Shown here in pieces: positions 1 to 64,000 of a stretch of DNA of 64,000 bases. The position numbers were made by a program, and so were the translations under genes. The notes under the pieces are model-generated. The model saw nothing but the letters and a program-made list of their open reading frames with translations, did not search any database and had not been told where the DNA came from. The stretch is from Diplonema japonicum. Taxonomy: Eukaryota; Protista; Euglenozoa: Diplonemea. Each line of letters starts with the position of its first letter. The first letter of the stretch is position 1. The DNA is taken from the NCBI GenBank assembly GCA_964019335.1, contig OZ025662.1, forward strand, positions 434,001 through 498,000, read 5' to 3'.

Positions 1-452
1 GATGTAGATTTTACATAGATTAGAATTTATTGCCGGTTTTATTATCCCCCCCCCCCCTTTATTATTTCTTTCTGAAAATTGGCAAAACATAAAATAAGAA
101 GTCCGCCATTAACTGCCCTTCCTTATCAGTGCCATTCTGAGAAGCCACGAAATCGTGAAGATCCCCCGGCGGCTTCTGCTTTCGAGTGGTGGTTCCGCAA
201 ACCGTGCTTTCTGCATGCCAGCTCGTGCGCCTGTCGGAGAACTCCTTTTCCGACCGGGTCTGGTACTGCTCTCGGAGCTTCTCGGCCTTCAGGTCCCTCT
301 GGCCTTCATTGGTCGGGCAGAGGATCATAGCATTCCCTACCGCGAACCCTGGGCTTGGGTGGTGCTTCAATTAACAAATTCACTGACATTTTACCAGGTT
401 TTGTGCAAGTTCCTGGGGGGTATAGGAAGGTACACAAAAAAAAAAGGAGAAA

Positions 453-2678
453 ATGGGAGGCAAAAAAGGAGGAAAGGGCGGTGGGAAAGGTGGAAAGGGC
501 GGCGGGAAAGGAGGTGGAATAGGAGGAAAAGGGAAGAAGGGCGCCACCGCGGTATCATTCCCGAAGTCAGACAAGATGAAGCGAAGGATGGATAGGAAGG
601 ACGCGAGAAAGGCAAAGAAGACAGCCAAGGACGTCTACGCAAGAAGACACAGCAAAACGAAGCAGGACGAGCCGACACCCCCCGCTCTCGAAGCGACGAA
701 AGTTACAGCAAAACCCGAAGAAACAACACCTGTACTGAAGCAGAAGAAGGTAATGAAGAGGAGGCTTGTCGTACTAATGGACAACCCCACCGAGAATATC
801 ACGAAGAAGAAGAAAGTAACCTTTGAAACAGATGTAGAAGAGAAACCAGAAGAAGAAGTCGAGATAGAAGAAGAAAAAGAAGAAGAAGAAGAGGAAAAGC
901 CCGAAGAACCAAAACCAGCAGCATATGTCCCTCCTTCTTTAAGAGCGAAGATGGCCGCAGCGCCAGACGACGAGCTGCGTCTCAAGATCCGTGCGCTTCT
1001 CAACAAGACATCTTTGGACAACCTGAAGCACATGGTGAAAGACGTTTCCGCGGTTAGCGATGGTGTCTCGAAGCACGACTTCAGCACAGTTCTCTCAAGG
1101 GGGCTTGTCGGTTCGGTGTGTGACCCTATCCGTTTGAACTCTGCCTTCATCTTCCCCTACGCCGCGCTTGTCAAGATCGTCGCTGCAATGGTGAACGACG
1201 GTGTGTCTGCTGCACTGTGTGCTTGCCTCTGCAGTACCTTGAAAGCCTTCATCGAGGCTTCCGACAGAACACGCGCCATAAACGCTATTCTGTTTTTCGT
1301 CCATCTCCACGCTACTGGAGTCATCGACTCCACCCTCATCAACAGTATCATCAGAATGCTGTGCAGATCCCTCGATCAGGAGCTGCACACGGAGCTTCTT
1401 GTTGTCCTTGTCTCGGTAGGCGGTGCGACTCTTCGTTCCGAGAACCCCACCGCACTGCGCGACGTCATCGCATACGCGCAGAGCAAACTCCAAAAAATGG
1501 ACGAGTCAAAGATTGCAGGGGGCACAGTGAGGGGCCGCATTCTCAAGGACCTTCTCGAGTCCATGCGGTCTGCAAAGGGGCAGAAATCCTTCGGCGTTCA
1601 GGAGCGTAAAATGGACACCACCGCACGCGACCTCACAGCAAAGATCTCCGGAGGAATCCTCGCTTCGATGAAGATAAAACACCCCATAGTCCACAAGGTG
1701 ACGTGGAACCAATGCATGGGGGAGAAGAAGGGAATGTGGTGGCTGGACATCGCAAAAGGTCTCGCAAAGGAGGTGGAAGACTCAGAAGACGACGAAGATC
1801 TACCAATGGAAGATGACGAGGAAGAAATGCCCGAAGGAGAAGAAATGGAGGAGGAAGAAGAAGAAGAAACACCAGAAGAAGAAATGGAAGAAGAAGAAGA
1901 AGAAGAAGAAGAAGCAACGCACAACAACAAACGATCAATCCAAGAAATCGCCGCCGGGCATCGCCTGCTAAACACGCCATTGAAACGAAGCATCTTTAGG
2001 TGCGTGGCGGGGTCGGACGACTCAGCTGACTGTTTGCATCAAATTGCAATGTTGGGCCTGAAGGCGGAACAGGAAAAAGACGCTGTACTTGTACTGCTGC
2101 ACTGCGTGATGCATGAACAGGTCTACAATGGGTTCTATTTGAACGTATTGAGAAACTTGATGGGGAAGCACAGAAGATGGAGATACACGGTCATGTTCAC
2201 AGTGTGGGATAGGTGGGCGGGGATCAACGATGGGAAGCTCCGAATCAGCGAGTGTATCAACATTTCAATTGTTTTCGGGAGTTTGGTGAAGATTGGTAAG
2301 GCGTCTGTGACTGCGTTGAAGGGTGTCAGGTGGGATAAATCGATGAACCCTCCCCTTACAATGTGCATGAAGATCCAATTTATCGTTCTGTGCCTGATAA
2401 ACAGTACTGGTCTTTCTGAGATGTTCTCGCAGCTAGCTAAGTCCGTTGATCTCGAGACCCTGCGGACTACTCTGCAGAAGTGGCTCAATGTGACGTTTCT
2501 TACAGACGTACCTGCCCGTGTTTCGTTCATTGCGCAGTTCCTTTCCTTCCTCCTCCCCCCTCTCGGGACCGACCTCGATCTCCCTCAAGGTGCCACCAAA
2601 GAAGCCATCGTGAAGCTCGTCGGCGTTCGGCTGCAGAAGATACATGACGCGCTTGAGCAAGTTATCAATTATGACTGA
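453..2678 (+). CDS. NOM1: Nucleolar MIF4G + MA3 domain protein (NOM1/Sgd1 family)
   Basis: 741-aa ORF. Basic G/K-rich N-terminus, 'YVPPSLR' followed by 'IRALLNKTSLDNL' (MIF4G start), 'LRSENPTALRDVI', an acidic linker, then MA3-like 'LLNTPLKRSIFRCVAGSDD...LLHCVMHEQVYNGFY...FTVWD'. Confidence 0.85.
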   Translation: MGGKKGGKGGGKGGKGGGKGGGIGGKGKKGATAVSFPKSDKMKRRMDRKDARKAKKTAKDVYARRHSKTKQDEPTPPALEATKVTAKPEETTPVLKQKKVMKRRLVVLMDNPTENITKKKKVTFETDVEEKPEEEVEIEEEKEEEEEEKPEEPKPAAYVPPSLRAKMAAAPDDELRLKIRALLNKTSLDNLKHMVKDVSAVSDGVSKHDFSTVLSRGLVGSVCDPIRLNSAFIFPYAALVKIVAAMVNDGVSAALCACLCSTLKAFIEASDRTRAINAILFFVHLHATGVIDSTLINSIIRMLCRSLDQELHTELLVVLVSVGGATLRSENPTALRDVIAYAQSKLQKMDESKIAGGTVRGRILKDLLESMRSAKGQKSFGVQERKMDTTARDLTAKISGGILASMKIKHPIVHKVTWNQCMGEKKGMWWLDIAKGLAKEVEDSEDDEDLPMEDDEEEMPEGEEMEEEEEEETPEEEMEEEEEEEEEATHNNKRSIQEIAAGHRLLNTPLKRSIFRCVAGSDDSADCLHQIAMLGLKAEQEKDAVLVLLHCVMHEQVYNGFYLNVLRNLMGKHRRWRYTVMFTVWDRWAGINDGKLRISECINISIVFGSLVKIGKASVTALKGVRWDKSMNPPLTMCMKIQFIVLCLINSTGLSEMFSQLAKSVDLETLRTTLQKWLNVTFLTDVPARVSFIAQFLSFLLPPLGTDLDLPQGATKEAIVKLVGVRLQKIHDALEQVINYD

Positions 2679-2680
2679 GG

Positions 2681-2714
<34 letters not shown>

Positions 2715-2762
2715 CGAAAAAAAAAAAGTGTGATTCCCCAAATCAAGGAAACAAAAAGGGGA

Positions 2763-2810
<48 letters not shown>

Positions 2811-2931
2811 GATATCAATTTGTTTGGAGAGGATGAAATGATTTTTTTTTTTGTCTTCGTATTAAAAAAAAAAAAAAGTGAAACAAGAAAAGAAAAAAAG
2901 ACAGGGGATTTTAAAAAAAAAAAGAAGAAAA

Positions 2932-3877
2932 ATGTTCCTCCGCCGTGCGGGAATGAGATGGTGCAGCACTTCGGTGTGGAGCAAGGAGAGGGAGTGCTAT
3001 CTGAAGAAGATGGAAAAGGAGGGGAAGGAAGCGGTAGTACTGGCCATGAACAGGCCGTCGAGGAAGAATGCTTTTGGGAGGGTGATGTTAAAGGAGTTCA
3101 GGGAATGTTTGGACGAGTGCACAAAGGACAGCAATATCAGAAGCTTGATTCTTTTGAGCGAAGTGGGGGGTGTGTTCTCGGCGGGTGCGGACTTGAAGGA
3201 GAGGAAGGAAATGTCTCAGAACGAAGCCTCGAAGTTCGTCACGATGCTCCGCACCACATTCAGCGAGCTTGAGGACCTCCGCTGCCCTACCATCGCTGTT
3301 ATCCATGGGGTTGCACTTGGCGGAGGGCTTGAACTAGCTCTAGCTTGCGACATGCGTGTGTGCACCGATAGCTCCAAGGTTGGCGTCCCTGAAACTGGCC
3401 TTGCCATCATCCCTGGTGCTGGTGGGACTCAACGTCTCCCTCGTGTCGTTGGTATCCCTAGGGCTATGGAGATGATATGCACTGCCGATCCGGTATGTTA
3501 GACAAAAAAAAAAAAAAAAGAGAGAGAGAAAAAAACTTTTTTTTTTAAAAAAAGATAAACGGCAAGCGAGCGGAAACCATCGGTCTCGTCAACCACAGCG
3601 AGACGCACTTGGAGGACGCTTTGGATACTGCACTCGCAATCGCCTCCCGGATCGCTCGCAACGGGCCCCTCGCGGTGCAGAACGCGAAGCGTGCTGTCAA
3701 GGATGTATGGCTGCCAAATATTTTATAAAAATTCACCCGCAGGGCATGGATCTCCCCCTCAAGGAAGCGATGGAGGTCGAGAAAGCCTGCTACGCGAACA
3801 TCCTGACCACCCAGGACCGTGTCAGAGGCCTAACGGCGTTCGCGAAGCGCGAAACCCCTGTTTACGAGGGCAATTAA
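2932..3877 (+). CDS. AUH: Enoyl-CoA hydratase/crotonase family, methylglutaconyl-CoA hydratase (AUH)-like, probably mitochondrial; 3 exons
   Basis: Motifs FSAGADLKER, ALGGGLELALACD, ETGLAIIPGAGGTQRLPR. Removing GT-AG introns 3493-3554 (62 nt) and 3705-3742 (38 nt) restores 'INGKRAETIGLVNH...NGPLAVQNAKRAV..GMDL...DRVRGLTAFAKRETPVYEGN*' (281 aa). Arg-rich N-terminus MFLRRAGMRWCS. Confidence 0.9.
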
Positions 3878-4015
3878 ATAAAAAAATAATAACCCTAGGT
3901 TAATCAAACACAAAAAACGTACCCCCCCCCCCCCCCCTCTCCATCCCACCTTTTTTTTTTAATCCAGAAAAAAAAGAAAGAAGCAGAAAAAAAAAACAAC
4001 ATTTTAAGGAATCAT

Positions 4016-6013
4016 ATGAATGTTGCATGTGCGAATAGGTACGATGAAGGCGGGCAGACCATTAGCGGGTTGATAAAGGTGAGGAGGGGGACCGGGATTG
4101 TAATTGGGGACGGGAGAGTTGTGAAGAACAGCGGAAGGGGTCTGGAAAAGGGGATGAAAATCGAAGAAGTAAACGGCAAGCCCGCCGAGAACCTGAACTG
4201 GGCTTTGAACAACAACAACGACGGCCCGGCGGTATACGTCACCCAAAAGGTCCCTAAGAAATTAATCTGCGAGTGGGACGGCAACAAGACTATCTTCCAC
4301 CTAAACGCCTCAAGTACCATGCCCATCTATCAAAACCTTGAATTACATCTTCAAATTGAACACGATGGGTCTCGATACATAATGCTGGACATGGACAGCA
4401 GTGCACGAATAGCTGCTGCGACAAAACCCTCTCTTCTACCTCATTATTCGACATGGGACACGCATCGATTGGTAACGATGCACGTTTCTACATTATTTCG
4501 AAAAACAACAGTAGTTACGTGCATGGTAGCCACCGGGATGGCGGTCATTGTCCTGAGTACGTCTCGCCCCCCTGAGACGCAAGTTGAACGAGCTGTTAAA
4601 ACGTCTTCGAATCAACGGAAAGGCCTTTTTATTCTGTTCGGAGCGGTTGTGTCTTCTGTTGACTTACCTTACCCTGTGAACCTGATACGGTGTTTGTCGG
4701 TGATGTTGGGGATTAAGATGGTTGTGTCCCCGCCGTGTCCTCGAAGGGATGTTTTCGTTAGAAGGAAGCATCCCATGCCAAAAACATGGAGTGAGGTTTT
4801 GCAGGGCGACGACGATCCTGTCTTCACCCCCGCCCCGAGCAAGGCTCCCCCGGTTGTTATTGTCCCCCCGCCGCGACCCGTTGTCAAACCAACCATAACA
4901 CCAGCCCAACAAAAAAAACCCCCCACGAAAAAAAAACATCGCAAGAAACTTGGTTCCGTTTGGCACAGTTGGGATGGGTTCGACACGCAACGGCTGTTAA
5001 CAGGGATACGAGGGGTTATATGGGGACTACGAGTGCAGAAGAATGTTAACAGCACCAAGATCGCGATGCGCTTGAACCAGATTAGAAACATGTCGGAATC
5101 TTTTGTTTTTCTGAAGTACTTCACCCCATGGATGGCCCGGTGCAGTGCGATTGTCAAAAACGCGCAGAGAAGAAAGAAGCTGATGGAAATGCTGGAACCA
5201 CGTGCCATCCTTCGCCGCCTTCGCTACAATTATGAAAAACTGCTGAGGTACCACCACGTGCGTGTGTTCTCCAGGATCGGTTCACAGGCGTTGCTGATGA
5301 ACACCTACCGGATCCTCCACACTTATTCCGTTTACAGCAAGAAGAAAAAGCGCGGGCTTTTGAAATCGCAAAAGATCAACGTGATGGAGCACTGTTCGCT
5401 GCTCGGCGTGCAGCACCGAGCATATTACAGATGGAGAAGGTGGAGTTTCGACCGCATGGAACCCCTGCTGAGAAAAAGAATGATACACAACTGGGAAGCG
5501 GAGAACACCTTGTTTGTGATGGAGTTCAGGGACACTGTCGAGGCTGACAACGAACTCTCGGCGCTTCGACTGCTGTTCGCTTGCGCGACGTCTTACTTCA
5601 GTGATGCTACAAACTCTCTTTATGCAGTGGAACAAGGTATATCGCACTGGAAGAGACGCGTCACGAAGTCCAGAAGAGCAATGTACAAGGTGGTGATCTG
5701 CAATGTGCGGACAGCATCTGTCATCAGGAACTACTTTCTCACCTGGCTCCGCTGGGCTCTCATCTCCTCTCAGCGGAAAACTGTCTCCCCGGGTTCCCGT
5801 GCGAAGCCTACCAAATCGAGGTTCAAGCTGCTCATCGCTAGCACCACAGAGAAGTCTTCAACGATACTTCTATCCCGCTACTTCAGCACCTTACTTCGTT
5901 TCAGCGCCTTGATTCGATCGCCCAGCCCTCCTGAAGTACTCGCTTTACCCCCAAACACTTATTGTTCTTGTCATGGCTTACCACTTGTCGCCTGTTCTCT
6001 TTTCCAAGAGTGA
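4016..6013 (+). CDS. Hypothetical protein, basic, with Trp-containing helical repeats in the C-terminal half
   Basis: 665-aa ORF on the coding strand with non-homopolymeric composition. No family recognised with confidence. Confidence 0.6.
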   Translation: MNVACANRYDEGGQTISGLIKVRRGTGIVIGDGRVVKNSGRGLEKGMKIEEVNGKPAENLNWALNNNNDGPAVYVTQKVPKKLICEWDGNKTIFHLNASSTMPIYQNLELHLQIEHDGSRYIMLDMDSSARIAAATKPSLLPHYSTWDTHRLVTMHVSTLFRKTTVVTCMVATGMAVIVLSTSRPPETQVERAVKTSSNQRKGLFILFGAVVSSVDLPYPVNLIRCLSVMLGIKMVVSPPCPRRDVFVRRKHPMPKTWSEVLQGDDDPVFTPAPSKAPPVVIVPPPRPVVKPTITPAQQKKPPTKKKHRKKLGSVWHSWDGFDTQRLLTGIRGVIWGLRVQKNVNSTKIAMRLNQIRNMSESFVFLKYFTPWMARCSAIVKNAQRRKKLMEMLEPRAILRRLRYNYEKLLRYHHVRVFSRIGSQALLMNTYRILHTYSVYSKKKKRGLLKSQKINVMEHCSLLGVQHRAYYRWRRWSFDRMEPLLRKRMIHNWEAENTLFVMEFRDTVEADNELSALRLLFACATSYFSDATNSLYAVEQGISHWKRRVTKSRRAMYKVVICNVRTASVIRNYFLTWLRWALISSQRKTVSPGSRAKPTKSRFKLLIASTTEKSSTILLSRYFSTLLRFSALIRSPSPPEVLALPPNTYCSCHGLPLVACSLFQE

Positions 6014-6148
6014 TTATGTTTTTTTTTTTTTTATAGCTATTGTATTTTGCGAGAGAGAGAAAAAAAAGAAAAATCAAAAAAAAAAAAAAAGAAAAAAAAA
6101 AAAAAAAAAAACAACCAGGGAATCTAGCAGAACTTCAAAGTCAACAAA

Positions 6149-6579
6149 ATGGTGCAGGGTTACAAGCCTAAGAACAAGAAGGAGAACCGCCCCGAGCTTC
6201 TCACCATCGACACCACTGTGCACATGCACAAGTACCTCAAGGGCCGCACCTTCAAGAAGAGGGCCCCTTTCGCGGCCAAGGTGGTCAGGAAGGTCGCCAA
6301 GCAGTTCATGGGTACTGAGGACAACCGCATTGAGGTTAGGCTGAACAAGGCCATCTGGTCCAAGGGTATCAAGGGTTGCCCCACCCGCATCCGTGTGAGG
6401 CTCGAGAGGAAGAGGAACGAGGACGACGACGCCAAGCACGAGCTGTACACGGTATGGGAAAAAAATAGAAATAAAAAAAAAAAAAAACATTTATCTACAA
6501 GGTGGCCTCGTTCATCCGTCTTCCCCGTGACGGCTTCAAGGGGCTCATGACCCAGCGTGTCAGCAACGACGAGGAATAG
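6149..6579 (+). CDS. RPL31: 60S ribosomal protein L31 (eL31), copy 1; 2 exons
   Basis: 'TVHMHKYLKGRTFKKRAP...FMGTEDNRIEVRLNKAIWSKGI...PTRIRVRLERKRNEDDDA'. Intron 6452-6501 (50 nt, GTATGG..AAG) gives C-terminus 'VASFIRLPRDGFKGLMTQRVSNDEE*'. Confidence 0.95.
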
Positions 6580-6697
6580 AATAGTTCTCTCTATCTGTCA
6601 GTGGTTGTTATTTTGATACTCAAGTGCTTTTAAAAGAAAGGGGTTTATTCATACCGATCTACAGGTTCTCTAGTTCGTCAAAACTAAACTTAACAAA

Positions 6698-7128
6698 ATG
6701 GTGCAGGGTTACAAGCCTAAGAACAAGAAGGAGAACCGCCCCGAGCTTCTCACCATCGACACCACTGTGCACATGCACAAGTACCTCAAGGGCCGCACCT
6801 TCAAGAAGAGGGCCCCGTTCGCGGCCAAGGTGGTCAGGAAGGTCGCCAAGCAGTTCATGGGTACTGAGGACAACCGCATTGAGGTTAGGCTGAACAAGGC
6901 CATCTGGTCCAAGGGTATCAAGGGTTGCCCCACCCGCATCCGTGTGAGGCTCGAGAGGAAGAGGAACGAGGACGACGACGCCAAGCACGAGCTGTACACG
7001 GTATGGGAAAAAAATAGAAATAAAAAAAAAAAAAAACATTTATCTACAAGGTGGCCTCGTTCATCCGTCTTCCCCGTGACGGCTTCAAGGGGCTCATGAC
7101 CCAGCGTGTCAGCAACGACGAGGAATAG
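6698..7128 (+). CDS. RPL31: 60S ribosomal protein L31 (eL31), copy 2; 2 exons
   Basis: Tandem copy at a 549-nt offset with intron 7001-7050. Same protein as copy 1. Confidence 0.95.
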
Positions 7129-7380
7129 AATGTAATGTTGGAATTATGTTTTTTCACCCCCCCCCCACCCCCGGTTTTTTTTTTTCGTTGGTTTATGTCC
7201 CCCCATTTCACCACCCCCGCCCTAGTGATCATTTTTTCCTTTTTTTTTTTCTTCTCTGTTTTTCTTCTGGGGCTCATCGGCAAAACAAAAAGGGAGGGGG
7301 GAGGGGGGGGGGACGGAGAAAGGGGGGTCAGGGGGGGGAAGACCCTGGTGCAACACGACAACAAAAAAAAAGGGGGGGAA

Positions 7381-8669
7381 ATGTCGGGGAAAATAGTTAA
7401 AAGAACGTCGCCCATCTCCAGGTCAACGGTGACGGGGGGTACCCTACGGGACACCGTACACTTGCGAGAGAGGGAAAGCAGCAGCCACGTGTGCCACGAG
7501 GACCCGACCCGGTTACTGGTCACGAAGGAAGCAACACAACCACCACCACCACCACCACAAGCCCAAACGAACGAGGCAAAGCAATGCCTCGAGGAATGTA
7601 TCATATGTACTGAGGTATTTTTTTTTTTTTTAAAGATTTTTGTTTCCCCCAACAGGAGATCAAACTGTGGGCTACGTATTCAAATTGCGGCCATGCAGTA
7701 TGTTGGGTCTGCGCGTTGCGAATGATGGCGAACAAGAGAAAGAGAATGCTACACCGCTGCTGCTACTGCAAAAGGGGCTCGAAAAAGATTTTCATAGGGT
7801 CACGGAAGGTTCCCCCATACGAGGGGAAAACACTGACGACAATACCATTCAGAGAACGGGGCATCCACGCAGACTGCCTGGACCAAGACGCCTTCGACCG
7901 CGTCTTGGAAGTCACCGTCATCATGTGCAAGGTCTGCGACCGTTCTATGTACGACTACGCAGAACTGACAGCCCACACAAGACGTGCCCACGGCCTGTCA
8001 ATATGCGATGTTTGCGTAAAAAACCGCCCGTTATTCATCAGAGAGCACCAACTGTTCACAGCAAAAGATCTAAGCGCGCACATATCAACTAAGCACCGTG
8101 ACAAGTCAGAGGTGAACCACGGTCATCCTATATGTTATCTATGCGGGAAGTACAATTATGATGGGCAGGCTTTGCTGTCCCACGTGCAGTCACGGCATGT
8201 TATGTGTGGGCTGTGTGATCGCAATGGGACAGAGTGGGTTTTCTTCAAGGATCTCAAAACGTTGCTGCAGCACTGCAGGGCGAAGCATGCTTTGTGCGAA
8301 GCTTGTGCGTCGGCTGGGTTGTATGACCGGGCTATTTTCTCTTCATACAGTGAGCTGTCGGCACATGAGAGGAACTGCCCCACTACTTCGTACTTCTCGT
8401 CTTTCAGGCGGGCACTGGCGCCGGGTGACTCTAGGTTTAAGAAGCATCCCACTGGGTTGCGGTTGTTGATGTCCACGAACGGGTGGGCCATGGAGCGGCC
8501 CACAGGCTGGACCAACAGCAAAATAAAAGGTCCCAACCATACCTCCGAATGGCTGTCCTCTCAACTTCGGAAAAACCCGGCTACAAGCCCCACAAGCAGA
8601 CCAGTACGAAGGGCGAGCAGGCCCCATAGTTACGGAACTACCAGCACAGCAAGTACCGTAAGTCGCAGG

Positions 8670-8672
<3 letters not shown>
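7381..8672 (+). CDS. ZNF598: RING + C2H2 zinc-finger E3 ubiquitin ligase of the ZNF598/Hel2 family; 2 exons
   Basis: Intron 7615-7655 (41 nt) joins 'CIICTE' to 'EIKLWATYSNCGHAVCWVCALRM...CCYCK' (RING). This is followed by 'CDVCVKNRPLFIREHQLFT', 'GHPICYLC' and 'HVMCGLCD'. The 3' end is less certain. Confidence 0.85.
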
Positions 8673-8704
<32 letters not shown>

Positions 8705-9171
8705 TGTTTGTGCGCACGAGCGGTATTAAAAAAAAAAAAACAAGGAAAAGAAGGAGAAGAAGAAAAAAAAAAGAAACTCTCGTCCTCTCCCCCCACATTT
8801 TTTTTTTTGTAATATTGTTCCTCCCTCCAAAATACCCGCTAGTGTCATGGTACTAAGCGAATTTGGGGGGGGGGGGGGACTTCTTCTTGCTTTTGTTTTT
8901 TTTTTAACCATCAACGGATCATGAGGCCCGGTTTTTCTTTAAAAAAAAAGCCCAAGGAATAGATGTGAACGTTTCTGCGCGATATCGATTATCGAGTACG
9001 ACTCTGAAGAAGAAGAAAAAAAAAAGGATTTTTCTGTGTTCACTTCTTACAGCCAGTAGGTGCTGGTCCGTTTATGGTTTTAAAAAAAAAAAAGAAAAAA
9101 AAGAAAAAGAATTTTATCTCTTCAAGATGAAACCGGTCCCTCTACCGACAACAGTAACCATATCATAATCT

Positions 9172-9214
<43 letters not shown>

Positions 9215-10110
9215 GGAGGGAGAGAGAGAGAGATGGTAAGTTGTACCTAGTCAGTGAGCACTTGGTATATAGCTAGCAATCTTGTATGACACTATAGCTA
9301 ATACTGGTCATATTTTCATTGTAAAATGTTTGTGCTTCTTGAAGCTTTCTTCTTTTTTTCTTCTTGCCCATGAAATGGGAGGGGTGGCACAACCCCAAGT
9401 CTCAATATCTCTACTCCCCCTCCCCCCTTTTTTTTTGTTCTTATTTCTGATTGGTTCCCTAATCCCCTTCCGTTTAAACATTAGTCAAAAGAGAATTTTT
9501 TTATTTAAATCCGCTCTCCCCCCTTTTTTTTTTAATGTAGGAGTAGATACAAGGAGCTTAATGAAGTAAAAATAAAAAAAAAAGAATTGTGAAAAAAGAA
9601 AAGAAAGCAAAAGCAAGCAAGGGCGAAGTTGCTGCTATTCCACGAAGCAGGAGGGAGGGGGGGAGAAAAAAAGAGAAAAAAGATGGCATATTTCTCACCT
9701 CACAAAAATTCTAAAGGTGTCTTATTATTTAAAAAAGTAGAGCCCTATCTACCCCCCCCCCCCCCCCCCCCCGTTCACTTTTTCATTCTTAATTCCTCTT
9801 GGACCATGTGGCCCGGTATTCTTATAGTCAGTTACACAAATAGTTTTATTTAAAGTAAAAATACAAAACATGCATGCAAAGTAGGAAAGAAAAAGAGGGG
9901 GGGGATACACCCCCTTTAACATATTATATTGGGGGGGGGGGGGGGGGGGGGGCGACATCTGGTTTGCCTTTTTATTTTCTTTTTTTCTATTTACTTCTGT
10001 CTTCCCGTTCACTTTTCTCCCCCCCCCCCTGCCCTGTTCCACTCTGTTTTATAGCCCGTTTTTTTTTTAAAAAAGGAAAAAGAGCAAAAAAAAAAAAGAA
10101 GAAAAAAACT

Positions 10111-10143
<33 letters not shown>

Positions 10144-10338
10144 AAAACCCTTTTTTTCAATACTTTTTCGTAACCCGTGACACTAGCGCGACACCGACCT
10201 TTATTTTTTATTTTCTTGCTTTATTTTTTATTTTCCACCTTTTTCTTTTTCTTTTTTGCGCGTCTTTCTGAAGACAGCCACGCCGCTTTATTTTTAAAAA
10301 AAGATTATTTCCACACTGCCCTCTCTCCTCCTCTCCCA

Positions 10339-10374
<36 letters not shown>

Positions 10375-10535
10375 GGACACCCATTGTCGCAAACCCGCAT
10401 TCATATATTATTATTCTGTTAACTTATTCTTTTTTTTTTCTTCTTCTTGTTTTTTGTGCTTTACACTCCCTTTTAAAAAAAAAAAAAAGCAAAGGCGAAG
10501 GGGCGAGGGAAACAAAAAAATAAAAAAATAAAGAA

Positions 10536-10772
10536 ATGCCCGATTTTGACATAGCGACCATGCTGGGTCTCGAAGGCGAGGATATCACAAAGGAGAAATA
10601 TTTAGAGAAGGTAACTGAGGTGTTTGGTGATGAATTGTTCAATCTTCGGCAGAACAACTGGGACGAAGGAAAAGTTGCGTTGTTGGTGGACAGCCTGGAA
10701 ACGGGCCGGAGAGTGTGGGGAGATCCACTGGATGTACCGCCGCCTTCGGTGCCAAAAAATCTACAAAATTGA
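10536..10772 (+). CDS. Small protein resembling the ribosome-assembly protein 3 (Rsa3) domain
   Basis: 78-aa ORF. 'KYLEKVTEVFGDELFNLRQ...KVALLVDSLETG' matches the pattern I recall for the RSA3 domain (YL..vT..F.DeL..LR....ll...L..G). Confidence 0.55.
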   Translation: MPDFDIATMLGLEGEDITKEKYLEKVTEVFGDELFNLRQNNWDEGKVALLVDSLETGRRVWGDPLDVPPPSVPKNLQN

Positions 10773-10856
10773 AGTGAAAGGGGTGATCAAAAAAAAAAGA
10801 AGTTTTTTTTTTTTTTTTTTTTCCCCTACTATCTGGATTGTTACAAAGAGAGCGGG

Positions 10857-10889
<33 letters not shown>

Positions 10890-10892
<3 letters not shown>

Positions 10893-11513
10893 CCGATGAA
10901 ACGCTCGCAACTTGATGTCCTCAGTGAAATGACTGCGATGACTGGTTCTGACGAAGGCGGCGACATGGCTAGTGCACTGAACAAAATGGAGAATATTATG
11001 AACGGGAAAAAGCAGAAGAAGTCTCAAAAAATAGGGGAGCTGCACTCCCGCCTCCTCACCAAGGTCAAGGATGAACTGAACACAACTTCTGCTCAATGCG
11101 GCACCACACGAGAGTCTTGCCACGAGGCCATGAAGACGATGGTGAAGGATATCAAGACAACCGGTGCTGAGCTGACAGAAATTGAACAGGCTCTGTACCA
11201 GAAATTCCAGGAGATGGAGGACTGTGCAAAGGTGCTCGGGGAAGTGATGAGCACCACGGAGGCGTTGCAGGAGAAGCGCCACACCATCGAGCTGGACCAC
11301 CGGACTGAAGTGAAGGACAATTATAAACAATTGAAGAATAATGTTGAAGATGTTTTGAACCAATGCATGAAGGGACTTTCAAAGGTATTGTTTAAAAAAA
11401 AAAAAGAAAAATTAAAAAAAAAAAAAAATACTCCACTTCGACAGAACTACGAAGCCACTGCACAAATGAAGAGGATGAGACAGTTCCTTCATCAACTTGA
11501 GACTGCTGAATAG
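10890..11513 (+). CDS. Coiled-coil protein of unknown function; 2 exons
   Basis: Heptad-rich ORF. The poly-Lys stretch is an in-frame 60-nt GT-AG intron (11385-11444), giving 187 aa. Confidence 0.75.
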
Positions 11514-11845
11514 TTGTAGGATAAGAAACCCCATAGATTTTCTCCCCCTTCCTCATGTGACCGCTTTAGTTTTTTTTTTCTCATAAAATAAAAAGATTCT
11601 ATGCTTTATTTATTTTTTTTTTTGAGTAGAATATATCATTCTGCATTTTTTTTTTCTCATTTTATTTTTTTTTTTCATTTTTTTCTCAAAAAAAAATTGT
11701 TTTAGAAGAAAAAAAAAAAGCCCCCCCCCTCTCCCCCCTCACACATACCCTATTTAGATTGTTTTGTGTTTTCTTATTTTTTTTTTTTTTTCCTTCCGCG
11801 CCTTGTCTACCACCAACCGGTACGTCTTAACCATCACAGTGGAAA

Positions 11846-14800
11846 ATGCTGCCCACGGTCCCCCCCGTGGCCAGGCCAGCATCAGCCCCACCTGTGAGGA
11901 GATGCTTTACAAAAGAAGAACCGGGAATTGAGGAAGCGGAAAAGAGGAAGGCTTACATAAAGAAGCACTCCCTGCACACAGCGCTGAGCAACTCGATGAC
12001 TATGTGTCTGTGCGACCTCCCTGAAGAACCCTGTGTATATCTTGCGACATACCTTCTTGAGGCAGCGTGCACGCAACAGAACGACAATCCCTTGGAGAGC
12101 AATAGAATCACGAATCTTCGAGAAGAAGCTGACCGCTTACGAGGGATCATCGTCAGCGATAACGCCCGCGACCACCTGGCTGCTGCGGAATTCAGTTGCA
12201 GTTCTGGTAAAGCCCCAAGCTGCAGTGTGGGTTCAAAAAACTCCATTTTTTTTACTTCCTGGGATGAGATGCTAAGCACTTCTCTAAGAGGCCACTGGGA
12301 ATGGATGGACCCGTCCATGCTTGCCTCTTTTTCTTCAGTCTTCTATGAGAATATCACAGTTAGAAGCAAGATCGTCGCGCAACACTTCAAGCACTCCGAC
12401 ATGCTCCCAGACGGACAGTCACGCATCCTCACCTTGCTCTACGCCCTGCAGCAGGAACCTGGGTCTCTTTCGTATGTTAAAACCTCCTGCATGGCCAGCG
12501 CTCCCCTTTACACCAACCTCCACCCTACGCACTGCAGCGTCGCGGCATTCTCTTTCATGAGCACGCTTGGCGAATTCTCCCGTAATTATGAGATCGATTT
12601 TCCAAAGCCGGTTGTGCTACTCTGGCTGCGCGCGTATAGTTTTGTTTCATCGCTCCTCAACTCGAATTCTGCTGCATGTTCTTACAACTCGGCGGAGCTA
12701 GCGTGGGTGCTCGGCAAGGACCCAAGCTCCGTGGCCGAAATCGCTAATTTGATAGCGGACGAGGATCTCCTTACAGCCGCGGACTTGTCGGCTCTTGGAG
12801 GCGAGCGTGGCGAACCGAAGGTGGAACTGTTGATATCAGTCCTGCAAGGTTTGAAGACCATGACATTGCTGGTCGACCTTGTGTGGATCATGCCATGGGC
12901 CGCACATTTGCAGCTTTCCGCGGAGGAGTTGATAGAGGGAGGCTCGTCCTATTTCATGCTTCGAGATGAGACCCGCAACTGGGAAACTTTGTGGGACAGC
13001 ACCGTGTCGCTGGTCTTCAACACTGTAGGTATGGAGTCGCTCATCGAGACGTCAACGGAGCTTGGTGTGAAGGTAAGCATGCTTCGGCTCATTGTAAGTA
13101 TCTGGGTGGATATACAAGGTTCGCTGAACGGCAAGCTGTTCCTTGCAGAGGGTGTGGCGTCGAACGTGGTGCTTGATGCGTTCGGTGCGATGCTTTCCTT
13201 CTTAAATGACATGTCGGTTGTCAATGCTGTCGTGGGCGAGCTCTTTGCAGAGCGGCACGCTGGCATCACCGTCAACAACCAAAGTGAGGTGAAGAACAAC
13301 CTCATCAAGCACTTCCTCGGTTGTGGGAAGAAACCCCTCCCAGACGAGAACTCGCTTGCAACCATGTTCGACGTCCTCATTTCGAAGGCCATATGGAGCG
13401 CAAACCTTTCACCCCGGCAGAGCACCGAACTACCCGGATATTATGATCACTCGAGTGAACATTCATACGGCCTCAGCGAGGAGCAGGGCGATGCCATCAA
13501 GCTATCGTGGGACAGCATCGAAGAGAAAGCAGAGTTCGTGCACAGATTGGTGTCGGCCTTGAACCTGGTGAATGTGAACGCACCTATCCTGTACCATATT
13601 CTGGATGGGGTCATCAAGTCGTTTGGAGAATTTCAAGTGCTTGCCCTGCACAGTGATATTAAAAACCACCAACTGCTGGATCAACCAATTCCATCGGAGC
13701 CAGCGATGGCAGCAGTGTTCTCGGACGAACTTCTGAAATACAGCAAGAACCACACACCGTCTGAAACTGCTGTTTGGGTCATTCTCTTCCAATTTCTGCC
13801 TTGGCAGGACACGGCACTTACGCCACCGGCCTCATACCCCTTTATCCTGGCTGTTGCTGCCGCGCCGCACTTGGATGGTTTTCTATTTAACATCATGAAC
13901 CAGCTCCACAAGCACTTCACGGAGGATGAGTTGCCCTGCGTACGTAGCTTCTTCCAAGCGTTGCTGTCCGATAACTTCTCAGAGAACATGATGATTGATA
14001 TGCCGTTCCTTCCAGAGCGGTGTACGCTGCTGTGTGATGTTGTCCGGTCGTGCGCTGACGAAGGCTACGACCACATCACCGGTGTACTCCTTCACTTCTT
14101 AGCAGATATGCTCCCGTCAGTGTTCAACAAAGGGAAGATGAAGCGCAGCTTGTCCTTCGTCTGTCTCGAAACTACAAGCTTCCGGAGACTACGCTGCATG
14201 TGGAGCAAGTTGTCTCTCAAGCCGCATGAGTACACGCGTTACTACAACAAATGGGGCATGGCATCCCTGCTGACATTGCTGGACCCAGACGACGAGCGCT
14301 CCGTTCAAAGGGTTAGCGCCATTCTATCTTCGTTGTTTGACGGTGATGTCAAGTCGCAAGATGGTGTGTCTGCGGTTTTTAACTGTGAAGTGGAAAAGGC
14401 CGCAGCAATGCCGCTGAAGAAGTATGCCATTGCCACATCGTGGCTCCGAACGTTGTACAGCATGGTGCAGGGCTCAGCTACACCTCTGCTACCTGTTTCG
14501 TGGGAAACACAGTTGCGGTTCATTGCCGAGTGTGGCACGATCTTCACCCCGCATTTTATCTCCAGCGTAGCGGAGAAGATGGTGCAGCAAGGCGGCATTT
14601 TCAGCACGGACAGCATGCTTGAAGAACACGTCTGGGAAGCCTGCCTCATCCTGCGCGCCACATGCTCTGCTGGATACAGCCCCTCTCTGGTCATTCAGTA
14701 CGACGTTACCCCCATCTTCGTTTCTGATGAATCTTATAACTCCTTCTGCGATGCCTTTCTCGCCACGCTCGACAGCACCGGTACGAGTCTGCATAACAAG

Positions 14801-17140
14801 GAATGGTGCTCCTTTCTGGAGTTTATCAAATCGTTCGTGAGCGGCGTCCCTCTTGAGGCTACGGGTGGTCCTGTGTGGTTCCATCGAGGCACGATGTGCA
14901 CCTGTATTCTACACTGGACTAGCCTCAGCGACCAACGCATGAGTTTTGCGGACACCGCACTCGACAAAATCTACACGCACAACGTGGCGGGCGAGAAGTG
15001 GAAGTCTGTTAGTAGGATGACAGCGGCGTCTCGCCTGCTACATTTCATGGACATGCAGTTCATGGGGCCTATGATTATGTCAAGTCTGTTAACATGCGCG
15101 GGTGAAAGGTGGCAAGACACTCCTGTGTGCGGTGACGTGGTGGATGCTTTGCTGTATGCGTTGTTCGAAGTTGACTGCACCACGACGAAGTCACAGGTAA
15201 ATGAATGGAAGACCTTGCTGACCCCTGCGTCACTGCTGATGAACGTCCCGCCATTGTACACGAGTGACATGGCACCACCAACGGCTGATGACGTGGTTCT
15301 TGTGAGCAGCTGCACTTTGACAGAGCAGACACGCGAGCAGTTTTGCAGCACAGTGGGTCTCATCGACCCACACCTCCCTAGCGTCGTTGTCGATCGCGCT
15401 CTAGCCGTTCTCATTGACTCCGTGGAAGACTGCAGTGACGCGAACAGTGAGATGCTCAGCTACCTGACACCGGCTTCCTTCAGCAAGAGCTTGAAAATCC
15501 TATCTGTGATGCAAGCTTTGCTGGCAACGATACCTGTCCTGACGCCCGATATGGAACTGGCGTGGCGTAAGATGTTTCGGTACAGGATAGCACCGCAGCT
15601 GCTCTGGGAGCTGGAGCAATCTGACTCAGGTGTTGTGCGCCCACCATGGACCGACGAGGACGCAACAGTGGTGTACACAACGTGGAAGATGAGCGCCATG
15701 AAATTTGCAAAGAGTAGGCAGAGGGTCCGGGAGGTGTTTTGGGAAAGCGTGCGAAGCGCAGACGAAGAAGCCTACGAAACGATGCGCCACACCGACCAGC
15801 ACGCGTTGGTGTTCCAACTGTTCGATATGTTGCCCATGCTGTGCCTGGAGTGGGACAAGAGGGACATGTGGCTCGTGAAGCACGCACCGTACTCAAAGTA
15901 CAGCCGAGTAGCACTACAGGCCTTTTTGAACGTAATGCAACAGATATTACCCGACACCTTCACCGACAAGGTGGCCAGGGCATGGTACGTCGTAGGAGGC
16001 GAAATACTAAAATACCTTGACACCCTCTTCTTGCAGATCCGGGAATTCGGCTTGCGCTGGGAGTACAGTCTGCAACAAGGGTACAGCGGCGACGACACTC
16101 TGATGCACTCCGCAGTCCCGATTGTCCAACTACAAATCGTGCGCACAACGTGGAAACAGATAAACAAGACAAGATTGCTAGCGAACGTCGAACGACAACT
16201 CAAAAAACTGAGCTCGTGTACCGCACACTTCCTATCGGGCCTCATCCTAGAACGCCTCGTCATGCGGGTGTTGGACAGCTTCATAGCCGACTTAGGAAAG
16301 GCTACCATCTCATCCATCGAACGGCAAATGCGGCAAATGTGCATGGATGACTTAACATGGCTTATCAACGGGCAGTACCAGTACATAGTAACATCGATTG
16401 TGAATGGGGTGGTGCTGACACTGAAGGAGGAAGGCTCGAATGTGGAAAAAGAAATTGGAGACGCATGGTTGAAGGTAGTGGGGCTGTTTGCCAAAACGCT
16501 GCAAACAGCACAGCAAGGCTGCCCGAAACTTTCCTTCGAGGAGAGGTTGAAGAGGTTAAAAACGGAAACAATGGGCACAGAGTGGGCAAAAACCGTCACC
16601 ACGCTGCAGCGGAAGAGAGAGTTCACCACCAACGCCATCATATCGAACACGAAAATGAGAGAGGACATAGTGATGGAGATCGTGGACGGGTTGATCCACT
16701 TATGTGAAGCCTTCGGATCGCATACATTGTCTGCCATACACAAAGCGGTTTACAACCTTCGAAAGATTTCCGATAACGTTGCAGACGACGTGTTTGTTCT
16801 TGTTGTTGGGGAGGCGCTGTTCCAGGACCCTGGGCACCATGCTTTCGCGGAGTACTGGACCCGTGTTGCGCTCGCTATACAAACCCTCAATGAGGCTCAA
16901 GAACTTGTAGATGAACCATCTCAAGAGACCATCCTCGCCATTGGGGGCAAACTGTATAATCTAACAGCATGGTTGAGTATACACCCAGGGGGGTCGCAAA
17001 TTTTGGAGTCGCTTACTGGTACCGACGCAACAGTGCAGTTCATGTCCGTTCACGGGAGCAACCCCCGTGTCAAGGAAATGTTGAAATATTTTCAGGTTCA
17101 CGAGCGACCCCGACGCCTTTCAAGATCCGGGAATGGATAG
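11846..17140 (+). CDS. Multidomain protein: Dpy-30/RIIa-like docking motif, tandem divergent globin-like repeats, C-terminal cytochrome b5 heme-binding domain
   Basis: 1764-aa uninterrupted ORF. N-terminal 'AYIKKHSLHTALSNSMTMCLCDLPEEPCVYLATYLL'. Globin A-helix-like 'LSEEQGDAIKLSWDSI', 'WTDEDATVVYTTWK', 'QLQIVRTTWKQI'. H-helix-like 'FTDKVARAW', 'LTPDMELAWRKMF', 'EIGDAWLKVVGLFAKTL'. C-terminal 'IGGKLYNLTAWLSIHPGGSQIL..LTGTDATVQFMSVHG'. Confidence 0.8.
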   Translation: MLPTVPPVARPASAPPVRRCFTKEEPGIEEAEKRKAYIKKHSLHTALSNSMTMCLCDLPEEPCVYLATYLLEAACTQQNDNPLESNRITNLREEADRLRGIIVSDNARDHLAAAEFSCSSGKAPSCSVGSKNSIFFTSWDEMLSTSLRGHWEWMDPSMLASFSSVFYENITVRSKIVAQHFKHSDMLPDGQSRILTLLYALQQEPGSLSYVKTSCMASAPLYTNLHPTHCSVAAFSFMSTLGEFSRNYEIDFPKPVVLLWLRAYSFVSSLLNSNSAACSYNSAELAWVLGKDPSSVAEIANLIADEDLLTAADLSALGGERGEPKVELLISVLQGLKTMTLLVDLVWIMPWAAHLQLSAEELIEGGSSYFMLRDETRNWETLWDSTVSLVFNTVGMESLIETSTELGVKVSMLRLIVSIWVDIQGSLNGKLFLAEGVASNVVLDAFGAMLSFLNDMSVVNAVVGELFAERHAGITVNNQSEVKNNLIKHFLGCGKKPLPDENSLATMFDVLISKAIWSANLSPRQSTELPGYYDHSSEHSYGLSEEQGDAIKLSWDSIEEKAEFVHRLVSALNLVNVNAPILYHILDGVIKSFGEFQVLALHSDIKNHQLLDQPIPSEPAMAAVFSDELLKYSKNHTPSETAVWVILFQFLPWQDTALTPPASYPFILAVAAAPHLDGFLFNIMNQLHKHFTEDELPCVRSFFQALLSDNFSENMMIDMPFLPERCTLLCDVVRSCADEGYDHITGVLLHFLADMLPSVFNKGKMKRSLSFVCLETTSFRRLRCMWSKLSLKPHEYTRYYNKWGMASLLTLLDPDDERSVQRVSAILSSLFDGDVKSQDGVSAVFNCEVEKAAAMPLKKYAIATSWLRTLYSMVQGSATPLLPVSWETQLRFIAECGTIFTPHFISSVAEKMVQQGGIFSTDSMLEEHVWEACLILRATCSAGYSPSLVIQYDVTPIFVSDESYNSFCDAFLATLDSTGTSLHNKEWCSFLEFIKSFVSGVPLEATGGPVWFHRGTMCTCILHWTSLSDQRMSFADTALDKIYTHNVAGEKWKSVSRMTAASRLLHFMDMQFMGPMIMSSLLTCAGERWQDTPVCGDVVDALLYALFEVDCTTTKSQVNEWKTLLTPASLLMNVPPLYTSDMAPPTADDVVLVSSCTLTEQTREQFCSTVGLIDPHLPSVVVDRALAVLIDSVEDCSDANSEMLSYLTPASFSKSLKILSVMQALLATIPVLTPDMELAWRKMFRYRIAPQLLWELEQSDSGVVRPPWTDEDATVVYTTWKMSAMKFAKSRQRVREVFWESVRSADEEAYETMRHTDQHALVFQLFDMLPMLCLEWDKRDMWLVKHAPYSKYSRVALQAFLNVMQQILPDTFTDKVARAWYVVGGEILKYLDTLFLQIREFGLRWEYSLQQGYSGDDTLMHSAVPIVQLQIVRTTWKQINKTRLLANVERQLKKLSSCTAHFLSGLILERLVMRVLDSFIADLGKATISSIERQMRQMCMDDLTWLINGQYQYIVTSIVNGVVLTLKEEGSNVEKEIGDAWLKVVGLFAKTLQTAQQGCPKLSFEERLKRLKTETMGTEWAKTVTTLQRKREFTTNAIISNTKMREDIVMEIVDGLIHLCEAFGSHTLSAIHKAVYNLRKISDNVADDVFVLVVGEALFQDPGHHAFAEYWTRVALAIQTLNEAQELVDEPSQETILAIGGKLYNLTAWLSIHPGGSQILESLTGTDATVQFMSVHGSNPRVKEMLKYFQVHERPRRLSRSGNG

Positions 17141-17144
17141 GATT

Positions 17145-17180
<36 letters not shown>

Positions 17181-17235
17181 CCGTGTTGTTAAAAAAAACT
17201 ATTATGATTATTATTATTATTATTATTTTTTTTTT

Positions 17236-18159
17236 GAAAGCGAGGACAGCTCGGAAGAGGAAGGGGACGAGACACACGAGCGTGTGAACAAGAGACCAAC
17301 AACAGACGAAGTCACATGCGACGCGTGCGGTGCGGAGGAGGACGAGAGCAACATGCTGCGACACGCATTATGGGAATGCAGTGTGGCGAAGGAGGTGCAA
17401 CAGAAGGAAGTACATGCAGAAGTAGTGGCCAGCAAGACGGAAATGCCAATCTGCATGCAGCTACATGGAACGCTCCCGCGTGGTCACCGAACACACCAAC
17501 ACCGGCTGAGGAAGACGCAATACTACCTGCTGGAAGTGGTGGCAAAACGGGACCAGCTTCTCCAGGACAAGAGAAAGCTAGAAACGTACACGACGCACCC
17601 CTGGGAACAGATAACGGAAGGAAACGCTCATGCGCCACCTGAATGGAAGGAGCTGAGGAAGCATGTGAGCGGGAGCCTGATGATGAAGCACGGTGAAGAC
17701 ATCGTCAAGTGGCTCAAAAAGCTGAAGTGGTACGATGGACCGAGGAAGACGACAGTCACCACAATGGAACTCGTACTAGACTTCGAGAACACGCTGGGCG
17801 TCGAGCCGATCACGGGGAAGAAGGGTGATCTAGACATGATACAGAAGAAAGCGCGGAGTTTCCACGGCCTCCTGGAAAGAATCCAAGAAGGGTGGGACAC
17901 AGCACGCATACAGAAGAAGGTCAGAGGCAAGCGGATCTTCCCAGCGGAGAGCAAGAAGAACCACGCGCTTAGAACCATAGGTGCGAAGAAGAGTCTGGGA
18001 TGGAACAGAAGGCCAGTTTTTGCATCAGAGAAAACCAAGAAGGACCTTAAGAAACTGGGCAGAAAGTGGCAAGAAGAAAGGGAGGATACTTTGAGGGAGG
18101 CAACACAGCCAAAAAAGAAAGAAAGGCCGAGGCCCCAGAAGGGAGAAAGGGGTAGATAA
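17236..18159 (+). mobile_element. 3' fragment of a non-LTR retrotransposon (zf-RVT-like knuckle + C-terminal domain)
   Basis: 'CDACGAEEDESNMLRHALWEC' (CxxC...H...C). The downstream region aligns by eye with the C-terminus of the RT element at 53791-56153. Flanked by T-tracts. No RT domain present. Confidence 0.75.
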
Positions 18160-19048
18160 GTAGAGACAAGGGGGACGTTCCAAAACAGGAACCTCCTTTA
18201 TCTCATCTCTTTTTTTTTTTTTCACTCTTCTGAATTTACCACACGCTCTCGGGGCTCATTACTTCACGCTAAATCCTATTACTTCACTCACACGGTGAAA
18301 TTATAGCTTATTTTCCAAATAATAGGAGTTTCCGGTAAATAATATGCCTCAGTTTGCCAATTTCCCCCCAGGTTCAGCCCAATTGGCCTTGTTCCCAGTT
18401 GGAAGCAACAGAAAGTGAGGAGCGACTGGTCGCGCCAGGTATCTGAGATGATATTGCAAGTGGGAACAAAAAGTAACCTTTGTAACCCCTCTCTTGTTGT
18501 ACCCCTTGTCACCTCTTTTGCCGCCTCGTAGTGAAATAATTTCAGAGAGTTGTGAAATAAAATTACTTCCGGGCCCTCGGGGTAACGGTAAAGTCCTTAC
18601 TTGGTAGCAAATAGCTATTTATTGCTTTATTTTTAAGTGTCTCTCTCCCTTTACAGGGATATTATTATCATCTTTTCTTTGTTCTATCTTTTTCTTCTCT
18701 CTTTTATTTTTGTTTTATTTTTTCTGTAGCTTTCCGCGTTCTGTTGCAACCCGTGGGTCTCTTTATGGGTTAGTTTGAGTTCAAGATCTCACAGTCGCCA
18801 AAGGTCACTAAAACGAAACCTTGCGTTGCCCGCCCTCCTCCCCCCCCAAAAAAAACAAAAAAGGAAAAAAAAAAAAAACAACAAAAATGATAAAACGGCA
18901 GCAGATCTAAAAAGAAAAGAAAACGAAAAACGAGAGAGAAAGAAAAAAAGGGAAATAGAATATAAAAAAAAAAAAGAAGGAAAAAAAAAAGAAAAGAAGA
19001 AGAAGAAGAAATCGTATAAATATATATTTGCCGTTCCCCTTCTATCCA

Positions 19049-21528
19049 ATGCAAGACGTAGCGAAAAGTACCGTGAAATTGGATTCACGGGCGTTGAAAT
19101 CGCAAGCATTGGCATGCATGAGCAGATGCCTGTGTTTAGGCGATGATTGGAATTGCAAGGTGGCGGTTGGAGGTGAGAAATGCTTGGCGATTGTCGAGGT
19201 AACCCGAACTGGGGGAAAGCTGCCAGAGCTCAAGAAAAGCGCACAACTAGGCAGCGGGGGGAAGAGAACACAACTCGTCAAAGTTACAGACGTCAAATGG
19301 CACCCTAAAAGACCGGAACAAATAGCAACAGCCTCATCAAGCGGCCTCGTGGTGGTATGGAACGTGGACAAGTGCTCCCCCACCACCCTACGCCGAACTG
19401 ACGAAGCGCCCACTCATCAGGAACACACCCGACTTGTGAAACGTGTCTGCTGGCACCCTACACAAGAAGCCATCCTCCTCTCCGCTTCAGAAGACTCCAC
19501 TGTAAAACTGTGGGACCTCCGTACCTATAAAGAACGCTCGCCCGTAACCTTTCGGATAGGTTCCGGCGGTGCAGCACCGCAAATACGAGACGTTGAGGTG
19601 GACCCTTTCGATAACAACGCGTTCCTCTGTTCTACTGACGAAGGAGCGGAGCTTCTCTACTGGGACATGAGGATGCACGAGCGGGGGCCGACACGAAGGA
19701 TAACCGCCTCTACCGAGTCATCCGGCAACGGGGTGATCTACTCTGTGAACTGGCACCCCACACGAAGGGGGTACCTTGCTGTTGGCTCCAAAGACCGAAC
19801 GGTCAAAGTATGGAACATCCACAGCGACAAACCCGACTCGACCCTCACCCCTGAGATCACTATACAAACCCTCGCCTCTGTCGGCCGTGTGCATTGGCGT
19901 CCCACCCAGTCTAGCACCCACACCCATCAGATCGCTGAAGTGTCAATGTCGCCCTTAGACGTCGACCTCAACATCTGGGATTATAACTCCCCCTTGCTCC
20001 CCCTGTGCTGCATCCCAGCTCCCCATGGCGAGGTCATCACCGACCTCGAATGGTGGGACCGCAACGGAGAGATCATATTCAGCACCTCGAAAAGCGGTTC
20101 CTTCGCCGCTTCCCTCGTCAAGAAGGCACACGTGCACGCGGCCCACCTCTGTACCTCTGCCGTTGCGTGGGGGCCCAACGACATGCTTGCATTCCACTGC
20201 GACCCTGTGCACTTCCCAGAGGCCGGGAGGCACAAAGGACCTCTTTTACCGAATGGTAGCCCTGCAATCTCGGCAGCCTCTGAGGCCACCACACAACCTA
20301 TGATGGGCATACGGGCAGTCTCGCCGCCTCCGGCACCCCCGCCTCCGCCTATAATACAGGTGCACGAGGCTAAGAAACCGGGCTTCTTCGATAGAATGTT
20401 CGGCAGCAACAGGAAGCGGTCGCAATCCCTTGTGGTCGTGAATGAGCCCACGACGCCTGTGAAGCGCGTAGCCCAGCAGCCATACGCTGCAGTCCCCTAC
20501 AGCGTCTCGGAAGGGGGCGGGTACCTGTACTGTGCTGACACACCCGCTTCGGGCGATACTTTCAAAAAATTGGCTGCTGGGTACAAGCTAACAGGACTTC
20601 CCCCTGCGGATCTGTGCAGTTACAATGCAGATGTGGCTCAGGGTGTGTCTGAGGAGCTGAAGGCAGTGTGGCTGGTTGCGAGGCAGCTGGTGGAGCTGAA
20701 ACCGTTTAGGGAAAGCCCGAAGCTGGTAGCAGAGCCGGTGACACCAGCATCACCGATGACACTGGAGAACAGTGGTAGTGACGAGCGCACGGAGAGCGAG
20801 GAGACAGATGGTCTGGAGCTGGAGGGGGTTTGCTGCGGGGGGGCGGAACATCTAGGCATCGACCTCAGTGTCTCGGACATGCTGGTGGCACTAGTGGACC
20901 AGCTGCTGGAGACAGGCGACGTGCAGACGGTGGCGACATTGATCTCATGTGTAGCAGCGACAGACGACACCCACCCCTTCGATGCTGTGAAGCATGCCAG
21001 GCGAGGCTGCGAGTGGTTCATGTCGTACTACGAGCTTCTCGTTTCGTCGGAACTGCTCACCACAGCAGCAGAGCTGATGAAGCACTGCCCGTTCCCGCGG
21101 GTCGCAAGCATCTCCCATGCAGGCACTTCAGTAGAGGCCAAGTGCAGGGTGTGCGGCAACCCCCTCAGTCAGAACAACTGGCAGCTTGCTAGTAAGGTAT
21201 TCATATTCAATGCGCATAATGAACGCTAAAATAAAATTAAAAAAAAAAGGAAAAAAAAAAAAAAAAAACAAACAGAGCAAGGATACACTCCAGCTTCAAG
21301 GATCATGCTGCCACAAGGCGCAGATGTGCTGTGTCTGTAGATTCCCTGTTAAGGGATTGTATGTGTGGTCACGAACATGTTCGCATGGCGGGCACCTGAG
21401 GTGCTTGGTGTGTATTCATAGGGAGGGAGGGGAAAAAAAAAAAAAAACAGAAATCTTGGATGGCAACATCTAAAGGCTGCCCGCACCCTGACTGTGGTCG
21501 TGAGCTTGGATTTTCCTTTTCGGAATAA
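19049..21528 (+). CDS. WDR24: GATOR2/SEACAT subunit, WDR24/Sea2 (Rtc1)-like: WD40 propeller + C-terminal zinc finger/RING; 3 exons
   Basis: WD repeats (IATASSSGLVVVWN, LLSASEDSTVKLWDLR, WHPTRRGYLAVGSKDRTVKVWN, VGRVHWRP), 'GDVQTVA'. Introns 21197-21275 and 21408-21450 restore 'CCVCRFPVKGLYVWSRTCSHGGHLRCLKSWM...CPHPDCG' (785 aa). Confidence 0.85.
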
Positions 21529-21954
21529 TTGGAGGAGTTAAATGATGAAGAAGAATGGGTTTAAAAAAAAAAAAAAAGAAAACGTATTCCGCAATTGTTT
21601 AAAAGAAGGAGAAGGGAGAGAGAGAACAAAAAAAAAAAAGAAAACGAAAGAGGAAGAAGAAAAAAAAGAAGCTTTCTTGGCTAAGATCACACAGTTTATT
21701 ATCCATTTTCACCCAAAGAGAGAAAAAAAGGGGGGGGAGAAGAAAAGAAAAAGAGCGAGAAAAGCCCATATTCACACGCATTATTATCCCCTCCCTACCC
21801 TACCCTATTTTTTAAAACTGAAAAACGAACAAAAAAAAAAAAAAAAGCGACAAAATGGGAGAGGGGGTAACAAGTCTATTCACGAAGAAGAAAGAAGGCA
21901 CAAAAAGGTAGATCGGCAGCAAAATAATTGTGTTCAATATTCAGAAAAATAATA

Positions 21955-23589
21955 CTGTAAAACGAAAAACTCCCGGACGGAAAAATGTCCGAGTTTTTTT
22001 GGCGTCCGGGAATTTTTCCGTCCGGGAATTTTTTTTAGGTAAGGCCGTCAGGGGGCCTGGTCCACTACCACCTACATACTGGCCTGGGCTGCAAACGGCA
22101 ACCGCGCGAAGAAACCCCCAGGGTTCCCTTTCTGCATCTTTGTCCTCCCTTGCTGCCCTGAGGCAATCAACTTGTCGAGCCTTCGTGTGGCCTACTACTT
22201 TCTTAATAGATGATTTACAGCTGCGTTCAATCCAATATCCATCGGTTGAACCATGTAGGTGAGCCCAGGGGGACAAAAGCAATGTGCACGTTTGCGCCTG
22301 CGAACCACTCTACGAACCCATAGGCATAGGTCGTGTGAGAGTTGTGGTCGCCGACAAGCAGCAGAATCGGCCCGTTCGGCAAAACCATGGGAATCGATGA
22401 TTTATAGCAAAAAGGAAGAAACAGCTCCGTAACCCAGATACCGAGTATCATAATTAGCCCAATGATTGGGCGATGTCGTTAGGCTCCATTCGGTAGGCGG
22501 GTGCTTGACCGGGGCACGGATAATCCCTGCCGGTTGCGTTTCCGCTTTGCCTTTGTATTTAACCATCCAGCCAAGGAAACAGCCAGCTGTTCGGTTATAG
22601 CCCGTTTTGTCCCCCAAGCCACGGACTTTTACGACCTTAGCACCCCTTTTTGTTTTGGTTTTTAACCCCGTATTCCAGACCAATTCCGGCCTTACTTTAT
22701 GGGTGTCGATTATGGACCTGAATTCCATGGTGAAACAGCGTGCCTCTCGTTGTCCTTCTCGTTTCCGGGCTTTCCGGAGGTGGCTTGCGGCTTTTGTCTT
22801 TCTTGCTGCAAAATTTTGTCAGCCTAGCCAGTGGAAAAGGACAGTGCCCCACCAAAGTCAACCAGGTCTGTCTTTCGGGCTGGATTGGCGCACAGCAGCC
22901 CTTCTGCATAGGTGCATATTTGTTGTGCTCGGATAGGCTCACCAAGCCCGTTTACCTATCGACTCAAGCAAAAATCTTTCAGCCCCCGAAGGATGCTAAA
23001 TCCTGTATTGGGCGATACGCAGCTATCACGGCGTCGCGGCGGCCAGGGTGTGGTAGGGTGGAATAGCAACGTCCAGTATTTCCGTCTGGAAGAAACCGGG
23101 GGCTCTGTTGAACCTGTTGCTGCCGTCTTCTGACCGAGGCAGAGGCCGCCAAGCTGCTTTCGGGGGTTTGTACTGGCCCGGTGTAAGGAGTTTATCTCAG
23201 GGGTGAGCTGGCCGGGGGTGTCAGCACCAAAGTTGGGCCCCTCACAAGCCAGCTGCTCAACGTGCCTTGGGTAGTCGAACTGGTCAATCTGACGAAAGAA
23301 GTACGGGTTTATGAGAAGTTAAAGATCCCGTGGGTGCTGTTTGTTGGTGCATTGAAAGGGGAAGAAAAATTCAAACTGCCACGCAGGGTGACATTTTGGC
23401 TCTGCACAAGGAATAAAGCCCTTCCAGGCAAACGTGGTGGGAGCTGCTACCCCCCTTAAATAAAAAAACTTCTTCCCAGAAAAACTCCCGGACGGAAAAA
23501 TGTCCGGGATTTTTTGGTGTCCGGGAGTTTCTCCGTCCGGGAGTTTTTCTGTCCGAGAATTTTTCCGTCCGACATTATTCGTTTTACAG
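21955..23589 (-). mobile_element. Decayed pogo/Tigger-like DNA transposon (Tc1/mariner superfamily, DDE_1 transposase remnant)
   Basis: TA|CTGTAAAACGAA ... TTCGTTTTACAG|TA terminal inverted repeats with TA duplication. Subterminal TCCGG/GGACGGAAAA repeats. Frameshifted minus-strand motifs 'VRPELVWN', 'YKGK', 'SPNHWAN', 'LLLVGDHNSH', 'PGLTYMVQPMDIGLN'. Confidence 0.9.
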
Positions 23590-24197
23590 TAAGCAAAAAA
23601 AAAAACTTTTTTTTTTGCTATTTACACACAACCGATCTATGTACGGGGGGGGAGAAAAAAAAACAAAAAAAAATATACTAATGTTCCAAAGCTTCCCCCG
23701 CCCCCGCCCCCATAGAGTGCACCCGATGGGACCCAATGACCGATTCGTGTCCTTGGTAACTTTATTGGTGAAGAAGGCCCCCCCCCCTTAAAATCTTTTT
23801 TGTTCAGTCTCGGCGTTAAACAGTTTTTTCTGAGTGACCTACCCTTGCTTTATCGGAAGTACTAAAAAAAAAAAAAGAAATCACTTTTATCGATTGCATT
23901 TGCATGCACCCCCCCCCCCCCCCACTCCATATTATTGTTACAAAGCCCCCCACCCCACCCCATCTTTATGATTTAGATAATTTAAGGTGTTTGTACGAAA
24001 ATAAAAGTACAGAAAAAAAAAGAAGGAAAAAAAAGTTCCCCCCCCCCCCCATAATTGGCGCCCTTTCTCGTAGCTCCTTCCTTGGTAAAGCTCTATCGTT
24101 AGCACCACCCAACTCTCTATCGCTTTTTTTTATAGCGGTTTTTTTGTTTTTTTTGTTTTATTGGGCAAGCTAGGGTTGGCAGGTTAGGTGTTTCTCG

Positions 24198-24235
<38 letters not shown>

Positions 24236-24349
24236 TGGGAGGGCAGTGTTTCTTCTTCTTCTTTTTTTTTTTTTTTTTTAATGTATCTTTTCTTTTTTTG
24301 TGCATTGTTTAACAGGGCCCTGTTGGTGGTGTACACAACAACTATCTGA

Positions 24350-24609
24350 ATGACCAGTACCACTGCCATGTCTGATGCAAGCGAGTTAATAAATAAGCAC
24401 AAAGAGTCACTAGTTTCTATGCAGGGGGCGTCAGGGCAGCTGGATGATCTGAGTGGGGTGACACTGAGCCGAAGACAGCGGCTTGGCAGGGCGGGGGCCT
24501 GCATCAATGAGGTATTTGGGAGGGGGGAAAAAAATTAAAAATGCAATAGGAACCTCAAGATCCAGGTTATCCAGAGCTGTCGTCGTACACTTTTGGTGAT
24601 TCGAAATGA
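24350..24609 (+). CDS. Possible small hypothetical protein (~73 aa), 2 exons; 5' end uncertain
   Basis: Island of balanced composition. A typical 38-nt intron at 24512-24549 (GTATTT..TAG) extends the frame to 'EPQDPGYPELSSYTFGDSK*'. Confidence 0.45.
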
Positions 24610-25833
24610 TCCCAACTTTTTACATGATTACAGCGCAGATTTAAAAAAAAAAAAAAAAAAAAAAAGAAAGCCTTCATTTTGAACTTTTTTTTATATTTTT
24701 TTTTATTATTATTATTCCCTCCCTTCTCCACCATCCTTCTAATCTGGTAAGTTAGTTCTTTTGTTTTAAACTACCTCCTTTTTTTTTTTGTGTGTTGTTG
24801 TTGTTGTTGTTGGTGGAGATATAAAGAAGTACATCAGATGTGTTGTTCGCTGTTGGCCTCTTCTTCAGTCACCGGTGGCACCCGAGTGGAAGAATGTATT
24901 GCAGATGCTCAGGGTGACGAACAGCACGGCAGCAACAAACTGCTCGGTAATCAAGTAGCCAGTGCTTGTGCAGGGCGCCACCGACACTGGCATTCCTTTG
25001 GAATTGAAATATCTTTTTCTTTTTCTTTTTTCTTCTTTTTTTTAAAGAGAAGTGAGCACGGAAGAATTTTCATTATTCGATGTGAATACATAACTATCTC
25101 TTTTTTTTTTTTTTTTTTTTTTCTCTCTTTTTATTAGCCGGCCAGGAATCGTGATGACCCATCACCAATATTTTTAATTCATCTTTCTTTCTTCTTTTTT
25201 TTTGTATTAAACACTTCCTACGGCAGGCTCTATTATTAGCTGAAACCTGTTAAGGGCGATGTGGCTATCTATTGCGCGGGTTGTTGAAACAGTTCTCCTT
25301 CCCATCATAGTGATTTATTAATTTTTTTCAGCATAAAGAAAGGGAATGGAAAAAAAAAAAAACGAGAAAAAAAAATGTGAATAAGAAAACGAGGAAAAAA
25401 AAAAAAAAAAAAAAAAAAAGAGGGGAACCGTGCTTTTTGTTTCCTAGGACAGGTACGCCGTGCTCCTTCAAGTACCCAGCAACGGATGTGTTTTGTTGTG
25501 TTTCTGTGGAAGAAGTACCTTATGCCCACCCCTTCCCTTCCCCCATTCTATTCACCTCCCGGCTAAGCATGCTGGTACTCTTTTCACTTTGTCCAGAAAA
25601 CCTCTGGAAAGTTCGACCTCCAAAAAGAAGAGAAAAAAAAAAGAAATTGGAAAGAAATCATTAAACAAAATGAAAAAAAAAAGAAATAGGTGAGGGTGCC
25701 TCCCCCCCCCTTTTTTTCCCCCTCCCCTTTATTTCCTCGTTTCTCTGGTATACTTTTTTATTGTCTCTACTACTTGGGGTGAAAACAAAACAAAGGAGGG
25801 AGGGAGGGAGGGAGGGAGAGGTCTATCTCCCAT

Positions 25834-28800
25834 ATGTCCTTCTATGTGCCACCAGATGTTGCAACAACGAAATGGGTGAAACCTGATGGCTACAAGAACG
25901 TCCCGTTCTCGGGGACAGCAAGTGAGTACAGGGCGGAATACACAGAGAAACACGTGGACTTTGAAAGGGGCCATGGGACAACAGGGATGAACCCCTTCCA
26001 GCACAGCAGGGAAGCACTAGACGCGAAATCAGTGTATGCAAGAGACTACACTCCGAAAGAGGCAGAGCTGAACCCAAGCATCCACCCAAGCGTAAACCTG
26101 CAGCCAGGGGGCGCCTTCTCAGGAGAGACAACATATGGGCAGACCTACCTCCCATCAGAGGGGGCCTTACAGGTGTCATTCAAGCCAGGGCAAGCGCTTC
26201 CTGAGTTTCGGCCTTTCGATTCCTCCACAACGTACACGCAAGACTACCCTCCGAAGCATGTTGATAGAGAGGGGGCTGTCCGTCCCCATAGCACACTCAC
26301 CCAGGACATCCCTTTCACCGCAAGTACTTCGTACAATGCGGAGTACTTACCTGTTACTGGTGCCCGCCCTGACCTCGCACGCCCACCCTACAACCCCCTC
26401 CCTAACGAGCCCTTCAACGGTGTGTCATCCTACAAAACGGAGTACTCACCTAAGAGAGGGGAACGAGCCGAGCAAGTTGTCCGCCAGCACCAAGTGGCCA
26501 CAGGCGCCTTTGACGGGACCACAACTTATGGTGCTGATTTCCTTCCCAACGACGCATCTCGTCCACCCAGTGCACGCCCTGCACAGTACCTTCCTGAAAG
26601 CAAGCCTTTTGATGGGACTACCACCTATGGTGTTGACTACTTGCCTGGTGAGTTTCAAAAGAGGGAGAGTGCGAAGCCGAAAGATGTCGCTGTGCCGTTC
26701 AGGCCTTTCGATGGCACCACTTCGTACAATGCAGAGTACTCACCCAAGCGGGGGGACAGGGCTGAGCAGGTCGTTCGTCAACACCAGTTGACCACAGGGC
26801 CCTTTGATGGCACTACAACTTATGGTGCCGACTTCCTTCCCAATGACGCATCTCGTCCACCCAGTGCACGTCCTGCACAGTACCTTCCTGAGAGCAAGCC
26901 TTTTGATGGGACTACTACCTATAATGCGGATTACCTGCCAGGTGAGTTTGAACGGAGGGAGAGTGCGAAGCCGAAAAATACCGTCATGCCAAACAGGCCT
27001 TTTGATGGCACCACTTCCTACAACGCGGAGTACTCACCCAAGCGGGGGGACAGGGCTGAGCAGGTTGTGAGGGAACACAAGCCTGTGTCAGGTGGTGCTT
27101 TTGATGGCACCACAACATATGGTGTTGACTACCTGCCAGGTGCGTATGAAAGGAGGGAGAGTGCGAAGCCAAGGAGTGTTGTCACGTCTAGCAAGCCGTT
27201 CGATGGCACCACTTCGTACAATGCAGAGTACTCACCCAAGCGGGGGGACAGGGCTGAGCAAGTAGTGAGGGAACACAAGCCTGTGTCAAGTGGTGCTTTT
27301 GATGGCACTACAACTTATGGTGCTGATTTCCTTCCCAATGACGCATCTCGTCCACCCAGTGCACGTCCTGCACAGTACCTTCCTGAGAGCAAGCCATTTG
27401 ATGGCACCACCACTTATGGTGCGGACTATCTGCCTGGTGAATATGAACGGAGGGAGAGTGCAAAGCCGAAAAATACCGTCATGCCAAACAGGCCTTTCGA
27501 TGGCACCACTTCCTACAATGCGGAGTACTCACCTAAGAGGGGGGACAGGGCTGAGCAAGTAGTGAGGGACCACAAGCCTGTGTCGGGTGGTGCTTTTGAT
27601 GGCACTACCACCTACGGCGCTGACTTCCTTCCCAATGAGACATCTCGTCAGCCTAGCGCACGTCCTGCACAGTACCTCCCTGAGAGCAGGCCATTTGATG
27701 GCACCACCACCTATGGTGCAGACTACTTGCCTGGTGAGTTTGAAAAGAGAGAGAGCGCGAAGCCAAAGCACGTCGCTGTGCCGAGCCGGCCTTTTGATGG
27801 CACCACGTCGTACAATGCAGAGTACTCACCCAAGCGGGGGGACAGGGCTGAGCAAGTAGTGAGGGAACACAAGCCTGTGTCAAGTGGTGCTTTTGACGGT
27901 ACCACCACCTATGGTGCCGACTTCCTTCCCAATGACGCATCTCGTCCACCCAGTGCACGTCCTGCACAGCACCTCCCTGAGAGCAAACCATTTGATGGCA
28001 CCACCACCTATGGTGCTGATTACCTGCCAGGTGCGTATGAGAGGACGGAGAGTGCAAAGCCGAGAAGTACTGTTCTGCCAAACAGGCCTTTTGATGGCAC
28101 CACTTCCTACAACGCGGAGTACTCACCCAAGCGGGGGGACAGGGCTGAGCAGGTCGTCCGCCAGCACCAAGTAAACACTGGTACCTTTGATGGTACTACT
28201 ACATATGGTGCTGATTTCATTCCCAACGCTTATGAAAGGACTTCAAGTGCGAAGCCGAAGGACACTGCCATACCCAACAGGCCGTTTGATGGCACCACAA
28301 CCTACAATGCTGACTTTCTGCCTAGTGAGCTTGAACAACGGGAGAGCGCGAAACCGAAGGACCGTGCCATGCCGTACAGACCTTTCGAAGGCACCACTTC
28401 GTACAATGCAGAGTACTCACCGAAGCGAGGTGAACGGGCTGAACAAGTCGCGAGGGAGCATAAACCTGTGTCTGGTGGTACCTTTGACGGCACCACCACT
28501 TATGGTGCTGACTTCCTTCCCAACGAAGCGTCTCGTCCGCCCAGTTCGCGCCCCACACAGTTCCTTCCTGAGAGCAAGCCATTTGATGGCACCTCCACCT
28601 ACAATCTCAACTACCTTCCCACCACGTACGAGAAGACAGCAAGCGCGAAACCGAAAGATCGTGTTATTCCGAGCCAGTCTTTTGATGGAACTACGTCATA
28701 CAATGCAGAGTACTCACCGAAACGTGGAGACCGGGCTGAGCAAGTAGTGAGAACTCACAAGCCTGTGTCGAGTGGCGCCTTTGACGGCACCACCACCTAC

Positions 28801-31659
28801 GGTGCTGATTTCCTTCCCAACGAAGCATCTCGTCCACCCAGTGCACGTCCTGCACAGTACCTTCCTGAGAGCAAGCCATTTGATGGCACCACCACTTATG
28901 GTGCGGACTACCTCGCCAGTAATTCTGGAAGGCAAATAAGTGCGAAGCCTAAGGACAAGGCTGTGCCATACAGGCCGTTTGAAGGCACCACATCATACAA
29001 TGCGGAGTACTCACCCAAGCGTGGAGACCGGGCTGAGCAAGTCGTCCGCCAGCACCAAGTAAGCTCTGGTACCTTTGATGGCACCACGACATATGGTGCC
29101 GACTTTCTTCCAAGTGCTTATGAAAAGACTATTAGTGCGAAGCCAAAAGACCGCGCTGCACCAAGCCAGCCTTTTGAAGGCACCACATCCTACAATGCAG
29201 AGTACTCACCCAAGCGGGGGGACAGGGCTGAGCAGGTCACGAGGGACCACAAGCCTGTGTCGAGTGGAGCCTTTGACGGGACCACAACTTATGGTGCCGA
29301 CTTCCTTCCCAATGACGCATCTCGTCCACCCAGTGCACGTCCTGCACAGTACCTCCCTGAGAGCAAGCCATTTGATGGCACCACCACTTATGGTGCGGAC
29401 TATCTGCCTGGTGAATTTCAAAAGAGGGAGAGTGCAAAGCCGAAAAATACCGTCATGCCAAACAGGCCTTTTGATGGCACCACTTCCTACAACGCGGAGT
29501 ACTCACCTAAGAGGGGGGACAGGGCTGAGCAAGTAGTGAGGGAACACAAGCCTGTGTCGGGTGGTGCTTTTGATGGCACTACCACCTACGGCGCTGACTT
29601 CCTTCCCAATGAGACATCTCGTCAGCCTAGCGCACGTCCTGCACAGTACCTCCCTGAGAGCAAGCCATTTGATGGGACGTCCACATACAACGCCGACTAC
29701 ATTCCTAGCGCTTACGGGAAGCCTCAAAGTGCAAAGCCAAAGGATCGTGCTGTCTTGAGCCAGCCTTTTGAGGGCACCACATCATACAATGCAGAGTACT
29801 CACCCAAGAGAGGAGAGAGAACTGAGCAGGTTATCCGCCAGCACCAGGTGACCACTGGTGCCTTTGATGGCACCACCACCTATGGCTCCGATTACTTGCT
29901 GAGCACCTACGAAAGGACTACCAGCGCAAAGCCAAAAGACCGTGCCATGCCAAGCCAGCCATTCGATGGCACCACTTCGTACAATGCAGAGTACTCACCT
30001 AAGAGGGGGGACAGGGCTGAGCAAGTCACGAGGGACCACAAGCCTGTGTCGGGTGGTGCTTTTGATGGCACCACTACTTATGGTGCTGACTTCCTTCCCA
30101 ATGAGACATCTCGTCAGCCTAGCGCGCGTCCTGCACAGTACCTTCCTGAGAGCAGGCCATTTGATGGTACTTCTACTTACAACGCTGACTTCCTAGCCAA
30201 CGACCCTGCAAAACGAGTTAGCGCGAAGCCAAAAGACCGTGCGTTGCCGTTCAGGCCTTTCGATGGCACCACGTCGTACAATGCAGAGTACTCACCCAAG
30301 CGGGGGGACAGGGCTGAACAGGTTGCGAGGGACCACAAGCCTGTGTCTAGAGGACTCTTCGATGGCAACACCACCTACGGGTCAGACTACCAGCCCAGCG
30401 CGTATCAGAAGAGGGAAAGTGCGAAGCCGAAAGACAAAGCCTTCCCAAGCCAGCCCTTCGATGGCACCACTTCGTACAATGCAGAGTACTCACCTAAGAG
30501 GGGAGACAGGGCTGAGCAAGTAACGAGGCAACACAAGCCTGTGTCGGGTGGTGCTTTTGATGGCACCACTACTTATGGTGCTGACTTCCTTCCCAATGAG
30601 ACATCTCGTCAGCCCAGTGCACGTCCTGCACAGTACCTCCCTGAGAGCAGGCCATTTGATGGCACCACCACTTATGGTGCGGACTATCTCGTCAGTGATC
30701 GTGAAAGGCGAGAAAGTGCGAAGCCGAAGGACAAGGCTGTGCCATACAGGCCGTTTGAAGGCACCACATCATACAATGCGGAGTACTCACCCAAACGTGG
30801 AGATAGATCGGAACAGGTTGCGAGGGAGCACAAGCCTGTGTCGAGTGGGCGGTTCGACGACAGGACGACATACGGCAGCGACTACATGAGGAACAAGGCG
30901 GAGAGGAGGGCGAGCTCACGGCCGCCGCAGTCGGTGATGAAGGAGCGCGCATTCGACGGGACGACAAGCTACCAAGAGCAGTACACAAAAAAGAAAACAG
31001 AGCGGTCGAGGTCTGTTGGGGCTGGAGACAGAAGGATGTCCAGCGGGCCCTTCAGCGGGAACACAACATATGCCAGTGATTACCAGCAGAAGGTAAGTCA
31101 GAGGAGGGGGAGTGTTAGACCATCGACAAGCTCCGTGAGCCGACAAAGGTTCGAAGGGGTGAGCTCGTACCAATCTGACTATGGCAATGTGCTGTTGTCA
31201 CCAAAGCAGCAAGCATGGGACAGAGATGCAACACCCTCCAGGTCCTCACGGAGGCATGTGGGAGGGGGGGATTCCTTCCCGTTCAATGGCAGGGATGATC
31301 TTACGTCTTCCAAAAGACGTCGGGCCTCAACGCCAGGGCCGAGGAGCTCTGACTTCAAGGTCCACGAATTTCAGGTATTCAGGTCCCATACTCCAACAAA
31401 AACGAAACCTTACAGAGCGAGACGTCATACCAGCAGCAGTACAGCCAGAAGCCTCTTACCCCTCAGACATCTCGTGCCAGGGGTCGGTCCTCAAGCGTTT
31501 TGCCGAGCACTCCTTTCGAAGGGTATTTATTTTCTTCTCCCTCTCTTAGACACTTTTAACAGGAAATCGAGCTACTCTGCCGATTTTTCGCCCAAAACAG
31601 GCTCCCGCGCGCCTCGCGTGAAGCCTAAAGACAACAATATCCTGCCCTTGTCGCGTTAG
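25834..31659 (+). CDS. Giant SAXO/FAM154/MAP6(STOP)-type microtubule-stabilising protein with tandem Mn-like motifs; 3 exons
   Basis: Over 50 repeats of ~33 aa with core F-[DE]-G-T-T-[ST]-Y-x-x-[DE]-[YF]-x-P. Introns 31375-31415 and 31523-31562 restore two more repeats (FQSETSYQQQY, FEGKSSYSADF). About 1914 aa after splicing. Confidence 0.85.
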   Translation: MSFYVPPDVATTKWVKPDGYKNVPFSGTASEYRAEYTEKHVDFERGHGTTGMNPFQHSREALDAKSVYARDYTPKEAELNPSIHPSVNLQPGGAFSGETTYGQTYLPSEGALQVSFKPGQALPEFRPFDSSTTYTQDYPPKHVDREGAVRPHSTLTQDIPFTASTSYNAEYLPVTGARPDLARPPYNPLPNEPFNGVSSYKTEYSPKRGERAEQVVRQHQVATGAFDGTTTYGADFLPNDASRPPSARPAQYLPESKPFDGTTTYGVDYLPGEFQKRESAKPKDVAVPFRPFDGTTSYNAEYSPKRGDRAEQVVRQHQLTTGPFDGTTTYGADFLPNDASRPPSARPAQYLPESKPFDGTTTYNADYLPGEFERRESAKPKNTVMPNRPFDGTTSYNAEYSPKRGDRAEQVVREHKPVSGGAFDGTTTYGVDYLPGAYERRESAKPRSVVTSSKPFDGTTSYNAEYSPKRGDRAEQVVREHKPVSSGAFDGTTTYGADFLPNDASRPPSARPAQYLPESKPFDGTTTYGADYLPGEYERRESAKPKNTVMPNRPFDGTTSYNAEYSPKRGDRAEQVVRDHKPVSGGAFDGTTTYGADFLPNETSRQPSARPAQYLPESRPFDGTTTYGADYLPGEFEKRESAKPKHVAVPSRPFDGTTSYNAEYSPKRGDRAEQVVREHKPVSSGAFDGTTTYGADFLPNDASRPPSARPAQHLPESKPFDGTTTYGADYLPGAYERTESAKPRSTVLPNRPFDGTTSYNAEYSPKRGDRAEQVVRQHQVNTGTFDGTTTYGADFIPNAYERTSSAKPKDTAIPNRPFDGTTTYNADFLPSELEQRESAKPKDRAMPYRPFEGTTSYNAEYSPKRGERAEQVAREHKPVSGGTFDGTTTYGADFLPNEASRPPSSRPTQFLPESKPFDGTSTYNLNYLPTTYEKTASAKPKDRVIPSQSFDGTTSYNAEYSPKRGDRAEQVVRTHKPVSSGAFDGTTTYGADFLPNEASRPPSARPAQYLPESKPFDGTTTYGADYLASNSGRQISAKPKDKAVPYRPFEGTTSYNAEYSPKRGDRAEQVVRQHQVSSGTFDGTTTYGADFLPSAYEKTISAKPKDRAAPSQPFEGTTSYNAEYSPKRGDRAEQVTRDHKPVSSGAFDGTTTYGADFLPNDASRPPSARPAQYLPESKPFDGTTTYGADYLPGEFQKRESAKPKNTVMPNRPFDGTTSYNAEYSPKRGDRAEQVVREHKPVSGGAFDGTTTYGADFLPNETSRQPSARPAQYLPESKPFDGTSTYNADYIPSAYGKPQSAKPKDRAVLSQPFEGTTSYNAEYSPKRGERTEQVIRQHQVTTGAFDGTTTYGSDYLLSTYERTTSAKPKDRAMPSQPFDGTTSYNAEYSPKRGDRAEQVTRDHKPVSGGAFDGTTTYGADFLPNETSRQPSARPAQYLPESRPFDGTSTYNADFLANDPAKRVSAKPKDRALPFRPFDGTTSYNAEYSPKRGDRAEQVARDHKPVSRGLFDGNTTYGSDYQPSAYQKRESAKPKDKAFPSQPFDGTTSYNAEYSPKRGDRAEQVTRQHKPVSGGAFDGTTTYGADFLPNETSRQPSARPAQYLPESRPFDGTTTYGADYLVSDRERRESAKPKDKAVPYRPFEGTTSYNAEYSPKRGDRSEQVAREHKPVSSGRFDDRTTYGSDYMRNKAERRASSRPPQSVMKERAFDGTTSYQEQYTKKKTERSRSVGAGDRRMSSGPFSGNTTYASDYQQKVSQRRGSVRPSTSSVSRQRFEGVSSYQSDYGNVLLSPKQQAWDRDATPSRSSRRHVGGGDSFPFNGRDDLTSSKRRRASTPGPRSSDFKVHEFQVFRSHTPTKTKPYRARRHTSSSTARSLLPLRHLVPGVGPQAFCRALLSKGIYFLLPLLDTFNRKSSYSADFSPKTGSRAPRVKPKDNNILPLSR
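26430..30890 (+). repeat. Coding tandem repeat, ~99-nt unit with higher-order ~297-nt (sometimes ~198-nt) period
   Basis: Recurrent 'TACAATGCAGAGTACTCACCCAAGCGGGGGGACAGGGCTGAGCA' and 'GATGGCACCAC' blocks inside the SAXO-like CDS. Confidence 0.9.
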
Positions 31660-31783
31660 GATAGTAGGAAAAAGCACGATGCGAGATGATAAGATCCGAT
31701 GAACAAAAAAAAAAAAGTAGTAACTTCTCCTCCCTAGATAGATAAAAGAATGTTTTTGTTAAATCTCACACACGCACTAATTT

Positions 31784-31823
<40 letters not shown>

Positions 31824-31929
31824 CATGTACAAGTATATTAGAACAAACAACTAGAAAGCCTCTCTTGGCTTTTTCTGCTATTTTTCTCTCCCCTTCCACT
31901 CTTAGAAACCTTGTTAAATCTGCTATTGT

Positions 31930-31964
<35 letters not shown>

Positions 31965-32199
31965 AGTTATTTATTTTTCAAGCTGAGTTTTTAGAAGGGG
32001 AATTTTAAAAAAAAAAATCACAGGGTCAGAGGGAGGGAGGGAGGGGGGTGTGATTGTCTTTTTTTCTGTTCGTGTATTTTTATAGTAAAGAAAAAGGGGA
32101 AGGGGGAGAGGAGGAGGAATCACGGAGGGGGGGAAAAAAAAAAGAAGGAAATAATTTATAGAAAGAAATATTTTAACAAAAAAGGCTTTTTTTTTTTAA

Positions 32200-35100
32200 A
32201 TGGGGTGCGAGGGCAGTAAGGTCGCAGTTGAGAACTCGAAGTTGAAGAAGGACAACGAGACTCTGAACAAGCAGATAAACAAGCTGAACAGAGCCATCAA
32301 CAACTATGAAAAAGGAAGTGTGGGCGACAATTCACTGGCAGGGTCCGTGAACGGCGGGGGGAAGCCAAGCAAAAGAGCAGTGAAGAGAGAACCAGTCTCC
32401 TGGCGAGATGCCAGGTTCAGTGATGGCATCTACATGACAAAGAAGGATTTTGGACAATTTGAAGATTTGATAGACCCACAGCTGGCTAAGGACATTGGCG
32501 AAGTACTGTCGCGAGCCTTCTCAGTTGATAATGCTCACAGCGGGTACACTTACACTAACGATGTGTTTGAACCTCCAGGAACATTGGCAGCAGGGAGGTT
32601 TTTAGATGCCAGCGTTGTGGCCCGTAGGGCGCGTAACATCAGCACCACTCACCCCGCAATTGCTGCCTTTACTCTCGAAACTCCCCTGAGTCTGGTAGCC
32701 GCTCAAGCCATGAGAACTTACAGCACATCTGAGCCCAACGATCCTGCCGCTGATAGGGTTGAGTACCTTAAGCTTTACAAGCCCTACGAGGCCCTTCTCC
32801 ACAAAGAGCTTTTATCCCTGCCACGTTATGAGAAGGTCACTTTCAAGGCCTGCAACTCCCAAGAGTCCGGTATCTACACCCCTGGCCATGTCGTTACGTG
32901 GACACAGCCTACATCCACTTCCATGCTCCCCTCGGTGGCGCTGCGGTCCCTCAGCAGGTCTAATGGACCTCAAGGCACGCTTTTGATCATTCAAAGTTTC
33001 AACGGGAGGCTGATCGAGGCGCATTCTGCAGCCCCCGAAGAGAAGGAGGTCACTTTCCTCACGAACACGCAGTTCCGCACCTCGTCTAGGATCTCGTCGG
33101 CGGTCGCTACGCTGCTCGCATCTGAGATGAACGTCAACTTTGATAAAATCGATGTCCTTGCGCTGTGCGAGATCAGGCTGGTGGTGTGGCGCGATGTCAT
33201 CACTGCCATGGACGAGGTGGAGACGGCCTCGTGCCCGAGGCTCAAGCACATTCTCGACCTTGCGTCGAAAACAGCAGAGGAAGAGGGGAAGTACACACTT
33301 GACGTCGTGACTCAAGAGTACATCCTCGGTGCACCCATGACAGAGCTCCCTCCCAGAGGGCAGGCAGGTTTCACCGTCGTGCATCTAGTCGCCGAGTCAG
33401 AGGAACTGGTCGGCCTGCTGAGGATCGTGACGCACAGGCTGAAGCCTGCTGATATTGACGAGTTGAACGCAGACGGCAGGTCGCCTCTCAATCTGGCCCT
33501 GGCGCATAACAACGTCCCGGGCACTGTGCATCTCCTGCAGAAGGGCGCGACAGTCGCGTCGCTTGGATCCCTCACAGACGCAGCCCTTGCGACAGCAGCG
33601 GCCCATATTTGGAGCACTGATAACAAGCTGATCCACAGGCTTTTGAACGAGATTCCCGCTTCGAACCTGGAGCAGGTAGCGTGCAGCAAGCTTGTGCTGC
33701 GAGCAGCAGCAGGATTAGGAAAGAAGTCTGAGGCACAGCCATTGCTGCAGGCGCTGTGCAAGAAAGCAAAGAACCAGCAATTGAAGTACCTAGAGACGAA
33801 AGGGATGCTCACAGCAGCGTGTTCCTCACCTCACATCGAGAAGGACTTCTTGGAATGGCTGGTGATAGAAGCACAGGCGACGGATACCGACGGGAACGCA
33901 GTGTGTGCTGCCATACGGCACAACAACTTTCACATCATCAAAGAGCTGAAGAGGCTGGGAGTGAAGCTGAACCAGGAGGATGCAGACCGCAGGACAGCGA
34001 TGCACGTCGCATCGTCGATAGGAAGCCTCGAAGGCCTGCAGGCGCTGAAGGACTCAGGCGTGGGTCTTGGGGTTGTTGACTCTCACGGGTGGTCTCTGGC
34101 TCATGAGGCAGGGTATCACAACTACCCGAAAATCTTAGAATGCCTCATCAGCTGGGGAGAGGCACTAGACAAGCCCGATGTCGACGGGTGCACACCTCTG
34201 TGGTGGGCGGCAGACGCTGGGAACACAGAAGTGGTGAGCTTGCTGAAGAAGCACGGCGCGGAGGCCAGAGTGATGGACTCGACAGGGACAACAGCGGTCA
34301 TGATCGCAGCGTACAATGGACATGAGAAGATGGTGAAGCTGCTGCACAGCCTTGGCGCGGACGTGACACTACAGAACAACGATGGAAGGTCTGCGGCGTG
34401 GCTGGCCGCAGGGGTGGGGGCCGTGCAGGTTCTGCAGATCCTGACTGGACTGGGCGCCAAAATGGACGAACCCGACAACAAAAAAATGTGCCCTGTTCAC
34501 ATCGCCGCGCAAGAAGGGTGGGTCACAGTGCTGATGTTCCTGCACAGCAAGAACGTAAACATGAACGCCGTGGACAACAAAGGCCTCACCCCGCTGCACT
34601 ACGCCGCGATGAAGTCGAGGTTCGACTGCATCAAGTACCTGGTCACAACGTGCATGGTGGACATCTCTGCCAGGGGTGAAGACATCAACCTTGGGAACAA
34701 CTGCATGCCTCTCCACATCGCAGCGTCCAAACACTCCTTTGAGAACAACCTCGACACCTTGTCCCTCCTCATGAGCGATCAGGTCCTCAATGCTGACTGT
34801 CGCTGCGGTGCTCCTCTTGACATTGCACACATGCACAATAGGGTATGTACAACAGCATTTCAAAAAGTAACCTTTTCACACAGTACATCACTGCCAACAA
34901 ATTGCGAGGTGCAGGTGCAGAGTCTACCAACAAAAACCCTCTTTACGAGGATGTATGTTGCAAAATGAGAAAAAAAACAAAAAAACAAAACAAAACAAAA
35001 TATCCCCCCCCTACAGGATTACGCGTCTCTTGAAAACCGGAACGACATCGTCGTCAATGAGGTGGTATTCCGCCACCCAGCCACCCTGCCCGAGAAGAAT

Positions 35101-35300
35101 ATCCCGAAGGCTGTTATTAAGATCACGGTATGAGGGGGGAGCAAAAAATAAAAATAAATAAATATACAGGTCGTCGGTGACAAGTTCACATACACCCTCA
35201 ACAGCGAATCCAGACCTGCCTTCAAGACTATTCAGCTCATAAAGGGGAACAAAGGTCTGGCTTTGAAGTTCCCCGAAGGAACGAGCAGCAAAGCCGGAAG

Positions 35301-35333
<33 letters not shown>

Positions 35334-36792
35334 CCCTCAAAAAAAAAAAATTTTTTTTTTAATTCAAAGGCAAGTGTACCTCCCAACTACTGGTGTCCGG
35401 GAAGTAATCGTGGGGCTCATCAGCATGGCTGAAGCTGCCGGGATCACTCAGAACCTCAAGGCAGAATTTAAAGACATGTGCAAACAGGTAAAAATGATGG
35501 GTGGAAAAAAAAAAAAAAAAAAAAAATGCCCCTCTCCAAACCAAAAAAAGTTAGGGTCTCGTCGCACCACCGAAGGTAGCACAGTCTAAGGAGCAGGCAA
35601 AGGAACAAAGCAAGGGGGACGAGGCAAAAGATAAACCCCCTTGCTTTAAGAGTGTGGTGGCACCAAGCGATACCCTCCCGTACGCCTTCAGCAAGCTTAA
35701 AGTTGTGGCTGAGTACGAAGGGGGCGAGGAAGGTCAGAGCATATACAGGTGGCTGAAGAGTAACGACGGTGAGTCCTGGACCCCAATCAACAAGAAGTCA
35801 CCTTACCCCGACGAGACAGGCCGGCATTATGCGTACTACGCAAGTGCCGATGACATAGGGTGTTCCTTAAAGGTGGAGGCCACTCCGGTGAGAAAGGACG
35901 GAGCACGGGGGAAGACAATCACGTCGAAGCCCATTGTGGTGCACTGGCCGCCGCATCTTGGCACGTCTGTTGTGGACAAGCTTGTTGAATCCATTGCAAC
36001 CACACGGGTCACATGTGTGATAGAGTATGTTACCGGGAAAGGGAAAAAAAAAAAAAAAAAAAAAGTGACACTGTCCATCGAGATGTGTTCCTGCAGCTTG
36101 TTGAAAAACATATAAAGATTAAGCAGCGGGATTTTAACATGACAGACTCGTTGTTGACTGGTATTTAAAAAAAAAAAAAAAAAAAAAAAAAATTCTTTTT
36201 ACAGGTATCGTGGACGATCGCCATGGAATCCGGTGTGTCTTGGACAGCAGCGACAGCTGCTCGTTTAAGATAGAAGGGCTGGGGAAACGGTATGTAAAAA
36301 AATAAAATAAAAAAGTTTTTTTTTTTTTCCCCTTCCTCCGTTAAAAAATAAAATAGTGTTCAAATCCAACTCGATGAACGGGTGGAACGTGATTTCATAG
36401 TGTGTCTGATCAGAACATGGGCCGCGTGCTCGGACCAGGATCTGTGTAAGAAGGTGCTTGGGGGTCATTTCAACACCATGTGGGCCACGGGAGTCAGGAA
36501 GGTGGAAGAGCTGATGCGCACAGATAGGATATGGAATGCATTTGAGGAGCCCTGCGGAGGTAACCTCCTTCACCTGCAAGAGAAGCTTCCCTGTACATCA
36601 ATGGAAGAATCTAGGCAGACGCTGCTCACCCTACGCAAGGGGTTCTCATGCGGTGACATGAGGAGGCCACCTACGAGCTCCGGCATGCACCGTAGCCAGT
36701 CAGCATCCCCTGAGCCATCCATACATCCTGACACAAGACCCAGCATCGGGGGTGCATCAAGGTACACCATTTCACCGTCATATTCACCGTGA
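32200..36792 (+). CDS. ADP-ribosyltransferase (ARTC/R-S-E type)-like domain + ankyrin repeats + AIR9/A9-like Ig domain + PH-like domain; 9 exons, ~1385 aa
   Basis: ART-like motifs 'AIAAFTLE', 'VTFKAC', 'VTWTQPTSTS', 'GTLLII', 'PEEKEVTF'. Many ankyrin repeats. Eight GT-AG introns (34843-34883, 34953-35016, 35128-35169, 35301-35369, 35488-35554, 36025-36065, 36161-36204, 36290-36356) give one open frame through 'YEGGEEGQSIYRW...ADDIGCSLKVEATPVRKDG' and 'ERDFIVCLIRTW'. N-terminal MGCEGSK looks like an acylation signal. Confidence 0.8.
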
Positions 36793-36957
36793 GTACGGAG
36801 AGGAGGGGGAGAGAAAGAGAGAGAGAGAGGGGGAGGATAACAATAAGAACCATGCCCTTTGCATAGGGAAAGGTAGTTTTTTTTTTCTTTTTTTTTTTTT
36901 TTTTTTCTTTATCCGGTGAAGGAGGGGGTCGTTTGCTTGACATTTTTGCCTCCTTTT

Positions 36958-36996
<39 letters not shown>

Positions 36997-38816
36997 CGGA
37001 GGACCGACCACACACGGGTATGACAGGAGGCCAGTACTCCCGGAACGAACCATGAGTAGCATCGAAGGCTTGCGGGACAGGTACCTGTCGCAGACACCGA
37101 CAAGGCTGCCCCGCAGTTTGACCACCGCAGTAGGAACCCGCCAGAGCCCCCAGAACGTGGACAACGGGGACTAAGCGCAGCTCGGCCGGTGAGCGCAAAA
37201 ACGCATACCTTAAAAGAATAGTTTTTTTTTTTCTTCTTCTTTTAACGTCATATCTCTAAAATCCGTCTGATGCCTCCGTTCGGGTGGACACACCAACTTG
37301 ATGCGCAGCATATCGTTTTCGCGATTCTGTTCAATGATTGATTCCCGTGGGTGTCAAAAGTGACCACATTTTGTTCGTTGTTCTTTTTTTTTTTTTGTTT
37401 TTTTTTTTTTTTTTGTTCAGAAGTTTTCTTAAAGTTCCCCTGAGAGGAAGTCCAGGATATTGACCAGACGGGCTTTAGCGATATGAGGCGTTAAATATGC
37501 CCCCCCCATTTTTTTTCCCCCTCTCTCCCCCTCTCGTTCTTTTTTTTCTTTTTACTATAAGAAGGGGAAAAGAAAAAAGAAAGATGGAAAAAAGAAAAGC
37601 CACTTATAGGGGAAAAGGGGGGGGGGGGGGGGATACGTTGCTTCCTTTCTGGTGATAGAGATTTGTGTGATGAAAAGTTGTGGGGTTTTAAAGTATAGAG
37701 ATGTTGGAGAGGGAAAAAAAAAAAAAAAAAAAAAAAAAGGAAGGGGGAACATTAAAAAAAAAAGAAGCACCTTCTCCTTCTCAGTAAAAAAAAGAAACTC
37801 ACAAAGCCGTGGGTTTCGGTAGTTACTTGGTTTTTTTTCTTATTCTTCTTTTTTTTTTCTTTTCTCCTCCCTCCCCCCCACCTCTTCTTATTTTCCCTGC
37901 GACACCCCATTCTACGGTACCTTAATGAAGGTTTTTTCTTTTTCTCTTCTTTGCAGGAACCTCCATTTTTTTCTTTTTGTACTTTCTCTCCATCCCACTC
38001 TTGTTCCTTTTTTTTTTTGCCAAGTACAATGATGTAGAAGTAAAGAAAGATAAGAGACCCCCCCCCCCCCCCCCCCCCCTTCTCTTCCCCACTCCCCCCC
38101 CACTCCTTCCCCCACCCCTTTTTTTCTTTTATTCTTTTAAAACAAAGAATTCAGTATTACCCAATTTTGTTTTTTTTTTCTTTCTCTTTTTGCATGTAAT
38201 GTTTTTTTTTTTTTTTCTTTTTCCCCCTCCCCTCCTCCTTTTATTTCTAGAGATGGGTATGCAAAAAAAAAAAAAAAAAGAGAGAGAAAATAATAAAGTA
38301 AAAAAAAAAATGTGAGAGCGTCGGAGACTAGAAGAAAACTACGGAAAAGAACGAAAAAAAAAAAAAAAAAAAAGAATGAATAAAAACATGATAGAGGGAA
38401 AAAAAAGTCCTTCTTGTTTACCTCTTTGATTCTTCCGAAAAAAAATTATTTTTTGAAAAAAAATAAAAGTAAAATAAAAAAGAAAGAACGAGAAGCCAGA
38501 AGTTTTCTTTTTTTTTTTAAGAAACGGTATTTTTTATTTATGAGGGAAAAAGACCCCCCAAATGCATCGATTCCATTTTTTTTCTTTTCCCTTTAAATTT
38601 GTTCCCCCCCCCCTTTTTTTTCCATGCCCAACACAAAACCCTTACCCCCCTCCACCCCCCTCTATTTATATTTTCTTATTTTTTTTTCTTGTGTTCATGA
38701 TCCTTTCTTTTTTTTCTTGTAGCTTTTTTTTTGTGTCTCATTGGAAAAAAAAAAAGATCTTTTTTTTTTTTTTATCGGGAAAGAAAATTTTAAAAAGAAA
38801 AAAAAAAAAAAAAAAA

Positions 38817-39616
38817 ATGACATCTGAGAAACAAGTATTTGTGGGTCCGTACATACTAGGTAGGACCCTGGGAAGAGGGTGTTCTGGAAAGGTTAAAATC
38901 GGTTTTCACAAACAAACAGGGGTCAAGGCAGCAGTGAAAATAGTGAAGAAGGCTGTAATGCAAGAGAGTGCAGATACTCGGCAGAGAGTGGAGCGAGAAA
39001 TCAAGGTGTTACGGCTGCTGTCACACCCAAATATAATGAAAGCACATGATGTGCTGCAGACCAGCACACACCTGTTCTTGATTTTGGAATATCTAGACGG
39101 GGGTGAGCTTTACGAGTACATCAGCCAAAATCAAAATCTACCAACTTCAGAAGTATTCAAATTTTTCTACCAACTGGTCACAGGAGTAGCTTATATGCAC
39201 GCGCAGTCCTTATGTCACAGAGATCTAAAACTCGAGAACCTTTTTATTGACACCCTGGGTAACCTCAAGATTGCAGATTTTGGCATGGCTTCTGCTATAC
39301 CCCGAGAAGGGTACCTTGAGACGTCCTGCGGGTCCCCTCACTACGCTTGTCCTGAAATTGTGAGGAGCGAAAAATACCATGGAACGGCAGCTGATGTCTG
39401 GTCCTGCGGTGTTATTTTGTATGCGTTGGCGACGAGCTCACTGCCCTTTGATTCGCCGAACGGTCAGATTGATATTCTGTTTGAAAAGATCAGGGCGGGG
39501 AAGTTTTATATGCCTCCTGAGCTACCCGCGTCTTTGCGGGACCTGATATCTAAGATGCTGAAGGTTAACGGCAGCGAACGAATCACGCTTGATGAGTTGC
39601 AATGTATGGGGTCGGG

Positions 39617-39649
<33 letters not shown>

Positions 39650-39696
39650 ACGTAGCCCACCCATTCTGGCTTGAAAACCTTGTTCACGTTAGTTGA
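38817..39696 (+). CDS. Ser/Thr protein kinase, CAMKL (BRSK/SAD/GIN4/SNF1-related), catalytic domain only; 2 exons
   Basis: LGRGCSGKVK, AVKIV, HRDLKLEN, DFG, ETSCGSPHYACPE, DVWSCGVILY. Intron 39604-39655 restores 'ELQSHPFWLENLVHVS*' (275 aa). Confidence 0.9.
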
Positions 39697-39877
39697 AAGA
39701 AGAAGAAAAAACTCCCCCCCCCATGTATTTTTTTTTATACTGTTCCCCCCCCCCTCCATGTTGTGGATATATTCTTTCCCCTGTCCCCCAATGTTCTTTT
39801 TTATTTTTTTTAATCTCGTCGACCTCCCCTAAAAAAAAAAAGAGGGTGGTGAGAGGGCGGTGGGGGAGAAGGAGGAG

Positions 39878-40999
39878 ATGCACACAAAAATGCATGCAAA
39901 AGACTACGAGAGGCGGCAGACCAACGAGGAAGGTTTGATACGCGCGGCGTCGGGCGGCTGCGTGGACAGCATAGACAAGCTTATCGAGGAGGGCGTCAAC
40001 GTGAACTGCAAAATCGACGACGCCACACCCTTGATGTTCGCTGCCATCGAGGGACGCGTCGCCGCAGTGAGAGCCCTTGTCAAAAACAACTGCAACGTGA
40101 ACTCAACAGACGCCATGGGTACCACCGCCCTCATGATCGCAGCTATGCACGATCAAGAGGAGACCGTAGCACTCCTCTCAGAACACCCCACAACCGACAT
40201 CCACATGCGGGACAAGACAGGCGCCACAGCATTTATGTACATCTCGCAATTCTCCAGCATTTCATGCGCCAGAAGGTATTTAAGACTCGATGGTGTGGAT
40301 GTAAATGAAATCGACGACAAAAACCACTCTGTTCTTATGCTTGCAGCGTCGAAATGCAAGGATCCCTCTGTTGTAGAGCTTCTTCTATCCCACGGGGCCG
40401 ACATGTCCATTCGAGACGCGAAGGGCCGGACCGCATTAATGTACGCGATACGATCAAAAAAACAACTCCCCGTTGCCAAACGGCTGATCGAGTACGGGTC
40501 GTGCATCTGCGACGTGGACGACAACGGTATGACAGCTCTGATGCACGCTGTTCGTGGGTGTAATTTTGAAGCAGTTGAATACTTACTTCTTAGGGAGGAC
40601 TGTGTAGTGAACCATCAGGACGGGTATGGTATGACAGCTCTGATGTACGCGAGGTCGGAGTCAATTGTTGACTGCCTTGTGTTGAAAGGGTTCGCAGATG
40701 TAGAGGCGCGTGACAACCATGGGCGGACTCCTTTGATGTATGCTACCCTGGCAGAGAATGAAGTGTTGATTTCGAGGTTTTTGGAGCTTGGTGCGAACCC
40801 CAATGCTACTGACAGGACGGGTGCCACCGCTCTCATTCTTGCTGCACGCGACAATCTGCTGTCCACGATGACACACATTCTCCAGGCTTCTCCCACAGCC
40901 AATGTTTCGTCTCGAGACCACACGGGGTACACAGCACTTGATTTTTGCATCGAATCTCGTTACACCGCTGCTGCCAAGCTACTGCAGCAGTATCTCTGA
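39878..40999 (+). CDS. Ankyrin-repeat protein
   Basis: About 10 repeats of G-x-T-[AP]-L-M-x-A with ~33-aa spacing. First ATG at 39878. Confidence 0.9.
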   Translation: MHTKMHAKDYERRQTNEEGLIRAASGGCVDSIDKLIEEGVNVNCKIDDATPLMFAAIEGRVAAVRALVKNNCNVNSTDAMGTTALMIAAMHDQEETVALLSEHPTTDIHMRDKTGATAFMYISQFSSISCARRYLRLDGVDVNEIDDKNHSVLMLAASKCKDPSVVELLLSHGADMSIRDAKGRTALMYAIRSKKQLPVAKRLIEYGSCICDVDDNGMTALMHAVRGCNFEAVEYLLLREDCVVNHQDGYGMTALMYARSESIVDCLVLKGFADVEARDNHGRTPLMYATLAENEVLISRFLELGANPNATDRTGATALILAARDNLLSTMTHILQASPTANVSSRDHTGYTALDFCIESRYTAAAKLLQQYL

Positions 41000-41711
41000 A
41001 TGAATTGACAACTATGTGACATATCTTTTTTATAAACCCTTTGTGCGATTATTTCCTGCTTTTTTAACCTTTATGCGCCCGAACGTGTTGGAGGAAAGTT
41101 TGTAGCCCTCCAGCGTCATCTAGTTTGACAGGGACGAGCAAGAAGAAGTCGAGGAGGAGTGAAGAGGAAGAGGCTCTCATGGCAAGATGGTTATGGATCT
41201 GGGTCAGAGCATACAATTTTTGCAGGAGACTCGCAATATTTCTTGGACTTTTAGGAGAAGTACTGCCTGATCGAGCAAAGCAAGTACCCCCCCCCCCCCC
41301 CCCCCCCCCGGCGCATAAGGGTTAAAAAATTCTTTTTCCTGAGCAACATGTGGAGAGAAAAAAAAACCCTTGGATTTGAGCTGAGCGGCCTGCTTTTTTT
41401 TACCCCCCCTTGAAAAGAGGGGAAAATAAATTGGTTGGTTTGTTTCAGAAATAATCTAAAGAATAGGGAGGGAAGAACTATTAACTGGTCATAGTTAGTT
41501 AAGCATGTTGTTTGCTTGTTTTTTTTTCATTTTCATTCTCATTTTCATTTTCATTTTCATTTTTTTTTTCTCTCTCTCTTTCCCTCCCCCACTTCCTCCA
41601 GATAACTATTACAAAAAAAAAAAAAAAAATATATATTTTGTTACAAGTCCCTCCTCACAAATTAAAAGGGTGTCTCCTGTCAGTATTTTTTTGACAAGGA
41701 GAGAGGTGGGC

Positions 41712-41742
<31 letters not shown>

Positions 41743-43337
41743 AAAGTTTGAGAGCGGTGGTAACGTCATTCTCAGATTTCTTGCTGGAAAGAAAAAAAAA
41801 AGAAGAAAAAAAAAACTCCCCTCCCCCCTCCCATCGAAACGATTTTTTTTGACTTGTCAAAAAAGAAGACCCCCCCCCCACCTCCCTTCGAGTAAGCCTA
41901 GCTTCACATAAGCCCTTTAAGATCATACATGAGGGAGATAACCTAATCTTTTTTATTTTTTTCGAGTTTTTTTTTCTTCCCCCCCTCCCCCCCCCTGATG
42001 GACGAAGGGTTTTGTGAACTGATAGAATACAAAAAACCATGATGTTTTGTCTTATTCAAAACGGCGAGCTCCCAAAAAAGGTGTGGAAAAAAAAAATGAG
42101 GAAAGGACGAACCTATGTCTCTGAGAGTGAAAATAGCTAAAAAAAAATAAAGATAAAAATAAAAAAGAAATGAAAAAAAAAAAAAGAACTCACAGAGCCC
42201 AGAGATCTTCCTGGAGATCTTTTTTTTTTTTTTTTTTTCCCTTTTCTTTTTTCTCTTTTTTTATTTTTTTGTTTTATTTTCTTTTTTTCACAGAGAGCGA
42301 TAGTATTTCTTTTTGTTCATTTTCTTTTATTTTTTATTTTTTAAAAGTCAGATGACCTGATTTTCGCGTTTTTTTTTGTCGAATGCACTGCACTCACACT
42401 GAGTAGGGGTGTCCCCACAAATGTAAAATTCTTACTGATTTCTTTTTTTTTTTTCTTTTCTATAAAATTGCATTTTTTTTTTTTTTTTTACTACAAGCTG
42501 CTTTTTGAACGAAACTCTTTGCGTCTACATGTTCAAAGCAGACTTGAACGTAACCAAAATAAAAAATATAGAAAAAAAAAAATGGCTCTGCAGAATAAAA
42601 GAGGGGGGGGGGGGGGGGGGGGGGGGAGAAAGAAAACAAAAAAGAGAAAAGAATCTCAACTTTCACCTATGGACACTAAGGTGTTACTTTGTTGAAGGAA
42701 CGAAAAAAAAAAAAAAAAGAAGAAGAAAAAAACCCCACATCCGGTTTTTTTTTTTTGTTTTGTTGTTTCAAAAAGTATTTTCTGCCGGCCACTATATGGT
42801 GGACGATCGAAAAGAAATACTTCCCCCCCCCCGTTTTTTTTGCCATCTCTTTAATTTTCCATAAGCCCTTTCCGGCTGAAGGATACACACCCCTTTATTT
42901 TCTGCTTCATATTTCTTATTCGTGTTTATTTTTTGTATCTGGTTAGAATAATTAAGTAACCATGCCCCCCCCCCCCCCCCCCCCCGTTATGTGTTCCCTG
43001 CTTTCTTAAAGCAATATTTATAACAAATTTGACTATCGGTACCTTTTTTTAAAAAAAATGAAAGAAAAGGCCTATTTTTTTTTTTGGATCCCCCCCCTTT
43101 CTTCCCTCACTTAAACTGACGGCATTAGTCCTCTTTTACTTTGACTTTTTTTTTCCCTTGAAACCAAATGCCCATATTTCACAGCAGTTGAGCTAATTAA
43201 TCACTTAAACAAAGAGGGATTTAAAAAAAAAGAAAAGTGGTATTAAAGGTTTTTAAATATCCCCCCCCCTTCCTTGAGCAAGCAATTCTTCAAGCAAATA
43301 ATCATAACCTTAGAAAAAAAAAAAAAAAAAAAAAAAA

Positions 43338-44224
43338 GAGAGAAACTACAAACACGACAAGCGAATTTGGATTTTCCACCAAACTCTGTAACCTGTTTTT
43401 TGCCCTTTGTCCACGGTAACTCGAATATATTTCTTTTGTTCACGGAAACTTGCAATTTCATATCCACCATATACGTTTTCAAAATATTTTGTCCACCATC
43501 CACGGGTAACCACTTTTGAAATCCACCAACCACGGCAACTTGGCGGCATATTTCCACCATCCACGGTAACCTCGAAAATTATTTCCACCACCACAGTATC
43601 CTCGAAAAGTTTTTCCACCTTCCACTGTCCTTTACTTGACTGACTCCAAACCTTTATCACTACTTACCACAGCCTTTGATTTATTTCGCCTTCTTCCTTA
43701 TTCACAACCACGTTGCACGGCGTTCTAACTGACCCCCTGGCCAAGGACACCGTTTTCGCCACAATTGTGGGGACGGCAGTGGCCCTGTTTGGGTTTGACG
43801 AACGCAGAGCCAAGCAGAGCGTCAGAAAAAACAACCGTGCCACCATTTCTTTCCTTGTTGGCAATTGCAACATGCGGATTTGCGCCGCTGTCTCCACCAA
43901 GAATGACGCAAGCCACAGTTTCGAAAGTGGCAAGCACACAACGTAGGTGGGCCTTGGGTTCTGCTCAAAGGGCCACAGTCTCTTTCCCTGAGTGGTGCCC
44001 AGGGGGGGGGTTGAGTGTGCTGCAGGGTTGGATGTGTTGATAACACCCTGCGTCCACATTTGTGCTGTGGCCCGCGATCTCCTTCCCAAGTGTTTGCGGG
44101 TCGCCATTTTGATGGTTTACAGGGAACGGTGGAAAATTGAAATTGGGTTACCGTGTTTGGTGGAAAATGAAATTCGGGTTTGGCTTGAACGGTGGATTTG
44201 GTTGTCGTGTTTGTAGTTGTTCTC
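43338..44224. mobile_element. Non-autonomous TIR element, MULE/foldback-like
   Basis: Left end GAGAGAAACTACAAACACGACAA versus reverse complement of right end GAGAACAACTACAAACACGACAA (21/23). Further inverted homology ATTTTCCACCAAAC..GTAACC. Left arm has tandem 'TCCACCATCCACGGTAAC'-like units. Sits within a poly-A tract on both sides. Confidence 0.75.
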
Positions 44225-44257
<33 letters not shown>

Positions 44258-44882
44258 GATGTGCGCCCCCCATGCAATTAGGTTTGGGCATCTCACAACT
44301 GCTGCGGAGGACCCTTCTGCAAATGGTCTGGGGACCAACAAAGAAGCGTGTCATTTTTTGCCCTTTTTTTCCCCCTTGTTTTTTTTTTTCCTATTCTTCT
44401 TCCCATTACTGTGAAACGAAATAAGTCTTGCCTGTTGAAGGTCTGGTCATGATTGATGCTTGCGGATGACTAGACCCTTCTTCTTGCACCGCTTGTGGAA
44501 GCCTTTTGTCAAATCAAAGTGGCGAATTCACTCTTTGTTTTACAGTCCTACGAAATGTTAACAAAGCATTTCATTTTTTTTTTTTTTTCCTCCTCAGTTT
44601 AGTGAGTGTGAGCTGTTTACCTTTATAGCAAAGCTAATTTAATAAAAAGAACCCCCCCCCCCCCCCTCTTTACCACCACTGCAATCAATGTCTTCTCAAC
44701 CAAAGAAAAAAAAAAGATTTATATCGGATTGCGCAAAATTTCGCTTCAGGAATTCTTAAGCGCAACGAAAAAAAAGAAAGAAAGAAAGAACAAAATAAAA
44801 TTCTATACTCATACTTCTCCCGATCCACACCTCTACTTCTGTGTCCGTTTTACTTGAGCCTCGAAGCACTTGGGTACTTCTC

Positions 44883-44917
<35 letters not shown>

Positions 44918-44998
44918 AAGAGAAATCTCAAAAAGAATTCTGAAATGGCTTTTTTTAAAAGTGTCAAAACCGCAAAAAAGGAAAAAAAAATATATATA

Positions 44999-45463
44999 TG
45001 AGCTCGTCCGGAAAAAAAAAAATGTCAACACTTTTTTTTTGGCAGATCGAAAATTTTTTGTCTTGAATACTTGAGCAAAAAAAAAGGGCAGCATGCAACC
45101 GATTCCAACCATAGGAAGATGACACATATGGTGTACCTGTGCCGTTCTTTCAATTGCGATGCTTGTTTTGCCATGAGGGTGGCAGACTTTTTGCAACCTA
45201 AATGGCAGTATTTTCCCCACCCCCATTTTAATAGTGATTAAGAGCCCAAGTCCATTTCTTCTGGGGCATTTACAATTTCCGAATGCCAAGAGCATGTTAA
45301 ACGGCGCATATTGTGGCCTATATTTGTATATATATGGTACACACACTTAGATTGCAGTTCTGCACACAATGTGGTGTCGGACTACTTTTGTACTTAGAAA
45401 TTTCCCGAGGGTTTCCGTTGCAAAAGAGGGTCATTTGTTGACATTTTTTTCCGGACAGACTCA
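44999..45463. mobile_element. Mariner/Tc1-like MITE
   Basis: TA|TGAGCTCGTCCGGA(n)TGTCAACA ... TGTTGACAT(n)CCGGACAGACTCA|TA imperfect TIRs with TA flanks. No coding capacity. Confidence 0.75.
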
Positions 45464-46194
45464 TATAAAAAATATATATCGAATACAGGAAAGACTTAAG
45501 AAAAGAAAAACCTTAACAAACCAAATTTACCCTCAAAGAAGTAGGGCTTGTTCCAAACTTTGCAGCTGACAGACTACAGGCTGGTAAAACTTCTTTTTAA
45601 AAAAAAAAAAGGTTTATAGTCCCCTCCCCCCCCCTCCCCAAATCAAATGTGCGAAATATTTTTATTCTTCCTCGCGTTAGTCACACCTTTTTTTACCCAA
45701 ACCCCTCTTTTTTTTATTTCTTCTCCTTTATGAAATCTAAAGGTGAACCTGAATGCAATTTAATTCCATGTCCCCCCCCCTCCCACCCTGTTCCTGAACC
45801 GAGGGTATTATCATAAAAAAAAGAATAGAGAAAAATACTACTTTTTTTTCCTTCCCTTGCGCTCCCTTTAAAAAAGTTAAATCCACGTAGGCACCCCCTC
45901 CTCCTCCTCCTCGGTGTTGTTACTTATGTGCTGCAGGTTTGCCTTGAGTAGGGAAGAGCCAAGGGCTATGGTGAAGGAAGAATTTTTTTTTTTTTTTTTT
46001 TTGCGAAATCCCCTTAAGGTTCGGATAAGAAAAACTCTTTTTTTTTTTTTTTCTTCTTTTTTTTTTCTTTCCCTCCTTCCCCTTTTCTATGTTTTTTTTT
46101 TTTACTCCTCTCAAATTTTACTACATTCTATTATACCCCAGTTTTTTTCACTCCAGAAAATCCCAAAAAAAAAGATTTTTTTTTGATTTTTTAA

Positions 46195-47967
46195 CCATCT
46201 ACCAACGGACCATTTTTGCCCACCAGGGGGTAAATTTTCAAAACTTCAAAAAAAGCTATTCTAGCGCAACGCCGGGGCTATATGCCCCCGGAAATGCCTC
46301 CAGACGTCCCAATTCTAGAGAGAGGGTGCCCACAGCAGGGCCCACCCTCACAACATTGTCAAAAATATCGTTCCTGAAGTGCCCGAGAGGGGGTACAAAA
46401 AATAAGTCAAAAAAAAATCGACTGTAAAATTCTGTAAAAAGCTATTTAAGGCCTTCTTGACGCGGTTCGTACGTGCCCCAGGGCTGGGGGACTTCTTTTT
46501 TGACCCCGAGAGGGGTTTCTGGGGGGTATCCCCGCAAGGTGGTAGTCTTTTTAGCACGGAGTCATGCAAAGTTGTACCAAGCAGGTTGAACACTGGAACT
46601 GGGGTCATTTCGACTTGCCATGCTTGCACCGCATGTTGCGCTACTTTTTCGGGGAAATGGTCCCAGAAGGTACTATCGCGGCGCATTGGGGTCTCAGGGC
46701 ACTCGTTCTGTGTTTCGGGGCATGGTATTGGGGCAGCCTGCTCTGTAGTTGACTTTAGCTGTTGTTTAGACTGCCTCCCTAGTAGCCCTTCGATGACTGC
46801 CTCTTTGAAAGGCGTGAATCCACTGTCGTTCGTACTCAGGGTGTTGGGGGGCAATGCTTCTTTCCAAACAAGCCAAGCATTTGCCAGAGATTTATCTAAC
46901 AAGTACGAAAATACTTTCAGGGAGGTGCGTTTATGGCGTTTTGTCACAGCGTCACCCAGCGTCGGTTCCGCCCATTGCGGTGTTGTAAATATGCACTTGG
47001 TGGGGAGTGGGATGTCCTTTCATTCTCTTTTGGCCGACACGTCAAATTTGACTTCACCAGAACATCCAACGTCGACAGAAAGCGCACAGGCTTGATGTCA
47101 TGCCACGTTGTGGTGCAAAGGATGCTCACGTGCTGGTGGAACTGGGTGTCGCCACAGGATGCGTGTCCTTGGGCTTGCGGCCTCGCTTCTTTGCATCCGT
47201 GATCTCCGGGAGGCCTTTGCGATAGAAGTCAGCACGCTTGTTTGTTTCGCTGTGGAAACACAGATTTCCCAGAATAGTCAAAAAGCGGTCTCTTGACATG
47301 ACGGTGGCGTACCCAGGGGTGTGGTTGAGAGACGTGGAGCCAGCGCGCCAGTAGTCAGAATAATCTGGCATGATATCCAAGTCCATCGACAAAAGGACAC
47401 CTAGGAAGGTACGCAAAGAAGCAGCATTGAGATCCAGGGAAACACCTTTTTTAGCCGCATTTGCCACATTGTTCGAAATTATGACCCAAATAACGTTTGG
47501 GGCGAGCATTTGGGAGAATATATGGAATGGCGTTGAGCCTCTGATGTCAAAACAGGGTCCACAAGGGTTCCGATCTTCACGAAACCGGATGCCTTCCAAC
47601 CGCTCCGGCTTTGCCGTCCAATCACCCTGCTGTGACTCGGAATCGGTCGAATTCGTATCAGAATCACTGTCCGCAGCAAAATTGCATAATAGGGATGAGC
47701 CATCAGTGCTACCATCACTCATAATGTCCTCGGCCTCTTTCTGGGCACCCTTTTTTGAAGTGATTTTTAAGGGCAAATTTGGGCTGGCGTTTTTTTTTTC
47801 TTTTTTCTTTTTCTTGTTAAGTTAGGGCAGCATTTAGTTTATATTTTTCATATTTTCCGCGCAGGACCCCGGATGCGAGAAGTGTCCGGGCTGTATTGCA
47901 TTGAAAGCCCTTTGCGCAAAAGATTTTTTTTCAAATCGTCTCTATAAAGACGCTCGTTGGTAGATGG
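46195..47967 (-). mobile_element. piggyBac-superfamily transposon, internally deleted
   Basis: TTAA|CCATCTACCAACG ... CGTTGGTAGATGG|TTAA. Minus-strand PGBD-type remnants: 'TPFHIFSQML', 'LRTFLGVLL', 'DYW...TPG...MSRDRFLTILGNL', 'WHDIKPVRFLST', 'KVFSYLLDKSLANAWLVW...FKEAVIEGLL'. Confidence 0.92.
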
Positions 47968-49102
47968 TTAAAGCAAATTTGCCATTTTTTTTTTCCTATC
48001 AAGGGTACTGAATGAAGTAAAATTGGGGTGTGCAAAAAAAAAAAAAAAAAAAAAAAAAAATGGGGCTTTGATTGCAACACTAGGTGGCGTTAAGCGTGCA
48101 ACGAAGCACGAAATACCTACTTGATTACAGGGGGCGCTCCTCGGCCGAGCAGTAGCTTCTTAAAAAAAAAAATACCTTATTCACGTCCAATGTATTTTCT
48201 GCCGCTCTCTTGAAAAGAAAAAAATAATTTCTTCGAGTGATTTTTTTTTTTGATTCACTGAAAGTGACATAAAATTCATTAACCGTTGTGAATAAATTGC
48301 TATTTATTTTTCTTTAAAAAAAACCCCCCCAAGAGAGAAGTTAGAGAATGGAAAAAAAAAAGAAATTGAGAAAGGATGTTTCATGGTCCCGTCCATAAAT
48401 TCTTTTTTCTTTTTTTCTTTCTTACCCCCCCCCCCCCAACCAGGCTATGTTGTCAAGAAGCGGGGAAACGTTTCCGTTTCCGTTCCCCTATTTCAAAAAG
48501 AAATGCTTGGAAACGCGTTTCCTTGCCAACATAGCCGCTGTCCCTGCACCCGTCCGGTGCACACCAATCGACGCGAAACGTATTCATTAAAAAAAAAAAA
48601 AAATGCAACAGTCGTGCAGGAGACAGAATGATTTTTTTTTTTTGGTTGTTAACTTCTATGGGTTTCCCTCTTATATGATTGTTCCATTCTTTTTTTTTTT
48701 TATATTTTTTTTCTCCCCCTCCCTCTAGCTTTTCCCATTATATATATATGATGAGTATCAGGAAACGAAAATATAGTTTGGAAAGCCTGAGTAAGAGATT
48801 GGAGGGGAAAAAAAAGTTTTTTTTTGGAGGAAAAGCCCTTCGATCCCCCCCACCCCCCCCTACCATATTCTTCTCTCCAATATGCTGTGGTCACACGCCA
48901 CCAAGGCTGCTAGACGACAAAAAAAAATATTTCAATTCAAAAAAAAAAAAAAAAAAAAAGCCCCGTTTTTTTCTTTTTTTTCCCTTTTTTTTTTTGTTCT
49001 GTTTCATTTCCCCCTCGGTTTTTTTTTTTTTCCTTTTTTTTTTTCCTTTTTTTTCCCTATGGGAAGTCGGTTGACTAACACCATCAGCACCCATCGTAGC
49101 AA

Positions 49103-49106
<4 letters not shown>

Positions 49107-49141
<35 letters not shown>
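49107..49141. repeat. (TA)n microsatellite
   Basis: Uninterrupted TA run. Confidence 0.9.
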
Positions 49142-49144
<3 letters not shown>

Positions 49145-49213
49145 CCCCCGCACGTTTCACCCTGCCAGCAACGTTTACCCAGGCATTTAAAAAAAAAGAA
49201 AAAAGAGAGAAAA

Positions 49214-49483
49214 ATGGCTACCTTGGAGGCAGGAAAGGTATTGGACACAAAGGTAATTATCGGGGCTTGTAAAGACGCGCAGCAGATGGTGAAGGAGCAC
49301 TACTACAAGGCGTGGGACGATGCGGACAGGGAGGTGACTATAATGGACAGTGTGGGGCACGCTGTGACAAAAAGTAAATTATGGAAATTATATCATGACA
49401 GTGCGGTGATCCTGAGGAACGGAGCAGAGATCACGAAAGACACGATATGCCAGCACGTTGCGGAGATGTATGTTCGAACCAAG

Positions 49484-49517
<34 letters not shown>

Positions 49518-49803
49518 AAAAAAAAACGCAGTCCTGCTACCAAACACACCATCACCTCATTCGACGCGCAGCCTCTGCAGGACGATAAGCACAGCATGGT
49601 GTCTGTGCACGGTACATGTAAATATGGCGATGCAGTTTGCCGGTCATTTCACCAGCAACTTGTTCTTTGGAAAGACGAAACCTCACAGGTACGAAGGAGA
49701 AAGAGAAGAAAAGAAAAAAAAAAGAAAAATAATCCCAATACAGCCCACCCGATACTGGGTCATGCACGACAATATGAGATGGCTTGGTGAGGAAGACCTC
49801 TAG
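49214..49803 (+). CDS. NXT1: NTF2-like nuclear export factor (NXT1/p15-like); 3 exons
   Basis: 'YYKAWD...KLYHDSAVILRNG'. Introns 49468-49531 and 49689-49743 give 'IPATKHTITSFDAQP...VSVHGTCKYG...RSFHQQLVL...YWVMHDNMRW' (156 aa). Confidence 0.75.
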
Positions 49804-49931
49804 ATGGAAGGGGGGTGGGTAGTCTATCCAGTCGAATCGTTTTTCAAAAAATGTTTTTCTTTTTTTTTTTTTTATAAATTTTTTTTAAAACACAGGGGTA
49901 AAATCTAAATTACATAACCCCTTTTCCTCAA

Positions 49932-52900
49932 ATGAGTGTGTTGGTGCACTTGAGTATCGTTGTTGCTGTTGGTGCAGTCGAAGGTAAGGGTTGCAAGGGG
50001 CAGCTCACCGGTGCCGCATGTAAGGCGACACAGTGCCACATAGGGACAAGGTGTGTGTGGGATGGTGGGGTGTGTTCTTGTCCAGAGTCATGCAGTGAAC
50101 TGACAGCTGCCGACACGTGCAGTGGGGCAGTGTGCCCCGAGAACCCTCGCAGCTTGTGCTACTGGAATGGGAAGAATTGCGCGTGTCTGCAAGGGACGGC
50201 TTCCTGCAATGCCTACGCGTCTGAGGAGCGCTGTAGCGGGAAGCCGTGTCCTGCCGATCCCTCAAACACCTGTACTTGGATGGGCGAAGAATGTAAATGT
50301 GCTGTGCCCTCCTGCAAGCTTCACACATCTCCTGCTGAATGCACCGGCGTGTGCCCAGATGACCCTTCCAGCGTCTGCTACTGGGACGCTTCACGTAGTG
50401 CGTGCGACTGCTTTGTTAAAATGCCTCACAAGTGTTCTGATATCCGCTCTCCTTCCCTCTGCAACGGGAAGTGCCCCGAGGACCCCTCCCTCCACTGCAC
50501 GTGGGACCGTGTAAACGACTTCTGCGGCTGCGGTCACGCGCCCGACTGCTCGTTTCATGCCACCCCCGCCTCTTGCACTGGTGGCTGCCCCAACAACCCC
50601 AGCGGTACCTGCTTGTGGGATGAGAAATACGAGGCATGCACGTGTTCTGATTTTGTCAGATCCTGCCGCGACTTCACACGCCGTTCCTGTCGCGGCCGCT
50701 GCCCTCAAGACCCGACCAACGATTGTGTGTGGGACGACAGCATCCGTGTGTGCCATTGTAGCATCCCGACTCCTACGCCCACGCCTGTTCCTACCTCGAG
50801 CGCAAAGTGTTCTGATAAGAAAACCAAGAACGGATGTGTCGGAAGGTGTCCCGAGCGCCCTGGGTCCTCGTGTGCGTGGGAGGACAAGACAGGCTGCCAC
50901 TGCTTGTCGTCTGTCGACATGTGCGAGGATATCACTGTCAAGCAGCTGTGCGGTGGCCCTTGTCCTGAAGATCCTTTTGCTTCTGAGTGCGCATGGAAGC
51001 GCGTCCTGTCCAGCAGCAGCAGCAGCTTGTCACGTGCGCAGTTCATGATAGAGAAGTGTGTGTGCACCAAGAAGGTCACACCGCCGCCGACGCCATCGCC
51101 GACTGTCACTGTCAACATGTGTGCCAGTATAGTAGTGGAATCGCAATGCAAGGGAAGCTGTCCGGAAGATCGCAGTGGCAGCTGCGTGTGGAAAGAGGGC
51201 GGCTGCGTGTGCCATCAGGGGCTGGTGTCCTGCAGCGATATCAAGGATGCTGATCTTTGCGGTGGCTTGTGTCCTGAGGACCCCGAGAGCAGCTGTTACT
51301 GGTCTGGCGGCACATGCAACTGTCGGCCGCGTTCGACTGCTTGCAAGGAATACGCACTGCCATCACTTTGCAAAGGTAGGTGTCCCGAGGACCGTGACAG
51401 CATCTGCGGTTGGGACAGAGCACGCGACGAGTGTGTCTGCGTAGAGAGCGCGTTGAGAACGTGCAAGCAGCTCTTGAAGCGCTCGTGTGTTGGTGCATGT
51501 CCAGAGAACACACTGGCACAATGTGAGTGGGATGCAAATCTTGAGGAGTGCGGCTGCAAGGAACGGGCACGGACCTGTCGTGACCACAGCAAGCATAAAG
51601 ACTGTCTCGGAAAGTGCCCCGAAGATCCCAGCCACGAGTGCTACTGGGACGAGGCAGTGGACAGGTGCGAGTGTGTTGACACCCACCCTGCGTCGTGTAA
51701 TGCGATTACTGCCCTCTCGCTGTGCAAGGGGTACTGCCCAGACGACCTCTCCTCGCTGTGCAAGTGGAATGAGGTCCGTGCAGCGTGCGAGTGCGCACCT
51801 AAGTCGTGCGATCAACATACAACACCCAATAACTGCAAAGGCGTGTGCCCGCAGGATAACAAGCTGCAGTGCACTTGGGATGTACGATCTAGTAAGTGTG
51901 GCTGTGCTCCACCTTCAACAACAAGATTCTGCAACGAGCTTGCCTACCAAGATTGTGGGGGCAGATGTCCAGAGAACCCGGACGGCGGCATGTGCACGTG
52001 GGACCATGCTAGATCGAGCTGCATGTGCAGTAGCACTGCCCCTCCTAGCTGCTGGGACCACACCACGCCAAGGCTGTGCCAGGACAAGCCCTGTCCCCAC
52101 AACAAGGCGATGGTGTGCCAGTGGCGTGAGGGGGGCTGCGAATGCACCAAGAAGCGATGCAGCAAGCACACAGTGCCCATTACGTGTGTGAGTTCAGATT
52201 GCCCAGAACGTGAAGGCACGCGGTGTACCTGGGATATCAGGAGTAGGTCATGCGGCTGCCCTGAGCCCGACTGCAACGAGCGTGGTTACGACACGTGCAA
52301 GAGGTCTACGTGCCGTGCAACTGGGAAGGTGTGCGAATGGGATCACAGGGTGGGTACGTGTGCGTGCCCGCAAGAGTCTTGCAAGGGGTTCACTGAAGCA
52401 GAGAAGTGCGTCAGCAGCCATTGCCCCGAGAGCCCGAGTAGAATGTGCCGGTGGACTGGCGATGGATGCACCTGCCGTGGGCCGTCATGCAGCGACCACC
52501 CTGATGTTAAGGCTTGCATGGGCAGCAGGTGTCCGGAATGCTCAGAGCACCGCTGCGCGTGGTCGTACTTGTCGAGGTCATGTTACTGCTACACGCCGCT
52601 GTGTTCGGAGAGGGACAGGACACAGTGCCATGGGGTGTGTCCCGAGGACGCAGGGAAGGAATGTGTGTGGGATGCGAAACACGATGTGTGCAGGTGCGAG
52701 CGGAGGATCACGTCGTGCGCGGACCACACTGAGGAAGAATGCATGGCGGAGCCCGTCTGCCCGGGGGCACACACGAGGTCGCAGAGGTGTGCGTGGGACG
52801 GAAGGCAGCAGACGTGCACCTGCAGACTGGAGACAGGAGCTTGCGCGACACACACCAGTGCATATGACTGTGTGAAAAACGAATGCAAGGCAACTGGGGC

Positions 52901-53304
52901 TGCATGCGAATGGCACCCTGGTACAAGGGAGTGCAGCTGTGAACGCCCTGGGTGCGATGATCATGTGACTTACGATTCATGCATGAAAACTGCGTGCCCC
53001 AGGGACCCTGAAAGGCAATGTCACTGGGATGGCAGGAGCAACACCTGCACATGTAAACCGCATGGAGCGCCTGCAGAGTCATGCCGTGAGTATCTCTCAA
53101 CAGAAGCATGCAACGCAGCCTCATGCCCGGGCCAGCTTGGCCTTTCATGCAGCTGGGACTCCAACAAGAATGTGTGTTCCTGCAGCCAACCGCCTTCCTG
53201 CGCCCAGCACCTTGACGCGTTTTCCTGCATCTTCTCTCTCTGTCCCGCTGATCCTTCTAAGAAATGCACTTGGACAAGAACTAAACCTTACTGCCAGTGC
53301 CCTT

Positions 53305-53306
<2 letters not shown>
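49932..53306 (+). CDS. Secreted cysteine-rich repeat protein, 28 six-Cys modules
   Basis: Hydrophobic N-terminus MSVLVHLSIVVAVGAVEG. Module approximately C-x7/8-C-x-G-x-C-P-x-[DN]-P-x3-C-x-W-[DN]-x3-5-C-x-C. Two PT-rich linkers. Ends at CQCP* with no TM or GPI signal. Confidence 0.85.
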
Positions 53307-53349
<43 letters not shown>

Positions 53350-53790
53350 AACGGTATTCAAAACAAAGCTTCCTTTCGAACGAAAGAAAAGAAATGCGAA
53401 TTTAAAAAAGAGAAGAAAAAAAAAAAGAAACATGGGAAAAAAAGTGGAATCCCATTTTGCATTCAGTTTTGTGTTTTCTTCCTTTTTTTCTTCCTCCCCT
53501 CGTTCCTTCCATTCCCCTCCTAGAGCAGGGAATGGAATGGAAATATGTCACTATCTATTATCCCCCCCTACAGCTATTGATGCAGCAATACAAAGGTCCC
53601 TGGCGTGCTTTGCAAGGTTCTTTTCAGATAATGCTTTAGGGCAAGGGGGAAGGGGGGGGAGAAATTTACGTTTCTTCCCCTTCTTCCCCACACATCCCCT
53701 TTTCACGAAGAACCTCCTCAGCTCGGAGGGCCTTTTTCAAAGGGGGGCCGCACTGTAGTTGTCTTGCTTCCCTTTTCTTCTTTTTTTTAA

Positions 53791-56153
53791 GATTGGATAG
53801 AGGAGGGGGGGTGCTGGCCCAAGGCAGTCCTGACAGCTCTAGTAACGATGATCCCGAAAGGGGAATCCGAAGAACCGCTAGAACACCGCCCTATCACGGT
53901 ATCGAGCGCGTTCTACCGCCTATGGGCAGGTGCGAGGCTACCAGCAATCCTCGAGTGGCAGGAAGCGTGGATCACCCCTCTCCAGTTCGGTTTCAGACCG
54001 GAACACAGCACAGACGACCTCCTCGCCCGGGTCTGCACCAGTGTAGAAATTGCGAAGGAGTCGGGGAGGCACCTCTACGGCCTTTCTGTCGACTTCAAGA
54101 AATGCTTCGATTCAGTCCCCCATGCACTAACATTCGGACTAGTGGAACGTTTAGGTTTTAGCCGGCTCATTTTGAAACCGATTAGGTCCATTTACTCTGA
54201 CCTGATCCGCCGATTACGGTTCCCAATGGGAGTAGGCGCCCCATTCCGGACCACAAATGGGATACTCCAGGGCTGCCCGATCTCACCGATCTTCATCAAC
54301 GCGATCCTCGCCATCTTTACCAGGAAATGCACGGCGAACCCGAGGAACGCCCATCCTGTGTCGTATGCAGACGACCTCAACTTCACGTCAGCTACATCAG
54401 AAGCCGCGATACAACGCTCCGTCAACCTGCTTGGCAGCCTATGCAAGCTCACAGGGATGACCATACACCCGAAGAAAACCAGATCATTTGGGACGAAACC
54501 CAAGTACAAGGGCAAAGTACAGTTATTCGGGGAGACCTTCGACACTTCCAACAGGCTACAAATACTGGGTGTACAGGTCTACTTCCAACCCTGCAGGAGA
54601 GAGAACTCAAGGCCCTTGCAGAGGTCGAACGACTCGCCACGACCAAACTGTACCACAATCGCAAGATACAGATCATCTCTGAGAACATCCTACCGTCCGC
54701 CTTCTACGGCGTACTCTTCGACCCAATCCCTGACTCCTGGCTGGAGAAACTGAAGAAACAGATCACGTTATGTATCTGGGGGGCCCGCAACCCGATGCGC
54801 TCCTCCAGTGCTCTGCTGGGGATTGCCCACAAAGGTCACACCCTAGACCCTTACTCTACGGTGGTTTACAAGGCCATTTCAAACCTAGGGCGTCTATGCA
54901 CACGCCAGACGAACAAATCCCTCTTCGTTTCATGCTGGGAGACTTACAGGTACACGAAGGAACGGAACGGAACACCGTCGTTACCGAAAGGACCATTTGG
55001 CAATGCAGAGGTTTGGCTTCGAGACATTGGGACCAGATGGAAGGACCTTCAGACGAAAATGCTGCCGCAAGGCATACAACACCTGAAGCATGAGATCAGA
55101 ACGCTGTTGAAAGACAAGCTACGTGGCGGGTTCGCCGAAGAGCGAGAGACCTTTGGAGGGATCGAGACGGGCATCGACGAGGAGAGGACGAACCTCCTAC
55201 ACAACGAGATGGCGGTCGCCAACCCGCAGAAAGCGAGAAAGTTACTTTGTGCAATCACTGGCGCCATACTGCCCCTTCATCCCAGAGCCTACGGCGATTT
55301 GTCAGGCACACGCGAAATGCCTTGGGTGTGACGCACTCTACGACGTTAGGAATGGAACCAGCAGCCTCCTGCAGCATACCATTTGGCACTGTCCAGCACA
55401 CGCCGGCTATAGGACAGCCAACGCCGACCGCAAGTGGCTGGTGCAAGAACACAGGAGCTGGCCGAACTGCACCCAGATACACGGAATCATTACAACGGAC
55501 TCGGACATCAGCCTGCCAAGAGTCAAAGAACTCCACCTGATGCTTGCAGATATTGCAGGAAAACTCGATACGCCGACAAGCAGGTCAGGTACGCAAACCA
55601 GCATTTCTGGAATAGACCTTTCCAGCCAGGGAACCTCTTAACCCCGAAACCTCTCACTTGGTACCACAAGAACGGGCTGGCGAAGAAGTACTTCCCAGGC
55701 CTAATCCCGTTTATCCTCAAATGGCTGAAAGCCCTCAAGTGCAAGGACGGTGGGCAGGTGTCCAAGGCGGAACTTGCGGTCGACCTAATTGCAACAGAAA
55801 GGATCCACATGGATGGTGAAGACCTAGCGAGCTGGGCAAGAAAAATCGGCGGAATCCTAAGAGTTTTGGACAGGATTCACCAAAAAGGCACGGGGAGTCA
55901 CCTGATTCCAGCAGAACCTAAGAAATCAGTACACTCTTTGCGTACCCTAGGGCTCCACAGCCATTCCATCACTGGGTACTCCACTCAACCGGTCTTCGCA
56001 TCCCCGAAGGTCACCCACCCTATCCTAGAGGAACAGTTACGAACTCATTGCATCCTCAACAACTCGCTAGTTGGTTTCACGCCCAAGCTGCTGAGAAGAT
56101 ACCACGACGGGCCTAAGGCACTACCACGACAGAAGGGATCAAACACTAGATGA
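53791..56153 (+). mobile_element. 5'-truncated, frameshifted non-LTR retrotransposon (RT + zf-RVT-like knuckle + C-terminal domain)
   Basis: RT motifs 'WPKAVLTALVTMIPK', 'RPITVSSAFYRLW', 'QFGFRP', 'DFKKCFDSVPH', 'GILQGCPISP', 'YADD', 'ILGV'. Frame changes near 54585, 55270 and 55570. 'CLGC...HTIWHC'. Confidence 0.9.
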
Positions 56154-56339
56154 GTTGATTGTCGTTAGGCGATCCTGTCACATACTGCAGGTTCCCTCAA
56201 AGACATCTTTTTTTTCTTCTTCTTTTTTCTTGACACCTTTCTCTCTCTTATTACCCGGAGCCTATTTATTTATGCGTTTTACAGTATTTCTCCTCCTCTT
56301 CTGAAGTCAATAGGAAAAGAAAAAAAAAAAGAAGTAAAA

Positions 56340-58355
56340 ATGGGGAAGCTTATGAAGCTATGCGGCCTGAAAAGCAGGAACCAGGTGGTGTGCGCCATCC
56401 GAGAGGGGATTGATTTTATGGGAGTGGTGTTCGCGGAGAAGTCACACCGATACATGGGGGACAACCTGGATGAGGTGAAAGAGATGGCGAGGATTACTGA
56501 AGAAAAGGCGGGCATCAAGAACGCGAAGTGGGGCCGCTTCCCGCTTCTTCTCGGTATCTTCCAGAGGGGCGGCCGAGCTGCACAGAGCACCGTTGCACAA
56601 GAAGCAGAATACATCAGCAAAATCGTAAAAGAAACGAATCTTCACGGCGCGCAGCTGTACGGGTACAGCACACAGGAGTACGATGAGATGAAGGCATGTC
56701 TTGAGGTTCCTATGGTGATATTTTCTGTCAGCGTTTCGACGGCTGAGGAGGTAAAGGCCATTCAGGTCCCCGACCACTCTCTCATCAAAGCTGTTTGTGT
56801 TGACAACAAGGTGAAAGACGCTGTTGGTGGGACGGGTGAATCGTTTGACTGGACTTGGCTCAAGGACTTCACTCCGCCTCGCGACCTGCCCCTCTTCCTT
56901 GCAGGCGGTATCAACCTCAGCAACGTCCCGCAGGCCCTCGCTGTGGACTGTGCCGACGTCCTCGACATCTCCTCCGGTGCGGAGATCAACAAGACGAAGG
57001 ACGGTGTCACCGTCCGGAAGCTCGCCCGTGCCATCCGCAGCAAGATCCCTTCCTACATCGGCCGCTTCGGTGGACAGTTCCTCCCCGAAATCCTCATGCC
57101 CAACCTCATTGAGCTCGAGGCCAAGTACATCGAGCTCCAAGCCGACCCTGCCTTCACCGAAGAGGTCCTCAAGTGGAACAGAGAATACAGCGGGAGGCCT
57201 ACCCTCCTCTACGACGCGGAGAGGCTGACGTCTTACGTCAGGAAAGAATGCGCGGAAGACAAGGGCGCCAAGATCTGGCTGAAAAGAGAGGATCTTCTGC
57301 ACGGCGGGGCGCACAAGATCAACAACGGGATCGGGCAGGCGCTGGTGGCGAAAGCGTTGGGGAAGAACAGGATCATCGCAGAGACGGGTGCAGGGCAGCA
57401 TGGTGTGGCGACGGCGACCGTGTGCGCGCTGTTCGGAATGAACGGAACAGTGTACATGGGTGAGAAGGACACGCAGAGGCAACGCCTTAATGTGCTGCGC
57501 ATTGAGTCCATGGGTGCGAAGGTGGTGCCTGCCACGTCGGGTGCGAGAACGTTGAACTCTGCTGTGAACGAGGCACTGAGGGACTGGGCGGCGAACCCAG
57601 CGACGGCACACTACCTGATCGGGTCAGTGGTGGGACCGCACCCCTTCCCGACCATTGTGCGTGACTTCCAGAGCGTGATCTCGACGGAAGCGAGGAAACA
57701 GTTCATGGACATGAACGGGGGCAGCCTCCCTGGGTGTGTGGTGGCATGCGTGGGTGGCGGGTCCAACTGCATCGGGGCCTTCGACGCCTTCGTCTGTGAT
57801 GATGGTGTGGAGCTGCTGGGTGTTGAGGCAGGTGGTGACGGAGCAGAACTGCACTCCTCAACACTATCAAAGGGCACCGTAGGATGGTTGCACGGGGCCA
57901 AGACACAACTCTTGCAGACAGAGGACGGCCAGGTCATGGACACACATTCCATCTCAGCTGGCCTTGACTACCCTGCAGTTGGCCCGGAACACTCCTACCT
58001 GCAAGGTATTTCACTATAACAAAAAGATACAAAAACAAAACAAACGAAAACAAAAAAAAAAAAAAAAAAAAAAAAAACAGATACTGGTCGTGCGACGTAC
58101 GTTCCCTGCACGGACGACGAGGCACTGGAAGGGTTCAAGATCCTTGCAAAGACAGAAGCGGTGTGTTCTTTTTCCTTTCCCTTTAAATATAATATTGTCG
58201 AACAGATCCTGCCGGCGCTCGAGAGCTCTCATGCGATTTTCAAGGGTATCGAAAAGGCGAAGACCATGGGCAGGGACGAACACGTTGTCATCTGTGTCTC
58301 CGGCAGAGGTGACAAGGACATGGAGACCATAGCTCACAAACTGGGGTTCAAATAA
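56340..58355 (+). CDS. trpF-trpB: Fused phosphoribosylanthranilate isomerase (TrpF) + tryptophan synthase beta subunit (TrpB); 3 exons, 631 aa
   Basis: TrpF: 'KLCGL', '[11 protein letters not shown]', 'GGTGESFDW', '[10 protein letters not shown]', 'DISSGAE...KD'. TrpB: '[10 protein letters not shown]', '[16 protein letters not shown]' (PLP Lys), 'AETGAGQHG', 'CVGGGSN', 'SISAGLDYP'. Introns 58006-58080 and 58161-58205 give 'PALESSHA...SGRGDKD'. Confidence 0.95.
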
Positions 58356-58362
58356 AAACCGC

Positions 58363-58393
<31 letters not shown>

Positions 58394-58709
58394 CGTTCTT
58401 TGTTTGTTCTTTTTTTTTTTTTTTTTTTTGTTCCTCGCAGTGTGTGTTTTTTTTTTTCTTCAAAGTGCAGCGAGTGGCCGCTTTTTTTTTCTTTAGGAAG
58501 ACGTTGGCAACCTTTTGCTACCTTCCCATAGAAAGGGTGGCTTTTTTTTTTTTTTTTTTTTCTTTCTTTTTTTTACGGGCGCAGAATTCGAGATGAGGGG
58601 CGGGGATTGAAGGAAACGGGTTTCGGAAGGAGGTGGACACCCCCCTTCCAAGTTTCCATAACTTCTTCTTGTTTTCTTTTTTTGCTGGAACAAGTAAACA
58701 AGATTTGTT

Positions 58710-58743
<34 letters not shown>

Positions 58744-59170
58744 TAGAGACAGCTTGTCCGCTTACTCCTACTGTAGGTGAAAACGGCTTGCACACCCAGA
58801 CGACTCCTTTCTTTACCTCTCCCTCCCTCCCCCTCTTCTTTCATTTTTTTTTTTTTTTTTTTTTTTTTGCATTCTCTTCTGCCGTTGCCCTCAATCCATA
58901 TTTTACTTTCATTATTATTTTTTTTTTTTGTTCTAGTGAAACATCCGTACAAGCGATATGAAGGACCTGACCTCCCCTCGCCCGCTCATGGAATGCCACG
59001 TTTCCCCCCCTTTTTTTTCTGAAACGCTACCCCATTTTCTCCCGCGGGAAGAACACCCCCCAAAAAAAAAACAAATCAGGAGAAAGGGGAAAAGGAGGGG
59101 TGGTCCCCCTCATCCTTTTTTTTATTTTTTTTTTTTTTTTTTACACAACACAAAAAATACAAGAAAAAAA

Positions 59171-60500
59171 ATGGCACTCTCTGGGAGAGATTGCAAATCG
59201 TTACAGGTGTTTGCCGAACACAGGTAAAGAAATAATTCAAAAAAAAAAATCTTTTTTATATATATATATACCCTCCCTTCCCTTCACAGTGAGATATGCA
59301 GCGATTTAATATCTTTAGTAGCCTCTGCAAAGCTGCAATTTGTAGGCCAGGCACGAAGTACGGAAATGACGATATCACCTTCAAAAATCTTGGCGAGCAC
59401 GCACGCACCATTGTCCGGTAGTTGCAGCGAGGTCTTGGTGAAATGCGCCGACGGGAAGGTGAGGGTGTGCTGCGCCGACTCTCGAAAAATCGTGCACACC
59501 ATGGAAGAAGGCAGCAGCCGGGGGCTCTTAGGACAGCTGGACGGGTCGCGGATGGTATATTCAATTAACGGTGCCAATATCATCCTCTACAACGCAACTA
59601 ATCACTGGAAGGCCACGGAGGCAGGAAAGATCGACATTGCCTCTTCTTCAACAACGATCCTCTCTGCTGCTCCGCTGAGCTCAGGCGCGCAGCTTGCCAT
59701 GAGCACGCACCATTGCTTCATATACGACATCGAAACGCAGTCGGAGCTGCCGATTCAGCTCAGCCACTTATCCCACCCAGTGGCCACAGCAATGAGCCCA
59801 ATGACGCCTACCTCCTTCGCAGCAGGCTTTGCAGACGGCTCCGCGTGTATTATCGACACCCGTTCTAAGAAAGCTGCAAAAACCACCCCCTCCTGCCCCA
59901 CTAGTCTCGATCCTGTTCTTAGCATCGCTCGGTTGTCAAAGGTGTGATTTTTTTTTTTTTTTTTTTTTTTGGGGAGGGAATAAAAAAAAAAAAAAAAAAG
60001 AAATTTTTACTGTTTAGAATCGGTTAGCAATATGCCAAAAAGAAGGTCTCGGGATATGGGAGCTGTCGGGGTCCAAAGCACTGCAGAGATGGGACTGCAC
60101 TCACAAGCACAACAAGGAGCCGGGGGAGAATTTTGTTGCGATGACCCCGCTTGATTCTTCAGGGAAGCTGCTCGCTACGCTGAGCACGCCTACTGATGAA
60201 AGGGGCTCGTTGTTGCGTATCTGGAGCCCGAATAGCCAGTGGGCGAATTGGTTAGACAGGGCGTCGGGGGGTGAGATAATTGCCCCCTTCAGGACTTTCA
60301 ACATAGGTTCAGGGAAACCCATCGATGCGCTTCGGGACGAGAACACCTCAGCCAACTCCTCCATGGACTCTATGGAAATCCTTACCTCTGAGATTGAAGA
60401 AGGGCCAGCACGGGGGACTTCTCTCACGGTCCTGCCTGACTCCCGGTTGGTCGTGTGCAGCAACACCTCACTTACATCGAAGATATCGGTTTGGGTGTAA
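59171..60500 (+). CDS. Divergent WD40/beta-propeller-like protein; 3 exons, 395 aa
   Basis: Introns 59224-59289 and 59942-60017 join the three ORF pieces in frame. Blade-like motifs 'FAAGFADGSACIIDTR', 'GKLLATLS...LLRIWS', 'CFIYDIET'. Confidence 0.65.
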
Positions 60501-60502
60501 GG

Positions 60503-60567
<65 letters not shown>

Positions 60568-60667
60568 ATATTTTGGGTGGGGGTGGGATGTTTCATAAAA
60601 AACTTTTTTCCTTGTTTTCCGTGACCCCCTAGCTTTCTTTTCCTGTTGAGTTTTTTTTTTCTTTAGG

Positions 60668-60671
<4 letters not shown>

Positions 60672-60708
<37 letters not shown>
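60672..60708. repeat. (GA)n microsatellite followed by a G-run
   Basis: Directly visible in the sequence. Confidence 0.85.
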
Positions 60709-60718
<10 letters not shown>

Positions 60719-61334
60719 GGATATAATGGTAACACTAAAAAAAAAGAAGGGGGTAAATAAAAAGAAATATGGGAGAATGAGAAGGGGGGGTTTTTTTAAT
60801 GTGGGGGACATAGGAGGGAGGGGAAAAAAAAGGAGGGGAAAAAAAAACTAAATAGCAGGGACTATTCTCTTCTCTACCTTCCCCCCCCCACTTTTTTTTC
60901 CTGCTGTTTTTTGTAGTATCCTCCTCTTGCCTGACCCTACGCAATTTTTTTTTTGTTCCTTTTCCCCTATAACCAACAAGAGAGCTTTTCTACTTTGTTT
61001 TCCATTCTGTTTTATTCTCCATAATAATAATAATGCGACAACGTCCTGGAGCTCATGATTGATGAAAAATGTTACAGCGTTACAGCTTTGCTTCCCCACG
61101 CAGCACAGGGCTATGCACTAATGTAAAGAAGCACTCACCCACAATCCTCTCCTTCCCTACTCTACCTGATTTTTTTATCAGACCACAGACTAAATATGGA
61201 AGTTAAAAAAAAAAAAAAGAAACTCTTCCTTTGTTTTTTTTTTATGTGATTTACTTGGTTTTACTTTTGAATGAAGGAATTTCATCACAGGCGGCTAACC
61301 CTTTTAAAAAAAACAAAAACAAAAAACACACAAA

Positions 61335-61676
61335 ATGGCCGACGCCCTTTTCGCGAAGATGTCCGCAGCCCTCGGGACCCCTGCTGGTCAGGCTGCGGCG
61401 AAGAAGATCAACGAGGTGATCACGTACGAGTTCCCCGACACCGGTGTGTCGTACGTGATGGACCTGAAGGCGGGGAAGGCGTACAAGGGGAAGCACGACG
61501 ACCCCGCGTGCACCTTCAAGATGGACGAGAAGGTGTTCATTGAGCTTTCGGGGGGCAAGGCGGACCCCATGGGCCTCTTCATGGAGGGGAAGATCGAGCT
61601 CGACGGGGACACCGACATCGCCATGAAGATTGGCAAGGTCCTCAAGACCCTCGAGAAGGAGATCGCCTCTGCGTAG
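61335..61676 (+). CDS. SCP2 sterol-carrier domain protein, copy 1
   Basis: 'DLKAGKAYKG...ACTFKMDEKVFIELSGGKADPMGLFMEGKIELDGD..IAMKI' is the SCP2 signature. Strong GC3 codon bias. Confidence 0.9.
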   Translation: MADALFAKMSAALGTPAGQAAAKKINEVITYEFPDTGVSYVMDLKAGKAYKGKHDDPACTFKMDEKVFIELSGGKADPMGLFMEGKIELDGDTDIAMKIGKVLKTLEKEIASA

Positions 61677-61906
61677 GCTCATGCTGGGAAAGGATGTAGT
61701 AAAAAAAAAAAAAAAAAGAAAAGAAAAAAAGAAGCCATTCGACCGTTCCCTTTCTTCCTTCACCTCTTGGTGACGCCGCTACTTCACGGTTCACCACGCA
61801 GCACGCTGACACTGATTGCACACACAGTGATCGTGTCACGCATTGATATGTACTTTCTTTTTTTATTTAACCCTTTTTGCATGCAACAAGCAACCTCAGG
61901 AGCAAG

Positions 61907-63031
61907 ATGGATGCTAGGCTAGCGGCAGGCAGCATCTTAGCGGAGTTGGGGACAAGCGGTGAGCAGCTGAGTGCCAGGAGCGAGGTGCACGCAAGGGAGA
62001 TGGCGAACCAATTGCTGGGAGCATACATCAGTCGGCAAGGGTCGGAAGCCACGGCAAAGACACGGGAGCCAACACCGCACACAGCACTGCAGCCGTCGAG
62101 GTCCGCCACTGCACTGTCGCAGTACAGCAGCATCGTGTCGCGAGCGACAACTTCTGCGATGGCCTCACCTGCGGCCCTTCAGCAGATTCATGTGCACCAC
62201 CACCACCACCATCACCATCACCATCACCATCATCAACAGCAGCAGTTACAGCGAGAACAACAACAGGAGGTGCAGGAACGGTGCATGGAAACCATGGCAA
62301 CAATGGAGAGGGAGAGCAGCCCGCGGTACCTGTCCCTGTCGCCGCTGCTGAACGATGCGGAGGCGATGCGAGCAGAGCTGGAGACGTGCAAGGCACCGTC
62401 AGGGGTGAGGGTGGTGACGGCTACGGACGAGGAGGTGGTACGGGAGCTGCTGTCGAGCAGGAGTGTCGCTGAGCACTTGAAGCACAAGATACACGAACAG
62501 CAGTACGAGATACGAACCTTGCGGGACAAGGTGACCCTGTTCACGGAGGCAACGGAGCGAGACGGGCAGGACGCACTAGCGATCGTGCTGGGGCAGCTGG
62601 CGGAGGCGGAGAGTATGATCGCAACGCTGCGTGCGAACATCGACGACAAGGAGCAGGTCATCAGCGGGTTGCGGCACTCGATCGAAGGGGTGCAGCACGA
62701 CAGCGAGATCCTCCACCTGGAGGAGTCGCTGCGGGAGCTGCAGCGCAAGAACGACGTGCTGGCGGCGGAGAACAAGGTTCTTGCAGAGCGGGAGAAGCAC
62801 TCCGCGTTGGGGGTCGTGTCGCAGAGGCACTGCAACCAGTTGAAGCAGAAGAACATGCAGCTGACGAACGAGAACCAGGAGAGGACGAAGAACCTAAAGG
62901 ACCTGGAGACAATCCTGCGGCTTCACCTGAACCTGCGAACCTCCTCCACGGAAACGCAGATGCTGCAATGCATGTCGGGCGGCGGCATCACCACCAGCAA
63001 CGTGATCCCCGCCTCCGAGCGCATGATGTGA
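61907..63031 (+). CDS. Coiled-coil hypothetical protein with poly-His/poly-Gln tract
   Basis: First in-frame ATG at 61907. H13-Q4 tract, then a long heptad-rich region. Confidence 0.7.
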   Translation: MDARLAAGSILAELGTSGEQLSARSEVHAREMANQLLGAYISRQGSEATAKTREPTPHTALQPSRSATALSQYSSIVSRATTSAMASPAALQQIHVHHHHHHHHHHHHHQQQQLQREQQQEVQERCMETMATMERESSPRYLSLSPLLNDAEAMRAELETCKAPSGVRVVTATDEEVVRELLSSRSVAEHLKHKIHEQQYEIRTLRDKVTLFTEATERDGQDALAIVLGQLAEAESMIATLRANIDDKEQVISGLRHSIEGVQHDSEILHLEESLRELQRKNDVLAAENKVLAEREKHSALGVVSQRHCNQLKQKNMQLTNENQERTKNLKDLETILRLHLNLRTSSTETQMLQCMSGGGITTSNVIPASERMM

Positions 63032-63184
63032 GCTGGGGAGGAGAGAGGAGGGAGGGGGTGTGAGTTGAGGAGAGAATGGAGGTTGTTGTACTTGTAGACT
63101 AAATATACTATTCTGTTGTACTGTCTTTCGTATTATTCTTGATGCCATCCTTCACACCACAGCACGACACACACATTTACTAAA

Positions 63185-63526
63185 ATGGCCGACGCCCTTT
63201 TCGCGAAGATGTCCGCAGCCCTCGGGACCCCTGCTGGTCAGGCTGCGGCGAAGAAGATCAACGAGGTGATCACGTACGAGTTCCCCGACACCGGTGTGTC
63301 GTACGTGATGGACCTGAAGGCGGGGAAGGCGTACAAGGGGAAGCACGACGACCCCGCGTGCACCTTCAAGATGGACGAGAAGGTGTTCATTGAGCTTTCG
63401 GGGGGCAAGGCGGACCCCATGGGCCTCTTCATGGAGGGGAAGATCGAGCTCGACGGGGACACCGACATCGCCATGAAGATCGGCAAGGTCCTCAAGACCC
63501 TCGAGAAGGAGATCGCCTCTGCGTAG
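63185..63526 (+). CDS. SCP2 sterol-carrier domain protein, copy 2
   Basis: Same 113-aa protein as 61335-61676. Confidence 0.9.
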   Translation: MADALFAKMSAALGTPAGQAAAKKINEVITYEFPDTGVSYVMDLKAGKAYKGKHDDPACTFKMDEKVFIELSGGKADPMGLFMEGKIELDGDTDIAMKIGKVLKTLEKEIASA

Positions 63527-63774
63527 GCTTGCTGACAGGAAGGCGGCCACAGAAGGGGAAGGGTCGCGTGCTATGTAATTTTCTGATGAGTATTTCTTCT
63601 TATTCTTCTCCACTCCCTTGCTTTCTTCTTCTTCAGTTTGAATGGTAAGAAGCCGCTACTTCACGGCTCATACCCTTCTTTCCCCCCTCCTTTTACTTCT
63701 TCAAAAAAAGAAGCATTTCTCTTTTTCGTTTATTTCCCGAAAAAAAAAAAAGACGAGAAATAAAAAAGGTGAAA

Positions 63775-64000
63775 ATGGTAAAATGTAAAATCCTAGCACG
63801 AGACATAGAAGACTACAGGAGAGCTATGGAAGAGATACTAGTACTGAGAGAAGAGACGGACGAGGTGATGTGCCGGATGGAATTGAGGCAGAAAAGGATT
63901 GCGCAGATTGTGATTGGAGTGCTGGACGAGGTAGCAGGGACAGAGGAACCGAGGACGGAGAGGAAGCGACCGGAGGAAACGGAGCTTCTCAGCTTGTTCA
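63775..64000 (+). CDS. 5' part of a hypothetical protein running off the window
   Basis: ATG after an A-rich leader. Frame open to the window end (MVKCKILARDIEDYRRAMEEIL...). Confidence 0.55.
   Translation, partial: MVKCKILARDIEDYRRAMEEILVLREETDEVMCRMELRQKRIAQIVIGVLDEVAGTEEPRTERKRPEETELLSLF

Follow-up and report, generated by a model that had tools for sequence, protein, structure and literature searches.

A diplonemid protein with a Dpy-30-like motif, tandem globin-fold units and cytochrome b5: a putative docked scaffold of mostly haem-free pseudo-globins

Our analyses of the window, a 64,000-nucleotide stretch of Diplonema japonicum DNA, support an architecture in which a Dpy-30-like motif, tandem globin-fold units and a cytochrome b5 domain are joined in a single protein. 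The earlier note on this DNA had suggested that such a design was undescribed, and no paper in the searchable literature was found to describe it. Taken as a whole, the protein is probably, with somewhat better than even confidence on our part, a docked scaffold of mostly haem-free pseudo-globin units that carries one b5 haem.

Few protein folds have been studied as thoroughly as that of the globins. To our knowledge, tandem globin arrays occur only as haem-binding oxygen carriers in invertebrates or as truncated haemoglobins in protists. In the present protein, about a dozen copies of the 3-on-3 globin fold appear to have arisen and afterwards to have lost the haem ligand. If confirmed, this would mean that the globin fold has been reused as a repeated structural element, provide a natural "haem-loss" variant series for studying fold stability without haem, and point to a docked redox module in the diplonemids, a group of ocean protists that is very abundant and has hardly any functional annotation.

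The gene, its family and the terminal modules

The protein is encoded by a complete, intronless ORF on the + strand (11846..17140), which runs from an ATG start through 1764 amino acids to a stop codon with no internal stops. GC content is 0.48-0.56 within the ORF versus 0.28-0.39 in the flanks. A phmmer search against 1.84 billion representative proteins returned four homologues (P0001-P0004, 1807-2131 aa) from other assemblies and no other matches. All four match the query over its whole length, with start and end kept. The family thus has five known members, of which Diplonema papillatum DIPPA_06087, annotated as "hypothetical protein", is the only named one. The alignment used throughout (A1) consists of the query and P0001-P0004; since it holds only five sequences, at 21-28% identity, the F8 assignments in the individual units could be off by a few residues.

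The possibility of a chance ORF, or of a mis-assembled fusion of separate genes, is vanishingly small and effectively already refuted. The frame stays open for 1764 codons without interruption and aligns end to end with homologues from other assemblies, as one would expect if the 1764-aa ORF picked out in the earlier note is genuine, and five public sequencing runs from two studies, none of them listed as RNA, contain the stretch in full. Read from genomic DNA, it is a real gene that encodes a giant protein of a rare, lineage-restricted family. No paralogue of the central region was found in the 62.5-Mb genome, a metagenome scan with A1 produced 81 pattern matches and no relatives, and the whole protein had no usable match in the ESM Atlas. 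A literature search for DIPPA_06087 found no paper mentioning the identifier, and it is not among the rows listed in the available part of S1 Data of a proteomics study (PMC12697944), where neighbouring identifiers are present. An overlapping ORF (16969-18159) was considered as a C-terminal extension and rejected, as it is in another frame, lies beyond a T-rich tract and matched no family.

The protein begins with a Pro-rich motif (MLP.AP...RPASAPP; residues 1-17, 11846..11896, + strand) conserved in A1, where M1, P3 and P6 are invariant and RPASAPP is near-invariant. This is followed by a Dpy-30/RIIa-type dimerisation-docking motif (Pfam PF05186; residues 35-73, 11948..12064, + strand), which is borderline by score: 16.8 bits in the whole protein, 21.4 bits in the N-terminal piece and 23.1 bits in a six-frame genome scan, where it was the eighth best Dpy-30 match in the genome, against a gathering threshold of 22 bits. 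Homologue P0004 scores 14 bits. The earlier proposal of such a motif at the N-terminus gains from its conservation in all five proteins, with 11 invariant positions (K35, Y37, I38, L43, H44, L47, C54, L55, P59, P62 and L70), while its Pfam score sits right at the threshold (21.4-23.1 vs 22). The best PDB sequence match was the PKA RI-alpha D/D domain 2ezw (E 0.16), with YIKKHSLHTALSNSMTMCLCDLPEEPCVYLATYLLE aligned to PKA RI-alpha D/D residues 6-41; next came the N-terminus of 7n6g_6G, a chain named "Phosphopyruvate hydratase" (enolase; E 0.81). A helix-loop-helix of some 40 aa is present and keeps the conserved pattern of hydrophobic and Pro residues; AF2 places helices at residues 43-57 and 62-80 with low pLDDT. 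Between the motif and the first repeat unit lies a helical linker of variable length (residues 75-137, 12068..12256, + strand; AF2 helices within 62-116, low pLDDT), which is up to about 300 aa longer in the homologues, with large insertions in P0001, P0003 and P0004.

At the other end, a cytochrome b5 haem-binding domain (Pfam PF00173; residues 1693-1749, 16922..17092, + strand) was detected with E 1.2e-11 and 44.9 bits against a cut-off of 23.7. Its best PDB match by phmmer was rat outer-membrane b5 (1.6e-09), and Foldseek aligned it with the same protein at TM 0.55-0.59, rmsd 2.5-2.9 A and 42-47% identity. Both axial histidines anticipated by the earlier note are in place: H1713 in IHPGGS, which contains the HPGG motif (nt 16982-16984), and, 23 residues further on, H1736 in SVHGS (nt 17051-17053). 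Both are conserved in P0001 and P0002. P0003 and P0004 stop where the b5 domain would begin; the domain may not be universal in the family, or these two gene models may be truncated. Judged from its sequence, b5 is the only module of the protein that is confidently expected to bind haem.

The tandem helical units

The middle of the protein consists of about 12 all-helical units of 110-150 aa each (U1-U12; all coordinates below are on the + strand). About seven recurrent globin-like units had been seen earlier, with room for about 10-11, and our results extend that count to about 12. We propose that these are tandem 3-on-3 globin-fold units that would have arisen by internal duplication. A globin origin is shown by the predicted fold of U1, U7, U8 and U11 and by direct sequence-profile links for U1, U3, U7, U10 and U11; for U6, U9 and U12 the tie is indirect, through internal repeats only. 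The predicted folds show the 3-on-3 alpha-helical sandwich (A, B, E over F, G, H) across about 120-150 residues, and the units superpose best on full-length 3/3 globins (Hb alpha, neuroglobin, cytoglobin and flavohaemoglobin), at 6-15% identity. The normal A-to-H helix order is kept. An ARM/HEAT repeat, which the earlier note had named as the finding that would overturn its reading, is ruled out for U1, U7, U8 and U11 by their globin folds.

Profile comparisons point the same way. With hhalign, the genome's own canonical globins gave five peaks of 25-42 (reversed maximum 21, shuffled maximum 18). In the unit-versus-unit comparison, with a control maximum of 20.9, the pairs U6-U8, U6-U9, U7-U9, U1-U11, U1-U12 and U3-U11 scored above control. 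The family profile matched globins in the PDB at E 0.002-0.004. Pfam Globin (PF00042, cut-off 22) scored 26.1 bits for U7 of P0004 and 17.3 bits for U11 of P0001; neither the complete query nor any of its ten pieces had a match, and no PDB globin was returned when U4, U10 and U11-U12 were run through phmmer. The three stretches first singled out as the clearest fall in U10, U11 and U3, each with an above-control globin signal.

Four units have a predicted globin fold. U1 (residues 138-281, 12257..12688) has W151 in the A-helix and an invariant W260 in the H-helix. U7 (residues 886-1004, 14501..14857) scores 28-34 by hhalign, and the Pfam Globin match on P0004 maps to its residues 922-995. The tandem di-alpha haemoglobin 1o1j/1o1m aligns over U7 and U8 together (model residues 7..257); in U8 (residues 1005-1140, 14858..15265), W1024 in the A-helix and W1121 in the H-helix are invariant. 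U11 (residues 1418-1562, 16097..16531) is matched by the family profile to Hell's Gate globin in the PDB, with an hhalign probability of 88-89%. U3 (residues 396-525, 13031..13420; invariant A-helix W420) is globin-like from the E to the H helices: the family profile matches flavohaemoglobin 3ozu over query residues 424-487 (E 0.0018), and hhalign scores are 29 with canonical globins and 23 with U11. U10 (residues 1266-1417, 15641..16096) is globin-like in its G-H helices, with an hhalign score of 25 vs a control maximum of 21 and a globin HMM match at residues 1354-1390.

The remaining units are connected more loosely. U6 (residues 773-885, 14162..14500), with a "SWRRL" A-helix and invariant W866, is globin-like by internal repeat, scoring 31 to U8 and 29 to U9 (control maximum 20.9), and shows weak in-register matches to the canonical globin HMM in P0001, P0003 and P0004. 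U9 (residues 1141-1265, 15266..15640; AF2 pLDDT 64-87) is the most conserved unit (DPTCP, EEC.DA, AWR.FF.FRIAPQLLWE) and resembles globins through internal repeat links only (hhalign scores of 29 with U6 and 23 with U7), a direct globin match not having been found. U12 (residues 1563-1692, 16532..16921; AF2 pLDDT 32-51) is helical and weakly globin-like, with invariant W1580 and W1671 and an hhalign score of 23 to U1. For U2 (residues 282-395, 12689..13030), a helical unit that ends in a W379/W383 motif with AF2 pLDDT below 50, and for U5 (residues 662-772, 13829..14161), also helical, no hhalign score exceeded control. U4 (residues 540-661, 13463..13828) is a short candidate globin-like unit with a textbook A-helix (LSEEQGDAIKLSW555) and no PDB match; hhalign places it in register with U6, U8 and U11, A-helix Trp on A-helix Trp and H-helix Trp on H-helix Trp, at control-level scores only (17-20). 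Counting 12 of 12 units as globins is an extrapolation, since no link of U2, U4 or U5 to globins exceeds control and the AF2 model of the N-terminal half is poor (mean pLDDT 43.5).

These weaker units leave room for a mixed scaffold, in which some five or six units are globin-derived and U2, U4 and U5, possibly together with U9 and U12, are unrelated HEAT/TPR-like helical bundles or repeats. We consider this unlikely. Besides the lack of above-control profile links for U2, U4 and U5, it draws on the ESM Atlas, where the look-alikes of residues 530-780, a segment that includes U5, are generic helical repeats of the HEAT/TPR type with scores up to 0.91. However, these matches have low shared-feature counts (94-113 of 256), their family is flagged as probably wrong, and the Z-8 matches fall where pLDDT is below 50. 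Every unit also closes with one and the same (A)W/F motif of the H-helix type, at a spacing of about 106-160 residues, and the register of U4 with U6, U8 and U11 and the ties of U6, U9 and U12 to confirmed units likewise argue against unrelated bundles.

Haem ligands in the globin-like units

The proximal histidine at F8, which in globins ligates the haem iron, is not found in the F8 columns that we could assign in the query. These hold Y222 in U1 (YFFYF in A1), S824 in U6, P956 in U7, W1089 in U8 (WWWWW, within the motif CAGERWQ) and D1502 in U11 (DHHLL), the last being Asp in the query, His in P0001 and P0002, and Leu in P0003 and P0004. The earlier impression that most units lack the proximal histidine therefore holds. 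Because this residue is replaced by Tyr/Phe, Trp, Asp or Pro, we infer that most units are haem-free "pseudo-globins" acting as structural or interaction beads.

A possible exception is U4. Its H608 (codon 13667..13669, + strand) is the only family-invariant proximal (F8) His candidate in A1, so that at most one unit would keep a family-wide His. P616 (at +8) and W644 are likewise invariant, and the spacing (His to Pro +8, His to Trp +36) is close to that of a canonical globin (+8 and +37). In the U4-U11 hhalign alignment, whose register is uncertain, H608 sits two residues off the F8 column. Two further candidates were rejected. H471 in U3, which had been put forward as a possible F8 His, lies in a three-residue insert confined to the query and is not conserved, and H1346 in U10 is unconserved and falls at a query-specific insertion or deletion. 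No family-wide distal His was found in A1.

Could the array nevertheless be a functional multi-haem poly-haemoglobin, with non-canonical ligands or shifted histidines, haems kept reduced by b5 and a docked role in O2/NO sensing or detoxification? The globin fold and homology are real, H608 has haemoglobin-like spacing to its Pro and Trp, the U11 column is His in two homologues, canonical globin ORFs are present in the same genome, and the reduction of globins by cytochrome b5 is well established (see also PMC13034514). We still find this reading distinctly improbable: the F8 columns carry Y/F, an invariant W, D, P and S, the distal His is not family-wide, the query units fall under every globin HMM threshold, and a canonical proximal His is possible in no more than 1 of 12 query units. 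The self-reducing O2/NO sensor envisaged in the earlier note is not supported on the same ground, as it needs haem-binding globins and the F8 His is missing from nearly all units.

Known systems and a proposed mechanism

In invertebrate multi-domain haemoglobins the domains bind haem, and the proteins carry O2 and are not known to contain a docking or b5 module. Their 3/3 globin domains of about 120-150 aa are arranged in tandem through internal duplication (for example, the nine-domain protein of Artemia; PMC4503718), which resembles the query. The query differs in its 6-15% identity to globins, its Dpy-30 and b5 caps and the loss of the proximal His from nearly all units, whereas an F8 His in each tandem domain characterizes the invertebrate polymers. 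Tandem globin units also occur in the multi-unit truncated haemoglobins that protists have (Hade et al. 2017, cited in PMC7475203); these are 2-on-2 truncated globins, described as haemoglobins in PMC7475203, whereas the query units fit 3/3 globins and lack the His. The non-haem globin sensors at the N-terminus of RsbR in the stressosome (PDB 2bnl, 7b0u) are bacterial single domains fused to STAS, with no tandem array, b5 or D/D domain. Androglobin (ADGB) is likewise a large chimera with a degenerate globin and has been linked to cilia and flagella (PMC13331133). Its defining features, however, are a calpain-like domain, a single, circularly permuted globin and an IQ motif; Pfam at E <= 1 gave no calpain, androglobin or IQ match on the query, the units are not permuted, and androglobin identity was rejected. 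In Euglenozoa, ADGB homologues have no globin domain at all (PMC13331133).

The D/D domain is a docking fold of ancient origin (PMC8339350), and in radial spokes the Dpy-30 domains of RSP2/RSP23 attach spoke proteins to RSP3 by way of its amphipathic helices (PMC3494852). CYB5D1, with a b5-type haem domain, is an axonemal redox switch (PMC13505981). The likeness of CYB5D1 and the Dpy-30 radial-spoke proteins to the query is confined to two small domains; those proteins have no globin units, and flagellar anchoring is only an analogy. By analogy with the D/D superfamily, the N-terminal Dpy-30/RIIa-type four-helix motif would form a homodimer that clamps onto the amphipathic helix of a partner. 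Most likely, the elongated, docked scaffold would hold the redox-active b5 haem, and perhaps a globin haem as well, in a fixed place in the cell and would there take electrons from a b5-reductase-type flavoprotein.

Another ORF in the genome, L026, combines a Dpy-30-like motif with CDGSH and FAD/NAD b5-reductase-type domains. Since this reductase carries a Dpy-30-like tag, it and the poly-globin protein could dock together. A speculative reading, to which we attach low probability, is an anchored electron-transfer or redox-sensing assembly in which the Dpy-30 motifs of both proteins sit on one amphipathic-helix scaffold (for example, in the feeding apparatus or the flagellum). The path of the electrons would lead from NAD(P)H through the reductase to the b5 haem and on to the one haem globin left, U4 with His608, and the 11 haem-less units would serve as a rigid spacer or ligand-binding rod. 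If such an assembly exists, it would put the globin fold to a new use, that of a structural repeat.

Gene and homologues

The 1764-aa protein is encoded by one forward-strand ORF (window 11846-17140) with an ATG start, and the ORF listing and a stop-free translation bore out the ORF of the earlier note. GC content is 0.48-0.56 within the ORF versus 0.28-0.39 in the adjacent flanks. The domain order is a Dpy-30-like motif, a variable helical linker, approximately 12 globin-fold or globin-like units and a cytochrome b5 domain.

An exhaustive phmmer search of 1.84 billion cluster representatives, with residues 470-1669 as query, recovered four homologues only. P0001 is a 'hypothetical protein' of Diplonema papillatum (KAJ9467617.1, DIPPA_06087; 2002 aa, E 2e-61, 28% identity to the searched stretch) and the others are unnamed ENA proteins: P0002 (1807 aa, E 1.1e-36, 24%), P0003 (1883 aa, E 1.9e-21, 26%) and P0004 (2131 aa, E 2.1e-21, 26%). 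The alignment of the five proteins runs from their first residues through to the end, and these five sequences are the basis of the family HMM, the AF2 input and the ligand columns discussed below. Word-index searches with the protein or the alignment gave no match, a metagenome scan gave no relatives, and the central region is single-copy in the D. japonicum genome (62.5 Mb, 132 contigs).

The long ORFs of the window are all on the forward strand and encode ordinary eukaryotic products, with family matches to MIF4G/MA3, WD40, SAXO and ankyrin proteins, a kinase and a TrpF-TrpB fusion. The SAXO ORF (25834-31659, +; 1941 aa) matches SAXO1-2, a stabiliser of axonemal microtubules, in seven stretches (E 1.3e-68). 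Upstream, a 207-aa ORF (10890-11513, +) has weak coiled-coil-type Pfam matches (Leu_zip, Prefoldin_2), all under their cut-offs. Downstream, beyond a T-rich tract (~17170-17250), a Lys/Glu-rich open frame of ~250 aa (17401-18159, +, in the frame of ORF 16969-18159) has high AT skew, matches no Pfam family and is possibly a separate small gene.

Central units and their haem ligands

Pfam Globin did not match the query protein, either whole or as ten pieces. With a cut-off of 22 bits, the same family scored 26.1 bits on P0004 (the stretch of query residues 922-995) and 17.3 bits on P0001 (1472-1529). When the family HMM was compared with PDB sequences, b5 came first and globins next, among them flavohaemoglobin 3ozu (E 0.0018, residues 424-487) and Hell's Gate globin 3s1i (E 0.0033, nearly the whole chain, residues 1432-1553).

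A reference globin profile was built from canonical globin domains elsewhere in the D. japonicum genome (PF00042 matches). These lie in four open frames of 1140-1185 aa (L009-L012, on G000 C104, C49, C103 and C37), each with one domain scoring 60-67 bits and having both the proximal (F8) and distal (E7) His. Sliding 150-residue windows of the alignment along this profile with hhalign gave five peaks, at ~1426-1558 (score 41.8, probability 88-89%, 121 columns), ~140-270 (36.9), ~950-1000 (34.4), ~430-510 (29) and ~1370-1410 (25), versus control maxima of 21.1 with columns reversed and 17.9 with columns shuffled.

AF2, run on the five-sequence alignment, gave a C-terminal half (880-1764) with mean pLDDT 63 and a poor N-terminal half (1-900; mean pLDDT 43.5), confident only at residues 150-270. 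Foldseek matches of probability 1.0 to the models were globins and b5, including a tandem di-alpha haemoglobin (282 residues) over 284 aligned columns, and VIA-align placed U7 and U8 (model residues 7..257) on both tandem domains of di-alpha haemoglobin 1o1j/1o1m. The models show a predicted globin fold for U1 (138-281), U8 (1005-1140) and U11 (1418-1562), and for U7 (886-1004) by the tandem alignment.

The alignment was divided into 12 units according to the helices of the AF2 models and the pattern of conserved Trp, and the units were compared all against all by hhalign with the reversed-control maximum of 20.9 as threshold. The canonical globin paired above it with U1 (36), U3 (396-525; 29), U7 (28), U10 (1266-1417; 25) and U11 (42). 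Unit pairs above it were U1-U11 (21), U1-U12 (23), U3-U11 (23), U6-U8 (31), U6-U9 (29) and U7-U9 (23). U2 (282-395), U4 (540-661) and U5 (662-772) appeared in no above-control pair; U4 is in register with U6, U8 and U11, yet scores at control level. When the canonical-globin HMM was run in hmmsearch with the filters off, all five proteins showed weak matches, in U1, U3, U6, U7, U8, U10, U11 and U12, mostly at the within-unit position predicted by the HMM coordinates. An A-helix-type '..W' opens most units and an H-helix-type '(A)W/F' closes them, and many of the unit-boundary Trp are invariant (W260, W383, W420, W555, W644, W866, W1024, W1121, W1240, W1436, W1541, W1580, W1671). At the profile level, U1, U3, U7, U11 and, weakly, U10 are linked to globins directly, and U6 (773-885), U9 (1141-1265) and U12 (1563-1692) only indirectly. 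The recurrent globin units of the earlier note hold, by profile or model, for U1, U3, U7, U8, U10 and U11, with U2, U4 and U5 as possible further members.

The F8 His, E7 His and both Trp positions of the canonical globin were mapped through the hhalign alignments. Across the five proteins, query first, the F8 column reads YFFYF in U1 (Y222), SQGHQ in U6 (S824), PPVCG in U7 (P956), WWWWW in U8 (W1089, within an invariant CAGERWQ motif) and DHHLL in U11 (D1502, His in P0001 and P0002). No unit keeps a distal His family-wide. H471, proposed before as a possible F8 His, was rejected as an unconserved residue within a 3-residue insert exclusive to the query, and H1346 lies at a query-only deletion. 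H608 of U4 is invariant, as are P616 at +8 and W644 at +36; in the L009 canonical globin the P and W stand at +8 and +37. From its A helix to H608, U4 lacks ~25 residues, and the U4-U11 alignment puts H608 two residues away from the F8 column. H608 is a possible, rather doubtful, proximal His. As had been claimed, the canonical haem ligand is lost in most units, with H608 as the one candidate exception.

Terminal domains

The C-terminal cytochrome b5 with both haem-ligand His was confirmed. Pfam Cyt-b5 matched residues 1693-1749 (E 1.2e-11, 44.9 bits versus a cut-off of 23.7), phmmer against the PDB found rat outer-membrane b5 (E 1.6e-09), and the AF2 model superposed on b5 structures with TM 0.55-0.59, rmsd 2.5-2.9 Å and 42-47% identity. 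The axial ligand pair is intact (H1713 in IHPGGS, H1736 in SVHGS) and is kept in P0001 and P0002, which also have the domain. P0003 and P0004 stop where b5 would start, which may be a real loss or a shortened gene model.

The N-terminal Dpy-30/RIIa-type motif (residues 35-73) was accepted at threshold level, with 16.8 bits in the whole protein, 21.4 in a 130-aa piece and 23.1 in a six-frame genome scan, where it ranks 8th among Dpy-30 matches, against a Pfam cut-off of 22. Eleven of its positions do not vary across the five members of the family. Its PDB matches are weak, the best being the PKA RI-alpha D/D domain (2ezw, E 0.16) and the next the N-terminus of a 'Phosphopyruvate hydratase' (enolase) chain (7n6g_6G, E 0.81). 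By analogy with the superfamily, the motif would mediate dimerisation and docking (PMC8339350, PMC3494852). The first 17 residues (window 11846-11896; MLPTVPPVARPASAPPV) are strongly conserved (MLP.AP...RPASAPP), while the rest of the proteins are only 21-28% identical, and may serve in targeting or SH3-type binding. Residues 32-94, the motif and the next helix, also match a 567-aa WW-domain protein elsewhere in the genome (L004, G000:C19:525267-528455, ORF 1162-2865, +) with 46% identity (E 6.8e-6); Pfam called no Dpy-30 there at E <= 0.01.

Known relatives and proposed working

A literature search found no paper combining globin, cytochrome b5 and Dpy-30, none tying diplonemids to such a globin and none mentioning DIPPA_06087. 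RsbR is an example of a non-haem globin domain. Multi-domain haemoglobins exist in invertebrates (PMC4503718), multi-unit truncated haemoglobins are described for protists (Hade 2017, as relayed in PMC7475203), and euglenozoan androglobin homologues lack any globin domain (PMC13331133). Three features set the query apart from all these kinds: its many tandem 3/3 folds, the systematic proximal-His loss, and the Dpy-30 and b5 caps. We class it among chimeric or multi-domain globins.

The protein would work as a homodimer docked on an amphipathic helix through the D/D motif, with the haem-less globin units as an extended scaffold and the b5 domain as the redox-active end. Purely by analogy, a flagellar site could be proposed: the haem-binding protein CYB5D1 acts as an axonemal redox switch (PMC13505981), and spoke proteins with a Dpy-30 domain dock on RSP3 (PMC3494852). 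Elsewhere in the genome, a 437-aa open frame (L026, G000:C33:456256-459363, frame 1483-2793, +) has a CDGSH iron-sulfur domain, FAD_binding_6 and NAD_binding_1, and a Dpy-30-like motif under the cut-off (19.9 bits). This domain set marks it as a b5-reductase-type flavoprotein, which is a plausible hypothetical co-docked electron donor for docked b5 proteins.
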